Of a DNA stretch of 64,000 bases, positions 1 to 64,000 are shown piece after piece. Numbering within the stretch: position 1 is the stretch's first letter; each line of letters opens with the position of its first letter. A program made the translations under genes and the position numbers. This DNA comes from Marispirochaeta sp. (GTDB lineage Bacteria > Spirochaetota > Spirochaetia > JC444 > Marispirochaetaceae), in contig CAXXFF010000001.1 in assembly GCA_963676835.2 (NCBI GenBank), positions 864,001 to 928,000 on the forward strand. The letters are read 5' to 3'. The notes beneath the pieces were generated by a model that saw nothing but the letters and a program-made list of their open reading frames with translations, did no database searches and was not told where the DNA came from.

Positions 1-1052
1 CGGGCAAGGTTTTCATCCCGGTCACCTTCCCCCAGAGGGGCTCCATGCACCTGAAGATAGAGCACCCTGTTACCTTCGCTTATGTGAAAGGTAAGCTCTT
101 CGGTCAGATCCACCCCGCCGGAAAGAAGCTCCTCGGCAAACTCATGGAGTTTAAGATTACGCACCGCCTTAAGCAGGGGATGCCCTATCATCTCTTCCCG
201 CTGCAGTTGAAAAATAGACTCCGCAGCTCTGTTGGTTTCGAGGACCCGCAAACCGTTGTCCAGGACTACCACCGCTTCGCTCATACCGGAGAGAACCAGC
301 TGGTACTCATCACGCTGACGCTGGATGGATTCAATACGCCCCGCCAGCCGGCCGGCCATTATGTTAAGGGTCTGCCCCAGAACACGCATCTCTTCCGGCG
401 TACTGACATCGGACCGGGCATCAAGATCACCCTTTCCCAGGTCTTCAGCAACGGCGACAAGCTTCTGCAGGGGTTTGCGTATCCATTGACCGGTACTGGC
501 AGCTGCATACACTGCAAAGGAGAAAAAGAGGATCCCCAGCAGGAGCAATGTTCTTGAAGTGCTGGATATAACAGTGTCGATTGTGCTTATGGAACGGCTG
601 GTGCGGATATAGCCCGTTTCTCCGGGCAGCTCCTGCCTTTTGGCCAGATACATAAGCCGGTACCCCAGGGAAGACGAATGCCTTACAGACGTTCCCTTCC
701 CGAGCTGCCGGGCCTGAACAACCTCCGGGCGGTCACCATGGTTATTCATATCTGCCACCTGAGCCAGGCTGTCTCCGAGAACCCGCCCGTCCGCAGCGAT
801 AATTGTTATTCTGGTTTCTCCGGAAGCACCGGCATGCTTGCAGAATCCGTCATAATCAAACTCATCATTACCGTTCATATAAATTAGCAGATTACTTACC
901 AGCGTGGCAGTTTCACCAAGCTCATTTTCAATCTGGGCGAAAATGGAATAGGTGAAATAACGCATTACCCCGAAGAGAAATATCGCGACAATAGTAATGA
1001 GTACAAGCAGATAGAGTAAAAATCCGCGGAACATATTACTGCGCTTAAGCAT
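1..1052 (-). CDS. PhoR-like sensor histidine kinase, N-terminal part (TM, extracytoplasmic domain, TM, HAMP, PAS); runs off the window
   Basis: Manual translation from ATG at 1052 gives MLKRSNMFRGFLLYLLVLITIVAIFLFG...TRITIIAADGRVLGDS...MNNHGDRPEV...HAMP...LSGMSEAVVVLD. The frame is open to the window edge, so it is absent from the ORF track. Confidence 0.85.
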   Translation of the reverse strand, partial: MLKRSNMFRGFLLYLLVLITIVAIFLFGVMRYFTYSIFAQIENELGETATLVSNLLIYMNGNDEFDYDGFCKHAGASGETRITIIAADGRVLGDSLAQVADMNNHGDRPEVVQARQLGKGTSVRHSSSLGYRLMYLAKRQELPGETGYIRTSRSISTIDTVISSTSRTLLLLGILFFSFAVYAAASTGQWIRKPLQKLVAVAEDLGKGDLDARSDVSTPEEMRVLGQTLNIMAGRLAGRIESIQRQRDEYQLVLSGMSEAVVVLDNGLRVLETNRAAESIFQLQREEMIGHPLLKAVRNLKLHEFAEELLSGGVDLTEELTFHISEGNRVLYLQVHGAPLGEGDRDENLA

Positions 1053-1163
1053 GGCTGTTTACCTCGATTTTCGAGTCTGACTGGCCACAGTGTAGCAGAA
1101 ATCGGGGGTTAAATGGTGAAAAGCATGTTAGATATAGTTGTCCCCCTTCTGCATATTTATTAG

Positions 1164-1196
1164 ACTTGATTTGTTAATCAAGTTTCCTGTACAGGA
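1164..1196. promoter_or_regulatory. Two adjacent palindromes, candidate operators
   Basis: ACTTGATT-tgtt-AATCAAGT (1164-1183) and TCCTGTACAGGA (1185-1196) in a divergent intergenic region. Confidence 0.5.
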
Positions 1197-1229
1197 TTCA
1201 TATCCCTTCGCCTTTCAAGGAGGCAGCAT

Positions 1230-2039
1230 ATCAAAAAGATAAAATTTATAGCGCTCATAGCGCTGGTACTTATGTTGGGCAGTTGTTTCAGTACAAACTG
1301 GCTCATCATGGTAAAAAAAGACGGTTCCGGCACAATTACCATGGACTTCACCATGGATCAGTCTGTAATGGGCATGATGCAGGGAATGGGCGGCGGCGGT
1401 GATGCCCCGGCACAGACAGGCGCCGATCTTATCAATGCCGATGATCTCAGCCGGCTGGCAAGAGCCATGGGAGAAGGTGTCCGCTATGTCTCTGCAGAAC
1501 CCGCCGATAAAGGTGGAAACATCGGCTATAAAGCAACATTTGCCTTCGATGACATAAGCAAGGTTCATATAGACCCCATGCTCGGAGCGCCTTCAGACGG
1601 CGATGAGTCAGAAGAGGTCGAAGCGGATGATGTAATCAGCTTTGCTTTCAAAAAAGGCTCACGTCCCCAGCTGACAATTATTACAGATCAGTCCGAAAAT
1701 AATTCGGATACCGAAGATTACAGCGATACCGAGTCCGAGGCTCAGAGCCCCGAAGAAGCAGCGGCTATGGCCAATATGATGAAGCCTTTCCTTGGAAGCA
1801 TGTCATTTTCAGTACTGGTAAAAGTTGACGGTGCCATCAGCAGCACCAATGCAAGCTATGTAAATGGCAGTACCGTAACCATGATGGATTTTGATATGGG
1901 GAAAATTATCGACAACAACGACCTTTTTACCAAGGTTATGGCCGATAACTCCATGGAGGATGAAGAGGTTCGGAAGGAACTGGCAAAGAACGGCGTTCTT
2001 ATCGAGCTTCAGGAAAAAGTCACCGTAGACTTCCGCTGA
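1230..2039 (+). CDS. Lipoprotein of unknown function (LppM-like); probable non-canonical ATC start
   Basis: AGGAGG at 1218-1223, then in-frame ATC at 1230, gives the signal peptide KKIKFIALIALVLMLGS-C; contains the motif VKKDGSGTI. Confidence 0.75.
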   Translation: MKKIKFIALIALVLMLGSCFSTNWLIMVKKDGSGTITMDFTMDQSVMGMMQGMGGGGDAPAQTGADLINADDLSRLARAMGEGVRYVSAEPADKGGNIGYKATFAFDDISKVHIDPMLGAPSDGDESEEVEADDVISFAFKKGSRPQLTIITDQSENNSDTEDYSDTESEAQSPEEAAAMANMMKPFLGSMSFSVLVKVDGAISSTNASYVNGSTVTMMDFDMGKIIDNNDLFTKVMADNSMEDEEVRKELAKNGVLIELQEKVTVDFR

Positions 2040-2046
2040 TAATTCA

Positions 2047-2081
2047 AACAAACCGCCGGGGATTCCGGCGGTTTGTTATTT
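2047..2081 (+). terminator. Intrinsic terminator
   Basis: AACAAACCGCCGG-ggatt-CCGGCGGTTTGTT followed by a T-rich tail. Confidence 0.8.
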
Positions 2082-2136
2082 CATGTGCTATTTTCTCATG
2101 CATAAATAAACCCAATTCAATACAGGAAAGTATTAA

Positions 2137-2937
2137 ATGAACCGAAAACCACGTATACTGCTGACTATTCTGACATGTTCTACCCTTCTTCTCAGCAGTT
2201 GCTTTACCAGCAAAATGACAGTACTTGTTGAAAAAGACGGCTCGGGAACCATTGCTCTGGAATTCAATATGAACAAGGAACAGATGATTGAATTTGGAAA
2301 AGTCAGCGGAGATCTTCCCAGTGATGATGAACTGAAGAGTTCAACCATGTTTTACGAAAAGGACCTTGTGGTTCTGGCGGAATCCTTCGGTGAAGGGGTA
2401 ACTTTTGAATCATTCAGTTTATTACCCGACGAAGATGACAGTATCGGCTATAATGCGGTCTATAAATTTACAGATATAAGCAAAGTGCGGATAAAGAACT
2501 TCCTGACCATACCCGACCTGGATGCGGGGGACATCAAGAATCAGGGAATTACCTTTGCATCCAGCCAGACCGCGGAAGGTCGAGTTGTTAAAATATTCCC
2601 CCAGCTTTTTCAAAAAGATGCACCACAGACGGGAATGCAGGAAAATATTGAGGAACAGATCAACCAGTTACACCCCATGTTGGCCCCATTCACCCGTAAC
2701 ATGAATATATCCGTAAGGGTAGAGTTCGCAGAACCTGTTATAGAAACGAACGCAAGCTTTCCCGGTGATCACTCAATCACGCTTCTGGAACTCAATCTGG
2801 ATGATGAAGAGATTTCAGTGCAGGATTTGACAACAATTCTGCTGTTTATGGATAAATCCACGATTATTTCTCCCGATGATGTGACAAGTGCGGGAATGAA
2901 TCTTGAAACCAAAGACAAGTTGACTGTAGTTTACTAA
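2137..2937 (+). CDS. Lipoprotein, paralog of 1230-2039
   Basis: Lipobox LLLSSC; shares the motifs (K/E)KDGSGTI, GEGV, IGY.A...F.DISKV.I and TNAS with the upstream gene. Confidence 0.8.
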   Translation: MNRKPRILLTILTCSTLLLSSCFTSKMTVLVEKDGSGTIALEFNMNKEQMIEFGKVSGDLPSDDELKSSTMFYEKDLVVLAESFGEGVTFESFSLLPDEDDSIGYNAVYKFTDISKVRIKNFLTIPDLDAGDIKNQGITFASSQTAEGRVVKIFPQLFQKDAPQTGMQENIEEQINQLHPMLAPFTRNMNISVRVEFAEPVIETNASFPGDHSITLLELNLDDEEISVQDLTTILLFMDKSTIISPDDVTSAGMNLETKDKLTVVY

Positions 2938-4007
2938 GGTCCCATTGAATTTCTGGTCAGGCTGCCGAGCTGTCCGCAAGCGGCCTGAATTGAATCGCCT
3001 CTGGTATCCCGGATTCTACAGTACTGCCCCAGTTCGAGCAGCTGTGAAGCAAACAGATCTACCTGGTCCCGGGAAGGACGCCTGTAGCGTCCGTCAGTTC
3101 CGGGATTGCAGGGAATAATATTTACACAGCTCTGCATACCCATAAGATAATCAACCAGCTGCCGGGCATCTTCGGGGGAATCATTCACCCCCGGAATAAG
3201 AGTATACTCCATGAATATCCTGTCACGCCCCCTGGCAAGGGGATACTCCTTCATTGCCTGCTTTAGCTCTTCAAGAGGCCATATGCGGTTTATGGGCATA
3301 ATGTCACAGCGCTTCTGGTTGTCAGCAGAATGAAGACTCACCGCAAGAGAGAGCCTCTTCAGGTCCGGACTCTTCCATGCTCTGATATGGGAAGCCAGTT
3401 CTCTTATTCCCGGCACATGTCCCGCGGTTGATACAGTCATGGAGGAGACAGGAATATTGCAACCTCTCTGATCGCTGATAATCTCTATTGCCTTAATGAC
3501 ATTTTCAAGGTTATCAAAGGGCTCCCCCATCCCCATAAAAACCAGGTTGGATACTGTGATTCCAAGATAGAAACGTACCGCCATAAGCTGCCCGACAATC
3601 TCACCTGCTGTAAGATTTCTGATAAGCCCGAGGCTGCCGGTTTCACAGAAAGTACACCCCCGGGCACAGCCGGCCTGGGTGGAAACACAGATGCTGGCAT
3701 AGCGGGTCATAAAGAGCACCACCGTTTCTATTAAAACACCGTCCGGAAACTGCAGCAGAATCTTGATACTGGAACTGTCCCGCTGCATATCCTTTACAAC
3801 GGGAATACGGCAGTCAAAATCCTGTCTTACCTTCAGCGCCAGTCCGGGATTTGCATGAAACTCCTTCAGATCCCCGCAAAAGCCGGTACCCCGGCTGTAG
3901 AGAGAACGGAAAAAAGGAACAGCATGGTATGTCCCCTTTCCATAGCGGCTGGAAAAAAGACCGGTAAGATCTACACAGCTGTATGAGAAGGGGTCGAAAG
4001 GAGCCAC
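2934..4007 (-). CDS. rlmN: RlmN/Cfr-family radical SAM RNA methyltransferase
   Basis: CVSTQAGCARGCTFC, FMGMGEP and C-terminal AACGQL motifs. Confidence 0.8.
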   Translation of the reverse strand: MAPFDPFSYSCVDLTGLFSSRYGKGTYHAVPFFRSLYSRGTGFCGDLKEFHANPGLALKVRQDFDCRIPVVKDMQRDSSSIKILLQFPDGVLIETVVLFMTRYASICVSTQAGCARGCTFCETGSLGLIRNLTAGEIVGQLMAVRFYLGITVSNLVFMGMGEPFDNLENVIKAIEIISDQRGCNIPVSSMTVSTAGHVPGIRELASHIRAWKSPDLKRLSLAVSLHSADNQKRCDIMPINRIWPLEELKQAMKEYPLARGRDRIFMEYTLIPGVNDSPEDARQLVDYLMGMQSCVNIIPCNPGTDGRYRRPSRDQVDLFASQLLELGQYCRIRDTRGDSIQAACGQLGSLTRNSMGP

Positions 4008-4015
4008 CCTGGGAT

Positions 4016-4435
4016 TCAGGCGTTTTTCGCTTCAGAGAGAGCTGCAGCAGCCTCCCAGCCGGAAAGAATCTCCCGGGGAATGGGAGAAGGCCTGCCGGCT
4101 GAGTTTACCATGGCAAAATCAACAGTAGCCTCGACCAGAACCGTATCACCATTGAGAATCCGCTGAAAAACCCTTCCCTTTACCTTTCCCAGGGAGATAC
4201 ATTCTGTGGCGATATTCAGGCGGTCATTCATATACGCAGGCTTAAGATAGCGGATATCGATATGGGACACATAAAGGCCGTTACCGGCCTCCAGATAGGC
4301 ATCGTAATTGAACCCACTGTCATACAGAAACTGGTGGCGGGCATACTCAAGATAATTCAGGTATACAGCATTATTCACATGTCCGTACTGATCCAGCTCA
4401 TAGGACCGTACCACTATTTCGCAGTTATAAATCAT
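4016..4435 (-). CDS. Acyl-CoA thioesterase (4HBT/YbgC hot-dog family)
   Basis: VRSYELDQYGHVNNAVYLNYLEYAR motif. Confidence 0.9.
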   Translation of the reverse strand: MIYNCEIVVRSYELDQYGHVNNAVYLNYLEYARHQFLYDSGFNYDAYLEAGNGLYVSHIDIRYLKPAYMNDRLNIATECISLGKVKGRVFQRILNGDTVLVEATVDFAMVNSAGRPSPIPREILSGWEAAAALSEAKNA

Positions 4436-4447
4436 GCAAGAATCCTA

Positions 4448-5677
4448 TCAGAGAGCATCCCTGTACTCAAGATTCCCTCCGACAGGAAACAGCTCTCCAA
4501 TGGCAGTGCGGAGTTCATCCTTCACCAATGGGGAGAAAGGCACACTCTGCTCCATTTCCTGTATTACCTGTGCGGTTTCACGGTTAAGATAGCCAACGTT
4601 CCGGCGGAAAAGTTCCTGCATCTCCCGCTGAAAATAGCGGTGATAGCTGACAACCCCATGGGGCATGAATCCCCGCTTCAGCTTATGAGGACTGCCGGCA
4701 CCGGGATCAAAATACTTTACCCCTTGTTCTATCATCCACTGTATTGGAGCGTAATAACAGAGATTAAAATGGAGATTGGGAATATCCTCATCTGCACCCC
4801 AGTAACGACCGAAAATCCACTCCCCGCCGAATAGACACATGGACATTGCTGCCGCATCTTCCGGGGCTCCTCCTTCCGGTACAGCCGCAAAGATTACCGT
4901 ATTATCCGCAAAATAATCCGGCAGCATAAGAAAGAATTCACGGTTGAGAAAACGGGCCGCCCAGGGACCAAAGCGGGAATTGGTCCTGAGATAAAAACGG
5001 TACATCCTCTCCATGACAGCCCCGGAGAGCTCTTTTCCGGTAATAATCCGTATATCCAGCCGCTGCTTTTCCAGCGACGCCCATTCCCGCCGTACATTAC
5101 GCCGCTGGTTCTTTCCCAGATCCGAGAGGTAGTCTGCAAAATCACGGTACCCCCGGTTAATCATAAGAAAGCTCTGATTCAGCCAGGGAGTATAGTCCTC
5201 CAGCGCCCTGTGCAATCCGGGGTCTGCAAACAGAAAGGATGAGCTGTATATCCCCGCCCTTTGAGCATAGGATTGAAAGTCTTCTGCTAAAAAGCTGCAG
5301 AGAGCACTCTCCGCTTCAGGACTGTCGGTAAAGAGAGAATAGAAGCCCGATGGAGTTGCCGGAACCGTTCCGATAATCTTCGGATAATAGGGAATATCGA
5401 ATCGGGCAGCCAGATCCGCCCAGGCAAAATCGTAGACAAACTCCCCGCTTGAATGAGTTTTTCCATACAGAGGCAGTACTCCGGCAAGTTCCTCTCCTCT
5501 TTTCAGGGTTAAATGCAGGGGAACCCATCCATTGTCCGCACTGATCGACCCCGATTCTTCAAGAAGCATAAGCCATTCCCAGAGATACAGAGGAGTCCTG
5601 TTGCCCGATACCAGCCTGTTCCAATCCTTCCGGTCCAGACTCTTGAGATTTTCTCCCATTGAAAGGGTAAAATTCAT
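4448..5677 (-). CDS. FemAB-like GNAT-fold protein (DUF482 type)
   Basis: PLYGKTHSSGEFVYDFAWA, GRYWG, LHFNLCYY and HKLKRGF motifs; start moved to ATG 5677. Confidence 0.85.
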   Translation of the reverse strand: MNFTLSMGENLKSLDRKDWNRLVSGNRTPLYLWEWLMLLEESGSISADNGWVPLHLTLKRGEELAGVLPLYGKTHSSGEFVYDFAWADLAARFDIPYYPKIIGTVPATPSGFYSLFTDSPEAESALCSFLAEDFQSYAQRAGIYSSSFLFADPGLHRALEDYTPWLNQSFLMINRGYRDFADYLSDLGKNQRRNVRREWASLEKQRLDIRIITGKELSGAVMERMYRFYLRTNSRFGPWAARFLNREFFLMLPDYFADNTVIFAAVPEGGAPEDAAAMSMCLFGGEWIFGRYWGADEDIPNLHFNLCYYAPIQWMIEQGVKYFDPGAGSPHKLKRGFMPHGVVSYHRYFQREMQELFRRNVGYLNRETAQVIQEMEQSVPFSPLVKDELRTAIGELFPVGGNLEYRDAL

Positions 5678-5753
5678 ATCCCTAAAATACTCATTACCAT
5701 TGCCCCTTGCTATACCGAATAAAATCTTTACCATTTAAGAATGAGGTGGGGCT

Positions 5754-6404
5754 ATGAAAAGAACTGTACTGATGTCTATTTTTCTTATGATCTGTATTAT
5801 TTCCGGGATTACAGCCCAGGAAGTGGGAGGAAGCATTTCTTTTTTTGTTCCCCTTTCCTTAATGCAGGACGGAAAAGGCAGCGTAACCTTTGAAAAGGGT
5901 CTGGAGACAAGTCTGGGGCTGGGAGGTATCTTCAGTATCCCCATAGGCTTTGTCTATAACAGGGTGGACGGTTTTCAGGTTTCGGATGACACCCTCGGAA
6001 ATCCTGATTCACCATGGTTTTACGGAGACTGTCTTATGCCCTATGTAATGCTGAAAACCCACCTTCCTCTGGGACCGCTCTATCTTGAACTCTTCGGCGG
6101 TGCCGCTGCCAACTGGAGCTTTGTCCTGAACCCCAGGGTTGATATAATGGAAAAGGATGTTCCAGGGGTAGATGACATTGATGATATTGAATATTCCCCG
6201 GTCTGGGGCTTCGGATATCTGGCAGGCGCCGCAGCAGGCGTCCAGCTGGGCAGGATTTCCGTGGACCTAGGTGCCACCTGGAGAGATATCCGTCATACCA
6301 TGGGAATATCCTTCGACGCCGATGGATCTCCTGCACAGTATTCAGACGCACAGCTTCTCCTGCGGGGAATATCCATAGCCCTTTCCGGAGGCTACAGCCT
6401 TTGA
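5754..6404 (+). CDS. Exported protein, probable small outer-membrane beta-barrel
   Basis: SD GAGGTG, signal peptide, amphipathic beta strands, C-terminal GGYSL. Confidence 0.6.
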   Translation: MKRTVLMSIFLMICIISGITAQEVGGSISFFVPLSLMQDGKGSVTFEKGLETSLGLGGIFSIPIGFVYNRVDGFQVSDDTLGNPDSPWFYGDCLMPYVMLKTHLPLGPLYLELFGGAAANWSFVLNPRVDIMEKDVPGVDDIDDIEYSPVWGFGYLAGAAAGVQLGRISVDLGATWRDIRHTMGISFDADGSPAQYSDAQLLLRGISIALSGGYSL

Positions 6405-7123
6405 CGCACCTTTGCGGTATATAAGCGTGTAAAGATAAAAATCCAAACAGTCTGAACCGCAAATCCCCCGCCCGCCCAGGCCGTCCAGGGTTCTCCCTGC
6501 ATCAGCCTGACAAAGGCAAGGGGAGCCCAGAAAGGAGGAAAGATACCTGCAGCAAACATCAGGGGACTTTTAATAAAGTAACCCGCAGCCGGCGCAGCAA
6601 ACAAAATGCCGCTTAATTTTGCCAGGGCCATGGCCTCTACCTTGTTCCCTGCAAATGTGACCAGAAAAAGTGCCAACCCCGGAGCAGACAATGCATAGAG
6701 CAGTGAGAGGCTTACAAGAGGCAGTAAGGGCGCCGACATTCCTCCCTGTAACAGCGGAAGCATTCCAGACAGGGGGAGTGAGATCACTGTGGGGATGAGC
6801 ATGCGGCAGAATAGATACCGGCCAGACGGTATTGGCAGTACAGTCGTATAGCGGAGAATCCCGCCGTCCCTGTCATCAAGCATCCTCAGTCCGGCAACCA
6901 TCCCGTTCAGAAGCGGTGGGACCATCATCATAAAACCGGTAATAAAATAATGATATGGCGCCAGATCAAAGGCAAACCGTCGCTTAAGGATTTCACCTGC
7001 AAAAGGAACGCCGGCCCTGAGAATTACACCAATAAGAAAAGGGAGAACCAGCAGAAACAACAGTTCAGGCTCCCTGAACAAATTTCTCACTTCCCCTCGA
7101 AGAAGAACTGCTTCCTGCTTCAC
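6392..7123 (-). CDS. ABC-2 type exporter permease
   Basis: Six hydrophobic segments; MLDDRDGG and AGNKVEAMA motifs. Confidence 0.8.
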   Translation of the reverse strand: MKQEAVLLRGEVRNLFREPELLFLLVLPFLIGVILRAGVPFAGEILKRRFAFDLAPYHYFITGFMMMVPPLLNGMVAGLRMLDDRDGGILRYTTVLPIPSGRYLFCRMLIPTVISLPLSGMLPLLQGGMSAPLLPLVSLSLLYALSAPGLALFLVTFAGNKVEAMALAKLSGILFAAPAAGYFIKSPLMFAAGIFPPFWAPLAFVRLMQGEPWTAWAGGGFAVQTVWIFIFTRLYTAKVRQRL

Positions 7124-7824
7124 ACTCCCTCCACAAGACGTTTTCTGAAATCCACAGAGGCCAGCCAGGAAAATATCCCCAGCCAGATGGTGGAATTGAG
7201 CACTATCACGGTTGCGGGAACACCCCCACCGGGACTTAAAGAGCCCGTCGCCCTGTCCATGAGCATCAGGCCCCCTGCACCGGGCAGGACGAGAAAAAGA
7301 GTATTACTGCCAAGGCCAAGATAGCGTATCAGCGGTAAACCCGATGGCAGGGTCAACAACCCGGCAATAATTATAAAACGTGCCAGGTTTCCGGTTCTGG
7401 TCATTACACTTGTACCGAGAAAGGTGAAGGTTGCAGCGCAGATAAAAGCCCCGGCAGCAACGGCAGGAAATGAAACCTGAAAACCTCCACCGCTAACGAC
7501 AACAAGAAGTGCAAAAAAAGTTGACACCGCAGAAAGAGTCAGGGTTCGCCTCAGGGTGAAACTGAAAGAGCTCAGAGGCAGGATCCCGACAGCTTTAATG
7601 GTCCCGCTCTGTTTTTCGAGATGCAGAGCGGCGCCGGTAAATATACAGCCCAGCATTGAAATGTCACTGTACGCCAGGGAAACCGAAACAAGTATGCGTA
7701 TAGATCCTGGTGGCAGAGTAAAAATCACAGAGCAGTAAATGAGTGAAACAAAAGCATAGGCCTGAATAAATCCATATCGGAACAGAAACAGCAGATCATA
7801 CCTGTAAGAAGAGAATGTTTTCAT
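7120..7824 (-). CDS. ABC-2 type exporter permease
   Basis: Hydrophobic protein with LEKQSGT..A..ILP motif; overlaps both neighbours by 4 nt. Confidence 0.75.
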   Translation of the reverse strand: MKTFSSYRYDLLFLFRYGFIQAYAFVSLIYCSVIFTLPPGSIRILVSVSLAYSDISMLGCIFTGAALHLEKQSGTIKAVGILPLSSFSFTLRRTLTLSAVSTFFALLVVVSGGGFQVSFPAVAAGAFICAATFTFLGTSVMTRTGNLARFIIIAGLLTLPSGLPLIRYLGLGSNTLFLVLPGAGGLMLMDRATGSLSPGGGVPATVIVLNSTIWLGIFSWLASVDFRKRLVEGV

Positions 7825-8693
7825 TTGAGTTTTGTACCGGTTATATCCAGAAAAACATCCCCCAGACTGGCTTCCTGGGAATGGACACGCTGGAGCTCTC
7901 CCTGCTCAAGACTCTTCAGCAAATCAAGAAAAGAGCGGTTGAGGCCGAGGCCATCCAGAGGAAAAACATCCGCCATCTTTACTCCTTGCTGTCGGTATTC
8001 AACTTCAAGTTTACGGGTGCCGTACTCTTTTTTAAGATTTTCCGGAGAGTCAACTCTGCTGATATCACCATTGACCATAAATGCGAGCCTGTCGCAAAGC
8101 CCGTCTGCAACAGTCATATTATGGGTGGTAAGAAAAATGGTTCGTCCCTGTTTCTTCAAATCCAGTATCAGCTCCATAACCATCCGGGTATAGGCCGGGT
8201 CAAGACCGGAAGTCGGTTCATCAAGGAATAAAAGATCCGGATTGTGAAGTATTGCCCGGGCCAGATTAAGCCTGGTTCGCATTCCTTTAGAGTAGGTAGA
8301 AACCCTGCGGTCAACATCGCTCTCTAATCCCAGTCTTTCCAGTATGAGATCAACATCCTTAAGCTTACCTCCATAAAAACCACCGAAATAGTGTAGATTC
8401 TCACGGGCGGTAAACTTCTCATACAGGTTTGGCACTTCAAAGGCAACGCCTATGCGTTCAAAGAGGGATCTTTTCCACAGGGATATCTCTTTTCCAAAAA
8501 CCTCGTACTTTCCACTGAAAACACTGATAAGTTTTATAAGTATCTTTTGAGTAGTACTTTTTCCGGCACCGCTTGGTCCGAGAAACCCGAATATTTCTCC
8601 CTGATCAACAGTAAAGCTGAAACCCTTAAGAGTATCCGTATCGTTCCCGGGATAGCGGTACGACAGATCACTGACGGAAAGAATATTACCCAT
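7821..8693 (-). CDS. ABC exporter ATP-binding subunit
   Basis: Walker A GPSGAGKST, signature YSKGM, Walker B LFLDEPTSGLD. Confidence 0.95.
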   Translation of the reverse strand: MGNILSVSDLSYRYPGNDTDTLKGFSFTVDQGEIFGFLGPSGAGKSTTQKILIKLISVFSGKYEVFGKEISLWKRSLFERIGVAFEVPNLYEKFTARENLHYFGGFYGGKLKDVDLILERLGLESDVDRRVSTYSKGMRTRLNLARAILHNPDLLFLDEPTSGLDPAYTRMVMELILDLKKQGRTIFLTTHNMTVADGLCDRLAFMVNGDISRVDSPENLKKEYGTRKLEVEYRQQGVKMADVFPLDGLGLNRSFLDLLKSLEQGELQRVHSQEASLGDVFLDITGTKLK

Positions 8694-9279
8694 GGCCCAT
8701 CAACCCCTTTGCTACAGAAGAAATCATCAACTCCATAACTTCATCGAAGCTTTCCACCCCGATGCTGTCACGCTGGAAGCTCAAGACCATAATAGCGCGA
8801 AAAAGACCGGCAACAAGGGACGGATCAATGTCCGGAAAGCTGCCTTTATCCTGCCAGGAACTGATCAGGGAGACCATACGTTGTGTATCCGCCTGTTGAT
8901 GGGCCGCAATCCTCTCCTGAGAGAGTTTTCTAACCAGTTGCGGAAACTCCTCAAGCTCATATAAACGCATAGCCACGGAACTATCACGAAAAGCCCGAAA
9001 AGCATTGAGCAGAATGCTCTTTAATTGTAGATCTGTCCGCGGCGGGTCTTCGTCTTCAGACATTTGCTTGTCCCGGATTTTTTCCTCTTCCTCAAGAACA
9101 GCAAAACAAAGATCTTCTTTGGACTGAAAAAACCGGTAGAAGCTTCCTTTTGCAATACCGCTTTCCCTGGCGATATCCTCCACCCTGCTTCTGCGTAACC
9201 CGAATGAGGAAAAATGCTTTTTTCCAATAAGAATAAGTTCTCTCTTTATTCTGTCTGCTTCATCAGAGGTAAATGCCAT
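8686..9279 (-). CDS. TetR/AcrR family regulator
   Basis: HTH VEDIARESGIAKGSFYRFFQSKEDL. Confidence 0.92.
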   Translation of the reverse strand: MAFTSDEADRIKRELILIGKKHFSSFGLRRSRVEDIARESGIAKGSFYRFFQSKEDLCFAVLEEEEKIRDKQMSEDEDPPRTDLQLKSILLNAFRAFRDSSVAMRLYELEEFPQLVRKLSQERIAAHQQADTQRMVSLISSWQDKGSFPDIDPSLVAGLFRAIMVLSFQRDSIGVESFDEVMELMISSVAKGLMGHG

Positions 9280-9288
9280 ACATACTCC

Positions 9289-9313
9289 ATGACTTATTTT
9301 GTCACTCAGTCAT
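9289..9313. promoter_or_regulatory. Candidate TetR operator
   Basis: ATGACT-N13-AGTCAT with a nested TGAC-N7-GTCA, immediately upstream of the tetR start. Confidence 0.55.
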
Positions 9314-9323
9314 ATCATATCAC

Positions 9324-9352
9324 AAAAGAAGGCTCCCAGATAGTGGGAGCCT
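9324..9352 (-). terminator. Terminator of yajC-secDF
   Basis: AGGCTCCCA-N5-TGGGAGCCT with a U-rich tail on the minus strand. Confidence 0.7.
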
Positions 9353-9374
9353 CTAAAAATTCTGATTTACAGAA

Positions 9375-10706
9375 CTATTTTTTGGTTTTTCGCTTACCGC
9401 CGCGTTTTTTTCGCTCTACCACAGGGATTTCAGCTTTTTTTACCACGGTACTGTCAGCAGAATCTTCTGCTGTCTCTTTTTTGGCGGCCTTTGAAGATGC
9501 ACCGTACTTCTCTTCATCCCGGGACTGTCTGCGCTTTGCTGCGATGGAAGACCAGAGCAGAAGCACGGGAGAGGCTACAAAGATAGAAGAGTAGGTTCCC
9601 ACCAGGATTCCGATTATCAGGTTCAGAGCAAAAAGCTTTATGGAGCCGCTTGCAAAGATATAGATTGCCAGAACTGCCAGCAGAGTGGTGATTGATGTAA
9701 TCAGGGTTCTGCTCAGAGACTGGGTAATACTGGTGTTGACCACCTCCGGAAGCTTGGAGTCCTTCATAAGCTCCCGGTTTTCACGGATACGGTCAAAGAT
9801 AACGATGGTGTCGTTCAGCGAGTAACCGATAATGGTCAGAACCGCTGCTATGGTTGCAGTTGATACCTCAAACTGGAACGTACCGATAATCCCCAGCATA
9901 AAGGCAACGTCATGCACCAGTGCAAGGATTGCTGAAACAGCATAGGCCAGCTGGAAACGGAACCAGATATATACCAGGATCAGAACCAGAGCAATAAGGG
10001 TAAGGGTAAATGACTGACGCCCGAGGTTCTGGGAAAACTTGGGTCCTACATAATCAGTCTGCTTTACAATAACCTGATCAGCACCGTATTTGGCCCCCAG
10101 GCGATCCTCGATGGTTTTCGCCATGGTTGCGGAAAAATCGGCATCCTCACCTGGATCTTCAACCCGGATAAGAAACTCCTGATCCTCAGGAGCACCGACA
10201 ACCTGAATCATGGTGGATCCAAGTCCATCAAGCAGACCGCGGACCTCTTCGATATCGATACCGGCAGATGCAGGGGACATGTTGACCACCGCTGCCTGCT
10301 CGGAAAGATTTATCGTATAGTTGAGACTCAGCAGCTTTTCAGATTCCGTCTGGCCGCTTACAGCAAGTTCAACATTAACGCCGTCCACAGCACTGAGTGC
10401 AGCCGCAACCGCTCTCAGAAGAGGATACTCGGTATAGGAGATCTCGGTGATGCTGACACCTGCAGAGTTCCGGACCTCAACACTTATGCCGGTGGCAGCT
10501 ACATTGAACAGAACATCATCTTCGCCGTCATAACTTACATTCATGGCTACCGGGGCAATCTGAACCCGCTGGTTGATACCGGCGTTAAAATCGATACCCA
10601 GGTCGAATCCGCCCTGAACGACAGTTCCCACGATTCCGCCGATTATGACAAGCAGAGATACAAATACAAGAAAACGGAGTTTGGTGAATTGAATTACGCG
10701 CTTCAT
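9375..10706 (-). CDS. secF: Protein translocase subunit SecF
   Basis: LGIDFNAG, GYSLNDTIVIFDRIRE, GTYSSIFVA motifs. Confidence 0.96.
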   Translation of the reverse strand: MKRVIQFTKLRFLVFVSLLVIIGGIVGTVVQGGFDLGIDFNAGINQRVQIAPVAMNVSYDGEDDVLFNVAATGISVEVRNSAGVSITEISYTEYPLLRAVAAALSAVDGVNVELAVSGQTESEKLLSLNYTINLSEQAAVVNMSPASAGIDIEEVRGLLDGLGSTMIQVVGAPEDQEFLIRVEDPGEDADFSATMAKTIEDRLGAKYGADQVIVKQTDYVGPKFSQNLGRQSFTLTLIALVLILVYIWFRFQLAYAVSAILALVHDVAFMLGIIGTFQFEVSTATIAAVLTIIGYSLNDTIVIFDRIRENRELMKDSKLPEVVNTSITQSLSRTLITSITTLLAVLAIYIFASGSIKLFALNLIIGILVGTYSSIFVASPVLLLWSSIAAKRRQSRDEEKYGASSKAAKKETAEDSADSTVVKKAEIPVVERKKRGGKRKTKK

Positions 10707-12430
10707 TACTTCCTCCAGCTGATGCTCAGCTTCTTCATTTTCAGCGTTTGAAGACTGAAGTCAAAAACAAGGCGTGAAACGAAGAGTGCGGTAAACATGG
10801 ATGATACAATTCCAACAGCCAGAGTATAGGCAAATCCCTTGATGGGACCGGACCCAAGCTGACTCAGGAATATGGCGGCAATAAAGGTCGTAATATTGGC
10901 ATCCATAACTGTCCAGAATGCCTTGCGGAATCCTGACTTGACTGCAGCATCGGCACTCTTACCAAGCCGGTACTCTTCCTTGATACGCTCAAAGATAATT
11001 ACGTTGGCATCCACCGCCATACCGACGGTCAGAATAAGACCGGCAATACTGGTTAGGGTAAGGGTAAGATGAAATGCCGACAGAATCGCCACAATGAACA
11101 CCAGGTTCAGAGCCAGAGCCAGGTCGGAAATAAGACCGGCACCTTTATAGTAGATAAGCATAAAGATTATTACCGCAAGAAAACCGATAGTAATGGCTGT
11201 AAGGCCTTCGGCAATTGAATCCTCTCCAAGGGCTGCACCGATGGACTGCTGATTATCAATTACCAGGTCTACCGGCATGGCCGCAGTTCGCAGTACGAGG
11301 GCGAGATTATTTGCCTCATCCCGGTCGAAACCGGTCATCTGAACGCTGTTTCTGATAGGCTCGGAAATACGGGCCATGGCTTTAACCTTGTTATCCAGAA
11401 CGATAGCCAGGGTTTTTCCCTCGTTCGCGGAAGTAAGCTTGAAGAAGATATCTCCGCCTTCACTGTCGAGCTGGAAATTGATTACCGGTTTGCCGGTAAT
11501 ACTGTGGGAACCGACGGTGGCAGCCTGTATATGCCCGCCATCAAGGCCGACCTCTTTTTCCAGGACCACATAACGCTGGAGCTGGTCAATTCCGTAACTG
11601 TCCTTAACGTAGTAGCCTTCGGTTATATACCCTGCAGGAACAATATCTGCTCCGCGGATAGTACCGTCAGCATTGACAATTGCCTGAGGATTGTTACTCA
11701 GGTAACTCTGAACGGTTTCACTTATATCCTGTTCAACAATATGAAAGTTCAGACTTCCTTTACCCATGAGAAAGGAGTGAACCCTGTCAGGATCATCGGC
11801 ACCGGGAACCTCAATGGCAATCTGAGAATCTCCCTGCTTACGGATAGAGGGCTCGGTAAGACCGAAATTATCTATACGGTTGGTAAGGATCTCCATTGCC
11901 CGGTCAACGGCCTCACTCATTTCGGCAGTTGAGGGGGTGTGCTCAAGGCGCTCGGCAAGGCTCTCGGCATCTGCGGTAAGAAGTACCCGCATACCGCCGG
12001 AAAGGTCGAGTCCCAGCTGCATAATATTATTGCCCCGGGCCTTGATGGCAAGGAGATCTTCCCGGTAATAGTCTTCTATAACCGAAAAGAACTCGTTTTC
12101 TCCGGAGAAACCGGCCAGAACTGCTTCTACAGTCCAAACCTTGGGTATATCTTTTTTCTCGAGTTTATAGTTTTCCTTGGCTTTGTCAGCGAGAAAACCG
12201 TACTCCCCGGGAAGCTCCTCAGAAGGAGAAGAAGCAATTTTTGCTTTCAGCTCCGCGGCAATTTCCGCGGCCTTTGTTTTGGCATACACCTGGATCTGTT
12301 CACGAGACCCGGAAGCAAGATCAATTTTCTGATCTGGAATTAGAAAGTACCACTCGAAAGTTGGGTACAGAAATGCTCCCGATATCGCCAGCACCAGGAG
12401 TACGATGAAGAATCGGAATCGTTTGCTCAT
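10706..12430 (-). CDS. secD: Protein translocase subunit SecD
   Basis: LGLDLSGG, GMAVDANVIIFERIKEE, DANITT motifs. Confidence 0.96.
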   Translation of the reverse strand: MSKRFRFFIVLLVLAISGAFLYPTFEWYFLIPDQKIDLASGSREQIQVYAKTKAAEIAAELKAKIASSPSEELPGEYGFLADKAKENYKLEKKDIPKVWTVEAVLAGFSGENEFFSVIEDYYREDLLAIKARGNNIMQLGLDLSGGMRVLLTADAESLAERLEHTPSTAEMSEAVDRAMEILTNRIDNFGLTEPSIRKQGDSQIAIEVPGADDPDRVHSFLMGKGSLNFHIVEQDISETVQSYLSNNPQAIVNADGTIRGADIVPAGYITEGYYVKDSYGIDQLQRYVVLEKEVGLDGGHIQAATVGSHSITGKPVINFQLDSEGGDIFFKLTSANEGKTLAIVLDNKVKAMARISEPIRNSVQMTGFDRDEANNLALVLRTAAMPVDLVIDNQQSIGAALGEDSIAEGLTAITIGFLAVIIFMLIYYKGAGLISDLALALNLVFIVAILSAFHLTLTLTSIAGLILTVGMAVDANVIIFERIKEEYRLGKSADAAVKSGFRKAFWTVMDANITTFIAAIFLSQLGSGPIKGFAYTLAVGIVSSMFTALFVSRLVFDFSLQTLKMKKLSISWRK

Positions 12431-12494
12431 GTTTTACTCCGGATGGAATTTGTATTTTAGGTAAGGCTGTAGAAAAACGTCCTTACATCAATCC

Positions 12495-12854
12495 TTATTT
12501 GGACTCGTCAGTTTCTTTCTCTTTAGACTCTTTAGATTCTTTAGCAACAGTAAGAACAGAAGAGATAGCGCTCTTGGAGAACTCAAGCTTGGTGTTGTCA
12601 TCAACTTTCATGACCACAACGTCTTCCTTGACAGACTGAATAACTCCGCGAATACCGCCTATGCTGACAACCCGGTCACCCTTCTTAAGGGCTTCGAGCA
12701 TCTTTTTCGCCTCTTTTTGCCGCTTGTTCTGGGGCCGTATAATAAGAAAATAGAAAATCAGGATGACCAGACCGAAAGTTACACCTGTGGTCATCATCTG
12801 CCCCGCACCGCCAGCTGACTGGGCGACAGGCAATAATGCAGAAAGCATATCCAT
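12495..12854 (-). CDS. yajC: Preprotein translocase subunit YajC
   Basis: FYFLIIRPQNKRQK...LKKGDRVVSIGGI; lies upstream of secD. Confidence 0.95.
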   Translation of the reverse strand: MDMLSALLPVAQSAGGAGQMMTTGVTFGLVILIFYFLIIRPQNKRQKEAKKMLEALKKGDRVVSIGGIRGVIQSVKEDVVVMKVDDNTKLEFSKSAISSVLTVAKESKESKEKETDESK

Positions 12855-13011
12855 TATTATCTCATACCTCTATTATCATGGGATTGCAAAAACGTAACAT
12901 GAATAAGTAAGTGCGGTCAAGGTAAAAGAGTTTTGTCAGGTCCGGGAACAGACCTGCAGAATAAGGGTACAATCTCTTATATTGACAACTTTTATATTCT
13001 TCAGTTTTTGA

Positions 13012-13308
13012 TTATTTAAGAATCCGCGGCTTCACATCATCGGCAACAGAGCGTACCAGTCCGAAAACCCGTTCGAGCTGCTCCGGATTCTCAAAAGAGG
13101 TGCCGGCGGCACTGTTGTACTCCACAAGGACAAGTTCTGCCTCATCGCGGTTTTCCGATTCATAGGCTGATGCCAGGGCCTGTTTATAGAGTCCAGCCTT
13201 GAGAAGTCCGGCAGTATCCAGAGCTCCGTTCTGTGAGAGAGCTTTACCGTCAACAATTGCAGAATTCCCCGAATAGCCGATAGTAAAAATTTTTTCTCCC
13301 CGTTTCAT
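13012..13308 (-). CDS. Hypothetical small protein (98 aa)
   Basis: SD GGAGG upstream; fills the gap between groEL and yajC. Confidence 0.7.
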   Translation of the reverse strand: MKRGEKIFTIGYSGNSAIVDGKALSQNGALDTAGLLKAGLYKQALASAYESENRDEAELVLVEYNSAAGTSFENPEQLERVFGLVRSVADDVKPRILK

Positions 13309-13342
13309 TGCCTTCCTCCCTTTTCTGTTCCAGTCTATACAT

Positions 13343-13371
13343 AAAAAACGGCCCCGCCAACAGGGGGGCCG
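13343..13371 (-). terminator. groEL terminator
   Basis: CGGCCCC...GGGGCCG stem with a U6 tail on the minus strand. Confidence 0.75.
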
Positions 13372-13409
13372 CAGAATAGAAAAATTAACGTATCAGGCAG
13401 AGCCCGGGC

Positions 13410-15101
<1,692 letters not shown>

Positions 15102-15227
15102 TTATTTGCGTCGGAATTGCATAGAAGATACAAATTCTCAATGCTTTCATCAACCAATACCCCCTAATATTTACCCTTTTTTTCCCTATCCCTTGACTTA
15201 TTTCAGCCTTTAAGGACAGATAAAGAT

Positions 15228-16862
15228 GTGAAGATGGGGTTTTTATTCTCCTGTGCCATAATTCTCCGCATTGACGGCAGTGCTGCCTCACAGAGCGGAT
15301 ACGCGGAAAGCATCAAGTCCGCCGCCGACACCGGGGGCATTCCATTAATATGGAACCTGTCGGATGACCTGGCCGGGAATACCGGAATCAATGATTTTCT
15401 CAGCAGCGGCAGATCAGGCCTGCCCCACCCTTTTCTCAGCGAAGAGGAATTGAAAGCAGAAATCCATCTTGCACATTCAGACACAGAAACGGAAACTTAT
15501 CCCTGGCTGCTTCCGCACATGCCCGACCTCTGCCGCGGCAATATACGAAGTATCTATAATAAAAGAAGCAGGCTTCTGCTGACCCGGAAAGACCAGGTCT
15601 GGATTATCCAGGGATCAGAAAGCAGAACCCTTCCCCTGCTGGAACTGGACGGAATGTCAAATGATGTATGGGAGAAAAAGTCTCTGAAGCAGTGCTTCAG
15701 GGATCTGCGCAAAAAGGCCCGGCAGGCGGAGAGTCCAGGAGTTATCCTGATTGATAATCCCGCCGAAGCCATGGCGGAGGAAATCTTTTCACTCCTTGCC
15801 GCCGCGGTCACATCACTGCATATCAAGCCCACGGACCTGTCCGGGCTGCTGAGTTCTCAAGGGCCGGAACAGCCTGGCGTGCCTCCAGCCCTGCCGTCTT
15901 TTCTTGAATCCACCGGCCTGCTCCGGGATCCTGTCAGCCGGCAGCAGCGTTCAGTTCCCTGGACCCTTCCTGATGAAACCAGACTGAAACGTTTGAGTGG
16001 AGACAGGCTGAAAGATTTCCCGTCAGAGGCTGATATACACGTAACTCATCGGGATCTGATCGCAAATATGCCCGGGGAAGTCTATATGTATGAAGGAGAG
16101 ACCGGGGCAGTTTTCAATAAGGGGGATCTGGCAAGTCTTTACCTGGATAAAAAGCGCCCCATCGTCAATGGTGCTGCCAGGGCATTTATACAATGCAGCA
16201 GAAGAGAATTACCCCGGCAGAGCGGCTCCTGCACCGTCCGGAGAATCGGAACCTTTTCCTTCGATGATTATCCCGCCCGGGGGCTCAGGGATTCACTCTC
16301 ATTTACCTCATCATCCTTCAGCTCTCCCGCCCGGATACACAGGGATTTCTTTTTTGTCTCCGGAGATACCAGACTTTGTATCTCCTTCTTTATTGAATAT
16401 CCCGGCATTGAAGATCCCGATGTGGTGGTTGAGTCCTTCGGGTTCATGGAAATACCCCTTGCAAAGGCTGCAGGAAAAAACAGCTACAGTGTGGAAACCC
16501 GCTACCCTGATGGAACAAAAGGCAGCTGCAGATTTACCGAACCCGGGGAATATCTGCTTACCGGCAGCAGTTTCACGTTTCCATCCGGCAGTGGTTCACT
16601 CACCCTCAGCTACAGCGAAAACAGTCAGTCCGTGCAGGAACTTCAGGTCTCTTTACGCAGGGGAAAGCTCTATCTCAACCCCCGGGGCAGCTATGCACCG
16701 GTGTTGGGTACTGCCCTTTCCGGGTTGAGGGAACAGTTCAGTATTGTCCTAGATCTGGAAAACAATGTGAAAAAGAGAGAAGAAACCGGACTTTCCAGCC
16801 TAAAACCCTATGTAGAGGCACACCGTATTTTCAAAGCTGTTCTTCAGACTCATAGGCAGTAA
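15228..16862 (+). CDS. Hypothetical protein (544 aa)
   Basis: Long ORF divergent from groEL; no confident family. Confidence 0.6.
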   Translation: MKMGFLFSCAIILRIDGSAASQSGYAESIKSAADTGGIPLIWNLSDDLAGNTGINDFLSSGRSGLPHPFLSEEELKAEIHLAHSDTETETYPWLLPHMPDLCRGNIRSIYNKRSRLLLTRKDQVWIIQGSESRTLPLLELDGMSNDVWEKKSLKQCFRDLRKKARQAESPGVILIDNPAEAMAEEIFSLLAAAVTSLHIKPTDLSGLLSSQGPEQPGVPPALPSFLESTGLLRDPVSRQQRSVPWTLPDETRLKRLSGDRLKDFPSEADIHVTHRDLIANMPGEVYMYEGETGAVFNKGDLASLYLDKKRPIVNGAARAFIQCSRRELPRQSGSCTVRRIGTFSFDDYPARGLRDSLSFTSSSFSSPARIHRDFFFVSGDTRLCISFFIEYPGIEDPDVVVESFGFMEIPLAKAAGKNSYSVETRYPDGTKGSCRFTEPGEYLLTGSSFTFPSGSGSLTLSYSENSQSVQELQVSLRRGKLYLNPRGSYAPVLGTALSGLREQFSIVLDLENNVKKREETGLSSLKPYVEAHRIFKAVLQTHRQ

Positions 16863-17589
16863 TTTCTCCTGCATACAGGGGCTGCAGCCCCTTCCCCGGA
16901 ACCTCAAGCAGAAGTGCTCCATCACCGTCGAGTCCGGCCAGCCGGGCACTATACTCCTGCCAATGGTCGACGGAACCCGCTGCCACCCGGACGGATTCTC
17001 CCAGACCATAAAGCCTCATTTCGACCTCATCCTTCCACTCACCAAGAGAAAGTCCCTGATAGAGCCGCGGGAGGAGCAGCTCAAGCATGTTCTCCGGTAA
17101 AATGCGTTTACCGGTAATATCCTTCATTGAGGCCGGAGCTCGTCGAAAAGAATCCCCCCCTGGAGGCAGAAGATTCAGGCCCATACCGGCAAGGAACCAG
17201 TCCCCCCTGCCCTGACAGAGGATCCCCGCAATCTTTCCGCCTTCAAATAGAAGATCATTGGGCCATTTGATGCGGGGATGCAGACCGAAGTCCTCCTCCA
17301 GACAGAGCGCGAGCCCCAGACCGAAACGCAGCGAAAGACCGGAAGGCGAGCCGAACAGATCATCTTTATGCAGAAGCAGGGTAAACAGCAGATTTTCCCC
17401 GGGTGCCGAAACCCAGATACGCTCAGCTCCCCGCCCTCTGCCGCCGCTCTGAAATGCAGCGGTAATAACCGTCCCGGATACAGGGTTCTCCCGGATCAGC
17501 GCGGCCGCCTCATCCATGGTGGATACCGTCTCTTTGAGAAAATAGACCGGGGCATTGAAAAACGGGTTGGGAACAGGTAATTTCTTCAT
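16831..17589 (-). CDS. birA: Biotin-protein ligase without an HTH domain
   Basis: QSGGRGR, RIKWPNDL, KIAGIL motifs. Confidence 0.92.
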   Translation of the reverse strand: MKKLPVPNPFFNAPVYFLKETVSTMDEAAALIRENPVSGTVITAAFQSGGRGRGAERIWVSAPGENLLFTLLLHKDDLFGSPSGLSLRFGLGLALCLEEDFGLHPRIKWPNDLLFEGGKIAGILCQGRGDWFLAGMGLNLLPPGGDSFRRAPASMKDITGKRILPENMLELLLPRLYQGLSLGEWKDEVEMRLYGLGESVRVAAGSVDHWQEYSARLAGLDGDGALLLEVPGKGLQPLYAGEITAYESEEQL

Positions 17590-17634
17590 AGGGGCTTCTT
17601 ATTATAGAAGCTTCAATACCCCTTATGTAAAGAG

Positions 17635-17666
17635 GGGTAACAGTTTTCCGTCTTCCGGTTGTTACA
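17635..17666 (+). promoter_or_regulatory. Candidate ECF-type autoregulatory promoter or operator
   Basis: GTAACA (17637-17642)-N17-TGTTAC (17660-17665), about 55 nt before the ECF start codon. Confidence 0.5.
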
Positions 17667-17719
17667 TACATTGAGAATACAGAACAGCCGTCGTGAAGAC
17701 GGGAACAGGGATATTAAAT

Positions 17720-18199
17720 GTGGCAGTTGATGTAGAAAACCTGTACAGCACCTACGGTCCTATGGTGCTGAGACGGTGCAGATCTCTTCTGAGAGATGAA
17801 GAAGCAGCGCTGGATGCAATGCAGGACACCTTTATCCAGGTACTCAGAAAAAAGAAAGAGCTCGATGCCAGAGCTCCTTCAAGTCTGCTCTATACAATCG
17901 CCACAAACATCTGTCTCAATACCATGCGGAAACACAAACGGACTCCGTTTCTCATGGATGACGAAATCCTCGCCCAGGTTGCCGGTTCAGACGATCCGGA
18001 ATCCCTGGCCCTGGCCTCCCATTTTCTCGACCGGCTGTTCCGTACCGAAAAAGAGTCGACCCGTACTATCGCGGTGCTGCACTACGTTGACAGACTGACC
18101 CTTGAAGAGACCGCGGACAAGGTAGGCCTGTCCGTGTCGGGAGTACGCAAGCGGTTGCGGTCACTGCGGAGCAGGGGACTGGCCCTTAAGGAGGTATAA
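17720..18199 (+). CDS. ECF (group 4) sigma-70 factor
   Basis: Region 2 ALDAMQDTFIQV...LYTIATNICLN and region 4 LTLEETADKVGLSVSGVRKRL; GTG start at 17720 (17693 also possible). Confidence 0.93.
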   Translation: MAVDVENLYSTYGPMVLRRCRSLLRDEEAALDAMQDTFIQVLRKKKELDARAPSSLLYTIATNICLNTMRKHKRTPFLMDDEILAQVAGSDDPESLALASHFLDRLFRTEKESTRTIAVLHYVDRLTLEETADKVGLSVSGVRKRLRSLRSRGLALKEV

Positions 18200-18203
18200 A
18201 TCC

Positions 18204-19013
18204 ATGAGCAGAATAATTCCGGATATATTAATAGAACAGGCAGCCCTGGGAGAACTTTCTCAGGAAAAAATGGACGAGCTGAGGAAAGAGTGTGACCTTG
18301 ATGCCCTGATTGCGGAAATTCAGGCTTCAAACAGGGAAATTCTGAATAAGTATCCACCGGCAGAGATAGCCGGGAGAATAAAGAGTGGCGGACAAATACA
18401 GTTAGAGAAAAAAAGGCCCCCTGCAGCAGAAGAAAAAAAGCCCCGACGCATACTTCAGGGGGTATTCCGGGTAGGCCTCCCCATGGCTGCTGCAGCCGCT
18501 CTTTTTATCGCCGTTGGACTTCCTGCCATGCGAAGCGGCGGCAGTCTCAGCGATGATGCCGGAGCCATGGGTGTGCGCCTTAAAGGGCAGGAGCCGGAAA
18601 TAAAGGTCTACCGCCAGACATCCGGCGGAGCGGAAGAGCTGCAGAACGAGGATACTGTCCACGAAAATGACCTGCTCCAGGTAAGCTACATAGCCGCAGG
18701 ATCCAAATACGGCGTTATCCTTTCCATAGACGGCAGCGGGGCAGTTACTCTCCACCATCCCGGCGGGGTGATCGGGGATCAGCAGCTGGCAAAGGGCGGC
18801 GAGTATGCCCTCCCGTTCAGCTATCAGCTTGATGATGCGCCCCGGTTTGAACGCTTCTATTTTATCAGCGGCAGCGAGGAGATCCCCATGGATCTGCTGA
18901 TGAGTGAGGCAGAGCGGGTAGCCATGAGCCGCACCGGGCTCTGGGCCGAGACCTTTCACCTGCCGGACCAGTTCCGCCAGGAATCCCTTCTTCTGCTGAA
19001 GGGCAGCCGCTGA
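18204..19013 (+). CDS. Putative anti-sigma factor: helical N-domain, TM helix, extracytoplasmic DUF4384-like beta domain
   Basis: Strong SD TAAGGAGGT overlapping the end of the ECF gene; TM VGLPMAAAAALFIAVGL; C-domain GVILSIDGSGAVTLH...YQLDDAPRFERF. Confidence 0.75.
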   Translation: MSRIIPDILIEQAALGELSQEKMDELRKECDLDALIAEIQASNREILNKYPPAEIAGRIKSGGQIQLEKKRPPAAEEKKPRRILQGVFRVGLPMAAAAALFIAVGLPAMRSGGSLSDDAGAMGVRLKGQEPEIKVYRQTSGGAEELQNEDTVHENDLLQVSYIAAGSKYGVILSIDGSGAVTLHHPGGVIGDQQLAKGGEYALPFSYQLDDAPRFERFYFISGSEEIPMDLLMSEAERVAMSRTGLWAETFHLPDQFRQESLLLLKGSR

Positions 19014-19031
19014 AAAAGGCGGGGAGATGAT

Positions 19032-21350
19032 ATGAAAAAGATACTTTGCCTTAGCGCAATAATTTTACTGTTTTCCGGCGCACACCTTTTCAGTGCCGAC
19101 CAGCCAGCCCTGCGGCGGTTCGCCCTGTTTATCGGTTCCAACAATGGAGGCAGCGAGCGGCAGCATCTGCTCTATGCGGAAAAAGATGCTGCAACCCTGG
19201 CAGGAGTTCTGACAGAAGTGGGCGGCATTGCCCCTTACGACTCGGTACTGCTCTCGGATCCGGCAAAAACAGATGTTGACGGTGCATTCGCATCTTTCAG
19301 AGAACGTATTGAAGCGGTTAAGTCCGGTGTAAAACGGATAGAGTTTATTCTTTACTATTCCGGTCATTCAGATGATGAAGGCCTGCTACTGGGGGAAGAG
19401 AAGTATCTCTACTCGGATCTGAGAAATAGTATAAACTCCGTGGATGCGGATGTACATATTGCCATTCTCGACTCCTGTTCCTCCGGAGCATTTACCCGGC
19501 TGAAAGGGGGAACCCGCAAGAGCCCCTTTCTGGTGGATGAATCGGTGGAGACATCGGGACATGCATTTCTTACATCCAGTTCTGAAGACGAAGCAGCCCA
19601 GGAGTCGGACTCCATCGGGGGCTCATTCTTTACCCACTACCTGGTCTCCGCCCTGAGAGGCGCCGCTGACTCAAGTCAGGATTCAAAGGTAACCCTCAAT
19701 GAAGCCTACAGCTATGCTTCCAACGAAACCCTGGCCAGAACCGAAAACAGTCAGGCAGGCCCCCAGCATCCGTCATACGATATAAAACTGACCGGTTCGG
19801 GAGACCTTGTTCTTACGGACCTGCGATCCACCGATGCGGTGGTGGAACTAGATGCAGCCATCGACGGCCGGCTCTTCCTGCGGGACAGTCAGGGCCGGCT
19901 GGTTGCGGAAATGCGCAAGCTTAAAGGAATTCCCATGGCACTGGCACTTCCTGCGGGCCTCTATTCTGCAACCCTCCAGACAGACAGCCGGCTGATGCAG
20001 GCGGATCTTCTGGTCAGAAGTTCCTATAAGGCTATGGTCTCACCCGCAGATTTTACTCCCCTGGACAGGGAAGGTACCCGCAGCCGGGGAAATCGCGAGT
20101 TCCCCTACTACACCCCCGGCCTGCCTTCAGACCCCCCGTCGGGAATTATCGGAGAAATACGCAGCGATCTCTACAACTCCCTGAACTGGGATCTTAACCG
20201 GGATCCGTCAGAACTTAAGCACCTCAATAACTGCTTCAGCCTGATTACCCCCCCGTCCATGGCCACCGACACGGTTATCCATAATTTCGGCCTCTATCTG
20301 GTGGGGACCAGCTACCGCCTCGAAGGCTTCGGACTGGGTATAGCAGGCATGCAGGTACAGGACATGCATGGTGCCCAGCTCAGCTCGGTCTTTTCCATAA
20401 CCGGCGGGGACTCACTCGGCTTTGCCGGTGCGGGTGTGTTCACCATAACCGGCGGCGATATGATCGGTGCAGCCAGTTCCGGCGTATTCAACATTGCCGG
20501 AGGAGATGCCTCCTTTTTCCAGGGAGCAGGGCTTTTCAACCTGGCCGAGGGAGAACTGACAGGGGTTCAGTCAGCCGGACTTTTCAACATAAGCGGTGAC
20601 GGAGTACGAGGTGTACAGGCTGCAGGGCTTTTCAATATCAACAACAACGATACATCCGGTGTACAGGCGGCGGGGCTTTTCAATGTCAGCTCCGGCCAGA
20701 CCTCGGGGGTTCAGGCTTCGGGAATGCTGAATATCGCGGAAGAGACCTCGGGAGTTCAGATTGGTGCAATCAACATTGCGGAGAATATCAGCGGGATTCA
20801 GGCAGGGGTTATCAATATTTCCGAAAATATGGACGGCCTGGCTCTTGGACTGATAAATATCTCATCCAACGGTCTGCACAATATGTCCGGCTGGACAGAT
20901 GATGCAGACTACCTCTACTTCGGGTACCAGTTAGGCGCCGGTGTAAGCTATACGGTTTTTTACGGCGGAGCACCCATGGACGGCGGGACAGAGGCGGGGC
21001 TTGTTTCCGGCCTTGGACTGGGCTTGCATCTTCCGCTGGGAACATTATATGCGGATATTGATCTTTCTGCGAAGATGGAGGTTCCCGGAGAGAGCGGAAC
21101 AGAGCAGGCAGGACAGTTTTACAACTATTCCGAAGAGAAGATTATCTGGCCGTCCCTGCGGGCATCCCTGGGCATGGAACTCTTCGGCGGTCTGGCTGTT
21201 TTCGGGGGAGTTACCCTGGAAGGATATATCCCGGAGGTCACCAACTTTTCGGAAACCTTTCACAGCGGATCAAGCAGCACGGTGCCTCTCTTTGACAGCG
21301 GCACCGACATGGAAATATTTCCGAAAATGTTTTTCGGTATCAGAGTTTAA
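19032..21350 (+). CDS. Exported caspase-family (peptidase C14) protein with GxQ repeat solenoid and probable C-terminal beta-barrel
   Basis: Signal peptide; FALFIGSN, YYSGH(112)S, ILDSC(149)SSG, GSFFTHYLVSALRGAAD; repeats at about aa 445-612. Confidence 0.88.
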   Translation: MKKILCLSAIILLFSGAHLFSADQPALRRFALFIGSNNGGSERQHLLYAEKDAATLAGVLTEVGGIAPYDSVLLSDPAKTDVDGAFASFRERIEAVKSGVKRIEFILYYSGHSDDEGLLLGEEKYLYSDLRNSINSVDADVHIAILDSCSSGAFTRLKGGTRKSPFLVDESVETSGHAFLTSSSEDEAAQESDSIGGSFFTHYLVSALRGAADSSQDSKVTLNEAYSYASNETLARTENSQAGPQHPSYDIKLTGSGDLVLTDLRSTDAVVELDAAIDGRLFLRDSQGRLVAEMRKLKGIPMALALPAGLYSATLQTDSRLMQADLLVRSSYKAMVSPADFTPLDREGTRSRGNREFPYYTPGLPSDPPSGIIGEIRSDLYNSLNWDLNRDPSELKHLNNCFSLITPPSMATDTVIHNFGLYLVGTSYRLEGFGLGIAGMQVQDMHGAQLSSVFSITGGDSLGFAGAGVFTITGGDMIGAASSGVFNIAGGDASFFQGAGLFNLAEGELTGVQSAGLFNISGDGVRGVQAAGLFNINNNDTSGVQAAGLFNVSSGQTSGVQASGMLNIAEETSGVQIGAINIAENISGIQAGVINISENMDGLALGLINISSNGLHNMSGWTDDADYLYFGYQLGAGVSYTVFYGGAPMDGGTEAGLVSGLGLGLHLPLGTLYADIDLSAKMEVPGESGTEQAGQFYNYSEEKIIWPSLRASLGMELFGGLAVFGGVTLEGYIPEVTNFSETFHSGSSSTVPLFDSGTDMEIFPKMFFGIRV
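20361..20870 (+). repeat. Intragenic 14-16 aa tandem repeats (GVQxAGLFNIxxGD / GxQxGxINIxEN)
   Basis: About 11 consecutive units visible in the translation. Confidence 0.85.
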
Positions 21351-21378
21351 GCATCAGAGTTTAAGCATCAGAGTTTAA
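21339..21378. repeat. Tandem 14-bp repeat ATCAGAGTTTAAGC, about 2.9 copies
   Basis: Copies at 21339-21352, 21353-21366 and a 12-nt partial at 21367-21378. Confidence 0.95.
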
Positions 21379-22468
21379 TAAGCCCACCGCCAAGGACAAG
21401 ATCGTCCCGGTAGACCACCGCTGACTGTCCCGGAGTAAGCGCTTCGGGACGGATCAGTTCCACCGCTGCCGTTCCGTCTGCAGCGGGAATAATCCGGCAT
21501 TCCACCGGCCTGCTGTTATAGCGGATCTTTACTTCACCCTCTATCTGTTCCGGTAGATCCCGGAAAAACCAGTTGCACTCACGGAGTCCGAAGCGGGTGC
21601 CCCCCAGTTCATCCTTCCGCCCGACTACAACCCTGTTTGTTTCCGCTTCAGTGCGGATCACAAACCAGGGCCCGTTACCCAGACCGAGGCCCTGACGCTG
21701 CCCGACGGTATAGCCGATATAGCCGTTATGACTCCCCAGTACGGTACCTGCGGTATCAACAATATCTCCGGGCTGATTGCCCCGGGGGTTTCCGGTAAAG
21801 GATGCAATGAAATCGGTATATTTACCGGGGATAAAACAGGCATCCTGGCTCTCTCTGGCCGAGGCGGAAGGCAGATCATGTTCCACTGCAATCTTTACTA
21901 CTTCGGTTTTCTCAAGATCCCCCAGGGGAAATACAAGATTGGGAAGCATCTCTTTGCGGATCTGATAGAGCATATAGCTCTGATCCTTTCTGGGATCCCG
22001 GCCTTTCATCAGAAAAATCCCATCTTCGGTTTCGGCTGTTCGTACATAGTGACCGGTAGCCATGCGCAGAGATTCTCCGGGAGCAAGAAACTCCTTCGCC
22101 TTCAGTACTTCCACCAGTCGCTGATAAAAGAGAGAAAAGCGCATCCGCTGATTACAGCGGACACAGGGGTTCGGAGTCTCTCCGGCAAGATAGGTATCCA
22201 CAAAGTCATTGATAACAAGCCTGGCAAAATCGTCCACCAGATCTTCCTGATAATACGCAATGCCAAGACGTTCCGCAGTCATTCGGGCCCGGTCCAGCAG
22301 CTCCGGCGAACAGCAGTCACCGTTGGGATAGATATAGTGGCTTACCCCGGCAAGCCTGTCGGTTTTTCCACTGAGCAGAAAAGCGGCTACCGAGGAATCA
22401 ACACCTCCGGAGAGCCCTACTGCAACGGGTTTACCGTCTAAATTTGAAAGGGGATTAATATAAGTCAT
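21368..22468 (-). CDS. mnmA: tRNA 2-thiouridine(34) synthase MnmA
   Basis: SGGVDS, TPNPCVRCN, ATGHY, KDQSY, ESQDACF, TPGQSAV motifs. Confidence 0.96.
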   Translation of the reverse strand: MTYINPLSNLDGKPVAVGLSGGVDSSVAAFLLSGKTDRLAGVSHYIYPNGDCCSPELLDRARMTAERLGIAYYQEDLVDDFARLVINDFVDTYLAGETPNPCVRCNQRMRFSLFYQRLVEVLKAKEFLAPGESLRMATGHYVRTAETEDGIFLMKGRDPRKDQSYMLYQIRKEMLPNLVFPLGDLEKTEVVKIAVEHDLPSASARESQDACFIPGKYTDFIASFTGNPRGNQPGDIVDTAGTVLGSHNGYIGYTVGQRQGLGLGNGPWFVIRTEAETNRVVVGRKDELGGTRFGLRECNWFFRDLPEQIEGEVKIRYNSRPVECRIIPAADGTAAVELIRPEALTPGQSAVVYRDDLVLGGGLIKL

Positions 22469-22517
22469 ATAGTAAGGAATTTAACGGAAAACAGTCATAG
22501 AGTATAGATGTCGACAC

Positions 22518-23879
22518 TCAGCCATCATTGAGTTCCACTTTGTTTTTTTCTCTGTCCAGATAGAATGTTCCCCTGGGAACAGAGGAAGTTATTCTGCGGA
22601 TAACCTGGCAGATCTCCAGGGTAACCCCGGGAAAGACAGTATCCCGGGAGATAATTTTCGCCTCGGCATTAGCCCGGATTCCCCGAAGATCATCTTCTGC
22701 AGCAGCTCTAATCTCTTCCATGGCAGAAGCGGTACGGTGAATCAGCTTATCCAGGTCGCCCTGACTGCCGGAAGAGATAACTGCAGCCTTCTGCATGGCC
22801 TCAAGGGTATCTGCTTTAAGCTGCAAAGCCTGAAGAACCCTCTTCCGTTCCCGGTAGCTCCGCAGTTTACGAAAATCGGTACCTGCGGATATGCTTGTTT
22901 TCTGTCCGGCGGAATTTCCAAGCTGTCTGGCATCAACCCCGGCAAGGGCATGTACATCGGCATTGAATATCCTGCCTTTTTCTCCGCATATTACCTTGCC
23001 CAGACTGTAGACGGCACTGTGCAGGATGCCGCCATCGACAGAGAGGGAACCGCGGCACTCGAGATGCACATTTTCAACAAACCTGGCAGTGATATTTCCT
23101 CCAACCTTAAGCTGCCCTTTTCCCCGTCCCAGAAGACCGCCTTCAACAAAAAGATCACCTTTAATGCGGATATCACTCACCGCCAGGGGCACGGTGGAAT
23201 GGAGATCCCCGCCGCAGCTTAAAGAAAAACCGTCGCCGATTTCGCCGGTAAGCAGAATATCGCCGGGATAGCGTATATTCCCGGTACTGAAATCAACCCC
23301 GGAAATCTCAAGTACGGGGCTTATACTGAAGCGGACCCCTTCAAAAACAAACCGTCCCCCTATGGAGGCCTTAATATAGTCACCTTCCCGGTAGGTATTT
23401 TCTCCCGGCTCAAAGGGAATACGTTTCTTGATTCCCGCAGCTACAGCTTCTCCGGTGACTGTTTCCCCGGGAATTCCTTCTTCCGCCGGTTTAAAACGGG
23501 CCAGCGACTCCCCTTGAGATACAATAATGAAGGGACTGGCTTCGTGAAAATCAACCCGACCGCCCTTCTCTTTACCGTAAAGCCTGGTGTGAAACAGTTT
23601 CTGAGCCAGCTTCAGGTATGCCGGATCGGCATCTTCCGGCGCCCGTCCCCGGGCTATACAGTATTCACCTGAAGGATGATCTTTCCTATTACACTCCCCC
23701 ACAGCAAGTTTCAGCTGGTCATAATCAATCCCTGAGACAACACCTGCCTGCGAAAGGATAGCCTCCGCCTCTTCCAGCTCCAGACAGGCTCCTCTGCCGT
23801 GGGGAGAAAGGAAAATACCATGGGCTTCCATTTTATTTTCTGAGATTTTAACCTGTATATACGAGTCGCGGTTTTCCAT
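22518..23879 (-). CDS. FapA/DUF342 family protein (flagellar assembly protein A-like)
   Basis: GVVSGID, IARGRAP, VDFSTGNI and beta-helix-like repeats; start moved to ATG 23879. Confidence 0.85.
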   Translation of the reverse strand: MENRDSYIQVKISENKMEAHGIFLSPHGRGACLELEEAEAILSQAGVVSGIDYDQLKLAVGECNRKDHPSGEYCIARGRAPEDADPAYLKLAQKLFHTRLYGKEKGGRVDFHEASPFIIVSQGESLARFKPAEEGIPGETVTGEAVAAGIKKRIPFEPGENTYREGDYIKASIGGRFVFEGVRFSISPVLEISGVDFSTGNIRYPGDILLTGEIGDGFSLSCGGDLHSTVPLAVSDIRIKGDLFVEGGLLGRGKGQLKVGGNITARFVENVHLECRGSLSVDGGILHSAVYSLGKVICGEKGRIFNADVHALAGVDARQLGNSAGQKTSISAGTDFRKLRSYRERKRVLQALQLKADTLEAMQKAAVISSGSQGDLDKLIHRTASAMEEIRAAAEDDLRGIRANAEAKIISRDTVFPGVTLEICQVIRRITSSVPRGTFYLDREKNKVELNDG

Positions 23880-23983
23880 CAGCACTACTGCAGTTTCATC
23901 CTCTGTATGTATATCGGCCGGAAGAGCTAAAAATAACCCTTTTGTAATAATTTCGCCGAAACTGCTTGCCAAAACCGCCAGTT

Positions 23984-24022
23984 TATGCAATTTTATACAT
24001 TCATACGGAATAAATATACAGA
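23984..24022 (+). promoter_or_regulatory. Tandem ARG boxes (ArgR operator)
   Basis: 18-bp boxes TATGCAATTTTATACATT (23984-24001) and ACGGAATAAATATACAGA (24005-24022), 3 bp apart, directly before argR. Confidence 0.8.
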
Positions 24023-24032
24023 AGAGTGCGGG

Positions 24033-24503
24033 ATGAAATTACGCGATGACAGACTCCGGATGATAGTCCGGATTATTAAAGACAATCGTATCTCCAGTCA
24101 GGAAGCACTGCTTACAGAGCTGGAAAAAGAGGGGATAAACGTCACCCAGGCGACCCTCTCCCGGGATCTGAAACTTCTGAAGGTCGGTAAGGTCTCCGAC
24201 GGCTGGAACGGGTACTACTACACCATGCCCGAGAGCGAGGTATCCCCGGATACCCAGAGAGCTTACATTCAGGATCTGCAGAGAGGCTTTCTCTCTCTGG
24301 ATTTTTCCGGCAACATGGGGGTAATCAAGACCCTGCAGGGACATGCGGACAGCGTGGCATTTGCCATAGACCGCTTTAATCTTGACTGCATCCTGGGAAC
24401 CATTGCCGGTGACGACACTATCTTTCTGGTCCTGAAAGATGATAAGGGTCCCGACGACCTTATTACCCACCTGAGCGAACTTATGCCGGACCTGGAACTT
24501 TAA
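24033..24503 (+). CDS. argR: Arginine repressor
   Basis: VTQATLSRDL and GTIAGDDTI motifs. Confidence 0.96.
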   Translation: MKLRDDRLRMIVRIIKDNRISSQEALLTELEKEGINVTQATLSRDLKLLKVGKVSDGWNGYYYTMPESEVSPDTQRAYIQDLQRGFLSLDFSGNMGVIKTLQGHADSVAFAIDRFNLDCILGTIAGDDTIFLVLKDDKGPDDLITHLSELMPDLEL

Positions 24504-24512
24504 ATATCAAGG

Positions 24513-25538
24513 ATGCACCCAATGAAAGCAGCAATACTCGGAGCCACCGGATACACCGGCATGATTCTCAGCCGGCTTCTCAGCAACCATAAGGATATAG
24601 ACCTGATTCTTCCGGTTTCATCTTCCCGGGCAGGCAAGGCAATTGCCGAATTTGATAATGGTTTTGTTGAGCCTGAGAAACTGCTCCGTCCGGAATATCT
24701 CTCCTTAAATGAGATGGCATCAGAAAATCCCGAAGTCATCTTCGCCTGCCTGCCCCATCTGGCCTCCGCCGAAATCTGTGCTCCTTTTGTGGGAAAGAGC
24801 GTGGTGATCGACCTTTCAGCTGATTTCCGCATATCCGATGCTGAGCTTTTTGAATCAGCCTACGGAGTAAAAATGCCTTCAGCTCCGGCGAAACCTGTAT
24901 ACGGTCTTCCCGAGTTTTACGCTGATGCTGTAAAAACCGCCGATCTTATTGCCAACCCGGGCTGCTACCCCACCGCCACAATGCTGCCCCTGCTTCCCCT
25001 GCTGAAAGCCGGTGTTACCGCAGGGCCGGCCATTGTCAATGCTATTTCAGGTATTTCCGGCGCCGGCCGCAAGGCCGTTGACAATAACCTTTTCTGCGAA
25101 AGAAGCGAGAATGCCGGGGCCTACAATCCGGGAAGAACCCACCGTCACTGGTCGGAAATGACTGACCAGGCCCGGCAGAACGGCTCGGAGACAATGATAT
25201 ACTTTACTCCCCATCTTGCCCCCCTGCGCCGGGGAATGTCGGTGAGTACCACCATTGATACTGCCGGAATCGATGCAGCAGCGGTTGCAGAGATCTACAG
25301 CAAAACCTTTGCCGATACCCCTTTTGTAAGGATTCTCGACAAACGTCTGCCCCAGACGCGGGAAGTGTGCGGCTCAAACCGCTGCGATATCTCTTTCCGC
25401 ATGGACGGCAGCAGGCTTTTTCTGTTCTCGTGTATCGACAACCTGGTCAAGGGTGCCTCGGGACAGGCAGTGCAGAACATGAATATCCGCTTCGGCTTTA
25501 ACGAAACCGAAGGGCTGGAACTATCGGGACTTGTATAG
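24513..25538 (+). CDS. argC: N-acetyl-gamma-glutamyl-phosphate reductase
   Basis: GATGYTG, IANPGCYPT, SGAGR, DNLVKGASGQAVQNMN (start may be 24522). Confidence 0.96.
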   Translation: MHPMKAAILGATGYTGMILSRLLSNHKDIDLILPVSSSRAGKAIAEFDNGFVEPEKLLRPEYLSLNEMASENPEVIFACLPHLASAEICAPFVGKSVVIDLSADFRISDAELFESAYGVKMPSAPAKPVYGLPEFYADAVKTADLIANPGCYPTATMLPLLPLLKAGVTAGPAIVNAISGISGAGRKAVDNNLFCERSENAGAYNPGRTHRHWSEMTDQARQNGSETMIYFTPHLAPLRRGMSVSTTIDTAGIDAAAVAEIYSKTFADTPFVRILDKRLPQTREVCGSNRCDISFRMDGSRLFLFSCIDNLVKGASGQAVQNMNIRFGFNETEGLELSGLV

Positions 25539-26306
25539 ATGAGTGAACTTTGTGTCGTTAAAATAGGTGGCCGCCCTCTGGCGGACGAAGAGAGCCTCAA
25601 GCTTCTCTGCAGCGAGCTTAAAGCCGCAGCGGAAGAGACCCCTCTGGCGATTGTCCACGGCGGCGGAAGCGAGGTAAGCAGAATCTCCCGCATATTCGGG
25701 CTGGAACCGGTCTTCATCGACGGCAAACGGCAGACCAGTCCGGAAGAGATGGATGTTGTGGAGATGGTGCTGGCGGGACGGATGAACACCCTGCTGGTGC
25801 GCTCCCTCAACATCGAAGGCTTGAAGGCAGTGGGACTCTCCGGCTGCGATGCAGGCCTCATAACAGGAGAAGCCCTTTCCGGGGAAAGCCGTACCGGCCG
25901 AATTATCAGTGCGGAAGGAAAGCTTCTGGCCGACCTTATGCAGACAGGTTATCTGCCGGTCTGCTCTTCGGTGGCAATGGACACTGCAGGGGGAGCTCTG
26001 AATATTAATGCCGACGAGGCGGCTCTTGAACTGGCCGTCTCTGTTGATGCAGCCCGGCTGATCTACCTGTCGGATGTACCGGGGATTCAGCTCAAGGGCA
26101 GCATAATCCCCAGGCTCAACAAGGAAGAGGCTGAGGCGGAAATTTCCGGAGGAGAAATCTCCGGAGGCATGATCCCCAAGGTACGCTCCTCCTTTGAAGG
26201 GCTGGAACGGGGAATCGGAGAAATTATTATCGGCGGATGTGAAAAACCCGGCGATTTAAAGGCGCTTCTTGCCGGCGCAGGAACCCATCTGCATCTGCAG
26301 AAATGA
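25539..26306 (+). CDS. argB: Acetylglutamate kinase
   Basis: VVKIGG, IVHGGG, NINAD, SGGMIPK motifs. Confidence 0.93.
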   Translation: MSELCVVKIGGRPLADEESLKLLCSELKAAAEETPLAIVHGGGSEVSRISRIFGLEPVFIDGKRQTSPEEMDVVEMVLAGRMNTLLVRSLNIEGLKAVGLSGCDAGLITGEALSGESRTGRIISAEGKLLADLMQTGYLPVCSSVAMDTAGGALNINADEAALELAVSVDAARLIYLSDVPGIQLKGSIIPRLNKEEAEAEISGGEISGGMIPKVRSSFEGLERGIGEIIIGGCEKPGDLKALLAGAGTHLHLQK

Positions 26307-26319
26307 AACAGGAGAAAGT

Positions 26320-27549
26320 ATGGCTAAAATACCCATGAACAAGAGTTTTCAATTTGCCCACAACCCGCCCCTCCCCAACACCTATGCCCGTTCCCTTCTT
26401 CTGATTGATCACGGCAAAGGCTCCTGGCTGTTCGATGCAGACGGAAACAAGTATCTCGATTTCGGCTCAGGAATTGCAGTAAACTCCCTCGGTCACGGCC
26501 GGGAGGATCTTGCGGAGATTGCCGCAGAACAGATGAAAAAGGTTGTACATGTATCCAACCTCTACACCACAGAGCCCACCCTGCAGTGTGCAGGCCGGTT
26601 GGTTAATATGGGAGATTTTGATGCGGTTTACTTCGGGAACTCCGGAACAGAAGCGGTAGAAGCCGCTCTGAAGTTCGCAAGACTCTATGCCATGCGGACA
26701 AAAGGTGAAGGACACCACAAGATAGCCAGTTTTTCAGGCGCCTTTCACGGACGGACCCTGGGAGCCCTCTCGGCCACCCCCACTGCGGCATATCAGGACC
26801 CCTTCAAACCCCTTGTGCCTGGATACGTAACCCTTCCCTATAACGATACGGCTGCCCTTGAGGAGACCCTCGACGACAGCTTTGCGGCGGTTATTGTAGA
26901 ACCCCTTCAGGGAGAAGGCGGTCTTAAAAATGTGACCCCTGAGTTTGCATCCGCCCTGAATAAAATCTGCCGCAAGTATGACATCGCCCTCATTGCCGAT
27001 GAAGTACAGACCGGCTTGAGCAGAACCGGAGAGATCCTCGCCTCTTCATGGGCGGGGCTCGAGCCCGACATGGTAACCCTGGCAAAACCTCTTGCAGGCG
27101 GACTGCCTCTCTCTGCGGTACTGATCCCGGAGAGAATCAACAATCAGATAAAGGTCGGGGATCATGCATCCACCTTTGGAGGCGGTCCGGTAACCACCGC
27201 AGTTGCGGCAGCAGTACTGGACAAGCTGTGCGACTACTCCTTTATTCTGGAAGTTCAGAAAAAAGGAGCACACCTTGCGTCCAGATTGGCTGCCATGTGT
27301 GAAAAATATCCTCAGGCCAAAAGCGTCAGAGGGAAAGGACTTCTTGCAGGACTTGAGATGAACTACAGCGGTGACGACCTGAAGGCAAAAATGGGCGCCC
27401 TGCTGACCAAACTGCAGAAGAAAGGGCTTCTTGCCCTGCGCTCGGGTACAAATATCCTGCGGATTGCACCTCCGCTGGTAATAGAGATTTCAGAAATTGA
27501 TGAAGGCTGCGATATTATCGAAGCAGTCCTTGCAGAAGAGAACGCTTAA
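26320..27549 (+). CDS. argD: Acetylornithine aminotransferase
   Basis: NSGTEAVE, FHGRT, DEVQTG, AKPLAGG; SD GGAG before ATG 26320. Confidence 0.93.
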   Translation: MAKIPMNKSFQFAHNPPLPNTYARSLLLIDHGKGSWLFDADGNKYLDFGSGIAVNSLGHGREDLAEIAAEQMKKVVHVSNLYTTEPTLQCAGRLVNMGDFDAVYFGNSGTEAVEAALKFARLYAMRTKGEGHHKIASFSGAFHGRTLGALSATPTAAYQDPFKPLVPGYVTLPYNDTAALEETLDDSFAAVIVEPLQGEGGLKNVTPEFASALNKICRKYDIALIADEVQTGLSRTGEILASSWAGLEPDMVTLAKPLAGGLPLSAVLIPERINNQIKVGDHASTFGGGPVTTAVAAAVLDKLCDYSFILEVQKKGAHLASRLAAMCEKYPQAKSVRGKGLLAGLEMNYSGDDLKAKMGALLTKLQKKGLLALRSGTNILRIAPPLVIEISEIDEGCDIIEAVLAEENA

Positions 27550-27565
27550 GAAGAAGGAGACTCGT

Positions 27566-28846
27566 ATGATTAAGCACAAACGGGAAATAAAAAAGATCGT
27601 CCTTGCCTACTCCGGCGGACTGGATACATCCATAATCATCCCATGGCTGAAAGAGCACTACAACAATGCCGAGATTGTCGGTATCTGTACTAACGTAGGT
27701 CAGGATGAAGACTGGGACGGCATGGAGAAGAAGGCCCTCGCATCGGGTGCTTCCAAACTCTACATAAAGGATATCCGGGAAGAGTTTGCCCGGGATTTCC
27801 TCTTCCGCATTGTACGGGCCGGCGCACGCTATGAAGGGAAATACCTTCTGGGAACCTCCATTGCACGTCCCCTTCAGGCAAAATGCCAGGTAGAGGTTGC
27901 ACTGCAGGAAGATGCCGACGCGGTAGCCCACGGCTGTACCGGAAAAGGCAACGACCAGGTACGCTTCGAGCTTACCTACAAGGCGCTGGCGCCCCAGCTT
28001 GAGGTAATCGCTCCCTGGAGAGTCTGGGATATCCGCAGCCGTGAAGATGCCATTGAGTATGCGGAAGAACGGGGAATCAACCTGGGAACCATCAGCAAGA
28101 AGAACATCTACTCCAGAGACTGGAATATCTGGCATATGAGTCACGAGGGAGGCGACCTGGAAGATCCCTGGAACCGGCCCAAAAACGAAATGTTCCAGCT
28201 CACCAAGTCTCCCATGGATGCCCCCGACGAAGAGACCGAAATCACCATCGACTTTGTTAAGGGTTTCCCTGTGGGCATCAACGGCAAAAAGATGTCAGCC
28301 CTGGAACTGCTCACCGAACTGAATAAACTGGGTGCTGCCAACGGAATAGGACGCACCGACTGTGTCGAAACCCGCGTTGTGGGCATGAAGAGCCGCGGCG
28401 TCTACGAAACTCCTGCAGGTGAAATTCTTATGACCGCCCTTGCAGAACTGGAGATGATGACCATGGACTTCAACACCCTGGGCTTCAAGCGCAGCATGAG
28501 CCACCAGTATGCGGACATTGTGTATGCCGGAAAATGGTACACCACCTTCAGGGAATCCATGGATGCATTTATGGATAAGGCCTATCAGTATGTAACCGGA
28601 GCAGTTCGACTTGTGCTCTACAAAGGCAATGTAATTATCGCCGGACGTAAATCTGCCAACTCTTTGTACATAGAAGACCTTGCATCCTTCGGTGAGAGCT
28701 CTTATGATCATGGTGATGCCACGGGCTTTATCAACCTTTACGGACTTGCCACCGGGGTTGAGGCCATGGTACATAAAAGAATAGATGCCGAGGAGGGACA
28801 GGCGCCGGACATGAAGCATGTGGCGGCTACCTTCCACGACAAATAG
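27566..28846 (+). CDS. argG: Argininosuccinate synthase
   Basis: LAYSGGLDTS, HGCTGKGNDQVRFE, GMKSRGVYETP motifs. Confidence 0.97.
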   Translation: MIKHKREIKKIVLAYSGGLDTSIIIPWLKEHYNNAEIVGICTNVGQDEDWDGMEKKALASGASKLYIKDIREEFARDFLFRIVRAGARYEGKYLLGTSIARPLQAKCQVEVALQEDADAVAHGCTGKGNDQVRFELTYKALAPQLEVIAPWRVWDIRSREDAIEYAEERGINLGTISKKNIYSRDWNIWHMSHEGGDLEDPWNRPKNEMFQLTKSPMDAPDEETEITIDFVKGFPVGINGKKMSALELLTELNKLGAANGIGRTDCVETRVVGMKSRGVYETPAGEILMTALAELEMMTMDFNTLGFKRSMSHQYADIVYAGKWYTTFRESMDAFMDKAYQYVTGAVRLVLYKGNVIIAGRKSANSLYIEDLASFGESSYDHGDATGFINLYGLATGVEAMVHKRIDAEEGQAPDMKHVAATFHDK

Positions 28847-28875
28847 AAAGAACATAAACCATTAAGGAGCAGCCG

Positions 28876-30474
28876 GTGAAATACGCGGATCTGGATCGTA
28901 CCGAATCGTACACACGATTGAAGGAGCATTACGAAAAAAACCAGGAGGCGGTAAACCTTGCCGGCCTGCTCAGTGAAGAACGGATAAAACGCTGCCGGAT
29001 CAGCTCCGGCGGCGGTCTTACCTACAGTTATGCCGCTAAAGCGGTGGACGACGCTGCCCTGGCCATTCTGGCCGACCTCGCCGCCGAGTGCGGCTGTATA
29101 GAAAAATACAAAGCAATTGCCTCAGGCGAAATAATGAACACCGGCGAGAAGCGTAAGGTAATGCACCACCTGATGCGCGGGGAACTTGCAGGAAAGGTTA
29201 CCGACGACGGAAAAGATCTGGGAGCTTTCTACCGGGAACAGCAGGAAAAAATTGCCCGCTTCAGCAGCGATGTCCATGAAGGAAAAATTACCGGGTCCAC
29301 CGGCAAGGCCTTCAAACGGGTGGTACAGATCGGAATCGGCGGTTCCGACCTGGGTCCCAGAGCGCTCTACCTGGCACTGAAAAACTGGTACCGCAAAGAG
29401 TACGGCGCCCTGAAAATGGATGCCCGTTTTATCTCCAATGTTGACCCTGATGATGCCGAAGAGGTTCTGGCCGATATAAACCCGGAAGAGACCCTCTTTA
29501 TTCTGGTCTCCAAAAGCGGCACCACCCAGGAAACCCTTACCAACCAGGCCCTGGTGGCGGATATCATGCTTTCCCGCGGAATTTCCGGCCTTGTTCCGGC
29601 CCAGCACATTGTAGCTGTCACATCCGAAACCAGTCCCATGGCTGCAAACAGCGATTTTCTCGCTTCATTTTTTATTGATGATTATATCGGCGGACGCTAT
29701 TCGGCGACCAGCGCAGTAGGCGGAGCTGTCCTCAGCCTTGCCTTCGGGCCTGAAGTTTTCAGCCGTATTCTAAAAGGTGCCCATGAGGCCGATAAGTCAT
29801 CCCTCAATGAGGACATTTATAAGAATGCCTCTCTTATGGATGCGCTCATAGGCGTATGGGAACGCAATATCCTCAAGTTTCCCGTAACTGCGGTTCTACC
29901 CTACAGCCAGGCCCTGCACAGGTTTCCGGCACACCTGCAGCAGCTTGATATGGAATCAAACGGCAAACAGGTTAACCGGGAGGGAACAGCCCTCGCCTAC
30001 TCCACCGGGCCGGTTATCTTCGGCGAACCGGGAACAAACGGACAGCACTCATTCTTCCAGCTGCTGCACCAGGGTACCGACCGGATACCTCTGCAGTTTA
30101 TCGGCTTTCAGGAATCCCAGTCCGGAAAAGACATTGATTTTGAGGGTTCCAGCAGTCAGCAGAAGCTCAAAGCCAATCTTACAGCCCAGATAGTTGCCTT
30201 TGCCCTGGGTAAAAAAGATGAAAACCCCAATAAAAACTTCCCGGGACAACGGCCTTCAAGCCTCATATACGGCGACCGTCTCGGGCCTGAAGCCCTGGGA
30301 GCCCTGCTGGCACACTATGAAAACAAGGTAATGTTTCAGGGGCTAATCTGGAATATCAACTCCTTTGATCAGGAAGGAGTACAGCTGGGAAAGGTGCTTA
30401 CCGGCAAGGTTCTGGGTGATCCTGCCCAGCGGGATAAAGTACTGAACACCTATGCAGGACTGCTGAACCTGTAG
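28876..30474 (+). CDS. pgi: Glucose-6-phosphate isomerase
   Basis: IGIGGSDLGP, SKSGTTQET, QQLDMESNGK, NSFDQEGVQLGK motifs. Confidence 0.97.
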   Translation: MKYADLDRTESYTRLKEHYEKNQEAVNLAGLLSEERIKRCRISSGGGLTYSYAAKAVDDAALAILADLAAECGCIEKYKAIASGEIMNTGEKRKVMHHLMRGELAGKVTDDGKDLGAFYREQQEKIARFSSDVHEGKITGSTGKAFKRVVQIGIGGSDLGPRALYLALKNWYRKEYGALKMDARFISNVDPDDAEEVLADINPEETLFILVSKSGTTQETLTNQALVADIMLSRGISGLVPAQHIVAVTSETSPMAANSDFLASFFIDDYIGGRYSATSAVGGAVLSLAFGPEVFSRILKGAHEADKSSLNEDIYKNASLMDALIGVWERNILKFPVTAVLPYSQALHRFPAHLQQLDMESNGKQVNREGTALAYSTGPVIFGEPGTNGQHSFFQLLHQGTDRIPLQFIGFQESQSGKDIDFEGSSSQQKLKANLTAQIVAFALGKKDENPNKNFPGQRPSSLIYGDRLGPEALGALLAHYENKVMFQGLIWNINSFDQEGVQLGKVLTGKVLGDPAQRDKVLNTYAGLLNL

Positions 30475-30519
30475 GCGACAGGCATCCAGACAGAAGGCAC
30501 CTATGCCGATAATGGCAGT

Positions 30520-30975
30520 ATGCAGCGCCTTCTGATATTTACTTTATTACTGATTCTACTCCTGCAGGCTTCCCTCTTTTCCGGCGAAACCGGGGATGAA
30601 CTCTCTCTGGCTGCAGTTCTTGAATCCCTCTCCCTAAAAGGTACTCCGTATATTTTAGGCGGTACCGGCCCCAGAGGGATGGACTGTTCCGGCCTGGTCT
30701 ACCACATCTACTCACCAGTGGTTAACAGTCTCCCAAGGCGTGCCATTGATCAATACAAATTCGGAAACCCCGTGGCAAAAGGCAGTGAGGAACCCGGAGA
30801 TCTGGTCTTCTTTAATACTGAAGGATGGACTGTTACGCACGTGGGTATATACCTGGGAGACAACCGCTTTGTTCACGCCGCATCGGGAACAAAGACCAAT
30901 GGCATAGTAGTCTCTTCTCTCCTGACTCCCTATTACAGTCAGCGCTATGTAGGCGCCCGGCGGGTTATCCCATAA
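30520..30975 (+). CDS. NlpC/P60 (C40) cell-wall peptidase
   Basis: Signal peptide, GMDCSGL, GDLVFF, HVGIY, FVHA. Confidence 0.93.
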   Translation: MQRLLIFTLLLILLLQASLFSGETGDELSLAAVLESLSLKGTPYILGGTGPRGMDCSGLVYHIYSPVVNSLPRRAIDQYKFGNPVAKGSEEPGDLVFFNTEGWTVTHVGIYLGDNRFVHAASGTKTNGIVVSSLLTPYYSQRYVGARRVIP

Positions 30976-30984
30976 GAGCCCATT

Positions 30985-31080
30985 AATAAAAGTGACCCCC
31001 CGGAAAAAGGAGTAAAGCCGGGAGGCCAAAAAGGAGGTCAATGAAAAAGAAAACTCTCTAACCTACAAACCTCTCCCGGA
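30985..31080 (-). ncRNA. Candidate sRNA or structured 3' UTR with anti-SD motifs and a terminator hairpin
   Basis: 11-bp stem (30993-31003/31018-31028) pairs fully only on the minus strand (2 G-U pairs); loop CUUUACUCCUUUUU; U-rich tail; 5' end uncertain. Confidence 0.45.
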
Positions 31081-31111
31081 TACAAAGGTTACATTATCTG
31101 ACAAAAAAACC

Positions 31112-32038
31112 TTATATACTGTCTATTCTTCCCGGTGTACAGAATGCCTGCTGTCCCTCAAACTCACCGGTGCAGCTGAACAAGCCGGAAAGTTTCGGCG
31201 ACAGCTCCCCATGAAGAGTTCCGGACACCGCAACACTGCCGGGCTGGGCATGCTTCTTCTCCAGATGACTGGCATAATTAATAACTTCAGAGACTATTGA
31301 ACCGGTCTCCATCTGAAATTTTATCTTTCCCGTATCAAGACCTATTCTGAGTGCAACAGGCTCTTTAAGCAGCACATCCTCATGCAGCTGGAAAAGAGGA
31401 ATGCTGCGCTGTATTTCCAGCCCGCAGAATACTGCCCGGTCCTGGTGCCCTTTAAAGGTAAAAGCAATAAGACCTCCATCCCCGGCAAAATTCCAGATCC
31501 TTCCGTCATAGCGGGCAATCCGCTCTTCCAGATATCGGCGAAGATGAAAATAGACCTTTTCCATGGTTCGATTACCGTATTTTTTTACCAGCTTTGAATT
31601 ATCCACCACGTCAAGACTCATGACAGTTATGGGATACTGCCGGCCGTTATTCAGGCTGCCCCAATTTACCTGATCCTCTATTTCCTTCCGCAGGGTTACC
31701 ACTTTTCTGCGTTTGAAATCGTAGATTCTTCCACTGTTGGCAAATTCCCTCAGGAAGAGCTCAAGACCTTCAATCCGCAGCTGCCGGCCTTTTATGGTCT
31801 GGTCATCCAGGCTGACAACAAGCTCGATAAGCCGTTCAACCTGGTTTTTGGCTATACACTCCTCCACCAGCGCCGAGGCACATTTCCGCGGGGAAAGGGT
31901 AAAATGCGTTTCTGTATTAGTTAAATCGTGACTGTTATACTGTTTGAACAGCAGCTTGCCCAATTCATCAATTTCATCGGGTTTGAAATTCTGTGCAATA
32001 AGTTCAATCTTATGATTTTTAAGAGCAGGTTCCAGCAT
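31112..32038 (-). CDS. Class III nucleotidyl cyclase with N-terminal helical domain
   Basis: VMSLDVVDNS, NFAGDG, LRIGLDTG, VINYASHLE motifs. Confidence 0.82.
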   Translation of the reverse strand: MLEPALKNHKIELIAQNFKPDEIDELGKLLFKQYNSHDLTNTETHFTLSPRKCASALVEECIAKNQVERLIELVVSLDDQTIKGRQLRIEGLELFLREFANSGRIYDFKRRKVVTLRKEIEDQVNWGSLNNGRQYPITVMSLDVVDNSKLVKKYGNRTMEKVYFHLRRYLEERIARYDGRIWNFAGDGGLIAFTFKGHQDRAVFCGLEIQRSIPLFQLHEDVLLKEPVALRIGLDTGKIKFQMETGSIVSEVINYASHLEKKHAQPGSVAVSGTLHGELSPKLSGLFSCTGEFEGQQAFCTPGRIDSI

Positions 32039-32266
32039 TGAGTCCTCGCATTAGTAAACATTCCAACTTTTACTCTTTACCTTTTGCCTTGATACTTACA
32101 CCTTCCGGGAAGCATATAATACGACTTTTCAACTGGAGATATTTTGAATGTACCCGGTATTATACCAAATTTATCAGGCTTTGGACAGATCCTGCGCTAT
32201 TGCGTGGAAAACATGCCTGCTGATAAGCTTTGCTGTTCCGGTTTTTCTTGAGTATATTACTCGTAT

Positions 32267-32680
32267 ATGAACGAGAAAACAGATGATTTTCCCATCCGGA
32301 AAAGCACCGCCCAATGGCAGGAAGAACTTAGCCCCATGGAATTCCATGTACTCCGTGAAAAGGGTACTGAACGTGCATTTACCGGTGACCTTTACATGGA
32401 GAAAAGGGGCGGCAAATACCTCTGCAAAGGATGCGGAGCAGAACTTTTCAGTTCAGAAGCAAAATATGAATCCGGCTCCGGCTGGCCCAGCTATTATACC
32501 CCGGTCAACAGTGACGCAGTAAAAGAGCATACCGACAGGTCACATGGAATGGTAAGAACCGAAGTGGTGTGTGCAAGCTGCGGCGGTCATCTTGGACATG
32601 TGTTCCCCGATGGGCCTCATCCTACGGGACTGCGCTACTGTATCAACTCAGCTTCCCTGGCCTTTAAAGCTGAAAACTGA
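32267..32680 (+). CDS. msrB: Peptide-methionine (R)-S-oxide reductase
   Basis: [32 protein letters not shown] motifs. Confidence 0.97.
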
Positions 32681-32748
32681 AGAAACATTTTACAGGGTAT
32701 ACCATAAGGCACGGTAATGAACGATACTGCCAGATAAAAGGAGATGAT

Positions 32749-33486
32749 CTACCTGTTACGGGTAAGCAGATACTGAACCTCACCCTCTTTGGTAAGGGGA
32801 ATAATAACATCGCGGTACAGCCCGGTTACAAGAGACGGGTCAAGGGGACTGCGCAGGGAGTAATCACTTATCTCCTGCAGGCGCCGTGATTTTTCACCTA
32901 CCCTGGCAAGAATGCGCTCTTCCACCTCGGGCCGTGTGAGCTTATCACCGATTGCATCTGAATCACCCGCTTCAATCAGAACAGTGTAGCCTTCCGGATC
33001 GCTGCGGTACTTGCTTTCTGCAACATAGAACGCCGCAAAGTGTACCCGGCGGATAAGAGCCTGAATACAGATAACATCCCGTTCTATGCTGGAGCCGTAA
33101 TGCCCGTCATCCCCGGCGGGGCAGATACTGGGCAGCAAGGCAAGGTATTCATCCTTAAGACGATCACTCAGGTTAACAAGATTATAGTCATCGATGGCAA
33201 GACCGGTTTCCACATCTTTTCGAATCCGTTCCGATGGGGGGAGATCAGAGTTGACAGGTCTCTCCTCCGGTGTGCGGAAGCGCCCGAACCGGGAGTCAAG
33301 TTCCTCCTGCCCTTTCAGGCGCAGGGAAAAAAGGCTCTCCCCCTCTTTCCCGGGGAAGCCGCTCTCGCCCTTCTGATAACAAACCGGATTATACGAGAAC
33401 TGAATCCGTTCAATAAGCACGAAGATAATGGTTTCTTCCAGAGCTTCCAGCCTGGAGGCTATATAGTTCAGATCAAGGGTCTGCAT
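32749..33486 (-). CDS. Chorismate mutase, eukaryotic (Aro7-like) type
   Basis: LEETIIFVLIER, RFRTPEERP, QALIRRVHF..YVAESKY, VIIPLTKEGEVQYLL match the yeast Aro7 pattern. Confidence 0.85.
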   Translation of the reverse strand: MQTLDLNYIASRLEALEETIIFVLIERIQFSYNPVCYQKGESGFPGKEGESLFSLRLKGQEELDSRFGRFRTPEERPVNSDLPPSERIRKDVETGLAIDDYNLVNLSDRLKDEYLALLPSICPAGDDGHYGSSIERDVICIQALIRRVHFAAFYVAESKYRSDPEGYTVLIEAGDSDAIGDKLTRPEVEERILARVGEKSRRLQEISDYSLRSPLDPSLVTGLYRDVIIPLTKEGEVQYLLTRNR

Positions 33487-36400
33487 CTTCAGATCTCCAC
33501 CGGCTCTTCAACACGTTGGGAATATGAAGAATCTCTCTGGGCTTGCTGCCGTTCTGCGGGCCGACAATACCCCGGTGCTCCATTGTTTCCACTAACCTGG
33601 CGGCCCGGTTGTAACCGATTTTAAGGCGTCGCTGCAGATAAGATGCAGAGGCTTTTCCAGCCTGGGTAACGATCTCAAGGGCTTTGTCCATCAACGGATC
33701 TTCTCCACCCTCTTCAAACATTCCACCGGAATCCTCATCTTCATCGAAGAAGATCTCATCGTCAATATAATCCGGCTCTCCCAGGGTCTTCACATGGTCA
33801 ACCACCCGGCCGACTTCATCTTCAGAAAGGAAGGCACCCTGAATACGGCTGGGATCCGGATCCCAGGAGGAGGTAAAGAGCATATCGCCCTTACCCAGGA
33901 GCTTCTCCGCACCCACCGCGTCTATAATAATCCTTGAGTCCGTCTTGCCCGCTACCATAAAAGCGATTCGTGAAGGTATGTTGGCCTTTATAAGGCCGGT
34001 AATAACATCAATAGAGGGTCTCTGGGTTGCCAGAACCAGATGGATACCCACCGCACGGGACATGGCTGCCAGCCGTGCAAGGGTCGATTCCAGCTCCTTG
34101 CCGGTGGTGGCCATCAGATCGGCGAACTCATCCACAATAATCACCAGATACGGCAGTGTCCGGGTGGCAAGCTTGCGTTCTTTCACCTTTCTGTTATACG
34201 AGCGTATATCCCGAACTCCCTGGCTGTCCAGAAGGGCGTAGCGCTGTTCCATTTCTGAAAGACAGTACTGCAGAGCCTGAAAAGCCTTCTTCGGCTCAGT
34301 GATAACCGGAGTCAGAAGGTGTGGTATATCGTTATAAAGCTTCAGTTCAACAATCTTCGGGTCGATCAGCAGCAGTCTTACCTCTTCCGGCTTCTTGCGG
34401 CAGAGGATGGAACAGATAAGAGAGTTAACACAGACCGATTTACCGGAACCCGTGGCGCCGGCTATCAGCATATGAGGAGTATTCACCAGGTCAACTACCT
34501 GGGACTCACCACCCACATCCTTACCCAGTACCACCGGAACCTGATAATCCTTCTGGTCAAACTTGATATCGGAGATCATCTCATGAAAGGAGACAATTGC
34601 CCGCTTATGGTTGGGAACCTCAATCCCCACCGCATGCTTACCGGGAATGGGAGCAACAATACGCACACTTGATGCAGCCAGCCGCAGGGCAATGTTATCA
34701 GCGAGGTTGGTTATCTTTGAAAGCTTCACCCCGGGGGCCGGCAGAATTTCAAACATGGTAATTACCGGCCCTTTGCGGATACCCGTAACTTCAGCCTCGA
34801 TTTTAAACTCTTCCAGGGTCTGTCGTAAAACTTCTCCCGCATGGCGGGTATCATCATCTACAACCCAGTACTTATTGTCTTCATAACGGTCAAGCAGCTC
34901 ATCTACGGGAACTGAATATTTCTGCCGTTTTTTTTTCCCCGCACTCTTCTTTGCCTCTTTCTGATCCTCCAGCCGTACAACTGAAGGCTCTTTAGGTGCA
35001 ACAGGCTCATGTATCTGCAGAGAATCTTCCTGAAATTCTTCCAGTTCCGGTTCCTCTACCTCGGGTTCCTCAATGGTTTCCAGGTCATCCATCTCTTCCA
35101 GCTCTTCTTCATCCAGGAGCGGAGGAAGCTCGTCTTCGGAATCAGCTTCATCGGGAGAAATAGGCAGAGGACTGTTGAAATCATCTTCGAAGTCGGAACC
35201 ATAGCGCTCTTCCAGAAGGGCAAGCTGATCTTCGACTATCTCCTCTTCATACACGCCGGCACTGATCCCGTGGGGAGTTGCATCAAGAAGATCATCTTCG
35301 TCGATGGCTACTTCCTCAAGATCAAGATCCTCTTCAAAACTGAAATCATCTTCTACCGGAGCAAGATCTTCCGGTTCATCCAGAAGATCCCGGTCTTCAA
35401 GATCATCTGCAAAGTTTTCAATAACCGGAGCGGCTTCCGCTTCGGAGGGAGCAAAAGATACTGCTTCGGAAACCTCAGCATCGAGAAGATCCTTTACCAT
35501 AGACCGGATTGAAGGATCATCATGGTCGTTAACATAAAGTCTGTCGTACTGTCCGGGCTCGCCTTCCGGTACAAGTGCCCTGTTCTCGGTATCTCCGGAA
35601 CCGCCGGGTTGTTTCTGACGGCCAGCAGATGGTGTACGGGGAAGTAAGCGCTCATTTCGGGCCGGCAGCTCTTCCGGGGAATCTACAGACTCCAGATCAT
35701 CTGCAGAATCAAAATCATTTACAGGGTCTATCTCTTCAACCAGATCATCATCTTCAGTTTCAGGAACTTCAGAAACCTCCGGAAGTTCCGAGAGCGGTTC
35801 AGCCACAGACTCATCTACAGGTTCTTCTATTTCTTCTTTTAAATCAGACTCTTCTCTTTCAACTATTATATCTTCGGGGATAACTTCTTCGTCTCCAAAG
35901 GATACCACAAGGTCCTCATCGGCAAATTTGTCTGCCCCGGAAACTGATCCGGCCCCGTCAGGAACCGCCCTGAGTTTTCCCCGCTCATCCCTGTCGAGTC
36001 TCAGAGCATTTTCCCTGGACAATGAATCCTCATCTTGCAGAGGCGAGAGCTCTTCTACTTCAAGAGGATCCCCCATATCAACATGCTGACGCAGAGGGAA
36101 AAGGCCACCCTGAAGTGCTGCAGCAGGAACATCATCTTCCTGCTCCGGCTCATCGCCTTCAACCGCTTCGGCCAGGGATGGGGTAAGGATGATCCGGTAT
36201 CCGAGAATCAGCTCCATCACCAGTAATGCCAGGAGCATCAGGCCGCCGATGCGTCTGCCTCCGAACCCGAGTATCACCGCAGCGGCTGCAGCATTGGGAG
36301 GATCAGTGAGAATCACATGAAAAAGAAGGGAGGCGGTGACAAACGGAATCAGTGTATAGAGAAGAAAAAGGATTGAACGCCGGTTGAACCCATTGGAGAT

Positions 36401-36604
36401 GGAGAGATAGCCCAGAAAATAGAGATAAAGACCAACATAGAAGCCTGAATAAAGAAAATGCTGATACAGAAAGCCCCCGGGAAAATCGAGAAAACCGGCA
36501 ATACCGCCGAATCCGGCAATATGCAGTATCAGAGACAATGTGGTATACGCCGCAAGCGCAAAAAGAGCTATACCAAAAAATGTAGTGATGTTCCGTTTAC
36601 CCAA
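33473..36604 (-). CDS. ftsK: DNA translocase FtsK with a long acidic linker
   Basis: N-terminal TM helices, AGATGSGKS, DEFADLM, LATQRPS, gamma domain SYLQRRLKIGYNRAARL. Confidence 0.95.
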   Translation of the reverse strand: MGKRNITTFFGIALFALAAYTTLSLILHIAGFGGIAGFLDFPGGFLYQHFLYSGFYVGLYLYFLGYLSISNGFNRRSILFLLYTLIPFVTASLLFHVILTDPPNAAAAAVILGFGGRRIGGLMLLALLVMELILGYRIILTPSLAEAVEGDEPEQEDDVPAAALQGGLFPLRQHVDMGDPLEVEELSPLQDEDSLSRENALRLDRDERGKLRAVPDGAGSVSGADKFADEDLVVSFGDEEVIPEDIIVEREESDLKEEIEEPVDESVAEPLSELPEVSEVPETEDDDLVEEIDPVNDFDSADDLESVDSPEELPARNERLLPRTPSAGRQKQPGGSGDTENRALVPEGEPGQYDRLYVNDHDDPSIRSMVKDLLDAEVSEAVSFAPSEAEAAPVIENFADDLEDRDLLDEPEDLAPVEDDFSFEEDLDLEEVAIDEDDLLDATPHGISAGVYEEEIVEDQLALLEERYGSDFEDDFNSPLPISPDEADSEDELPPLLDEEELEEMDDLETIEEPEVEEPELEEFQEDSLQIHEPVAPKEPSVVRLEDQKEAKKSAGKKKRQKYSVPVDELLDRYEDNKYWVVDDDTRHAGEVLRQTLEEFKIEAEVTGIRKGPVITMFEILPAPGVKLSKITNLADNIALRLAASSVRIVAPIPGKHAVGIEVPNHKRAIVSFHEMISDIKFDQKDYQVPVVLGKDVGGESQVVDLVNTPHMLIAGATGSGKSVCVNSLICSILCRKKPEEVRLLLIDPKIVELKLYNDIPHLLTPVITEPKKAFQALQYCLSEMEQRYALLDSQGVRDIRSYNRKVKERKLATRTLPYLVIIVDEFADLMATTGKELESTLARLAAMSRAVGIHLVLATQRPSIDVITGLIKANIPSRIAFMVAGKTDSRIIIDAVGAEKLLGKGDMLFTSSWDPDPSRIQGAFLSEDEVGRVVDHVKTLGEPDYIDDEIFFDEDEDSGGMFEEGGEDPLMDKALEIVTQAGKASASYLQRRLKIGYNRAARLVETMEHRGIVGPQNGSKPREILHIPNVLKSRWRSEDADP

Positions 36605-36683
36605 ACCGGGAAGCCTCCTATTACTTCAATATCGGTCCCTGTTATGAGGATGTTAAGATGGATTTTTGTTCAGTCTGCAGGTA

Positions 36684-37472
36684 CTAGAGAATAATGAGAC
36701 TGATAATGCCCAGTGGCAATAGATAGAAGCCGAAAAAGTGCAGTTTCCCCTTTTTAACCAGCCGCAGCAGCAGTTCCAGAGAGACCCACCCGACCACAAG
36801 GGAGCTGACCATACCGGCAATAAGCGATGCAGCTCCGATCTGCGATCCAAGACTGTCCATATCCTTAAGGGTAAGCACGAGGGCACCTAAAATTGCCGGA
36901 ATTGAGATGAGAAAAGCAAATTCCCCGGCCTGTTCACGGGAAAGCCCTGCCCCCTGGGAAGCGGTAATGGTAATACCGGAGCGGGAAATACCGGGAAAAA
37001 CCCCCAGCCCCTGAGCTGCTCCCACAATAAGGCCGGTCTTGAGCCCGGGAACACCACTGTTTACCCCCCAGCCGAACAGTCGGGGAAGAAAAAGAATACC
37101 GGCGGTTATAATAAACAGCACGGCCACCAGCCGGGGATAATCTCCCGGTGAAAAATGTTCGATAGCTACACCGAGGAAGCCGGTAACCACCGTTGCAACC
37201 AGAATGGCAAGGATCATACCCCGGTCTACCGGATCAGTCTTTTTCCCGCGGATCAGGGAAAAAAGAGAGACAAAGAGCCGTCCCACGGTACGCCTGAAAA
37301 CAAAGATAACCACCGCAAGGGTAGAAACATGAAGAAGAACATCAAAAAGCAGAGGGACTCCTGCGATATCCATAAATTCACGGGCTATTACAAGATGACC
37401 GGAACTCGAAACAGGCAGAAACTCAGTTACCCCCTGCAGCGCACCCAGAATTATTGCTTGAATTACAGACAT
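36684..37472 (-). CDS. uppP: Undecaprenyl-diphosphate phosphatase
   Basis: QGVTEFLPVSSSGH and PGISRSG motifs. Confidence 0.96.
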   Translation of the reverse strand: MSVIQAIILGALQGVTEFLPVSSSGHLVIAREFMDIAGVPLLFDVLLHVSTLAVVIFVFRRTVGRLFVSLFSLIRGKKTDPVDRGMILAILVATVVTGFLGVAIEHFSPGDYPRLVAVLFIITAGILFLPRLFGWGVNSGVPGLKTGLIVGAAQGLGVFPGISRSGITITASQGAGLSREQAGEFAFLISIPAILGALVLTLKDMDSLGSQIGAASLIAGMVSSLVVGWVSLELLLRLVKKGKLHFFGFYLLPLGIISLIIL

Positions 37473-37504
37473 TTACCCCTCCGGAAAACTCGTACAAAAA
37501 ACTT

Positions 37505-39673
37505 TTAATGGACCAGATCGGGGAAAAAATCCTCCACAATCCGGTCCGCTGACTCACCGTGGTAAAGATACCCGTAATAAACAGAAGACACAAGCAGGGA
37601 TTTCACATAGTTTCTGGTTTCAGCATAGGGCATTGCCTCAACAAAGAGGTCACCCGGAAGTTTGCCGAATGCCCTTCGCCAGGAACGGACCCTGCTGATA
37701 CCGGCGTTATAGGAGGCTACTGCATCCGCCGGGGAATCGGTACGATCCAGCATGTTACGCAGATACCAGGAACCGAAACGAAGGTTGTCCTCCACCAGAG
37801 TAACATCATATTCACTCTGCTTCAGCCTGGCTGCAACGTCTGCAGCGGTCTCCGGCATCAGCTGCATGAGTCCCCCGGCTCCAACCCGGGAAACGGCTCC
37901 GGGGTTAAAAAGACTTTCACGGCGGATAAGTGCATACAGAAGCCATGGGGGAAGATTAAATTCCTCTGCAGCGCTGTGTACCTGCTCCATCCACGGCCTG
38001 GGATACAGAGCTGAAACCGGGATAGCTGCCCCGGGGTCACGGTTCCGCCGCAGCAGCATTCTGAGGCTTTCATCCGGGCGCGGCCCCTCTGCAGCTGCTG
38101 CACCGGCAGCAAGGGCGGCAGCAACAGAGACATCCCCATCGGATGCCAGCTGCAAAGCCTTTTCGGGCAGGCCATATTCCAGAAAGCCGTAAATAAGTTT
38201 ATCCGTATCGGATAGTTCATATCCCTGAACCGGGACAGAGGGTTCTGCGGGTGTTTCGGCCGGAAAAAACGTGTTCCCGGTAAAATACCCGGCCAGGAGA
38301 GTATAGTAATCCAGGGCGGAGTCGGTTTGCGGGGAAAAGCTTCCAGCCCCGGGATATTCCCCTCGGGCGATCCTGCGGAGGATATTATCCGCTGAGAGAT
38401 CAGTTATTCCGGGAGAAGTTACCCCGGCCTGCTGAACTCTTGCGGCGATATAGGCAAAAGGGGTGAGAACCCGTCTGTTTACCCCGCCATCGAGATAGCG
38501 GTAAGCCTGAATTACAGAACCCCATTCCTCTCTTTCCGCAAGCAGGGCAGCGAGCTCCTGTAGGACGTCGGAATAGTAATCCGGATCATCGATTTCCATC
38601 AGCAGCTGCGGAAGCAGTTCCACAGCAGCGGAAGGATTACTGCGTACCCGGGAAGAAAAAATATACCAGCGGGTTCGTTCATTTTCCGGCAGGCGGCCAT
38701 AGAGATCACCCGCCGCCCGGTGATACCCCGCTCGCCTGTAAAGCCAGGCAGCGGCTTCAATGGAAGACTCCTCCAGGGCTTTATTGCTGTCCGCAATTTC
38801 CAGAAGCAGTTTTACCGTTGCCTCCCTTCTGGCGGAAGTCGTCACAGCATTGGCCAGATTCATGAGCATTGACGCACTGAGATACGGTTCCTCCTCCAGG
38901 AGCCCCTTTAAAAGAGGCCATGAAACCTCGCCATTGCCCCTTGCTGTCTGATCGACTGCATAAAGCAGGATCTGATCATCACCGCTGAAAATATCCAGAA
39001 GTCCTTCAAGGCGCAGATAATCATAGAGACGGATATGATAGTTTCCAGCAGGGTTGGCAATAAAAAAATTAAGCACCCGGGAGACCCACCCCTGATCATC
39101 TGCAGGCGAGTTACGCTGGGCAAGAACGACAGAGAAAAGATTCAGCTCCACATCCGATTTAGCTGCATGAGGAAAATCTTTTTTAAGCTTCTCAAGCTCG
39201 TTCAGGGCGGCAGCATCCTCACGGCCCCAGTAGAGCCCAAGAAGATAGAGTCTTCGCCAGGAATAAATATCTGAATACCGCTCTTCAGTTTTATTATACA
39301 ATCGCCGGAGGGATGTATAGTTTTCCTGCTGCAGGTACTGTTCCGCCGCCTCCAGGGCTGCGGCAAAAGCATAGGGCTCTTCCCCGGCCTCCACCTGGGA
39401 AAGAAGAAGGCGGAGAGAGGCATCCGGGTCCGCAAATTCATGAAAAGAGATAAAGTAGGCAGCACCGGGGCCAAGCTCGGCCAGTTCTCCGGGATCATCT
39501 GATGCGGTATCTGCCTGGTCAAGCTGAGGCAGAGTTCCATCAAGCAGCCGAGATTTAAACTCTTCCGCATGCAGACCCCAGACAAGGGGAGTACTGCAGG
39601 AGACAAAGAGTATACTGACACCTATACTGGCAATGGAGAGAGCAACAGAGAGAATAAGAAGATTTTTAATCAT
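37505..39673 (-). CDS. Slt-like lytic transglycosylase, probable lipoprotein
   Basis: Lipobox-like FVSC, helical repeats, ALIRRES, GLMQLMP, SYNAG, ETRNYV. Confidence 0.9.
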   Translation of the reverse strand: MIKNLLILSVALSIASIGVSILFVSCSTPLVWGLHAEEFKSRLLDGTLPQLDQADTASDDPGELAELGPGAAYFISFHEFADPDASLRLLLSQVEAGEEPYAFAAALEAAEQYLQQENYTSLRRLYNKTEERYSDIYSWRRLYLLGLYWGREDAAALNELEKLKKDFPHAAKSDVELNLFSVVLAQRNSPADDQGWVSRVLNFFIANPAGNYHIRLYDYLRLEGLLDIFSGDDQILLYAVDQTARGNGEVSWPLLKGLLEEEPYLSASMLMNLANAVTTSARREATVKLLLEIADSNKALEESSIEAAAWLYRRAGYHRAAGDLYGRLPENERTRWYIFSSRVRSNPSAAVELLPQLLMEIDDPDYYSDVLQELAALLAEREEWGSVIQAYRYLDGGVNRRVLTPFAYIAARVQQAGVTSPGITDLSADNILRRIARGEYPGAGSFSPQTDSALDYYTLLAGYFTGNTFFPAETPAEPSVPVQGYELSDTDKLIYGFLEYGLPEKALQLASDGDVSVAAALAAGAAAAEGPRPDESLRMLLRRNRDPGAAIPVSALYPRPWMEQVHSAAEEFNLPPWLLYALIRRESLFNPGAVSRVGAGGLMQLMPETAADVAARLKQSEYDVTLVEDNLRFGSWYLRNMLDRTDSPADAVASYNAGISRVRSWRRAFGKLPGDLFVEAMPYAETRNYVKSLLVSSVYYGYLYHGESADRIVEDFFPDLVH

Positions 39674-39696
39674 ACGGAGAACGTCAGGGATAATAA

Positions 39697-40668
39697 TCAG
39701 CGGCGGGGTTCAGGGATGTAGATATCACGTCCGGCAAAAATCACATCAGGATTGGCAATGCCATTCTCAACTGCAATCTGACCATAGCGAAATGGATCAC
39801 GATAAAAACTTGATGAAAGGTCCCAGAGGGTGTCGCCGTACTTGAGCTGGTACCAGACACCGTCTCCGGCTGCGATGGGAGCAGGCGCTGCCGGAGGAGC
39901 CGCCTTGGGAGGCTCGGGGGCCGGTTTGGGAGGTTCAGGCTTTGCAGGTTCCGCCTGGGCAACAGGCTTCGGCGGCTCAGGCTTTACTTCCGGAGCAGGT
40001 TGAGGTGCCGGCTGTGCCGGCGCTTCAGTTACCTGAGCGCCGCTCCCGGCTTCCGCCTGCAGCGGGGGAACATCATCACCACCCACAACCCTCAAAAGGA
40101 GCCATGCAAGGAGAACTACAACTGCAATACCGAGAAGCAGAAAAAGAATGAACTGCAGAGGATTTCTCCTGCCCGAAGTTGCGGCAACATCCCTGCCGAC
40201 ATCACGGGGGGCATACTCCTCATTCAGTTGACTCTCCTCTTCAGGGCTGATTCCGGGTTCCGGAGAAAACTCATTTCCCAGCTCAAACTCGGGAATATCG
40301 TAGATACCCATGTCATCCAGAGACTCAAGACTGACACTCAGGGACTGGGTCTCACCGGTTGAAGAATCTCCGGCGGTAGCGGTAAGGTTGCCTTCGCCGT
40401 CGATATGAAGAACCAGTTCTATTTCCGGATCCCCGCTTGATGCAGGAGGAATATCTTCAATTACCAGGCTGCCGATATAGACGGCATCCTCAATTTCATC
40501 GCCCCGCCCTTTGTAAAGATCAATCTGCACACTGGCCTGATTCTCCTTGACAGTGGTGAGCACCAGCCGCTTTTTCGACTGTTCTCCCTCCTGCATTACA
40601 GGATAATAGGTACCATTGGCAATCTTAATCCCTATTGTGGCGGTATTTGCGTCACTTACGGAACTCAT
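39697..40668 (-). CDS. Hsp70 substrate-binding-like domain, TM helix, Pro-rich linker and LysM domain
   Basis: TTVKENQASVQIDLYKG...IPPASSGDPEIELVLHIDGEGNL; LysM GDTLWDLS...NPDVIFAG; start moved to ATG 40668. Confidence 0.85.
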   Translation of the reverse strand: MSSVSDANTATIGIKIANGTYYPVMQEGEQSKKRLVLTTVKENQASVQIDLYKGRGDEIEDAVYIGSLVIEDIPPASSGDPEIELVLHIDGEGNLTATAGDSSTGETQSLSVSLESLDDMGIYDIPEFELGNEFSPEPGISPEEESQLNEEYAPRDVGRDVAATSGRRNPLQFILFLLLGIAVVVLLAWLLLRVVGGDDVPPLQAEAGSGAQVTEAPAQPAPQPAPEVKPEPPKPVAQAEPAKPEPPKPAPEPPKAAPPAAPAPIAAGDGVWYQLKYGDTLWDLSSSFYRDPFRYGQIAVENGIANPDVIFAGRDIYIPEPRR

Positions 40669-40675
40669 GAATAAA

Positions 40676-40748
40676 AGCGTAGCCTCACAGGGATGTTTTG
40701 TCAATCGTTTTTCAATTTCTTGACATCCATCCCTACCGGGGTCATACT
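40676..40748. promoter_or_regulatory. Back-to-back sigma70 promoters
   Basis: Plus strand TTGACA(40720)-N17-CATACT; minus strand TTGACA(40704)-N17-TACGCT. Confidence 0.7.
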
Positions 40749-40756
40749 TGCCCCAT

Positions 40757-42139
40757 ATGGATGCTACAATATTTATAATTCCTTTCAGCATCGTGATCAT
40801 CGTTGCCGGCACTTTTTTTCTTATGTCCAAGGGAAAAGGTGAAAGAGCGGAAAAGCAGCAGAAAGGAAAAAAAGTTAGATCAAAAGACCGTAATCAGATT
40901 CTCCGGGATGCAAACCGCAGACTGGCCCAGAACCCCAAGGATGCCGAAGCCCTTGAAGCGCTGGGAGAACTCTATTTTTCCGAACAGACCTTCGACAAAG
41001 CCATGCGGACCTTCGAAGTACTGGTTGACCTCTGTGCGACCAACAAACAGATTGATGAGTTTAATGTCACCCTGAAATATGCCCTGTCCGCATTGAAGAT
41101 GAAGCAGTTCGAAGACGCCTATAAAAGTCTTATTATTGCCCGCAGCCTCAACGCGGAGGTTTTCGAAATAAACTATAACCTCGGCTACCTGGAGTTCCGT
41201 AAAAAGAATTACGAAAAAGCCGTACAGTTTCTGCTCCATGCCCGCAAGGATAAACCTGAACATGCAGCGACTCTTCGCTACCTGGGCAACAGCCTTTTCA
41301 GAATGAAAAAGGCCACCGAGGCGGTACCGGTTTTAAGGAAAGCCCTTGATCTCGAACCGGACGACAAGGAAAGCCTTTTCGCTTTGGGCCAGGCCTATAA
41401 CGAGATGGGACAGAACGACAATGCCGTCAAGATATTTACCCATTTAAGGGCCGATCCTGTTATGGGGCCCAGTGCAGCCCTTTTTTCCGGTACAATCCGG
41501 ATGAATCAGCGTCAGTACGAAAAGGGCATGCTGGATTTTGAGATTGGACTCCGCCACGAGAACATCCCCCCAAAAATAGAGATGGAACTGAAATACCGGC
41601 TGGCCACGGCCTATGTCAAGCAGCAGGAGATCGGTTCCGCCCTGAGACTGTTCGAGGAAATCCATTCCGTGCAGCCTTCCTACAAGGATGTTCCCGCCCA
41701 GCTGAGAAAGTACAAGGAACTTCATGGAAACAGGAACCTTCAGACCTACCTTATTGCGGCAACTTCCGACTTTGTAACCCTCTGCCGCAAGCTGGTAAAT
41801 ACCTTTTTCCCGAAAGCAAAGGTTAAGATTGTTGATGTTTCGGTCCACAAAAGTGAATATGCCGATATCCTGGCAGAAATAAGTACCGCAAAATGGGAAG
41901 ATATGGTTCTCTTCCGTTTTGTCCGGACAACCAATACTGTAGGAGATCTGATTCTCAGGGATCTCTATTCCCGCAGCAAGGAAGTCAAGGCCGGCAGAGG
42001 CTTCTGCCTCAGTGCGGGAGATTTTTCCGACACTGCAGCTGCGTTTGTTGAGGCCCGTCTGATAGATCTTGTTCCCAAGGAGGAGCTTATGAAAAGGCTT
42101 CACCAGGTGGGACAGTCCCGGCCGGGAATGGTCGACTGA
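40757..42139 (+). CDS. Membrane-anchored TPR protein with C-terminal Mrr-like restriction-endonuclease-fold domain
   Basis: N-terminal TM, multiple TPR units, C-terminal DFVTLCRKLV...ADIL...VG...GFCLSAGDFS..A..F. Confidence 0.75.
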   Translation: MDATIFIIPFSIVIIVAGTFFLMSKGKGERAEKQQKGKKVRSKDRNQILRDANRRLAQNPKDAEALEALGELYFSEQTFDKAMRTFEVLVDLCATNKQIDEFNVTLKYALSALKMKQFEDAYKSLIIARSLNAEVFEINYNLGYLEFRKKNYEKAVQFLLHARKDKPEHAATLRYLGNSLFRMKKATEAVPVLRKALDLEPDDKESLFALGQAYNEMGQNDNAVKIFTHLRADPVMGPSAALFSGTIRMNQRQYEKGMLDFEIGLRHENIPPKIEMELKYRLATAYVKQQEIGSALRLFEEIHSVQPSYKDVPAQLRKYKELHGNRNLQTYLIAATSDFVTLCRKLVNTFFPKAKVKIVDVSVHKSEYADILAEISTAKWEDMVLFRFVRTTNTVGDLILRDLYSRSKEVKAGRGFCLSAGDFSDTAAAFVEARLIDLVPKEELMKRLHQVGQSRPGMVD

Positions 42140-42157
42140 AGCGGATTTGAACTCTGC

Positions 42158-42628
42158 ATGAACACCAATCTTCTCTGCGGCGCAATTTATACGGGATTTC
42201 TTATACCTATATGCTGGTACGATTGTACCGGCTTCAGGATTCCGGATCTGCTGTCCGGCGGATGCTTTGCGGCAGTGCTTATGCTTCAGCTTGCAGGTGC
42301 TTCATCGCCGGGGCTGCCTGTACTTATTGCAAGCGCTGCAGCGCCTGTATTGCTGCTCTTACTGTTGCGTTCTTTTTCCCGGGGAAGCCTGGGACTGGGA
42401 GATGTAAAGCTCTCGGCTTCCACCGGGCTCCTTCTGCCGGGCATAGCCTGGCTTCCGGCTCTATCCCTGTCAGCTCTTACCGGACTGGCAGTTGCCGTTC
42501 CTCTGTATGCTGCAGGTAAAATAAACAGAAACACCCGTATACCCTTTGCCCCGTTTCTGGGAGCCGGAACCATTATAATCTGGACGGTACTGCAGTATAG
42601 GCCAAGGCTCTGGATCCGCTGGTTTTAA
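42158..42628 (+). CDS. A24 prepilin-peptidase-like membrane protein (short form)
   Basis: YD....IPD, LGLGDVKL, IPFAPFL motifs. Confidence 0.85.
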   Translation: MNTNLLCGAIYTGFLIPICWYDCTGFRIPDLLSGGCFAAVLMLQLAGASSPGLPVLIASAAAPVLLLLLLRSFSRGSLGLGDVKLSASTGLLLPGIAWLPALSLSALTGLAVAVPLYAAGKINRNTRIPFAPFLGAGTIIIWTVLQYRPRLWIRWF

Positions 42629-43285
42629 TCAGTGTTTCCGCCCCCGCACAAGATGGCGCTCCTCCCCTTCCGCTCCAAAGCGCAGAGGGAAAACCTCCCA
42701 GTCCCAGCCCTGAACAGAAGAATGTGAAAGCTCTTCATCCACGGTTGACCGGCGTCCATGGTAATCAAAAAGCCAGCCCCCCGGCGGGATAAGGTGATCA
42801 ACCAGAGGCAGGGCGTCAGGAATAGACCTGAATGCCCGCATGCAGAGAACATCCACCTGCTCGGAAACTCTTGAAACATCCGCCTCGAGAACCCTGGCAG
42901 TCGACGAGAGCCCGGCGGCAGGGACAGCATTACGCAGAAAGCCGGCCCTCTTTCCGGAGCGTTCAATCAGCAGCAGTTCTTCGGCCTTGAGAAATACCAT
43001 AAGCGGAATACCCGGAAGACCGGCACCGGAACCTACATCGGCCATGCGAAAGCTGCCGGAAAGCACCTCGGTAAAAAAGGAGAGCCCCGACAGTGAGTCC
43101 AGCAGATGCCGGGCGACCAGATCCCGATCCCCCCGTCCGATAAGGTTGAACTTGCGGTTCCAGATCAAAAGTTCCTGAAGATAGGCTTCAAGCCGCTTCA
43201 ACTCTGCGGAACCGGCATCGATTCCAAGGTCCTTCAGTCCCTGAACAAGACGAGGCGTAATATTATCCACGTTTTCTTCCCACAT
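42629..43285 (-). CDS. rsmG: 16S rRNA m7G527 methyltransferase
   Basis: WNRKFNL, RHLLDSL, DVGSGAGLPGIPL; follows mnmG. Confidence 0.93.
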   Translation of the reverse strand: MWEENVDNITPRLVQGLKDLGIDAGSAELKRLEAYLQELLIWNRKFNLIGRGDRDLVARHLLDSLSGLSFFTEVLSGSFRMADVGSGAGLPGIPLMVFLKAEELLLIERSGKRAGFLRNAVPAAGLSSTARVLEADVSRVSEQVDVLCMRAFRSIPDALPLVDHLIPPGGWLFDYHGRRSTVDEELSHSSVQGWDWEVFPLRFGAEGEERHLVRGRKH

Positions 43286-45113
43286 GAATCAGCAGAACCG
43301 AGATATCGCTGTTGCGCACGCCGGAAATACGTGACACCTGTCCTATATTGAGGGGACGGATTTCCATGAGCTTCTGCCGGGATTCCCCGGATATCCCCTC
43401 AACGGCGGTGTAATCAAAATCATCGGGGATACGGATATTCTCCATTTTCTTAAACCGCTCCACCTGACGCTGCTGCCGCTGAATATAGCCTTCATATTTG
43501 ATATCAAGACCGCTTACGGTAATCCATTCTTCAGGATATGCCTCAAGCGACGGATCAAGCTTAAGCAGCAGATCCGGATCGCCCTCGGGGGATTTCATTA
43601 AATTGTACAGGCTCTTTCCGGTGTGAGAAGAGAGTTCTTCTTCTACCCGCCCGGCCATCTCCTTATCAAGGCGACGGGTTTTCAACAGCTCCCGGATCTC
43701 TTCTACACCGTTTTTCTTGGCTTCAAGCTGCTCAAGCGCCTGCGGCGGCAGCAGCCCGATATCCCGGCTGATGTCTTCAAGACGGACATCCACATTGTCG
43801 TGCCGCAGAGAGAGGCGGTATTCAGCCCTGGAGGTAAACATCCGGTAAGGCTCTTCTGTTCCAAGTGTCACAAGATCATCGATGAGAACTCCCGTATAGG
43901 CCTCAGCCCGGGAGAGAATAACCGGCTCCTTTCCCTGCAGTCTGCGGCAGGCATTGATCCCGGCCACAAGGCCCTGACAGGCAGCCTCTTCGTACCCGGA
44001 AGTCCCGTTAGTCTGTCCTGCAACGTAGAGTCCGGGATAGAGCTTACATTCCAGACTGGGAAAAAGCTGACGGGGGTCGATAAAATCATACTCCACCGCA
44101 TATCCGGGGCGCATAATCTGTACATGCTCAAGCCCCGGCAGAGTCCTCAGAAAGGCTTCCTGCACCGTCTCGGGGAGAGATGAGGAGATCCCGTTCAGGT
44201 ACATCTCTTCACTCATAAATCCCTCGGGCTCAACAAAAATCTGATGCCGTTCCCTGTCGGGAAAACGTACAACCTTATCTTCAATAGACGGGCAGTACCT
44301 CGGACCGACTCCGGTAATCTTTCCGGAATAGAGAGGCGAATGATCCATATTTTCGCTGATGATCCTGTGGGTTTCCCCATTGGTGTAGGTTATATAGCAG
44401 GGCTCTGACGGCCGCTCAACCGTGCCGCCGCGGAAGGAGAAACCAAGCATCCTTTCATCCCCGGGCTGCTCCTCCATGCGGGAAAAATCGATGCTGGAAC
44501 GGGCTACCCTGGCGGGGGTTCCCGTTTTAAGGCGGCCGAGCTTCAGCCCGGCTCCCCGGAGAAACGTGCCCAGCCCCACCGCCGCGGCTTCGTTGAGCCT
44601 TCCGCCGGAAGCATGGTAGGCACCTATGAAAATGCGACCTTCCATAAACGTCCCTGTAGTGAGCACCACAGAAGAAGCTTCAAAGCGGCGCCCCCGTTCG
44701 GTTACCACCCCGTGGACAGCCTTTCCCGGTCCGTCAAGAATAAGCTCCGTTACGGTATCCTGAAAAAGATCAAGATTTCCCTGAGCCTCAAGACTCTCCT
44801 TGGCAAGCTTTGAATAAAGATACTTGTCGGCCTGGGCCCGGGGCGCCTGCACCGCCGGCCCCCTGCGTCGATTGAGGATGCGGAACTGAATCATGCTGGC
44901 ATCGATGAGAAGTCCCATCTGACCGCCCAGGGCATCGACCTCCCGGACAATATTCCCCTTGGAAAGCCCGCCCACAGCGGGATTACAGGATAGCCTGCCG
45001 ATGGCATCGAGGTGCTGGGTTATCATAAGGGTGCGAAAGCCCAACCGGGCAGAAGCAAGAGCAGCTTCTATTCCGGCATGGCCTCCTCCGACAACAATTA
45101 TATCGTGATCCAT
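43263..45113 (-). CDS. mnmG: tRNA modification enzyme MnmG (GidA)
   Basis: GGGHAGIEAA, SCNPAVGG, GPRYCPSIEDK, NGTSGYEEAA motifs. Confidence 0.98.
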   Translation of the reverse strand: MDHDIIVVGGGHAGIEAALASARLGFRTLMITQHLDAIGRLSCNPAVGGLSKGNIVREVDALGGQMGLLIDASMIQFRILNRRRGPAVQAPRAQADKYLYSKLAKESLEAQGNLDLFQDTVTELILDGPGKAVHGVVTERGRRFEASSVVLTTGTFMEGRIFIGAYHASGGRLNEAAAVGLGTFLRGAGLKLGRLKTGTPARVARSSIDFSRMEEQPGDERMLGFSFRGGTVERPSEPCYITYTNGETHRIISENMDHSPLYSGKITGVGPRYCPSIEDKVVRFPDRERHQIFVEPEGFMSEEMYLNGISSSLPETVQEAFLRTLPGLEHVQIMRPGYAVEYDFIDPRQLFPSLECKLYPGLYVAGQTNGTSGYEEAACQGLVAGINACRRLQGKEPVILSRAEAYTGVLIDDLVTLGTEEPYRMFTSRAEYRLSLRHDNVDVRLEDISRDIGLLPPQALEQLEAKKNGVEEIRELLKTRRLDKEMAGRVEEELSSHTGKSLYNLMKSPEGDPDLLLKLDPSLEAYPEEWITVSGLDIKYEGYIQRQQRQVERFKKMENIRIPDDFDYTAVEGISGESRQKLMEIRPLNIGQVSRISGVRNSDISVLLIHVGRKRG

Positions 45114-45120
45114 AGGGTCC

Positions 45121-46479
45121 TCATTTTCCTACACAGAAGCGGGAGAACATATCGTTGAGAATCTCCTCGGTGGTAACTTCTCCCGTAAGCTCCCCCAGGG
45201 CATCCAGTGCTTCCTTCAGATCCACCCCCAGGGCATCGGCGGGCACCCCGGCATCAAGGCCCTCAAGCAGGTTATCCAGACTCACCGCCGCCTGCAGGAG
45301 CAGATCCCGCTGTCGGGCGGAATCAATTACAGCATCCGCAGAGCCGCTGCCTATTCCCAGCAGACGTTCGTGAATAGCGGATTCAAGTTCATGAAAACCC
45401 TCTCCGGTAAGGGTGCTTAGAGGTATATATCCTTGGGGAACAGATTCTCCAGGCAGATCTGCCTTGCTCCAGACAAACAGGGTTTTTTCAGGACTGTAAT
45501 TATCAGTTTCTCCGGGACTTATCCCGCCGGTGGAATCTACCAGGTAGAGAATCAGGTCCGCCTCACCGGTAACTTTTCCGGAACGGCGGATTCCTTCCTG
45601 TTCAACTGAGTCCTCGGCAGTACCGGCACGCAGTCCGGCTGTATCAAAGAGGGTAACCGGAAGTCCCCGGATGGTAATCTGCTCATGCACAAAATCCCGG
45701 GTGGTTCCGTGAATATCAGAAACGATAGACCGGTCCTCCCGGACAAACAGGTTAAAGAGGGATGATTTACCCGCATTTGTACGTCCTGCAATAGCCAGCC
45801 GGGCACCCTCCTGATAGAGCCTTCCGGTGGCATAGGTAGCGGAAAGGGTTCTCAGCTTCTCCCCTGCTTCCGCAATGCCGGCCCGGTCTATAACCGTATC
45901 GAGGGCCACCTCATCTTCGGGGTAATCCATCTGAATCTCCAGAGTCCCCATTACCCGTTTAAGAATATCCTTTACGCCGTTTATGCGGCTGCTGATGCCT
46001 CCTCCGAGACGATGAAGCGCCATGGAGTGGGCGGCCCTGCTGCGGGAGGAAACAATTTCCCGCACAGCTTCCGCCTGGGTAAGATCGAGCCTGCCTTTCA
46101 GAAATGCCCGGAGAGTGAATTCCCCGGGTTCGGCATCCCGGAATCCGGCACCGCGCAGGAGATCAAGAATCAGCTGGATACCCGGAAGGCTGCCGTGGCA
46201 GTAGATCTCAACCGCCTCCTCTCCGGTATAGCCCCGCTCTGCATGAAATACTGCACATAAAACCTCATCCACCTCCATCCTGTTTTCAGGATTGATCAAT
46301 GTTCCGTGAACAAGGGTATGAGTTGCTGCCTGAAGAAGAGCATCAGGACGGGAAAAACAGCGGGAAAGAAGATCGATACTCCCGGAACCTGAGGTTCGAA
46401 TAACAGCTACGGCGCTCTCACCCCAGGGAGTAGCCAGGGCGACAACAGGGTCATTTCTATCGTATGTGAGGGGTTTCAT
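45121..46479 (-). CDS. mnmE: tRNA modification GTPase MnmE
   Basis: GEFTLRAF, GRTNAGKSS, GTTRD, C-terminal FCVGK. Confidence 0.97.
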   Translation of the reverse strand: MKPLTYDRNDPVVALATPWGESAVAVIRTSGSGSIDLLSRCFSRPDALLQAATHTLVHGTLINPENRMEVDEVLCAVFHAERGYTGEEAVEIYCHGSLPGIQLILDLLRGAGFRDAEPGEFTLRAFLKGRLDLTQAEAVREIVSSRSRAAHSMALHRLGGGISSRINGVKDILKRVMGTLEIQMDYPEDEVALDTVIDRAGIAEAGEKLRTLSATYATGRLYQEGARLAIAGRTNAGKSSLFNLFVREDRSIVSDIHGTTRDFVHEQITIRGLPVTLFDTAGLRAGTAEDSVEQEGIRRSGKVTGEADLILYLVDSTGGISPGETDNYSPEKTLFVWSKADLPGESVPQGYIPLSTLTGEGFHELESAIHERLLGIGSGSADAVIDSARQRDLLLQAAVSLDNLLEGLDAGVPADALGVDLKEALDALGELTGEVTTEEILNDMFSRFCVGK

Positions 46480-46528
46480 GCGGCGGATAGAATACTCTTT
46501 TTAAGCCGGAATGGGAACTGCCGCGGCT

Positions 46529-47491
46529 TTAGTGTGCAGGAGAAACCAGAATGTTCATACTCTCAACCAGGTTCGTTATTGCCAGCTGATCATCTTCCAC
46601 AAAAAACCTGAAATTCTCCGCATCCAGGTAATCCGCGGTGTAATGCTCAACCTGAAGATCCACCCGAAAAACCGGGTCGGCGGCAGCCTGGGCAAATATG
46701 GATTCAAGCTTGCTGCTGATCTCTTCAGAAGTTCTTGCGGGAACCCCCACCCCCCGCCATGTGGAAGAATACAAATCGTAGCCAAGCTCATGAAAGGTCG
46801 GTATATCCGGCAGAAAAGCACTCCGTTCAGAGGCCATCAGCGCCAGGGGCCGGACCATCTTCCGGTCCAGCCAGGGCTTGAGTTCTCCCGGATTTGCCAG
46901 GGTAAAATCCGCTTCTCCCGCAAGAAGTCCGGGGATAGATTCCGCTGCCCCGTTGTAGGGGATCTTGTTGAATGTTACGCCGGTTTTATATTCAAGCTCC
47001 AGGATATAAAAGTGGGGCTTGGCGGCACTTGCAAAACGTATCCTGCCTGGAGCTCCGGCTGCATCCTGAATTATTTCTCCGGGAGTTCTGTACTCTGATG
47101 CAGTCGGCACAGCCATGAGTGCCGGATCGCGGTTTACCAGGGCCAGCAGCCTGAAATCGTCTTTGGTAATCTGGGCGACCCCCACCGCCGGAAGGGAGAC
47201 AAGCTCTCTGGTTACCATGGTCACGGTATAACCGTCAGGAACAGCCGCAGCCCCTGCAATATGGCCGGCAGCACCGGAGCCCCCAAGCACATTTTCGACC
47301 TCTACAGGATAGCCGATAATCTTTTCCACCCGCCGGGCCAGGGCCCGGGCAACCATATCTGTACCCCCTCCCCGGGAATAGGGAACGATAATCGTCATGC
47401 CCCTGGAGGGGAACTCTTCAGCGGTTCGCTTTTGCGGGAGACAGGAGATGAGAAGGAGAGAAATCAGAATACCGGGCAGAATTTTTTTCAT
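46529..47491 (-). CDS. TctC/Bug family substrate-binding lipoprotein
   Basis: Lipobox LLISC, IIVPYSRGGGTD, PYNG, PDIPT motifs. Confidence 0.9.
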   Translation of the reverse strand: MKKILPGILISLLLISCLPQKRTAEEFPSRGMTIIVPYSRGGGTDMVARALARRVEKIIGYPVEVENVLGGSGAAGHIAGAAAVPDGYTVTMVTRELVSLPAVGVAQITKDDFRLLALVNRDPALMAVPTASEYRTPGEIIQDAAGAPGRIRFASAAKPHFYILELEYKTGVTFNKIPYNGAAESIPGLLAGEADFTLANPGELKPWLDRKMVRPLALMASERSAFLPDIPTFHELGYDLYSSTWRGVGVPARTSEEISSKLESIFAQAAADPVFRVDLQVEHYTADYLDAENFRFFVEDDQLAITNLVESMNILVSPAH

Positions 47492-49065
47492 AGAGGATAA
47501 TCCCGCGGTGATTTGCCCGTAACCCGCCGGAAAATACGGCTGAAGGTTTCGGCATTACTTATACCTACAGCTTCTGCCACCTCGTAAACCCGCATACTGC
47601 CCTCCTCGAGCAGGGAACAGGCTCTGGCAATACGCACATCGGTAAGATACGTGTTAAACCCTTTCCCGTGTTTCCGCGAAAAAGCCCTGCTGAGATAGCT
47701 GGGATTTACCTTGAAAACTTCCGCAACACCCGACAGGGAGAGATCCAGAGCATAATTTTCCTGGATATAGCGGGCGACCCGGCTTTCCATGGAGCTTCCC
47801 CCTTCCATCTGCAGACGTATACCCTCTACGGCTCTCTTAAGCCACCGGTGATATACCGCAAGGGGAGACCTGGAAACCTGAATAACCCGGAACTGGTCCA
47901 TTGTTTCGGCAAGTTCAGAACCATTTTCCATACCCATCTGCTCACACAGGGAGAGCAGATGATAGTAGCACTTCTCATACAACAACAGCAGCTCTGCGGC
48001 GGCTCTTCCGTTGATCTGCAGGGGTGACTCCAGCGAGTAGGTAGAAACTTCCTGAAGGAGGCCGGCCATATCCTTTTTTTTCAGGTAGTCCAGAAAGATT
48101 CGCAGCCTAGCCTCAATATCGGGAGCCGGGATTTTCAGGCTCTCCTCATAGCGGGAATAACCGTAGGTATGGCCTGTGCCACGGGACAGGTACATACTGC
48201 AGCCAGCCTCCGCCTCTTTCATGGAGCGGTACAGATTCGGAACCCGGGATGTTGAAAAACCGGCGCTCAAACTGCACCTGTTTGAAATTGACTGAAGATA
48301 CTCTTCGGTACGCTGCCGCAGAGACTCGGCGGCAATACTGAAATCACGCCAGGACATGGTCGTTCCGGGAAAGTGGAACAAGAGATACCCGCCGCCGTCA
48401 CCGTAGCCGAACCAGCCTTCAAGGCTGTCCAGAAATGTTTCAAGATGTGCAGTCAACTCCCCTGTCAAGCTCACCGCATCATCCTCATCCCGGGAAAATT
48501 CATCGAGATGAAGCTGAAAAAGAAGAGAATAAACCGGATCGCCGGAAACAAAGGGCAACTGCTTTTCCGGCAGATCCAGAGCATCCACAGCCACCCTCCG
48601 CTCCACACTGGACCGGAGCATCTGTCGGACAAAAAGACGTTCACTTGCTCCGGCATACCCTGTCCCCGGCTCCCCACCGAAAGAACGTCTTTTCTGCTCG
48701 TCCCTCTGACGCTGGATAACTTCCCTGAGGGTCTTCTCTTCAAGTTCCGTCTTGAGGATATAATCCACTATACCCAGCTGAAATGCCTGTTTAACCAGGT
48801 GAAAATCATCAAAAGCACTGAGAACTATAAACCCTATATCCGGAAAGAGGTCCGAAGCCCGGCGGATAAGCTCAAGCCCATCCATTTCGGGCATTCGAAT
48901 GTCGGTTAAAACCAGATCAACCCGGTTGGTGCGGAGAAAATCAAGGGCATCAAGCCCGTTGTACGCCTCTCCGGCAACTGCAACCTCCAATGATTTCCAG
49001 TCCAGCGTTCGTATCAGCCCTTCCCGGAACATCGGTTCATCATCAACTATTAAAAGCTGCAGCAT
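47488..49065 (-). CDS. Response regulator, receiver plus AraC HTH (YesN-like)
   Basis: LLIVDDE, TDIRMPEMDG, YLSRAF...FSRIFRRVTGKSPRDY; start moved to ATG 49065. Confidence 0.93.
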   Translation of the reverse strand: MLQLLIVDDEPMFREGLIRTLDWKSLEVAVAGEAYNGLDALDFLRTNRVDLVLTDIRMPEMDGLELIRRASDLFPDIGFIVLSAFDDFHLVKQAFQLGIVDYILKTELEEKTLREVIQRQRDEQKRRSFGGEPGTGYAGASERLFVRQMLRSSVERRVAVDALDLPEKQLPFVSGDPVYSLLFQLHLDEFSRDEDDAVSLTGELTAHLETFLDSLEGWFGYGDGGGYLLFHFPGTTMSWRDFSIAAESLRQRTEEYLQSISNRCSLSAGFSTSRVPNLYRSMKEAEAGCSMYLSRGTGHTYGYSRYEESLKIPAPDIEARLRIFLDYLKKKDMAGLLQEVSTYSLESPLQINGRAAAELLLLYEKCYYHLLSLCEQMGMENGSELAETMDQFRVIQVSRSPLAVYHRWLKRAVEGIRLQMEGGSSMESRVARYIQENYALDLSLSGVAEVFKVNPSYLSRAFSRKHGKGFNTYLTDVRIARACSLLEEGSMRVYEVAEAVGISNAETFSRIFRRVTGKSPRDYPL

Positions 49066-50593
49066 CCCCTTCTCCTTCCAGCAGAGGCAGACATACATCC
49101 ACCCTGGTAAATTCTCCCTCCCGGGATGCCAGACTGAGTCCGTAGCTATCTCCGAAGAGAAGAACAATACGGTCATGAATATTCCGCAGCCCGATACAAA
49201 CCTCTTTCTCGCCCTCCTCGCGGGGAGAATTCTCCATAATCAACGGAAGCCTGTCAGGAGAAATCCCCTTTCCATTGTCCAGAACAGAAAGCCTGAGTAT
49301 ATCCCCGTCCCTGGTTCCGGAAATCTCCAGAAGAGCCTCTTCAGTGCCGGTATTCAGCTTACCCGTAAGACCATGAAGAACGGCGTTTTCGAGCAGAGGC
49401 TGCAGAATCAACGCCGGAACCTGGTAATCGCCGAGAAACTCATCTTCCAGAGATACCCGGTAGACCAGTCTGTTCCTGTAACGAACCTGAATAACCGCAA
49501 TGTAATCCTGCATAATCTCAAGCTCTTCCGAAAGGGAGATGAGTCCTTCACTCCGGGTAATGGTATTCCGCAGAAGCCGGCTCAGGGACTGAATACTATC
49601 AGCGGTTTCCGACTCTCCCCGAAGAGCAGCACTCATGCGCAGAGACCCCAGGGTATTGTAGAGAAAATGGGGATTAATCTGATACTGCAGGGCTCTGAAC
49701 TGGGCTTTGCGGGTTTCACGCTCTTTATACAGGGAATCTTCATACAGGCCGTGAATTCTTTCCGCCATACGGTTGAAGGCGGAATGAATCATGCTTACCT
49801 CATTCTCGATCCCGGGGACGACAGCGGTTTCTATCCGGGCAGGATTATCAAGTTCGCTCATTTCCTGCACCGTCCGGGCAAGTCTGTTTATGGGCTGCAT
49901 AACCTTGTAAATGGAATAGAGGGAAACCAGCACAACCAGAGCCAGACTGAGGCTCACGAAAAAAAGCAGATAAAAAATATAGGTATTAATCTGCCCCGGG
50001 ATTCTTAAGTTTATGGATTCCAGCAGCTGGGAAAAACTGTCGGAGGTAATGTCGAGAACAAACATCTGGGCAAGGAAGCTCTGATAAACCCGCCGCTCTT
50101 CATAACTCTCGGCTCCCTCTATAAGTGACTGAAGCTTCTGGAAAAAAAAGGTTTTATCCAGTTCATACAGTACCTGGGTTGCCCGTTCACCGTTTAACAG
50201 ATTATGGAAGATTATCTGGCCATGGATCAGTTTATTTTTTGAAAACTGCCATACATACCAGGCTTTATCTATATCACCGTCAATTTCCGGCGGCAGAATG
50301 CGCAGAAGACGGTTTCGTTTCAGCGCGAAAAAAGCATCATCAAGATTCTCAGTCGCTTCAAGCCAGCTCTCTTCAAGTTTGGCCAGCCGGGTAACCGAGT
50401 CGAGCCGGTAGTAGAGTACATCGTTGGTAATACGGTCCAGGGTGTTCCAGTAAGCCAGGATGGTGATGGTCTGATTGGATAGCTCTTTCAGGCTGAGCAT
50501 AAAGCGGCTGACACCGATTGTAGCCGAAAAGAGCAGAATCATGATCAGCGATGAGGTAAGGGTGGTTGTCAGAATCTTGCGTGTAAGCTTCAT
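49043..50593 (-). CDS. Sensor histidine kinase (YesM/LytS-type)
   Basis: Two TM helices, HAMP, QINPHFLYNTL, LQPLLENAVLHG, DNGKG; start moved to ATG 50593. Confidence 0.93.
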   Translation of the reverse strand: MKLTRKILTTTLTSSLIMILLFSATIGVSRFMLSLKELSNQTITILAYWNTLDRITNDVLYYRLDSVTRLAKLEESWLEATENLDDAFFALKRNRLLRILPPEIDGDIDKAWYVWQFSKNKLIHGQIIFHNLLNGERATQVLYELDKTFFFQKLQSLIEGAESYEERRVYQSFLAQMFVLDITSDSFSQLLESINLRIPGQINTYIFYLLFFVSLSLALVVLVSLYSIYKVMQPINRLARTVQEMSELDNPARIETAVVPGIENEVSMIHSAFNRMAERIHGLYEDSLYKERETRKAQFRALQYQINPHFLYNTLGSLRMSAALRGESETADSIQSLSRLLRNTITRSEGLISLSEELEIMQDYIAVIQVRYRNRLVYRVSLEDEFLGDYQVPALILQPLLENAVLHGLTGKLNTGTEEALLEISGTRDGDILRLSVLDNGKGISPDRLPLIMENSPREEGEKEVCIGLRNIHDRIVLLFGDSYGLSLASREGEFTRVDVCLPLLEGEGDAAAFNS

Positions 50594-50674
50594 ATTATTC
50601 CGGCGGCAACGAAGATTATGATACCGGATAAATATCCGGTTGACCAGAAAAAGATTCGGGCACATTATGTGCCA

Positions 50675-51445
50675 ATGAAGCTGCCCCTCTTCCCCGAAAC
50701 TCCAAGACCTCTTCTTTTCGCCCACAGGGGCTGTTCCGAACTCTGCCCTGAAAACACCATGCCCGCCTTTAGAATGGCGGCGGAGAAAAACATTCAGGGA
50801 ATAGAGCTGGATATTCAGCTTTCCGCCGATGGAGGAATTGTCGTATTCCACGACAGGGATTTATCGCGTATCTGCGGTATTGGTAGGAACGTATCCGATT
50901 TAACCGTCCGGGAACTTGCCACGGCGGATGCTGGAATCTGGAAAGGTGAAGACTTCAAAGAAACCGGTATCCCCCTGCTGAAAGAGGTACTTACAGAACT
51001 GGCGGACACAATGCTCTTTGATATAGAAATCAAATACTATAACGCCGCTGCCGCACTACCCCTGGTAAAAGGCCTTGCAGGGCTCATTAACGAACTGAAT
51101 ATACCGGCAGGAAGGCTCTGCCTCAGCAGCTTTGATCCACGGATAATCTACCGTGTTAAGAAGGTTATCCCCACCATACCTGCCGGGTTGATTTACGAAG
51201 CATCATCCCTCCCCCTGGGACTGGGAAAATCCGGTGCCGGTGTCTCCCTGATCGCCGCCCTTTGCGGTGCTGATTTTCTCAAACCCCGGGCAGATCTTGC
51301 GGGACAGACAATGCGCCTTCCCCGGCTTTGCTGGACGGTGGATGATCACAATACCGCCCTTGCATGTCTCAACCAGGGAGCTGAAGGCATTATATCAAAC
51401 AGACCGGAAGAACTTATCGCCTCCCCCGGCCTCTATCCTGTCTGA
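50675..51445 (+). CDS. Glycerophosphodiester phosphodiesterase
   Basis: AHRG, PENT, IELDIQ, VFHD, DIEIK, WTVD, IISNRP motifs. Confidence 0.92.
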   Translation: MKLPLFPETPRPLLFAHRGCSELCPENTMPAFRMAAEKNIQGIELDIQLSADGGIVVFHDRDLSRICGIGRNVSDLTVRELATADAGIWKGEDFKETGIPLLKEVLTELADTMLFDIEIKYYNAAAALPLVKGLAGLINELNIPAGRLCLSSFDPRIIYRVKKVIPTIPAGLIYEASSLPLGLGKSGAGVSLIAALCGADFLKPRADLAGQTMRLPRLCWTVDDHNTALACLNQGAEGIISNRPEELIASPGLYPV

Positions 51446-51475
51446 TAGGATCCAGAAGAAGATTCAGAAAAAAGT

Positions 51476-52891
51476 TCAGCGGAAAACATCGAAGGTGAGA
51501 GCATTCCCCCGCTGATACAGGAGACTTATGTTTTCCAGACCCGGAACAGCCGCCGCTGCATCACAGAGGGTATTTTCGAGGCTCTCCACCCCCCCGAGAT
51601 AACGAACTTCCAGAAAAAGAGACCCGTTTTTGAAAGACTGGCTCATGTTTCGCACCTGGTCCTTCAGCCTATCTTTCAGCTGGTTTGCAGCGGCAGAGCT
51701 ATTAATATTAATAATCTCAACCGTATAGGGAATACCCTTAACCAGCATATCCCGTACTCCCTCCTCGGAAATACCGGTGATATCCGGAAGCATCTGCGTA
51801 AGTCCCCTGACCAGTACAGCAGCAGAGGCTTCCTCTTCGCTGTTATAGCCGGAGACGGTAATTCCCCGGGGACTCCGGAGCATTCCCAGATCTTTCCAGC
51901 TGCTCGCCTCCATAATACCTATTCTGAAAAGCACTTCACCGCTGTATGAACCGTTACTGAAACCGGTCTCGACTTCCGCATCAATTGTAAGGGCAATATC
52001 AGCACGCAGCTTATCCGCAGTCCACTGCATCAGCTCAATCTTTTTACCGGTTTCCGCTTCATAGGTTCCCTTCTGATCGTGCATCAAGGCCTCAATGCTC
52101 TGGGGGCTGCTGACGGAGTACCCCCGCATATCAAGAAAGGTATTCAGAACCTCTGCAGCATCCACGGAGGCTTTATCAGTTTCATCAGCGGCAAGAACCA
52201 TGAATTTCATGCTGGTTATATAATCAGTAAGCCTCTGACGCTCAGAGGAGGAAAGATCGAGCCTGCCAAGGTCAACACTCCCCTTCTCTTCTGCGGCGGA
52301 TGACTTTGCCGCCGACTCCGCCAGGCTCGCAAGGGACGACACCTGGCCATCGGATCTACCGGCATCGGCAGTAAAAGAGTCCAGCCAGGGGGGAGCTTCT
52401 TCGTCTTCCAGCACCGGCAGATCAGCAGAGGAGGAAAACAGATCACCGCCGATACCCGCTGCCTCCAGACGTTTAACAAGATACAGCGTAACTATCCGTC
52501 CCCGGATCGCTGCCTCCACCTGATTATCCATTTCACTGATGGTACCCAGATTCTCCAGGCTGCCTTCTTTATAATAATCTGATCCGTTAGAAGCATCAGA
52601 AGAAAAGAGCCGGTCAAGCTTATCCACACTACTGACCGCAAGAGCTGGTCCCAGAAGAGTTTCCGCAGCTCTGCGAATCCCGTCAAGGAGAGCCGCTTCA
52701 CGGGCATCATCACTGTTTACAGCTGCACCACGGCCGTAAACCAGAGGGAACGACGGCTCTATTTCTGATACTGTCGAAGGTTTGGAAAGGCCTTCCTCGG
52801 ATGAGGGACCCGGCGGAGTTGCACAGGAAAAAAGAAAACTTGCGACTATAGCTACAATAACTGCAATAGAGATGACGCGGGGATGAACCAT
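51476..52891 (-). CDS. Lipoprotein of unknown function
   Basis: Lipobox FLFSC; alpha/beta-type sequence. Confidence 0.7.
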   Translation of the reverse strand: MVHPRVISIAVIVAIVASFLFSCATPPGPSSEEGLSKPSTVSEIEPSFPLVYGRGAAVNSDDAREAALLDGIRRAAETLLGPALAVSSVDKLDRLFSSDASNGSDYYKEGSLENLGTISEMDNQVEAAIRGRIVTLYLVKRLEAAGIGGDLFSSSADLPVLEDEEAPPWLDSFTADAGRSDGQVSSLASLAESAAKSSAAEEKGSVDLGRLDLSSSERQRLTDYITSMKFMVLAADETDKASVDAAEVLNTFLDMRGYSVSSPQSIEALMHDQKGTYEAETGKKIELMQWTADKLRADIALTIDAEVETGFSNGSYSGEVLFRIGIMEASSWKDLGMLRSPRGITVSGYNSEEEASAAVLVRGLTQMLPDITGISEEGVRDMLVKGIPYTVEIININSSAAANQLKDRLKDQVRNMSQSFKNGSLFLEVRYLGGVESLENTLCDAAAAVPGLENISLLYQRGNALTFDVFR

Positions 52892-52921
52892 TAAAAAGAC
52901 ACTCCTTACATTACCGGGCTG

Positions 52922-54004
52922 TCAGAATTTCCAGCGAAAGCCTCCAACAGCTCTTACTCCGTTATAACCGTAAGAACCGTCATCTGCAATACCATTCAGA
53001 TCAATCCATGATCCATATCCCCCATTCAGAAACAGGGCAAAATTTTTGCCCCCCCTGAACAGCACCTCCAGGCCGCCGTAGCCCCCGGCATAAGAAAGTC
53101 TCATGGCCTCACTGCCGTTTATAAACGATCCGACACCAAAGGCACCCATGGGAGAAACAGTAAAGCGCCCGAAATACCAGACGTACTGGAGCCCCAGATA
53201 GGGAAAAATAATATCTCCCCCGGAAAAGACGCTGCGGCCCGTCATTAACTCCACACCCAGCAGAGGATACATTCGTGCAGAACCCAGGGTAGCCCGGGCC
53301 CTGAGACCGGTAAGGGGTGTGATATTTCCGTCGGAGGAGATAAAAAGACCGCCATAAAAATCAGTATCCAGACCTGCCCGGGACAGCGGAGTAAACGCAG
53401 CAGCGCCTGAAGGATCGCCATACACCGGAACAGCGAATACCGCCGACCCGAAACGCTCTTTTATTAGAAGCAGCCCGGAGCTCTCATTTCCCAGAGCCGC
53501 CATCTCGTCACCGGGACCGATAGCGGGGAATGCTGCAGCGGGTATAACATAGGTTGACCCCAGCATGGTGAGAAGACCACCGCCGGGGGCTCCCGGGAGA
53601 GTGCGAAAAAGAGCCTTGATCTGTTTATGAAAATCCTCAGCTGCCGAGGTTAAAGACTCGAAACGGTCAAAACCGACTCCCAGAGCCGGCATGGCATTAT
53701 CCTGAAAGAGAATCTCACCTTCAGAACCGGTAGTAGAATCAAAAAAGGAACAGGAAAGCAGAAGCTCCACACCGATCAACCCATCCTCGGTTCTGGTGGA
53801 AATTTCATTGACAGTACATGACAGAGTTCCACGGATCCCGGACTCTGTGCCTGGTACTGCGGACAGGGCGCTTCGGTTAAAAATTTCGGCCTCAGGAAGA
53901 GTCAGCAGCCCCGCAGGATCAGATAACGGAATAACTGTAATCTGAGCAAAGAGAACCCCGGTGAATAAAATAAGAAAAGCGTGGAAATACAATTTTCGCA
54001 TCAT
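52922..54004 (-). CDS. Exported protein with probable C-terminal outer-membrane beta-barrel
   Basis: Signal peptide, Gly/aromatic-rich strands, terminal GGFRWKF. Confidence 0.65.
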   Translation of the reverse strand: MMRKLYFHAFLILFTGVLFAQITVIPLSDPAGLLTLPEAEIFNRSALSAVPGTESGIRGTLSCTVNEISTRTEDGLIGVELLLSCSFFDSTTGSEGEILFQDNAMPALGVGFDRFESLTSAAEDFHKQIKALFRTLPGAPGGGLLTMLGSTYVIPAAAFPAIGPGDEMAALGNESSGLLLIKERFGSAVFAVPVYGDPSGAAAFTPLSRAGLDTDFYGGLFISSDGNITPLTGLRARATLGSARMYPLLGVELMTGRSVFSGGDIIFPYLGLQYVWYFGRFTVSPMGAFGVGSFINGSEAMRLSYAGGYGGLEVLFRGGKNFALFLNGGYGSWIDLNGIADDGSYGYNGVRAVGGFRWKF

Positions 54005-54006
54005 TA

Positions 54007-55857
54007 TCAGACTCCGGCGCTATTGGAATCCGCACTGTTTCCGCTCAGCTGCAGTTCACTTTTAAGAATAAGGAAATCATCTATACGAAAAGCTGTGCCG
54101 TTTCCGCCAAGCCAGAGCTCTAAGTCACCGGGAGCATCTGAATAAGGAAAGCGCACCTCATTACCTCCGGGACCGCGGATCAATACCGCATCGGAAAGAA
54201 CTTTCCATTCCATACGGAAAAGCTCCCGGGAAAGATCTCCCGAAAGCAGAACAGCGGAGGATTTACTGCGGATTTCATAGCTTCCCGTATGATTGTCACC
54301 GGCCAGATGTAATTCGACAGCTCCTTCCGCCGCCTTCGGCACAGGAACAGGGAAACCGGCACTCCCTGATTCTTCTATTTTCAGAGACCCCGGAGAGTCG
54401 GATACGGTTATTCCGCCACTGCCGGGCAGAAGCAGAGAGTCGGGAATCCCGCCGTCAAATCCTTCTGCGGCAAGGAGTCTCTTCCCGTAACGGTCCTTCA
54501 TTGCAGCGGCAAACAGGGTAGAATCCGTTCCGGAAGATCCATCAGCTTTGCGAAGATAGATACCAAACTCATCCAGCACTCCGGAAAAACCGGCTCCTAT
54601 TTCAAGCTTATTCACCACTGCCGGCAGTGGTGAAGCATAAAGCGTACGGGTATCCCGCAGGCGACCGTCCACATAGAAATAGACCCCGGTACTTCCCTTT
54701 CGGGGAAGAATACTCAGTGCAAGAAACCGGGGAGAAGAGAAAAAGCCCGGGGAAAGCGGGAATATTTCCTGCTGGTCACCCAGAATAAACTGAAGCCCTT
54801 CAGTATTCAGTATTGCAGATACGACGGCCTCTTCCACCTCTCCAGACATTGAGTACAGGGAAAACAAGTGGCCGGGGCTCTGAAAAAGGCCTTTTATTTC
54901 AATGGTGCAGGGCCCTGCAATTCCCCGGGAGACTGGAAACATATGAGTACTGTCTGCAGCGGCGGCAATCAGGGAGTCTTCAGTGCTGAAACGGAAACCG
55001 AAGACGCCCTCTTCCACTGCCAGTTCCGGATTGCTTACCAGGCTGAGGTCTATATCCGGAATAAATCCGTCTGATTCTGTGGTTCCGCGAAAATGGAAAA
55101 GAGTACTGAAGGATTCCTCCGGAGCAAGTTCGCCCCGGACAGGCCCGGGATCAGAAGAGACAAAGGCCTCCATACGGAACCGCTCGGAAGCGACAAATTC
55201 ATATTCAGTCTCCGGTGCAGGAGGATAGGGAAACAGCTCCACCAGCACAGGATACACCCCTTCAATTTCAGGAACCTGCCAGCTGACAAGAGCAGCCCCG
55301 TCTTCGACGAGTCCGGAAGAGAGAACCTTTCCCCCGGCGGTCCAGCGCAGAAAGGGATTATCATAGCCAGACTGTTCAATATCTGCAAAGAAGAGCATTC
55401 CTTCTCCAGGTTTGGCTGCGGGAGGATAGGCAGAGAGCCCCTGAATAACAGACAGCCCGGGAGTAATGAAAAAAGGAAGAGAAAAGGGAAGAACCCCGCT
55501 GTTGCTGCTGCCTCCGGCCTCAACAGTAAGGGTATAAAATCCCGACTGAAGATTTTCCGTATTCAGTGCATCTATTGAAGGTGCAGCAGTCATGGTCCAG
55601 GTTTTAATCTGATTCCCGCTGAAATCATAGAGAGCCAGATCCAGAGAGGAAGGAAGGTCACTGTCCTCTGATGAAGTCAGTGTTACCGGAAGGATATCCC
55701 CCTGCTCCAGAGCTGTTCCGGGGGATAGACTCTGAACAAGGAGGTCATCGCCGCTGTAAAAATCCAGGAGTGCAGAATCCCCGCACCCGTGGAACAAAAG
55801 AATAAAAAGGGACGTTATAATCAGCCTGGAAAATACCAGAATACGGGAATGCAACAC
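54007..55857 (-). CDS. Probable lipoprotein with Ig-like and LamG/concanavalin-like domains
   Basis: LFHGC lipobox-like site; YFYVDGRL and GFSGVLDEFGIY motifs; GTG start. Confidence 0.65.
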   Translation of the reverse strand: MLHSRILVFSRLIITSLFILLFHGCGDSALLDFYSGDDLLVQSLSPGTALEQGDILPVTLTSSEDSDLPSSLDLALYDFSGNQIKTWTMTAAPSIDALNTENLQSGFYTLTVEAGGSSNSGVLPFSLPFFITPGLSVIQGLSAYPPAAKPGEGMLFFADIEQSGYDNPFLRWTAGGKVLSSGLVEDGAALVSWQVPEIEGVYPVLVELFPYPPAPETEYEFVASERFRMEAFVSSDPGPVRGELAPEESFSTLFHFRGTTESDGFIPDIDLSLVSNPELAVEEGVFGFRFSTEDSLIAAAADSTHMFPVSRGIAGPCTIEIKGLFQSPGHLFSLYSMSGEVEEAVVSAILNTEGLQFILGDQQEIFPLSPGFFSSPRFLALSILPRKGSTGVYFYVDGRLRDTRTLYASPLPAVVNKLEIGAGFSGVLDEFGIYLRKADGSSGTDSTLFAAAMKDRYGKRLLAAEGFDGGIPDSLLLPGSGGITVSDSPGSLKIEESGSAGFPVPVPKAAEGAVELHLAGDNHTGSYEIRSKSSAVLLSGDLSRELFRMEWKVLSDAVLIRGPGGNEVRFPYSDAPGDLELWLGGNGTAFRIDDFLILKSELQLSGNSADSNSAGV

Positions 55858-55924
55858 CCTTTTAAAAGCCTCTCCTGATAAAAATATAATTCAAACCCCG
55901 GTAATCCAGCAACGATAAAGAATC

Positions 55925-57070
55925 TTAGAATTCTTCTAAAAGTGAACCTTCTCCGGGAGAAAAGAAATCATCCATAAGCGACTCTTCTCCAAAGGGATCC
56001 GATTCAGAACCGGCAAGATCACGATAAAGTTTGAACCAGTATTCTACCCGGGCAAGCTCTTTTCTCCGCTGCTCGAAACGGGCGGCAAAATTCCTGAAAA
56101 AACTGGAGGCCGTAACATCGCCGACCTGAACCTCCCTGCCGAGGCCGTCACGGACTACATACCGGTTGAGCTCCTGCAGCCGGAAAAATGTCTGCCGGTA
56201 AAAAGGAAGCACACTGCGCATCTCACCGATTGGAGATGATATTTCCGAACGGAAGCGCATGAAATCACCTCTGCCGAGGGTAACTTCCCCGGAAGTATAC
56301 CGTTTAAGCCTCTCCTCAAAAGGTCTGAGTTTTGCTACAGCGGCCTCAAATCTGGGATCTATACGCTGAAACTGCTGAATATAGGCTTTGAGAAAAACCG
56401 GGGCGCCGGAACGGAAAATCTCCAGCCGTTCCTTCTTCCAGGCAGCCCTGTACTCGTCAAAATCATCGGGATCAACATCAAGGGATGCAACCGCATCTCC
56501 GGGAACCTTCTCCACCGCCTGGCCCGGATATGCCATTACTTCCTGCCGGTTCAGATCCTGACAGCTGACACGGCCCTCATCACAAAGAACAAGGACACCG
56601 CCATCGGGGGAGGTGACGACTTCAAACTGGGTTCCCCGTACACCCATGGCGGCACTTTCTGTCCGCACCGTAAGAGACTCATTACCTGTCAGTTTTGCAA
56701 CCTTCAGGGAGATATTTCCGGTCAGAACCTCCAGCCGGGTGCGGGATGCTCCGTTTTCCATGCTGCTTTCCACCCGGAAGGTAGTATCACTGCCTACATG
56801 AATTGTAGTACCACGGCGCTGCAGGGTGCTGAGTGAAAAATCAACCAGACCATCATCACCTGTCTGAATAGTATCGGAAGCATCCAGACTGTAGCCGATA
56901 TCTTCGGGAAAAAGCTCTACAACCTCGCCATCACGGTGAATGTCTACAATTCCTTCCAGATAATCTATCTTTCCAACTGTCTGGGAATAGAGAGGGAGGG
57001 AGAAAGAAAGAGCGAGTAAAATCACAAGGGCGACAAACAGCGCCCGGCATTTTCTGTTACAGTGCAGCAT
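55925..57070 (-). CDS. Exported FecR-domain protein
   Basis: GKIDYLEG, DTIQTGDDG, VRTESAAMGVRGTQF, helical C-terminal half. Confidence 0.85.
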   Translation of the reverse strand: MLHCNRKCRALFVALVILLALSFSLPLYSQTVGKIDYLEGIVDIHRDGEVVELFPEDIGYSLDASDTIQTGDDGLVDFSLSTLQRRGTTIHVGSDTTFRVESSMENGASRTRLEVLTGNISLKVAKLTGNESLTVRTESAAMGVRGTQFEVVTSPDGGVLVLCDEGRVSCQDLNRQEVMAYPGQAVEKVPGDAVASLDVDPDDFDEYRAAWKKERLEIFRSGAPVFLKAYIQQFQRIDPRFEAAVAKLRPFEERLKRYTSGEVTLGRGDFMRFRSEISSPIGEMRSVLPFYRQTFFRLQELNRYVVRDGLGREVQVGDVTASSFFRNFAARFEQRRKELARVEYWFKLYRDLAGSESDPFGEESLMDDFFSPGEGSLLEEF

Positions 57071-57098
57071 TTATTAACTCCTTACAGGGTCGAATTTA

Positions 57099-58361
57099 TC
57101 ACGATGATTTGGCCCCATCAATAGAAGCCCATAAACTGATTAAAGAAAGTACCATTTCTGATGCAAAAGTCATGGTTTCAAGAGAAGCCCACTCCCGGAG
57201 GCTGTGAAAATTATGTCCCCCGGTAAAAAGGTTCGGAGTGGGTATGCCTATCTCCGAAAGACGGGCACCGTCGGTCCCTCCGCGGATGGCAGTATACCTG
57301 GCGTCGAGTCCCAGGGACTCTATCGCCTTATAGGCAAGGTCCAGCACAAGCGGATCCTTCTGAAAAGCCTCACGCATATTGAGGTACTGCTTTTGAGTCT
57401 GCACTTCCACTTTGCCACCGGGAAAGGCCGCTTCCACTGCGGAAGCGAAGTTATCCAGAGCCTTAAGACGCCGTTCAAGGATTGATATTTCAAAATCACG
57501 AATAATAAGAGAGAGTTCTGCTTTCTCCATATGGCCGGAAGCTTCGGTGGTATGGAAAAAACCATAACGGCCGTCGGTGGCCTCGGGACTCTCTGTCCGG
57601 GGCAGCAGATTGATAAACATGCCAAGCATGGAAAGGGCATTTACCAGCCGGCCTCTTGCCCGCCCCGGGTGGGCGGCGATACCATTAAAGGTTATGTGAG
57701 CTTTCCAGGCATTGAAGCATTCAGCTTCCATGGTTCCCCGGACATCTCCATCCAGGGTATAGCAGCAGCGGGATTTCAACTTTTCCCGGGGAAAACGGTC
57801 CATTCCTTTGCCGGTCTCTTCGTCGGGGGTAAAAATAATCTCCAGAGGCCCATGGTCAATCTCGGGATGAGCAGAAAGGTACTCAACCGCCGCCATTATT
57901 TCTGCTATGCCCGCCTTATCATCAGCCCCGAGCAGTGTTGTGCCATCGGAAGTAATGATGGTCTGACCCAGGCAGTCACCCAGGTCGTCCAGTTCGGCCG
58001 GGTCCAGGGTAATGCCGTTTTCAAGGACAATTGGAGATCCGTCCCAGGCTTCATGAACCCGGGGTTTGACATCTTTACCGGAAACATCCGCTGCGGTATC
58101 CACATGCGCCATAAACCCCACTACCGGAGCATTTGCCCCTGCCCCTCTGCCGGGGATACGGCCGATAAGAAAGCCCTGACTGTCCAGTTCCACCTGAACA
58201 TCAAGCGATAGAAGCTCCTCTTTAAGCAGATTTAATAGATCCCACTGCCTTTCGGTGGTGGGAGAACTGTCAATATGAGCATCTGAAGTGGTCCATATCC
58301 GGGCATAGCGGATAAAACGTTCAAGCAGCTTCGGAGACGAAATATGATCTGAATTCTTCAT
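57099..58361 (-). CDS. pepT: Peptidase T
   Basis: AHVDT, LGADDKAG, TPDEE, IRGGTDGA, NFHS motifs. Confidence 0.96.
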   Translation of the reverse strand: MKNSDHISSPKLLERFIRYARIWTTSDAHIDSSPTTERQWDLLNLLKEELLSLDVQVELDSQGFLIGRIPGRGAGANAPVVGFMAHVDTAADVSGKDVKPRVHEAWDGSPIVLENGITLDPAELDDLGDCLGQTIITSDGTTLLGADDKAGIAEIMAAVEYLSAHPEIDHGPLEIIFTPDEETGKGMDRFPREKLKSRCCYTLDGDVRGTMEAECFNAWKAHITFNGIAAHPGRARGRLVNALSMLGMFINLLPRTESPEATDGRYGFFHTTEASGHMEKAELSLIIRDFEISILERRLKALDNFASAVEAAFPGGKVEVQTQKQYLNMREAFQKDPLVLDLAYKAIESLGLDARYTAIRGGTDGARLSEIGIPTPNLFTGGHNFHSLREWASLETMTFASEMVLSLISLWASIDGAKSS

Positions 58362-58421
58362 AACCGCCTGAGTATATCATGGTGAGTTGCCTTTTAGTAA
58401 GTGATTATCTATATTGATCCA

Positions 58422-59318
58422 ATGCAGATACCAGACTACCCAGAGTTTGAACCCATAAGCGCAGATATGCGCGACGAACTGCACCCGCCCCTTGCCCACC
58501 TGAAATTCGGAATATCTGAATTCACCTTTGCCAACCTTTTTCTGTTCAGAGAAACCTATAACTATAGAATCAGCAGACTGAAAGACGGCAGCCATATTAT
58601 CTCAGGTGAAAAGGACGGTGAAAAGTTTGTAATGCTGCCCTTCGGGCTGCCGGACCAGGAAACCCTTGTTTCCCTTTTTTCCGACCACACTTATATAAAG
58701 AATCTTGCAGAACCGGCTGCGGCGGCTGCCCGGATAGAGCTCGAACGAATGGGCTTCTGCCTGATCGAAGACAGAGACAACTTCGACTATCTTTATCTGA
58801 CTAAAGATCTGGCCCACCTTCCGGGCAAGAAGTATCACAAGAAGCGGAATCTGGTAAAACAGTTTCTGAATAATTATGAATACTCTGAAATAAAGATAGA
58901 TGAACAGAATATAGATGATGCTTTTCTTGTTGCCCGGCAGTGGGCTGAAGGAAGGGAGGATCCAGGCGATACCAAAGCCGCCCTGGAAGCCCTTGAGTTA
59001 AGCAGTTTTCTCGATCTATGGGGTTATCTCTATTACGTGGACGGTACCCCCGCAGCCTATGTACTGGGTGAATCCATTGCACGGGGCAAGGGAGTTGTTG
59101 TACATTTTGAAAAGGCTGTGGGAGACTACAAGGGGATTTACCAGTTTATCAATAAGTCCTTTGCGTCTATTCTCCCTCATCATTTCAGTTTTATTAACCG
59201 TGAGCAGGATCTGGGGGATCCGGGGCTCAGACAGGCCAAGATGACATACCGTCCGTCCGGTTTTGTACGTAAATACAGGGTTTATGTCGATCCAACCTGC
59301 CCATGTCCGGGCAACTAA
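58422..59318 (+). CDS. DUF2156 / aminoacyl-phosphatidylglycerol-synthase-like GNAT domain protein
   Basis: DRDNFDYLY, GKKYHKKRN, VHFEKA, INREQDLGDPGLRQAKMTYRP; start moved to ATG 58422. Confidence 0.88.
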   Translation: MQIPDYPEFEPISADMRDELHPPLAHLKFGISEFTFANLFLFRETYNYRISRLKDGSHIISGEKDGEKFVMLPFGLPDQETLVSLFSDHTYIKNLAEPAAAAARIELERMGFCLIEDRDNFDYLYLTKDLAHLPGKKYHKKRNLVKQFLNNYEYSEIKIDEQNIDDAFLVARQWAEGREDPGDTKAALEALELSSFLDLWGYLYYVDGTPAAYVLGESIARGKGVVVHFEKAVGDYKGIYQFINKSFASILPHHFSFINREQDLGDPGLRQAKMTYRPSGFVRKYRVYVDPTCPCPGN

Positions 59319-59470
59319 GGACAACAGGGCTACAGGTGAACACAAAACAGAAGTTTTTTGGCTGTTTTCATACACCGTGGTAGCTTTTTTCAGTTTATAC
59401 AAAGAGGTATTTTTTGCAGTGAGTCAGTAATTCATTGCAGGATATAAATTAAAAAACATGTACTTTTTTA

Positions 59471-59486
59471 TGGCATGTTTTTTGCT
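59471..59486 (+). promoter_or_regulatory. Sigma-54 (-24/-12) promoter of the glutamine synthetase gene
   Basis: TGGCATGTTTTTTGCT has GG and GC exactly 10 bp apart, and ends 38 nt before the start codon. Confidence 0.8.
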
Positions 59487-59524
59487 TCTAATTAAGAAGT
59501 AAATATTCCACCAAGGAGCGTAAT

Positions 59525-61648
59525 GTGGCACGCACAGAGATTGATTTTGCATCTAATCCGTTAACCGAGGTTTACGGCTGCAACTCATTCAGTGACGCTG
59601 TAATGCGGGAACGTCTTCCCAAAAGCATTTACAAGGCGGTCAAGAAAGTCCAGGCCGGCGAGGCCGAACTCAGCCTGGAAGTAGCAGAAGTAGTGGCTAA
59701 CGCCATGAAAGACTGGGCTATTGAAAAGGGAGCTACCCACTATACCCACTGGTTCCAGCCCCTCACCGGTCTTACTGCAGAAAAACACGATTCTTTTATT
59801 TCTCCCACCAGCGATGGAAAGGTAATCATGGAGTTTTCCGGAAAGGAACTGATTCAGGGCGAGCCTGATGCATCTTCCTTCCCCTCCGGAGGTCTTCGTG
59901 CTACTTTCGAAGCCCGGGGCTATACTGCATGGGACACAACTTCTCCTGCTTTCCTCAAAGAGGATGCAACTGGAGTTACTCTCTACATCCCCACAGCATT
60001 CATCTCCTACAACGGTGAAGCACTGGACAAGAAGGTTCCCCTTCTCCGTTCAATGGAAGCCATCAACAAACAGGCTCTCCGTATTCTCCGCGCCATGGGC
60101 AATGATACCAGCAAGCGGGTAATTACCACTGTTGGTCCCGAGCAGGAATACTTCCTGATCGACGCTGAATACTACAAGAAACGGGCCGACCTTCTTCTTA
60201 CAGGACGTACCGTTTTCGGTTCCATGCCTGCAAAAGGCCAGGAAATGGACGACCACTACTTCGGTACTATCAAGGAAAGAGTAGCGGACTACATGAGAGA
60301 GCTTAACTACGAGCTCTGGAAACTGGGAATTTCCGCAAAAACCCAGCACAATGAAGTTGCTCCCGGCCAGTTCGAGCTTGCCACTATCTTTGATTCTTCA
60401 AACGTAGCAACCGATATGAACCAGCTGGTTATGGAAACCATGAAGAGAATTGCCAGCCGTCAGGGACTTGCATGTCTTCTCCACGAGAAGCCCTTTGCAG
60501 GAGTTAACGGTTCCGGTAAGCACAACAACTGGTCCATGGGTACCGACGACGGAATCAACCTGCTTGAGCCCGGCGACAATCCCCACGACAATGCACAGTT
60601 CATGCTTTTTGTAGCAGCAACCATCAAGGCTGTTGATACCTACTCCAAGATTCTGCGCATGTCTGCGGCAAATGCCGGAAACGATCACCGGCTTGGTGCC
60701 AACGAAGCACCTCCCGCGATCATCTCCATCTTCCTTGGCGATCAGCTTGAAAACATCCTTGAGGCTGTTTCAGGCAGTGCTGCGGCAAACAAGTCCGGCG
60801 GCGGAAAACTTGAACTCGGTGCAAGCACCCTGCCCAAGCTCCCCAGAGACATTACCGACCGTAACCGTACCAGCCCCTTTGCATTTACCGGTAACAAGTT
60901 TGAGTTCCGCATGGTGCCCTCTTCCGAGTCTATCGCGGGCCCCAACGTTGTACTCAACACTGCAGTTGCAGAGATCCTTGCAGAGTATGCTGACGAACTT
61001 GAGAAAGCATCTGACAAGACTGCAACAATCCAGAAGATTGTTAAAGAATCCTACCTTGCTCACAAGCGGGTTATCTTCAACGGTAACGGATACTCTGACG
61101 AGTGGGTTGCAGAAGCCGAAAAACGCGGTCTTCCCAACATCAAGTCCACCGTTGAGGCAATTGCTGAGATCATCAGCCCCGAATCTATTGCTCTCTTCGA
61201 GAAGCACAAGGTATTTACCAAGGAAGAGCTTGAGTCCCGCTATGAGGTTTACCTCGAGAAGTACTGCATGCAGCTGAACATTGAAGCCAGCGTAATGGTT
61301 GAGATGGCTGATCTTGAGATCCTGCCTGCTGCGGCTGCCTACTCAAAGGAACTGGCGGACGGTGTTGCAGCAATTAAAGCTGCCGGTGCTGATGCATCCG
61401 CACAGATCGATCTGCTGAAGGCTATCGGAGTTGAACTGAAAGGCCTGAAAGCAAAATCCGATGAACTCAAGAAAGAGATCGAAGCTGCCAACGGTGCTTC
61501 TGATGCTTTCGCAATGGGCAAAGCGTTCAAGTTTACTGTTTATCCCAAGATGGAGGAGCTCCGTGCACACGGAGATGCTCTGGAGAAAATGGTAAGCAAG
61601 ACCTACTGGCCTTTCCCCACTTACGAAGATCTTCTGTTCCGTCTGTAA
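59525..61648 (+). CDS. glnA: Glutamine synthetase type III
   Basis: HYTHWFQPLTG, EPDASSFP, HNEVAPGQFE, GVNGSGKHNNWS, DRNRTSPFAFTGNKFEFR motifs. Confidence 0.96.
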   Translation: MARTEIDFASNPLTEVYGCNSFSDAVMRERLPKSIYKAVKKVQAGEAELSLEVAEVVANAMKDWAIEKGATHYTHWFQPLTGLTAEKHDSFISPTSDGKVIMEFSGKELIQGEPDASSFPSGGLRATFEARGYTAWDTTSPAFLKEDATGVTLYIPTAFISYNGEALDKKVPLLRSMEAINKQALRILRAMGNDTSKRVITTVGPEQEYFLIDAEYYKKRADLLLTGRTVFGSMPAKGQEMDDHYFGTIKERVADYMRELNYELWKLGISAKTQHNEVAPGQFELATIFDSSNVATDMNQLVMETMKRIASRQGLACLLHEKPFAGVNGSGKHNNWSMGTDDGINLLEPGDNPHDNAQFMLFVAATIKAVDTYSKILRMSAANAGNDHRLGANEAPPAIISIFLGDQLENILEAVSGSAAANKSGGGKLELGASTLPKLPRDITDRNRTSPFAFTGNKFEFRMVPSSESIAGPNVVLNTAVAEILAEYADELEKASDKTATIQKIVKESYLAHKRVIFNGNGYSDEWVAEAEKRGLPNIKSTVEAIAEIISPESIALFEKHKVFTKEELESRYEVYLEKYCMQLNIEASVMVEMADLEILPAAAAYSKELADGVAAIKAAGADASAQIDLLKAIGVELKGLKAKSDELKKEIEAANGASDAFAMGKAFKFTVYPKMEELRAHGDALEKMVSKTYWPFPTYEDLLFRL

Positions 61649-61673
61649 TATTTCAGATTACGGAAGAATTCAG

Positions 61674-61705
61674 AAAGCCCCGCATTTTCGCGGGGCTTTT
61701 CTTTT
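61674..61705 (+). terminator. Intrinsic terminator
   Basis: AAAGCCCCGC-N6-GCGGGGCTTT followed by TCTTTT. Confidence 0.85.
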
Positions 61706-61805
61706 ATGGTGACCATAAAACAGATCACAGACCATAATCAACGTACAATTACAAACAAGCAGTTTTCAGATAACGGGTAAAATAGAAAAAAACCAGTTCA
61801 GACTG

Positions 61806-63530
61806 TCAGGTTTTTGCAGAACTGTCCTCAAAAAGCCCCATAAGCAGGTTAGCTCCCATAGCATCGGGATCTTTCATGCTTTCCATGGACTTCAGCAGAT
61901 CCTTCAGCTCAAGAACCTCCTCCAGCAGAAGGAGCCGCACAAACTGTTCATGAGCAGGAGCGGTACGCACAGAAATGGTAGATCCTTTCTGCACCAGACT
62001 GATAAGTACATCGTCCTTGCGGATATGATAGAGCCGTTCCCGTGCAGAATCGACCAGGTGAATAAAAAACTCCTCGTTCTGAAAGGCTTTCAGCATCTCC
62101 TGACGCATAAAGTCAGTCATACGCAGAGAGGGAAACTCCAGATCGAAGGACTGTACCGGTTCATCGGAATGTTTTTCCGCCCGCTTGCGGGTATACCCGC
62201 TGCCACCTTCAAAACTGCGTATGAGCAGGGGAGGAGCTATTACGGTGGCAATCAGCAGGGTCATAATGGCTACCCCAAAAAGATCCTTGCCAATAGCTCC
62301 GGATGAGAGACCGATTCCCGCAACAATAAGGGTAACTTCCCCCCGGGGAAGCATGCCTGCACCAATACGGAAGGCCCCTCTCAGGTTAAACCCGGTTAAG
62401 AGGCTCGGTATGCCGCATCCTATCAGCTTGCCGGCCACTGCCACAGCGGAATAGAGAAGTCCGAAGCCCAGGACAGGAACGAGAGAGGCAAAATCCACCA
62501 TCATTCCCATTACACAGAAGAATATAGGCACAAAGAAAGAGTAGAGCCCGGAAAGGTTTTCCCGAATTTCATGGGCAATATCTGTCTGGGACAGGGAAAG
62601 GCCGGTAACATAGGCCCCGATAATCATGGCAAGCCCCACCGTCTCGGACAGACCGGCCAGGACAAGGGCAATTCCAAAGGCAATTCCTGCTATGGTGTCC
62701 ATACCCTCAAAATGCTTAAGCCCCTTTGTAAGCCGGGGTGCGATAAGAATACCGATGACTGTACAGACAAGCCAGAAACCGAATGCTTTGGCAGCAATTA
62801 TTCCGATCCCGCCCCAGTCCAGGGCACTGCCGCTGGTCTCTGCTTTGGAGATACCTACTACAACTGCAAGGAGAATAATACCGACAACATCGTCGAGAAC
62901 AGCAGCAGCAAGAATGGTTACGCCCTCAGGGGAGGACATTTTCTTCTTTTCCGAAAGAATACGGGCGGTAATGCCTACCGATGTTGCCGTAGACAGGGTG
63001 CCGAGAAACAGAGCAGCAGGGTCGGTGAATGAGTGAACCTGGGGAAGAAAAAGTACCGCCGTAAGGTCTCCTAAAATAAAAGAAACCACAACCCCGCCAA
63101 GACCGACCACCGATCCAAGACCGGAAAAACGGAGAAACGTGGGAAGGTCGGTCTCAAGGCCTGCCAGAAAGAGCAGAATTATGGAGGCATGCACCGCAAA
63201 TCCATAGAGTTCCGGCTGTATGGGAAGAGCACCGTCGAAGACAGGAAAAAGAGGGCCATGAAGAAAGGGAATAATCAGCGATCCCAGGGCGTATGGACCA
63301 ATCAGCATCCCTGCCGCCAGTTCTCCGAGAACCCTGGGCTGCCGGAAAACCTGAACAAAAACATGCCCCATAACCTTGGCACTGATAATAACTGCCGCAA
63401 GCTGCAGCATGAGCCGGGTCATTACATGATTCATAGATTCCGATGAAGAGATTGCATGGGCGCTTTCACTGGATGCGAATAGAATAACCGGCAGTATCAG
63501 CACAAGGGAGATATACAGCTTTTTTTTCAT
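61806..63530 (-). CDS. CPA2-family cation:proton antiporter with C-terminal soluble extension
   Basis: TATSVGITARIL, AAVLDDV, GMLPRGEV motifs. Confidence 0.92.
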   Translation of the reverse strand: MKKKLYISLVLILPVILFASSESAHAISSSESMNHVMTRLMLQLAAVIISAKVMGHVFVQVFRQPRVLGELAAGMLIGPYALGSLIIPFLHGPLFPVFDGALPIQPELYGFAVHASIILLFLAGLETDLPTFLRFSGLGSVVGLGGVVVSFILGDLTAVLFLPQVHSFTDPAALFLGTLSTATSVGITARILSEKKKMSSPEGVTILAAAVLDDVVGIILLAVVVGISKAETSGSALDWGGIGIIAAKAFGFWLVCTVIGILIAPRLTKGLKHFEGMDTIAGIAFGIALVLAGLSETVGLAMIIGAYVTGLSLSQTDIAHEIRENLSGLYSFFVPIFFCVMGMMVDFASLVPVLGFGLLYSAVAVAGKLIGCGIPSLLTGFNLRGAFRIGAGMLPRGEVTLIVAGIGLSSGAIGKDLFGVAIMTLLIATVIAPPLLIRSFEGGSGYTRKRAEKHSDEPVQSFDLEFPSLRMTDFMRQEMLKAFQNEEFFIHLVDSARERLYHIRKDDVLISLVQKGSTISVRTAPAHEQFVRLLLLEEVLELKDLLKSMESMKDPDAMGANLLMGLFEDSSAKT

Positions 63531-63545
63531 CTGGCAGGCCTCATT

Positions 63546-63989
63546 TTAGTGAAAAAGATCGAGCAGCTCCTGGGAACTGGCAGCCTTTAATATGCGTTCT
63601 CTATCTTCCGCAGTTTTGAGAAGCTGACTTATCTCTGCCAGGAACTGAACGTGCGGGCCCGTTCTGCTGGTAGGAGACAGGGTCATAATGAATATTCTAC
63701 TGGGCTCACCGTCCAGAGCCTGGAAATCAAGTCCTTCCTTTTTTATCCCTATGCAGGCAACCAGTTCATCAACGGCATCGCTTTTGCCATGGGGAATAGC
63801 TACTCCATGCTGAATACCGGTGGACATCTTATCTTCGCGGTCAAGTATAGCCGCAAGAGCAGCCTCCCGGTCGGAGACTTTTCCGCCCTTCATCAACAGA
63901 TCCAGAAGCTCTTCCAGTACATCCTTTTTATTGGCGGACTGCAGGTTTATTGAAACAACTTCATTATTAAGTATTTTTCGCAGGTTCAT
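63546..63989 (-). CDS. PTS EIIA domain protein (Ntr/Fru type)
   Basis: REDKMSTGIQHGVAIPHG and ALDGEP motifs. Confidence 0.92.
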   Translation of the reverse strand: MNLRKILNNEVVSINLQSANKKDVLEELLDLLMKGGKVSDREAALAAILDREDKMSTGIQHGVAIPHGKSDAVDELVACIGIKKEGLDFQALDGEPSRIFIMTLSPTSRTGPHVQFLAEISQLLKTAEDRERILKAASSQELLDLFH

Positions 63990-64000
63990 AAAGCAACTGT

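Follow-up and report, generated by a model that had tools for sequence, protein, structure and literature searches.

Three adjacent genes in the stretch of DNA analysed here (the window, 64,000 nucleotides) encode an ECF sigma factor, a single-pass membrane protein and an exported C14 caspase homologue, and comparison of related loci indicates that sigma, membrane protein and caspase are a conserved three-gene unit that crosses phylum boundaries. On balance, we favor the view that the self-processing caspase, tethered to the outer membrane, is the site-1 protease of this unit and probably cuts the membrane protein, a putative anti-sigma factor, at the K127-G128 bond, which would make the unit an autoregulated envelope switch operating through regulated intramembrane proteolysis.

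The gene unit and its promoter

The genes lie between birA (16831-17589, minus strand) and mnmA (21368-22468, minus strand) with intergenic gaps of 4 and 18 nt, confirming the tight linkage noted in an earlier sequence-only reading. The features discussed below are as follows.

17637..17665, plus strand: putative autoregulatory ECF-type promoter; -35 GTAACA at 17637-17642, 17-nt spacer, -10 TGTT(AC) at 17660-17665
17693..18199, plus strand: ECF sigma factor, 168 aa
18204..19013, plus strand: single-pass putative anti-sigma factor, 269 aa
18573..18587, plus strand: anti-sigma motif V124-R125-L126-K127-G128, candidate site-1 cleavage between K127 and G128
19032..21350, plus strand: open reading frame of the caspase
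19032..19103, plus strand: Sec-type signal peptide region, about residues 1-24, a hydrophobic N-terminal stretch
19104..19820, plus strand: C14 caspase-fold domain; His112 at 19365-19367, Cys149 at 19476-19478, pocket residues Ser110, Asp147, Asp52 and Glu191
19494..19508, plus strand: post-cysteine linker motif T155-R156-L157-K158-G159, candidate self-activation site
19827..20066, plus strand: small beta-sandwich domain after the caspase domain (model)
20076..20090, plus strand: motif T349-R350-S351-R352-G353, candidate site for release of the protease from its outer-membrane anchor
20214..20867, plus strand: beta-helix of 16-residue LA_2272-type repeats, residues 395-612
20868..21350, plus strand: C-terminal eight-stranded outer-membrane beta-barrel, residues 613-772 (model)

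The first protein is small and carries sigma regions 2 and 4 only, with TIGR02937 at 64.8 bits (cut-off 42.9), PF04542 above its cut-off and PF08281 just below, which agrees with its earlier assignment as an ECF sigma. Translation may instead begin with GTG 17720 (159 aa), as the homologues open with V/M-A-I-D-V.

That similar trios might exist in myxobacteria and other spirochaetes was borne out by the gene-neighborhood search, in which the trio was found in several phyla. Among loci that take in near-duplicates and kin, all three genes are adjacent in 183/197 with room on both sides, the caspase comes next after the anti-sigma in 203/213 with downstream room, and the sigma immediately precedes the anti-sigma in 205/210 with room. 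With weak partial matches included, the anti-sigma profile was matched in 42/301 genomes of the window's phylum and in 88/121 genomes of the phylum of a Myxococcales record; 2327 clusters at the 50% identity level reach E 1e-30 or better. Two of five congeners, G427 and G429, possess all three genes, and the trio was not found in G426, G428 and G430 (97-98% complete), where one weak sigma match was seen in G428. Several close sigma paralogues in G429 have neither partner and could also read the promoter described next.

The element at 17637-17665, already proposed as a promoter, appears to be real: the motif GT[AGC]AC[AG]-N15-18-TGTT is kept in 69/96 homologous upstream regions, with a spacer of 17 in 67 of them, against a mean of 0.3 and a maximum of 2 in shuffles, giving the consensus GTRACA-N17-TGTT. 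In the window this element is an inverted repeat, and the same pattern therefore also faces birA on the minus strand, 76 nt before that gene. The trio's own sigma is predicted to recognize it, and a sigma-70 promoter scan at the start of the cassette found nothing. Genome-wide scans with a loose-threshold matrix (34 vs 44) and with the strict pattern (18 vs 23) gave no excess over control; among the genome motif scans, only the best sites and the cross-genome tests are informative. The 49 cassette-bearing genomes hold 116 pattern sites vs 39 at the wrong spacing; in 31 genomes that lack a full-length match to the anti-sigma, the corresponding counts are 23 vs 22 (Fisher p 0.003, with kinship ignored). 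The window's genome (G000), G427 (with one mismatch in the -10 box) and G429 have the -35 box upstream of an orthologous LPP20 gene, and G426, G428 and G430 lack it there. The promoter often heads envelope genes, and ExbB/TolQ-type genes and a TonB plug protein are among the predicted targets; those other than the caspase differ between genomes.

Architecture of the membrane protein and the caspase

Hydropathy, an AlphaFold2 model (mean pLDDT 84) and the homologue alignment divide the middle protein into a helical cytoplasmic domain (about 1-70), a single hydrophobic membrane segment (about 88-107), in keeping with the single-pass topology first proposed, a flexible linker, and a DUF4384-related periplasmic domain (about 130-269) whose 140 residues match Ig-like folds with Z up to 9.9. 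It resembles class I anti-sigma factors (ASD/ZAS) in having a bundle of helices at the N-terminus and, after it, one membrane segment. The N-terminus aligns to a zf-HC2 protein (95.6% probability); zf-HC2 and RskA_N are the protein's neighbors in the Atlas, though scores below 0.9 make this no more than a lead. The description of the outer domain as DUF4384-like stands through relatives, since DUF4384 (PF14326) is found in 21/112 homologues (E up to 0.05, best E 3.7e-6), but not for the window protein itself, which had no match in Pfam. Similarly, the zinc motif HxxxCxxC occurs in 23/135 homologues and is absent from the window protein. By way of these homologues, and in having a single-pass anti-sigma at +1, the unit is akin to ECF25, whose anti-sigmas carry a zinc domain and/or DUF4384 and which is recorded from Deltaproteobacteria, Spirochaetes, Fibrobacteres and Acidobacteria (PMC7826278). 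However, the available part of the ECF25 entry lists no caspase neighbor, and its promoters, given for subgroups s1 and s2 only, are GGAAC/GTC rather than the GTRAC/TGTT seen here.

The signal peptide ascribed to the third protein is supported by a hydropathy rule, which is not a signal-peptide predictor: a hydrophobic N-terminal stretch is present in 210/215 caspases and a lipobox-like pattern in 13. The C14 assignment and the intact His112/Cys149 dyad hold as well (PF00656 47.8 bits, cut-off 21.4); H112, D147, C149 and E191 are invariant in 194/194 caspases, and D52 and S110 are invariant in the caspase set A3. The model superimposes on metacaspase 4 with Z 18.6, and in the alignment with that enzyme Ser110 and Asp147 fall opposite its Ser84 and Asp137, which, in the available portion of its description, bind Lys225 of the self-cleaved linker (bioRxiv 2020.03.09.983940). 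Caspase homologues are described, in the part of the source at hand, as cutting after Arg or Lys (PMC7475262). An acidic pocket for Arg/Lys at P1 thus appears to be conserved, with D52 and E191 as probable further contributors.

The beta-sandwich domain, seen in 120/121 complete homologues, had no match in Pfam. The repeat solenoid is indeed present as a modelled beta-helix, with NF047436 above its cut-off and structural matches up to Z 20, and is optional in the family (39/121 complete homologues). The barrel-like end likewise corresponds to eight modelled strands, matching OprF (Z 15.2, rmsd 3.1, 122 aligned), NspA (13.2) and OmpW (12.8). In OmpA-like eight-stranded barrels the termini lie in the periplasm; the barrels of classical autotransporters are 12-stranded. 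Because the barrel has eight strands and matches OprF, NspA and OmpW, the model makes the periplasmic side the most likely place for the caspase, contrary to its original description as a surface caspase. The long-form barrel profile matched only 37/121 complete caspases. In short forms the barrel was judged by inspection, with an aromatic residue in the last six positions in 88/121; one sub-threshold OMP_b-brl match was obtained among 11 short forms tested, and an Atlas comparison returned unnamed clusters only.

The resemblance of the beta-helix to two-partner-secretion and autotransporter passengers (HMW1, EtpA, Ag43), together with the NCBIfam name of its repeat as a surface repeat, raises the alternative that caspase and beta-helix form a surface-exposed passenger acting on outside substrates, with the basic-Gly motifs serving maturation or shedding. 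We regard this as quite improbable: the predicted barrel has eight strands, not the 12 of classical (type Va) autotransporters, and from end to end it fits barrels of the OmpA kind, the beta-helix was found in a minority of complete homologues, and the motif in the anti-sigma would be left unexplained.

The label 'ActD-like' is found both on anti-sigma homologues and on metacaspases, and may point to the act operon of M. xanthus, a link on which the literature search gave nothing relevant.

Basic-glycine motifs in the two proteins

The juxtamembrane linker of the anti-sigma is poorly conserved except for one motif, at a median of 16 residues outside the membrane segment, in which 135 homologues have T (49), V (26) or I (20) at position 124, R125 in 120, L or I (39 each) at 126, K127 in all 135 and G128 in 133; KG is present in 134/135 of these segments vs 18.8 in shuffles. 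The post-cysteine linker of the caspase, modelled with pLDDT below 50, has nearly the same profile (T155 in 112, R156 in 117, L157 in 36, K158 in 135 and G159 in 134 of 135), and KG is kept in distant myxobacterial paralogues (62/65 distant loci with a caspase). This common x-R-x-K-G suggests a candidate cleavage site shared by inhibitor and protease, and hydropathy and the models place both the anti-sigma motif and the protease in the periplasm. A further [R/K]-G lies just before the outer-membrane anchor, again at pLDDT below 50, in 134/135 caspases (RG 92, KG 42). The post-cysteine basic-Gly site is a general trait of the subfamily, since a second, unrelated C14 protein of the genome likewise carries R-G there.

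Covariation between the partners was counted over 195 rows, with rows lacking KG in both partners dropped and four anti-sigma motifs corrected by eye for alignment slips. Counting rows, the P3 arginines covary with an odds ratio of 8-11; in the tree-aware count, about 3 of 9 pairs change in the same direction and 0.2 in the opposite one, which is not significant (median p 0.25). Identity at P2 gave p 0.05-0.07 after removal of close rows. Complex prediction for caspase 25-358 with anti-sigma 110-269 scored 0.16 and 0.22, vs a mark of 0.32, and carries no weight either way.

The anti-sigma motif leads directly into the first strand of the Ig-like domain, a position in which its role could be structural. 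A minor alternative, to which we give little credence, builds on this position: K-G would cap the Ig-like domain structurally or offer a strand for docking, the anti-sigma would not be cleaved, and the caspase-barrel would signal by contact, in the manner of a TonB-dependent transducer on a FecR-type anti-sigma. The ExbB/TolQ-type and TonB plug targets would suit such an arrangement, whereas the invariance of the dyad and pocket residues (194/194), and the recurrence of the same five-residue profile in the disordered linker of the caspase, another structural context, argue against it.

Near full-length anti-sigma matches with downstream room lack an adjacent caspase at nine loci, where no family accounts for what follows the anti-sigma. 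Eight of these nine keep KG, and the motif is therefore not strictly dependent on a neighboring caspase. This observation bears on a second alternative, which we consider unlikely though worth attention: the caspase would belong chiefly to the output of the sigma regulon, as a protease exported to remodel the envelope or for quality control. R-x-K-G would then serve for feedback or as an inhibitor that resembles a substrate, and the Ig-like domain and another protease would read the initial signal. The caspase gene does lie under the sigma's own promoter, and the available part of a report on Haliangium describes PCi as both cut by and inhibiting PCaspase (bioRxiv 2023.06.23.546230). However, a cut at a motif so near the membrane would shed the whole outer domain, and the caspase stays adjacent to the anti-sigma while the other predicted targets vary.

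Known systems and a possible signalling route

The layout of the unit was catalogued in 2012 as sigma-70/metacaspase operons, comprising an ECF sigma, a hypothetical, often single-TM protein and a metacaspase (Asplund-Samuelsson et al., 2012; PMC3501461). M. xanthus has four, with middle genes MXAN_4950, 6682, 7215 and 7455, and the layout also occurs in Anaeromyxobacter, Haliangium, Sorangium, Ralstonia and Fibrobacter (PMC3501461). The likeness to the present unit is by description rather than by sequence, and the available part of the paper records the layout alone, without an anti-sigma call, barrel, motif, promoter or mechanism. The sequence-only reading, which knew of no mechanistic description, thus missed this catalogue of the layout, and on mechanism it stands: our literature search, which reached a minority of subscription journals, part of the ECF supplement and the bioRxiv papers exclusive of their supplements, found none for the trio.

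Csx29/Csx30, first put forward as the parallel, is not the nearest one; DegS/RseA/RseP and DdvA/DdvS are closer. RpoE/RseA/DegS/RseP, as far as the available text goes, likewise combines an ECF sigma, a single-pass anti-sigma and an envelope regulon (PMC7826278), and it shares the order of cuts that we propose here, a periplasmic site-1 cut followed by an M50 cut. Unlike DegS, an inner-membrane PDZ serine protease, the site-1 candidate here is a C14 cysteine protease that the operon itself encodes and that is anchored in the outer membrane, though other proteases of the genome could still serve. In DdvS/DdvA of Myxococcus xanthus, a periplasmic caspase-clan domain is proposed to cut the anti-sigma linker near the membrane before RseP acts (PMC11506125; PMC6061681). 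In the accessible parts of those papers, DdvA holds TPR-CHAT within the anti-sigma, controls a defence island and self-cleaves only by hypothesis, whereas in the window the C14 enzyme is a protein of its own that ends in an outer-membrane barrel, the regulon is of the envelope type, and the outer domain of the anti-sigma is Ig-like, with no TPR-CHAT domain.

Other caspase-clan proteases tied to a sigma are Csx29/Csx30/CASP-sigma (PMC10028731) and SAVED-CHAT/PCaspase/PCi/PCc-sigma (bioRxiv 2023.06.23.546230), whose PCaspase belongs to C14 and becomes active on cleavage; these are CRISPR-triggered, and neither an exported protease nor a membrane-bound anti-sigma nor an anchor in the outer membrane figures in the available portions. 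Arabidopsis metacaspase 4 (bioRxiv 2020.03.09.983940) and the orthocaspase MaOC1 (PMC7475262) share the fold, dyad and basic-residue pocket of the window caspase and self-cleave at a linker Lys/Arg, but, as described there, they are neither exported barrel fusions nor tied to a sigma.

An anti-phage alarm that turns on defence genes, as DdvA/DdvS controls a CBASS-CRISPR island with its caspase-clan domain as its own proposed site-1 protease (PMC11506125, part available), is very improbable here. A Cas1 search of the 97%-complete genome found none, PADLOC families were blank for the anti-sigma and the caspase (with one marginal HTH match on the sigma), and a Pfam scan of 51 predicted target proteins, many without any family, found no defence family. 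The first two results, with the birA/mnmA flanks, bear out the independence from CRISPR that had been supposed.

In the mechanism we favor, cleavage of the anti-sigma by the caspase, the membrane protein would hold the sigma through its helical N-domain, and the caspase would be exported as a zymogen whose barrel fixes it in place so that the protease domain lies in the periplasm. A cue at the outer membrane, for which damage or failed barrel assembly is our best guess from the targets, would lead the caspase to cut itself after K158 (activation) and R352 (anchor release). It would then cut the anti-sigma at its K-G motif and shed the Ig-like domain, and the RseP-like M50 protease of the genome would cut the remaining stub. 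The freed sigma would transcribe its own operon, as positive feedback, and a small envelope-gene regulon. The single M50 gene (G000:C3:112746-114032) lends weak support, because M50 genes are present in all 14 control genomes too. A more specific version of this route, which is possible but which we hold only tentatively, is that the tethered zymogen reports the state of the outer membrane: loose caspase, freed by a self-clip at R352-G353 or by failed barrel assembly, would be a diffusible messenger to the inner membrane, where it would cut the anti-sigma at the same basic-Gly motif.

Few natural substrates are known for bacterial C14 caspase homologues, and the roles proposed for them are mostly in cell death. 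The present unit supplies candidate bonds, one in a substrate and two for self-cleavage, together with a promoter and candidate targets, which makes the role of an exported bacterial caspase directly testable, and M. xanthus, with its four operons of the same layout in the available survey (PMC3501461), is a tractable host. If our reading is right, the known ways of trans-envelope signalling would gain one in which a site-1 protease of caspase fold works from the outer membrane; if the messenger version is also true, release of the caspase would be an outer-to-inner-membrane route that switches on outer-membrane and lipoprotein genes.

The gene trio and the topology of its protease

Three linked genes occupy the space between birA and mnmA in the window:

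17693-18199, forward strand, ECF sigma factor
18204-19013, forward strand, putative anti-sigma factor (269 residues)
19032-21350, forward strand, C14 caspase

The sequence-only reading described these frames, the gaps of 4 and 18 nt between them and the two flanking genes, all of which is borne out. Gene 1 encodes an ECF sigma factor, with TIGR02937 scores over the cut-off. The gene 2 product has a single membrane segment by hydropathy, as had been claimed, and is modeled with a helical domain at its N-terminus and an Ig-like fold on the outer side; the proposed DUF4384 likeness appears only through homologues (21 of 112), with no direct Pfam match. Gene 3 has the expected signal-peptide-like start and C14 domain with His112 and Cys149. 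In its predicted structure (mean pLDDT 87), this domain is followed by a small beta-sandwich, a beta-helix and a complete, C-terminal barrel of eight strands, which compares with the OprF barrel at Z 15.2 and rmsd 3.1 over 122 residues. The nearest titled relatives are Marispirochaeta records, with caspase identities of 87% and 68%.

OmpA-like barrels have periplasmic termini and export no passengers, and the caspase should therefore face the periplasm. The earlier description of a surface caspase thus gives way, on the modeled barrel, to a protease domain that should lie in the same compartment as the candidate cleavage motif of the anti-sigma factor; that the caspase is a surface passenger seems very improbable.

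At the end of the cassette, about three copies of a 14-nt unit (21332-21378), absent from locus L001, cover the caspase and mnmA stops and are possibly a slippage product. A 544-residue reading frame convergent with birA (15228-16862, forward strand) holds the same place in all five congeners and matches no Pfam, NCBIfam or PADLOC family. The window genome also encodes a second C14 protein, unrelated to the cassette (locus L248, 751-2895, reverse strand, contig C3), with 715 residues, a beta-propeller and a caspase domain.

Linkage and spread of the cassette

Searches with the caspase or the anti-sigma factor gathered 240 loci, or 234 without 6 duplicates, near-identical records and kin included. 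Of 213 loci that extend 600 nt or more downstream, 203 have the caspase gene after the anti-sigma gene; in 205 of 210 the sigma gene precedes the anti-sigma gene. The gene-neighborhood check suggested earlier found all three adjacent, both partners adjoining the anti-sigma gene, in 183 of 197 loci. Adjacent caspases are missing despite downstream room at L044, L132, L152, L180, L199, L201, L203, L227 and L230. The titled records come from Spirochaetales, Latescibacterota, Pseudomonadota, Acidobacteriota and Myxococcales, a range that takes in the myxobacteria and other spirochaetes in which similar trios had been thought possible.

Two of the five congeners, G427 and G429, carry all three genes. 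The trio was not found in the other three (G426, G428 and G430; 97-98% complete), save one weak sigma match in G428. Because mnmA directly adjoins birA in these three, the cassette must have come or gone as one block. The cassette likewise lies between birA and mnmA at a more distant locus, L005.

Among individual copies, the caspase at L009 (5944-8973, forward strand) ends in a beta-lactamase-family serine hydrolase domain rather than a barrel, and the match at L006 (6064-6787, forward strand) is divided near its start between two stop-bounded frames, a copy that reads as interrupted or mis-sequenced. Anti-sigma homologues and also myxobacterial metacaspases bear the label 'ActD-like protein', which may point to the M. 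xanthus act operon.

A shared basic-glycine motif and a proposed proteolytic mechanism

Paired alignments were made for 135 loci picked at <62% anti-sigma identity. Anti-sigma residues 124-128 are T/V/I, R (120/135), L/I, K (135/135) and G (133/135); the rest of the linker around them is variable and full of gaps. The motif stands at the end of a low-confidence segment of the model (107-122, pLDDT <50), its lysine on the outer side at a median of 16 residues from the membrane. Caspase residues 155-159, found 6-10 residues past the catalytic cysteine, are T (112/135), R (117/135), any residue, K (135/135) and G (134/135), and a further site at 352-353, lying after the beta-sandwich and before the outer-membrane part, is RG in 92 and KG in 42 of the 135; both caspase sites fall in segments modeled with pLDDT <50. 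Of 215 caspases, 210 begin with a hydrophobic stretch. Among 121 complete homologues, 39 have the beta-helix and 79 are short forms (at most 620 residues), whose ends are barrel-like by inspection only; in a short form, the protease would lie directly at the outer membrane, giving a release cut between 352 and 353 a purpose.

We infer every step beyond this anatomy; the probable reading, in our judgment, is regulated intramembrane proteolysis in which the caspase serves as the site-1 protease. A caspase zymogen tethered at the outer membrane would cut itself after K158 and R352 and then cut the anti-sigma factor between K127 and G128; an M50 protease, for which the window genome has one gene, would complete the cleavage, and the freed sigma factor would switch on its own operon and envelope genes.

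The residues H112, D147, C149 and E191 are invariant in 194 of 194 caspases, beside which signaling by contact, with no cleavage, seems improbable. In an alignment with Arabidopsis metacaspase 4, S110 and D147 fall on S84 and D137, the two residues that hold the self-cleaved linker Lys225 of that enzyme (bioRxiv 2020.03.09.983940). Three findings count against our reading. Of 9 loci where the anti-sigma match is close to full length but no caspase adjoins it, 8 keep KG, which speaks against a strict dependence of the motif on a neighboring caspase. The unrelated L248 protein has R-G at the equivalent post-cysteine position, and covariation between anti-sigma factor and caspase was lost under a tree-aware test. 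That the caspase is instead an output of the regulon, and the anti-sigma loop an inhibitor or feedback site, we regard as unlikely, though likelier than the other rivals.

Promoter, candidate regulon and relation to known systems

The pattern GT[AGC]AC[AG]-N15-18-TGTT precedes the sigma gene in 69 of 96 upstream regions (shuffle mean 0.3), 67 of them with a spacer of 17. In its strict form it gives 116 sites in 49 cassette-bearing genomes, against 39 with wrong spacing and 41 reversed. The corresponding counts for 31 genomes lacking a full-length anti-sigma match are 23, 22 and 25. The difference between the groups (p 0.003) is uncorrected for kinship, and the 116 include the cassettes' own promoters. 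Loose scans of the window genome gave no excess above control. A caveat to the promoter evidence comes from several close sigma paralogues in G429 (contigs C549, C416 and C185, loci L296-L299; 53-63% identity), which lack an anti-sigma gene, caspase and upstream motif in an assembly that is 12% contaminated.

In the window, the candidate promoter (17637-17665) is palindromic, and its minus-strand copy faces birA (16831-17589), 76 nt from the birA start; birA, which mnmA abuts in the cassette-less congeners, may have needed a new promoter. Additional copies beside the cassette (L351, L359, L375, L386, L394, L402 and L405), placed divergently, upstream within the operon or right after the caspase, head genes for exported proteins that are barrel-like by eye, DUF2807, LA_2272-repeat or LA_0442-type.

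An ORF starts within 200 nt of 66 of 98 sites examined from the cassette-bearing group versus 2 of 12 from the group without a full-length anti-sigma match. Five of the 66 ORFs are the sigma gene itself, and 38 have a hydrophobic N-terminus. The 51 downstream proteins scanned include four MotA/ExbB-type, two DUF2807, three LA_2272-repeat, one TonB plug and one BamB-like protein and three ABC ATPases; roughly half match no family, and several of the 51 are cytoplasmic enzymes whose sites may be there by chance.

Candidate targets in the window genome: best non-self sites by matrix scan, each upstream of the gene named
C3:67203, reverse strand, LPP20 lipoprotein operon
C3:513927, forward strand, efflux adaptor gene, then gene for a 1047-residue membrane protein
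C2:98250, reverse strand, POTRA/Omp85-like gene
C2:271459, forward strand, DUF2807 gene

Both G427 and G429 retain the motif upstream of their adaptor and DUF2807 orthologues, and G427 also upstream of its POTRA orthologue; for these three genes, G426, G428 and G430 yielded distant homologues at best. The LPP20 gene occurs in all five congeners. Its -35 box persists in G429 and also in G427, whose -10 box has one mismatch; in G426, G428 and G430 the -35 box is absent and the region is TGTG-TATAAT-like. The losses or absences in these three may be one single event.

The trio would work similarly to DegS/RseA/RseP and to the model proposed for DdvA/DdvS (PMC11506125, PMC6061681), but it belongs to neither, having a separate, barrel-bearing C14 protease. 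Csx29/Csx30 (PMC10028731) and PCaspase (bioRxiv 2023.06.23.546230) are CRISPR-linked, whereas the window trio has no CRISPR linkage, in agreement with the independence proposed earlier; a phage alarm seems the remotest of explanations. From the portion of the ECF25 entry available (PMC7826278), the trio agrees with that group in anti-sigma type and taxonomic range but differs from its listed promoter, and that portion names no caspase. The sigma-caspase operon layout was catalogued in 2012, with no mechanism given in the text accessible (PMC3501461), and no mechanistic account of the trio was found in a literature search that covered few subscription journals. Overall, the trio is real and conserved, with a layout already in print and a mechanism not found in print, and the mechanism proposed for it is directly testable.

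Follow-up and report, generated by a model that had tools for sequence, protein, structure and literature searches.

In a 64,000-nucleotide stretch of the Marispirochaeta sp. genome (the window), the forward strand encodes an ECF sigma factor, a predicted membrane anti-sigma factor and a caspase-fold protease, in this order. The last two proteins carry three similar short motifs, and the locus raises the question of whether these are sites at which the protease cuts itself and the anti-sigma factor. An initial annotation had assumed one shared motif, R-x-[K/R]-G; the coordinates and residue numbers it gave for RLKG, RLKG and RSRG are exact (Table 1).

Table 1. Features of the operon, with window positions and the evidence for each
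Feature	Position	Strand	Evidence
ECF sigma factor, 168 aa	17693..18199	+	Matches to PF04542 and TIGR02937
Predicted single-pass anti-sigma factor, 269 aa	18204..19013	+	Family domains, AF2, fold search
Anti-sigma predicted TM helix, about aa 92-107	18477..18524	+	Sequence, AF2, family positive-inside bias
Anti-sigma tag R125-L-K127-G128 (RLKG, aa 125-128), predicted scissile bond K127/G128	18576..18587	+	Homologue conservation, AF2
Caspase-fold protease, 772 aa	19032..21350	+	PF00656, fold search, AF2
Asp52, predicted S1 acid	19185..19187	+	D 282, E 5 of 288; alignment to AtMC4/Yca1
Catalytic His112	19365..19367	+	288/288
Asp147 (predicted S1 acid)-Ser-catalytic Cys149	19470..19478	+	Asp147 and Cys149 both 288/288
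Post-catalytic loop T155-R-L-K158-G159 (RLKG, aa 156-159, 19497-19508)	19494..19508	+	Conservation, AF2
Glu191, predicted third S1 acid	19602..19604	+	288/288; analogy with MALT1 Glu500 (PMC4357240, available part)
Small all-beta domain, about aa 268-336	19833..20039	+	AF2 strands
Linker T349-R-S-R352-G353 (RSRG, aa 350-353, 20079-20090)	20076..20090	+	Conservation, AF2
LA_2272/VC2662-type surface repeats, matched aa 530-615	20619..20876	+	NF047436 over cut-off, NF047437 below
C-terminal predicted beta-barrel, aa 615-772	20874..21347	+	ESM Atlas leads only; homologue C-termini

Organization of the operon

The sigma factor, for which homologues suggest a GTG start at 17720, is followed by a single-pass protein with an anti-sigma-type N-terminus. 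This is the layout of an ECF sigma factor with its membrane anti-sigma factor, and binding between the two is predicted from sequence. The arrangement recurs, with an anti-sigma factor upstream of 231 of 271 caspase homologues and a sigma factor upstream of 220. Both families are large: 3665 caspase homologues were found among 7999 scored candidates, with as many as 17 close copies in a single genome, and the anti-sigma factor has 7897 cluster representatives (E<=0.001). The anti-sigma factors retrieved with the anti-sigma profile alone carry the tag in 19 of 19 cases, and 15 of them precede a caspase. A site-2 protease is present in the same genome, namely an RseP homologue (G000:C3) scoring over the TIGR00054 cut-off. 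The sigma factor itself holds a fourth R-x-[KR]-G copy near its C-terminus (RSRG, aa 159-162, 18167-18178), in a cytoplasmic protein, which we rejected as a fourth site because the motif is not conserved among homologues. A promoter scan upstream of the operon gave no match. The flanking open reading frames in the window look housekeeping-like by eye. The domains of the anti-sigma factor agree with the ECF25 text in the available part of the Casas-Pastor supplement, a likeness that covers the anti-sigma factor and not the sigma factor; the word caspase is absent from that part of the text.

Architecture of the anti-sigma factor and the caspase

The anti-sigma factor is predicted to consist of a helical N-terminus, a TM helix, a disordered linker and a DUF4384-like Ig fold. 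The positive-inside bias around the TM helix is seen across the family, and in the AF2 model the helix spans residues 92-105 and the first strand residues 132-139. Among 114 homologues, 52 have DUF4384 and 23 have zf-HC2; two homologues are named 'ActD-like protein' by NCBI. A fold search returned generic Ig-like matches only (best Z 9.3, rmsd 3.5, 125 residues aligned), a metagenome scan with the anti-sigma query gave no match, and a PDB sequence search with a single-protein query gave 0 matches.

The caspase has a signal-peptide-like N-terminus, a C14 domain, a small beta domain, a linker, LA_2272-type repeats and a predicted outer-membrane barrel; the C-terminal residue is F, L, I or W in 181 of 244 homologues. 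PF00656 assigns the catalytic domain to peptidase C14 (47.8 bits, cut-off 21.4), and it aligns with the AtMC4 structure over 207 residues with a Z of 20.1 and an rmsd of 2.8. Its closest sequence matches are metacaspases. Asp52 aligns with the Asp of metacaspase GCxND, and Asp147 is also aligned to metacaspases. Together with Glu191, the presumed equivalent of MALT1 Glu500, they are predicted to form a C14B-type acidic S1 pocket, like that of metacaspases and MALT1 in the available part of PMC4357240. No natural His/Cys knock-out was found among 232 caspases, of which 231 have both residues and the other is a split-gene fragment, or in a distant clade (120/120). The post-Cys loop is ~25 residues long and has its basic residue at Cys+9, compared with Lys225 of AtMC4 at Cys+86, and the protein lacks the long p20-p10 linker with a self-inhibitory Lys that is a trait of type II metacaspases.

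Conservation of the three tags

All three tags fall in predicted loops. The anti-sigma tag follows the TM helix by ~20 residues and closes the disordered linker, just ahead of the first strand, and structural alignments of the folded domain begin at 127-128. In the caspase, R156 is 7 residues past Cys149, K158/G159 begins a loop modelled with low confidence (aa 158-171), and R352/G353 opens a low-confidence stretch with which the modelled fragment ends.

The two RLKG copies are written with different codons. The anti-sigma factor and the caspase have 4 common 4-mers against 4.0 +/- 2.1 in 2000 shuffles, and a common 4-mer was rejected as evidence by itself, being at chance level. R-x-[KR]-G occurs 3 times with 0.38 expected, for a pattern picked post hoc. 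Among 95 near anti-sigma homologues, K127 and G128 are invariant (95/95) and R125 is present in 88, in a linker whose flanking columns 108-124 are at most 43% conserved. Among 28 near caspase homologues, the post-Cys residues T155 and K158 occur in 28 and R156 and G159 in 27; in the linker, position 352 is always basic (27 R, 1 K) and G353 is always present. The invariance of K127-G128 amid a variable linker, along with the conservation in caspase homologues, indicates that the shared motif is more than chance, and all three proposed sites are conserved over the family. The leading Arg fared differently, being found in 185 of 290 anti-sigma factors and only 11 of 28 linkers (R350). In these alignments the conserved core is [K/R]-[G/S] and not R-x-[K/R]-G, and the likely specificity is K or R at P1 and G or S at P1', with the Arg two residues before as a clade-level preference.

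A fixed rule, [KR][GS] after the TM helix, picks out 110 of 114 and 98 of 99 family anti-sigma factors against a background of 27 of 96 single-TM proteins of the same genome. In the anti-sigma factors of the distant clade, read by column (n=99), P1 is R79/K19/E1, P1' is G86/S12/A1, and the P1 column is the sole one of that alignment that is >60% basic. K-G is also kept in three anti-sigma factors that have no downstream caspase (L333, L341 and L342), whose genomes contain 13-17 or more related caspases. In the caspases, post-Cys and linker [K/R]-G are kept among the 232 and in the distant clade of 120, where the post-Cys Gly is found in all 120 and the linker has R105/K14 followed by G109/S7. 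Caspases >85% identical were dropped, as was L019, whose motif lies outside the contig. In three caspases (L062, L345 and L347), D-x-C is replaced by A-x-C and the linker tag is missing; their anti-sigma factors still have K-G.

Co-variation between anti-sigma factor and caspase

Co-variation of the motif, proposed as a check at the outset, was found for P1 in part. The anti-sigma and post-Cys P1 residues agree in K or R in 263 of 280 pairs, in a pooled test that left out L062, L345 and L347 as outgroup and kept Met and other P1 rows outside the K-versus-R counts. On the tree, 4.9 of 9 independent pairs go the same way and 0.0 the opposite way, a phylogenetically independent test that falls short of significance (median p 0.06 and 0.125). 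Shared branch changes number 2 or 5, depending on the parsimony rule, against 0.33 expected, and 11 control K/R columns give 0-1. The P1 residues tend to switch jointly, borderline on the tree. Lys at the first two sites with Arg in the linker is found in 61 of 288 systems, the window's clade included. As one genome can carry K/K/K and R/R/R systems side by side (L343 and L339 in G025; L340 and L344 in G060), base composition does not explain the choice. No S1 residue or other caspase column that tracks K versus R was found. Co-evolution of the P3 Arg was rejected: the raw signal (144/19/9/28, p 2.5e-14) disappears after tree correction, with 1.8 of 12 pairs going the same way and 1 shared branch change against 0.94 expected, and caspase position 156 ranks 58 of 293 columns.

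A proposed model of cleavage and its alternatives

Given the operon order, the intact dyad, the acidic S1 pocket, the conservation of the tags and their positions in predicted loops, the three [Lys/Arg]-Gly tags likely mark cleavage sites of the operon's own caspase. We consider it fairly probable that the caspase cuts K158/G159, R352/G353 and anti-sigma K127/G128, acting as site-1 protease ahead of RseP. Among the single cuts, that of the post-catalytic loop is well favoured, that of the anti-sigma stalk is reasonably probable, and for that of the linker the chances are even. Autoactivation, anchor release and anti-sigma shedding would be the respective functions. According to the available parts of the reports, orthocaspase MaOC1 requires autoprocessing and RseP attacks DdvA once the periplasmic domain is gone (PMC11506125). 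Here, the caspase would be exported and held by its C-terminal barrel, with the catalytic domain assumed to be in the periplasm. A signal at the repeats or the barrel, or dimerisation, would induce autoprocessing, and the freed or activated caspase domain would strip the DUF4384 domain off the anti-sigma factor. The stub left (family median 12 residues past the TM helix) would be cut by RseP to free the ECF sigma factor. A widespread trans-envelope system, in which a caspase anchored in the outer membrane would respond to a cue from outside, cut itself at two tags and its own anti-sigma factor at the third, with loop and tag co-evolving, is a more tentative proposal.

The tags may instead be pseudo-substrates or docking elements, with K158 or R352 filling S1 and keeping the zymogen shut, K127-G128 and DUF4384 binding or inhibiting the protease, and signalling by displacement or by cuts at only one or two sites. 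In the available parts of the reports, the acidic pocket of AtMC4 is blocked by the enzyme's own Lys225 until this is cut, MALT1 is active without cleavage of its post-Cys loop, and PCi is inhibitor and substrate of PCaspase (10.1101/2023.06.23.546230). Conservation and co-variation suit binding equally well as cutting, and Met, which retains the shape and loses the charge, stands at the anti-sigma P1 in 8 of 290, with partner caspases that still have the S1 acids. Scissile sites of the caspase clan have a small P1'. Those of LcCaspase are R/G in the available text. The anti-sigma P1' is limited in the same way (G/S/A 274/15/1 of 290), the tag lies about as far from the membrane as a site-1 cut would, and inhibition and cleavage can coexist. 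Docking is the main rival explanation but an unlikely one.

It is improbable that the motifs are kept for separate structural reasons, such as active-site loop geometry, a DUF4384 cap and a turn past the beta domain, or that an unrelated, trypsin-like protease of the envelope cuts at them. In favour of this reading, conservation is high over the whole caspase domain (mean column identity 56%), K127-G128 adjoins the folded domain, R-G also follows the Cys in other caspases of the genome, and the independent-pair P1 test is non-significant. These points are offset by the tag being mostly missing from other DUF4384 proteins ([KR][GS] in 5/30, K-G in 1/30; L480, unparsed, L476, with a wrong-strand ORF picked, and L497, a family member, were left out), by the shift of the post-Cys tag to Cys+13 where the loop carries a 4-residue insertion (five rows read by hand), and by the occurrence of one dipeptide in three unrelated contexts, with K/R switching in concert. 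Exchange at [K/R]-G by a transpeptidase or ligase, in which the caspase, the anti-sigma DUF4384 domain or the barrel would be covalently linked or anchored anew, is very improbable: a Gly N-terminus serves well as nucleophile, clan CD folds include ligases and asparaginyl ligase entries are among the fold matches, but nothing positive in these data points to it and the nearest sequence matches are metacaspases.

Comparison with known systems

Few bacterial caspases have known substrates, and most of these few act in the cytoplasm as death or CRISPR effectors. Cleavage by the operon's own caspase would give residue-level predicted sites for a caspase in envelope signalling, and would make the caspase-as-site-1-protease model, which is unproven for DdvA, accessible in a tractable system. 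The natural K-type and R-type pairs suit a comparison of specificity, and loop/tag co-evolution, if true, would keep the dozens of paralogues per myxobacterial genome partly insulated. A search of the non-subscription literature, to which the original act-operon work on Myxococcus does not belong, found no paper on a caspase–anti-sigma module or on the tags.

The following comparisons refer to the available parts of each report. Metacaspases, MaOC1 and MALT1 (PMC4357240, PMC5756287, PMC3304489, 10.1101/2020.03.09.983940) have the same fold, His-Cys dyad and acidic S1 pocket, whereas export and a membrane anchor are predicted here, K and R are both used and the tag is at Cys+9. MALT1 also has the caspase-plus-beta-domain layout, and the linker tag resembles its preference for Ser/Ala at P2 and Arg at P1; unlike in our proposal, its activation proceeds without cleavage. 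LcCaspase-LcHydrolase (10.1101/2025.11.14.688446) pairs a bacterial caspase with a neighbour that has conserved R/G sites (putative Arg73 and Arg117), but its role is death-effector activation as a defence against phage, and its text mentions no anti-sigma factor, DUF4384 or self-sites. PCaspase/PCi/PCc-sigma (10.1101/2023.06.23.546230) includes a cleavage-activated C14 caspase encoded beside a sigma factor and a partner substrate; it differs in activation by SAVED-CHAT, broad specificity and abortive infection, and the text of the preprint names no cleavage sites. In type III-E Csx29-Csx30-RpoE (10.1101/2022.08.17.504292), a caspase-like protease cuts a sigma-binding protein, and some Csx30 have a DUF4384 C-terminus, but the protease is an RNA-triggered, CRISPR-linked TPR-CHAT protein without a trans-envelope arrangement. 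In DdvA-DdvS of Myxococcus xanthus (PMC11506125), the anti-sigma factor is likewise a membrane protein, and a caspase-fold protease is proposed as site-1 protease for the post-TM stalk, followed by RseP. Its CHAT domain lies inside the anti-sigma factor, whereas the C14 protein here is separate and predicted to be exported and to carry a barrel; the DdvA-type TPR-CHAT fusion is replaced by a 269-aa anti-sigma factor with an Ig-like periplasmic domain and a protease in a separate gene. Autoproteolysis of DdvA was not detected, whereas here one shared tag stands at three predicted sites.

Organization of the operon and its family

The caspase-fold protein of the window operon possesses both His112 and Cys149 and follows an ECF sigma gene and a predicted anti-sigma gene. 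A genome scan found 40 related loci in Spirochaetota, Myxococcota, Latescibacterota, Acidobacteriota, and others, and BLAST detected a sigma or anti-sigma upstream in 39 of them. After enlargement with myxobacterial paralogues, an anti-sigma lies upstream of 231 of 271 distinct caspases, and a sigma of 220. Among 114 anti-sigma homologues, 52 match DUF4384 and 23 match zf-HC2; two carry the NCBI name 'ActD-like protein'. A hydrophobic stretch, taken as a crude signal-peptide proxy, precedes the caspase domain in 228 of 237 caspases, and language-model features liken the C-terminal part to unnamed outer-membrane barrel clusters. The same genome encodes an RseP homologue. Our literature search, covering the ECF classification supplement in part, found no description of this sigma/anti-sigma/caspase module.

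Features of the window operon and its surroundings
Feature	Position	Strand	Remark
ECF sigma	17693-18199	+	gene 1
RSRG	18167-18178		C-terminal end of sigma factor
Single-pass protein (predicted anti-sigma), 269 aa	18204-19013	+	gene 2
Caspase-fold protein, 772 aa	19032-21350	+	gene 3
Short repeat, 2-3 tandem copies of about 14 bases	21346-21378		where the caspase gene and a convergent mnmA-like gene end

Several family members depart from this arrangement. In five Latescibacterota loci (L023, L024, L031, L035, and L036; about 3400-7150), the sigma, anti-sigma, and caspase genes are followed first by the gene of a barrel protein (about 560 aa) that looks Omp85-like and then by that of a second caspase bearing both of its own tags. 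Both tags are also retained by caspases without an anti-sigma (L107, L115, L227; L168-L170, L252), whose preceding genes are acyl-CoA-synthetase-like or conserved lipoprotein-like. Two family caspases are split into two reading frames (G024:C11:3011-3725; G074:C55:526302-527304, L222/L226), which may reflect assembly error or pseudogenes.

A basic residue followed by Gly or Ser is conserved at three sites

The three motifs lie where the initial annotation had placed them: RLKG at aa 125-128 (18576-18587) of the anti-sigma, and RLKG (aa 156-159, 19497-19508, post-Cys) and RSRG (aa 350-353, 20079-20090, linker) in the caspase. The shared RLKG alone is unremarkable, as the two proteins have 4 four-mers in common versus 4.0 ± 2.1 in shuffles. 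The sigma-factor RSRG, a fourth R-x-R-G absent from that annotation, was rejected as a further site; homologues do not conserve it.

In near homologues, K127 and G128 of the anti-sigma are invariant (95/95 each) and R125 occurs in 88/95, whereas no column of the linker stretch 108-124 exceeds 43% conservation. The post-Cys loop retains T155 and K158 in 28/28 caspases, and R156 and G159 in 27/28; in the linker, position 352 is Arg in 27 and Lys in one, G353 is invariant (28/28), and R350 occurs in just 11. The wider set comprised 232 caspases below 85% identity and 200 placed anti-sigma motifs, with P1 (the residue before the predicted scissile bond) being Lys in 185, Met in 8, and Arg in 7, and P1' Gly in 197 and Ser in 3; the placing rule, which sought [KRM][GS] up to 4 residues away from the column in the alignment, is biased toward the motif. 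Post-Cys P1 is Lys in 219 of these 232 caspases, and linker P1 is Lys in 145 and Arg in 74. As an unbiased check, 20 loci were retrieved with the anti-sigma profile alone: 19 are anti-sigmas, all with [KR]-[GS] after the TM helix, 15 lying ahead of a distant caspase, three not, and one at a contig edge. One group of distant caspases has the post-Cys tag shifted to Cys+13. The large Arg clade of distant caspases was scored by alignment column only. Its anti-sigmas (n = 99) have R79, K19, E1 followed by G86, S12, A1, this P1 being the sole column above 60% basic; the post-Cys site has R107, K10, and three gaps followed by Gly in 120/120, and the linker R105, K14, S1 followed by G109, S7, A2, D2. 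As controls, [KR][GS] follows the single TM helix in 27/96 proteins of the same genome versus 110/114 and 98/99 family members, and precedes the domain in 5/30 unrelated DUF4384 proteins, as K-G in 1/30.

Given these counts across near, wider, and distant sets and controls, the conserved unit is [K/R]-[G/S]. Of the proposed shared R-x-[K/R]-G recognition motif, the basic-Gly/Ser core stands at all three sites and the leading Arg does not, the complete motif occurring in 168/290 anti-sigmas. The interpretation as the protease's cleavage sites in itself and in the anti-sigma is partly supported, and sharpens to [K/R]↓[G/S].

Other caspases of the same genome (L048, L052, L054, L465; contigs C2, C3) include three with R-G in the post-Cys loop, one of which has as its neighbour a DUF4384 protein carrying T-R-G C-terminally. 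Of 32 further DUF4384 genes from spirochaetes, 7 (L465, L467, L468, L470, L474, L476, L478) adjoin a caspase-profile match, pointing to a wider DUF4384-caspase link.

Predicted structure and S1 pocket

The caspase model (mean pLDDT 81.8) resembles metacaspases, caspases, and MALT1. Its pLDDT falls below 50 at aa 158-171 and at aa 351-363, the latter coinciding with the end of the modelled fragment. In position, the post-Cys tag matches the loop that is cut in animal caspases. In the anti-sigma model, a disordered linker ends with RLKG, itself in coil, ahead of strand 132-139, and structural alignment of the Ig-like domain begins at about aa 127-128; across 285 family members, P1 lies a median of 12 residues beyond the end of the TM helix. 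Asp/Glu is found at D52 in 287/288, D147 in 288/288, and E191 in 288/288 caspases. By sequence alignment, D52 and D147 match metacaspase residues described as S1 acids in PMC4357240 and the AtMC4 literature, and a basic P1 is therefore expected.

Co-variation of the tags

The leading Arg of anti-sigma and caspase shows a strong raw association (144/19/9/28), which was gone after phylogenetic correction. P1 was compared in 288 pooled systems, the main patterns (anti-sigma/post-Cys/linker) being K/K/K in 124, R/R/R in 69, and K/K/R in 61; K/K/K and R/R/R systems coexist in the same genomes. Anti-sigma and post-Cys P1 are identical in 263/280. With 14 and 10 K/R changes on the tree, 9 independent pairs changed the same way in 4.9 and oppositely in 0.0 (median p 0.0625; reverse direction 0.125), and 2 or 5 branches, depending on the parsimony rule, are shared versus an expectation of 0.33; for 11 other K/R columns the number of shared branches is 0 or 1. 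Because deep branches of the FastTree tree are weak and several tests were run, the evidence for concerted K/R switching of these two P1 residues is suggestive. The expectation of conserved, co-varying motifs held for conservation at all three sites, was suggestive for P1, and failed for the leading Arg.

Proposed cleavage and its alternatives

We consider it somewhat probable that the operon caspase would cut all three tags, acting as site-1 protease of the anti-sigma ahead of RseP. Several observations weigh against cleavage. P1 is Met in 8/290 anti-sigmas with S1 acids intact; these belong to several lineages (L132, L138, L158, L211, L212, L223, L279, L284). The window's own clade has the K/K/R pattern, with Arg in the linker and Lys elsewhere. 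Three A-x-C caspases have no linker tag and their anti-sigmas are still K-G, and K-G is retained in three caspase-less anti-sigmas. In the A-x-C clade (L062, L345, L347), Ala replaces the Asp of D-x-C, the loop reads G-K-S, and a PEGA-like domain is present. No specificity-determining column was found in the caspases of 288 systems, and no dyad-dead family caspase was among those compared to serve as a control.

The tags may instead dock as pseudo-substrates in the S1 pocket, an unlikely but serious alternative with precedents in Lys225 of AtMC4, which occupies that enzyme's own S1 pocket, and in PCi with PCaspase (bioRxiv 10.1101/2023.06.23.546230). That the tags serve separate structural roles, or are cut by another protease, appears improbable, and transpeptidation at the tags very improbable.

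Comparison with known systems

MALT1 substrates are poorly predicted from motif matches alone (PMC9463181), a caution that extends to the [K/R]-[G/S] tags. MALT1 activation needs no cleavage (PMC3304489), which counts against the cleavage reading and differs from the autoprocessing predicted for the window caspase at its own tags; MaOC1, by comparison, requires autoprocessing. DUF4384 is common to some Csx30 (bioRxiv 10.1101/2022.08.17.504292) and to members of the anti-sigma family. For DdvA, a caspase-type site-1 step resembling the role proposed here was put forward, with only the RseP step demonstrated (PMC11506125). The sites at which LcCaspase cleaves its partner are conserved R↓G bonds (bioRxiv 10.1101/2025.11.14.688446), which resemble the [K/R]-[G/S] tags of the window operon.
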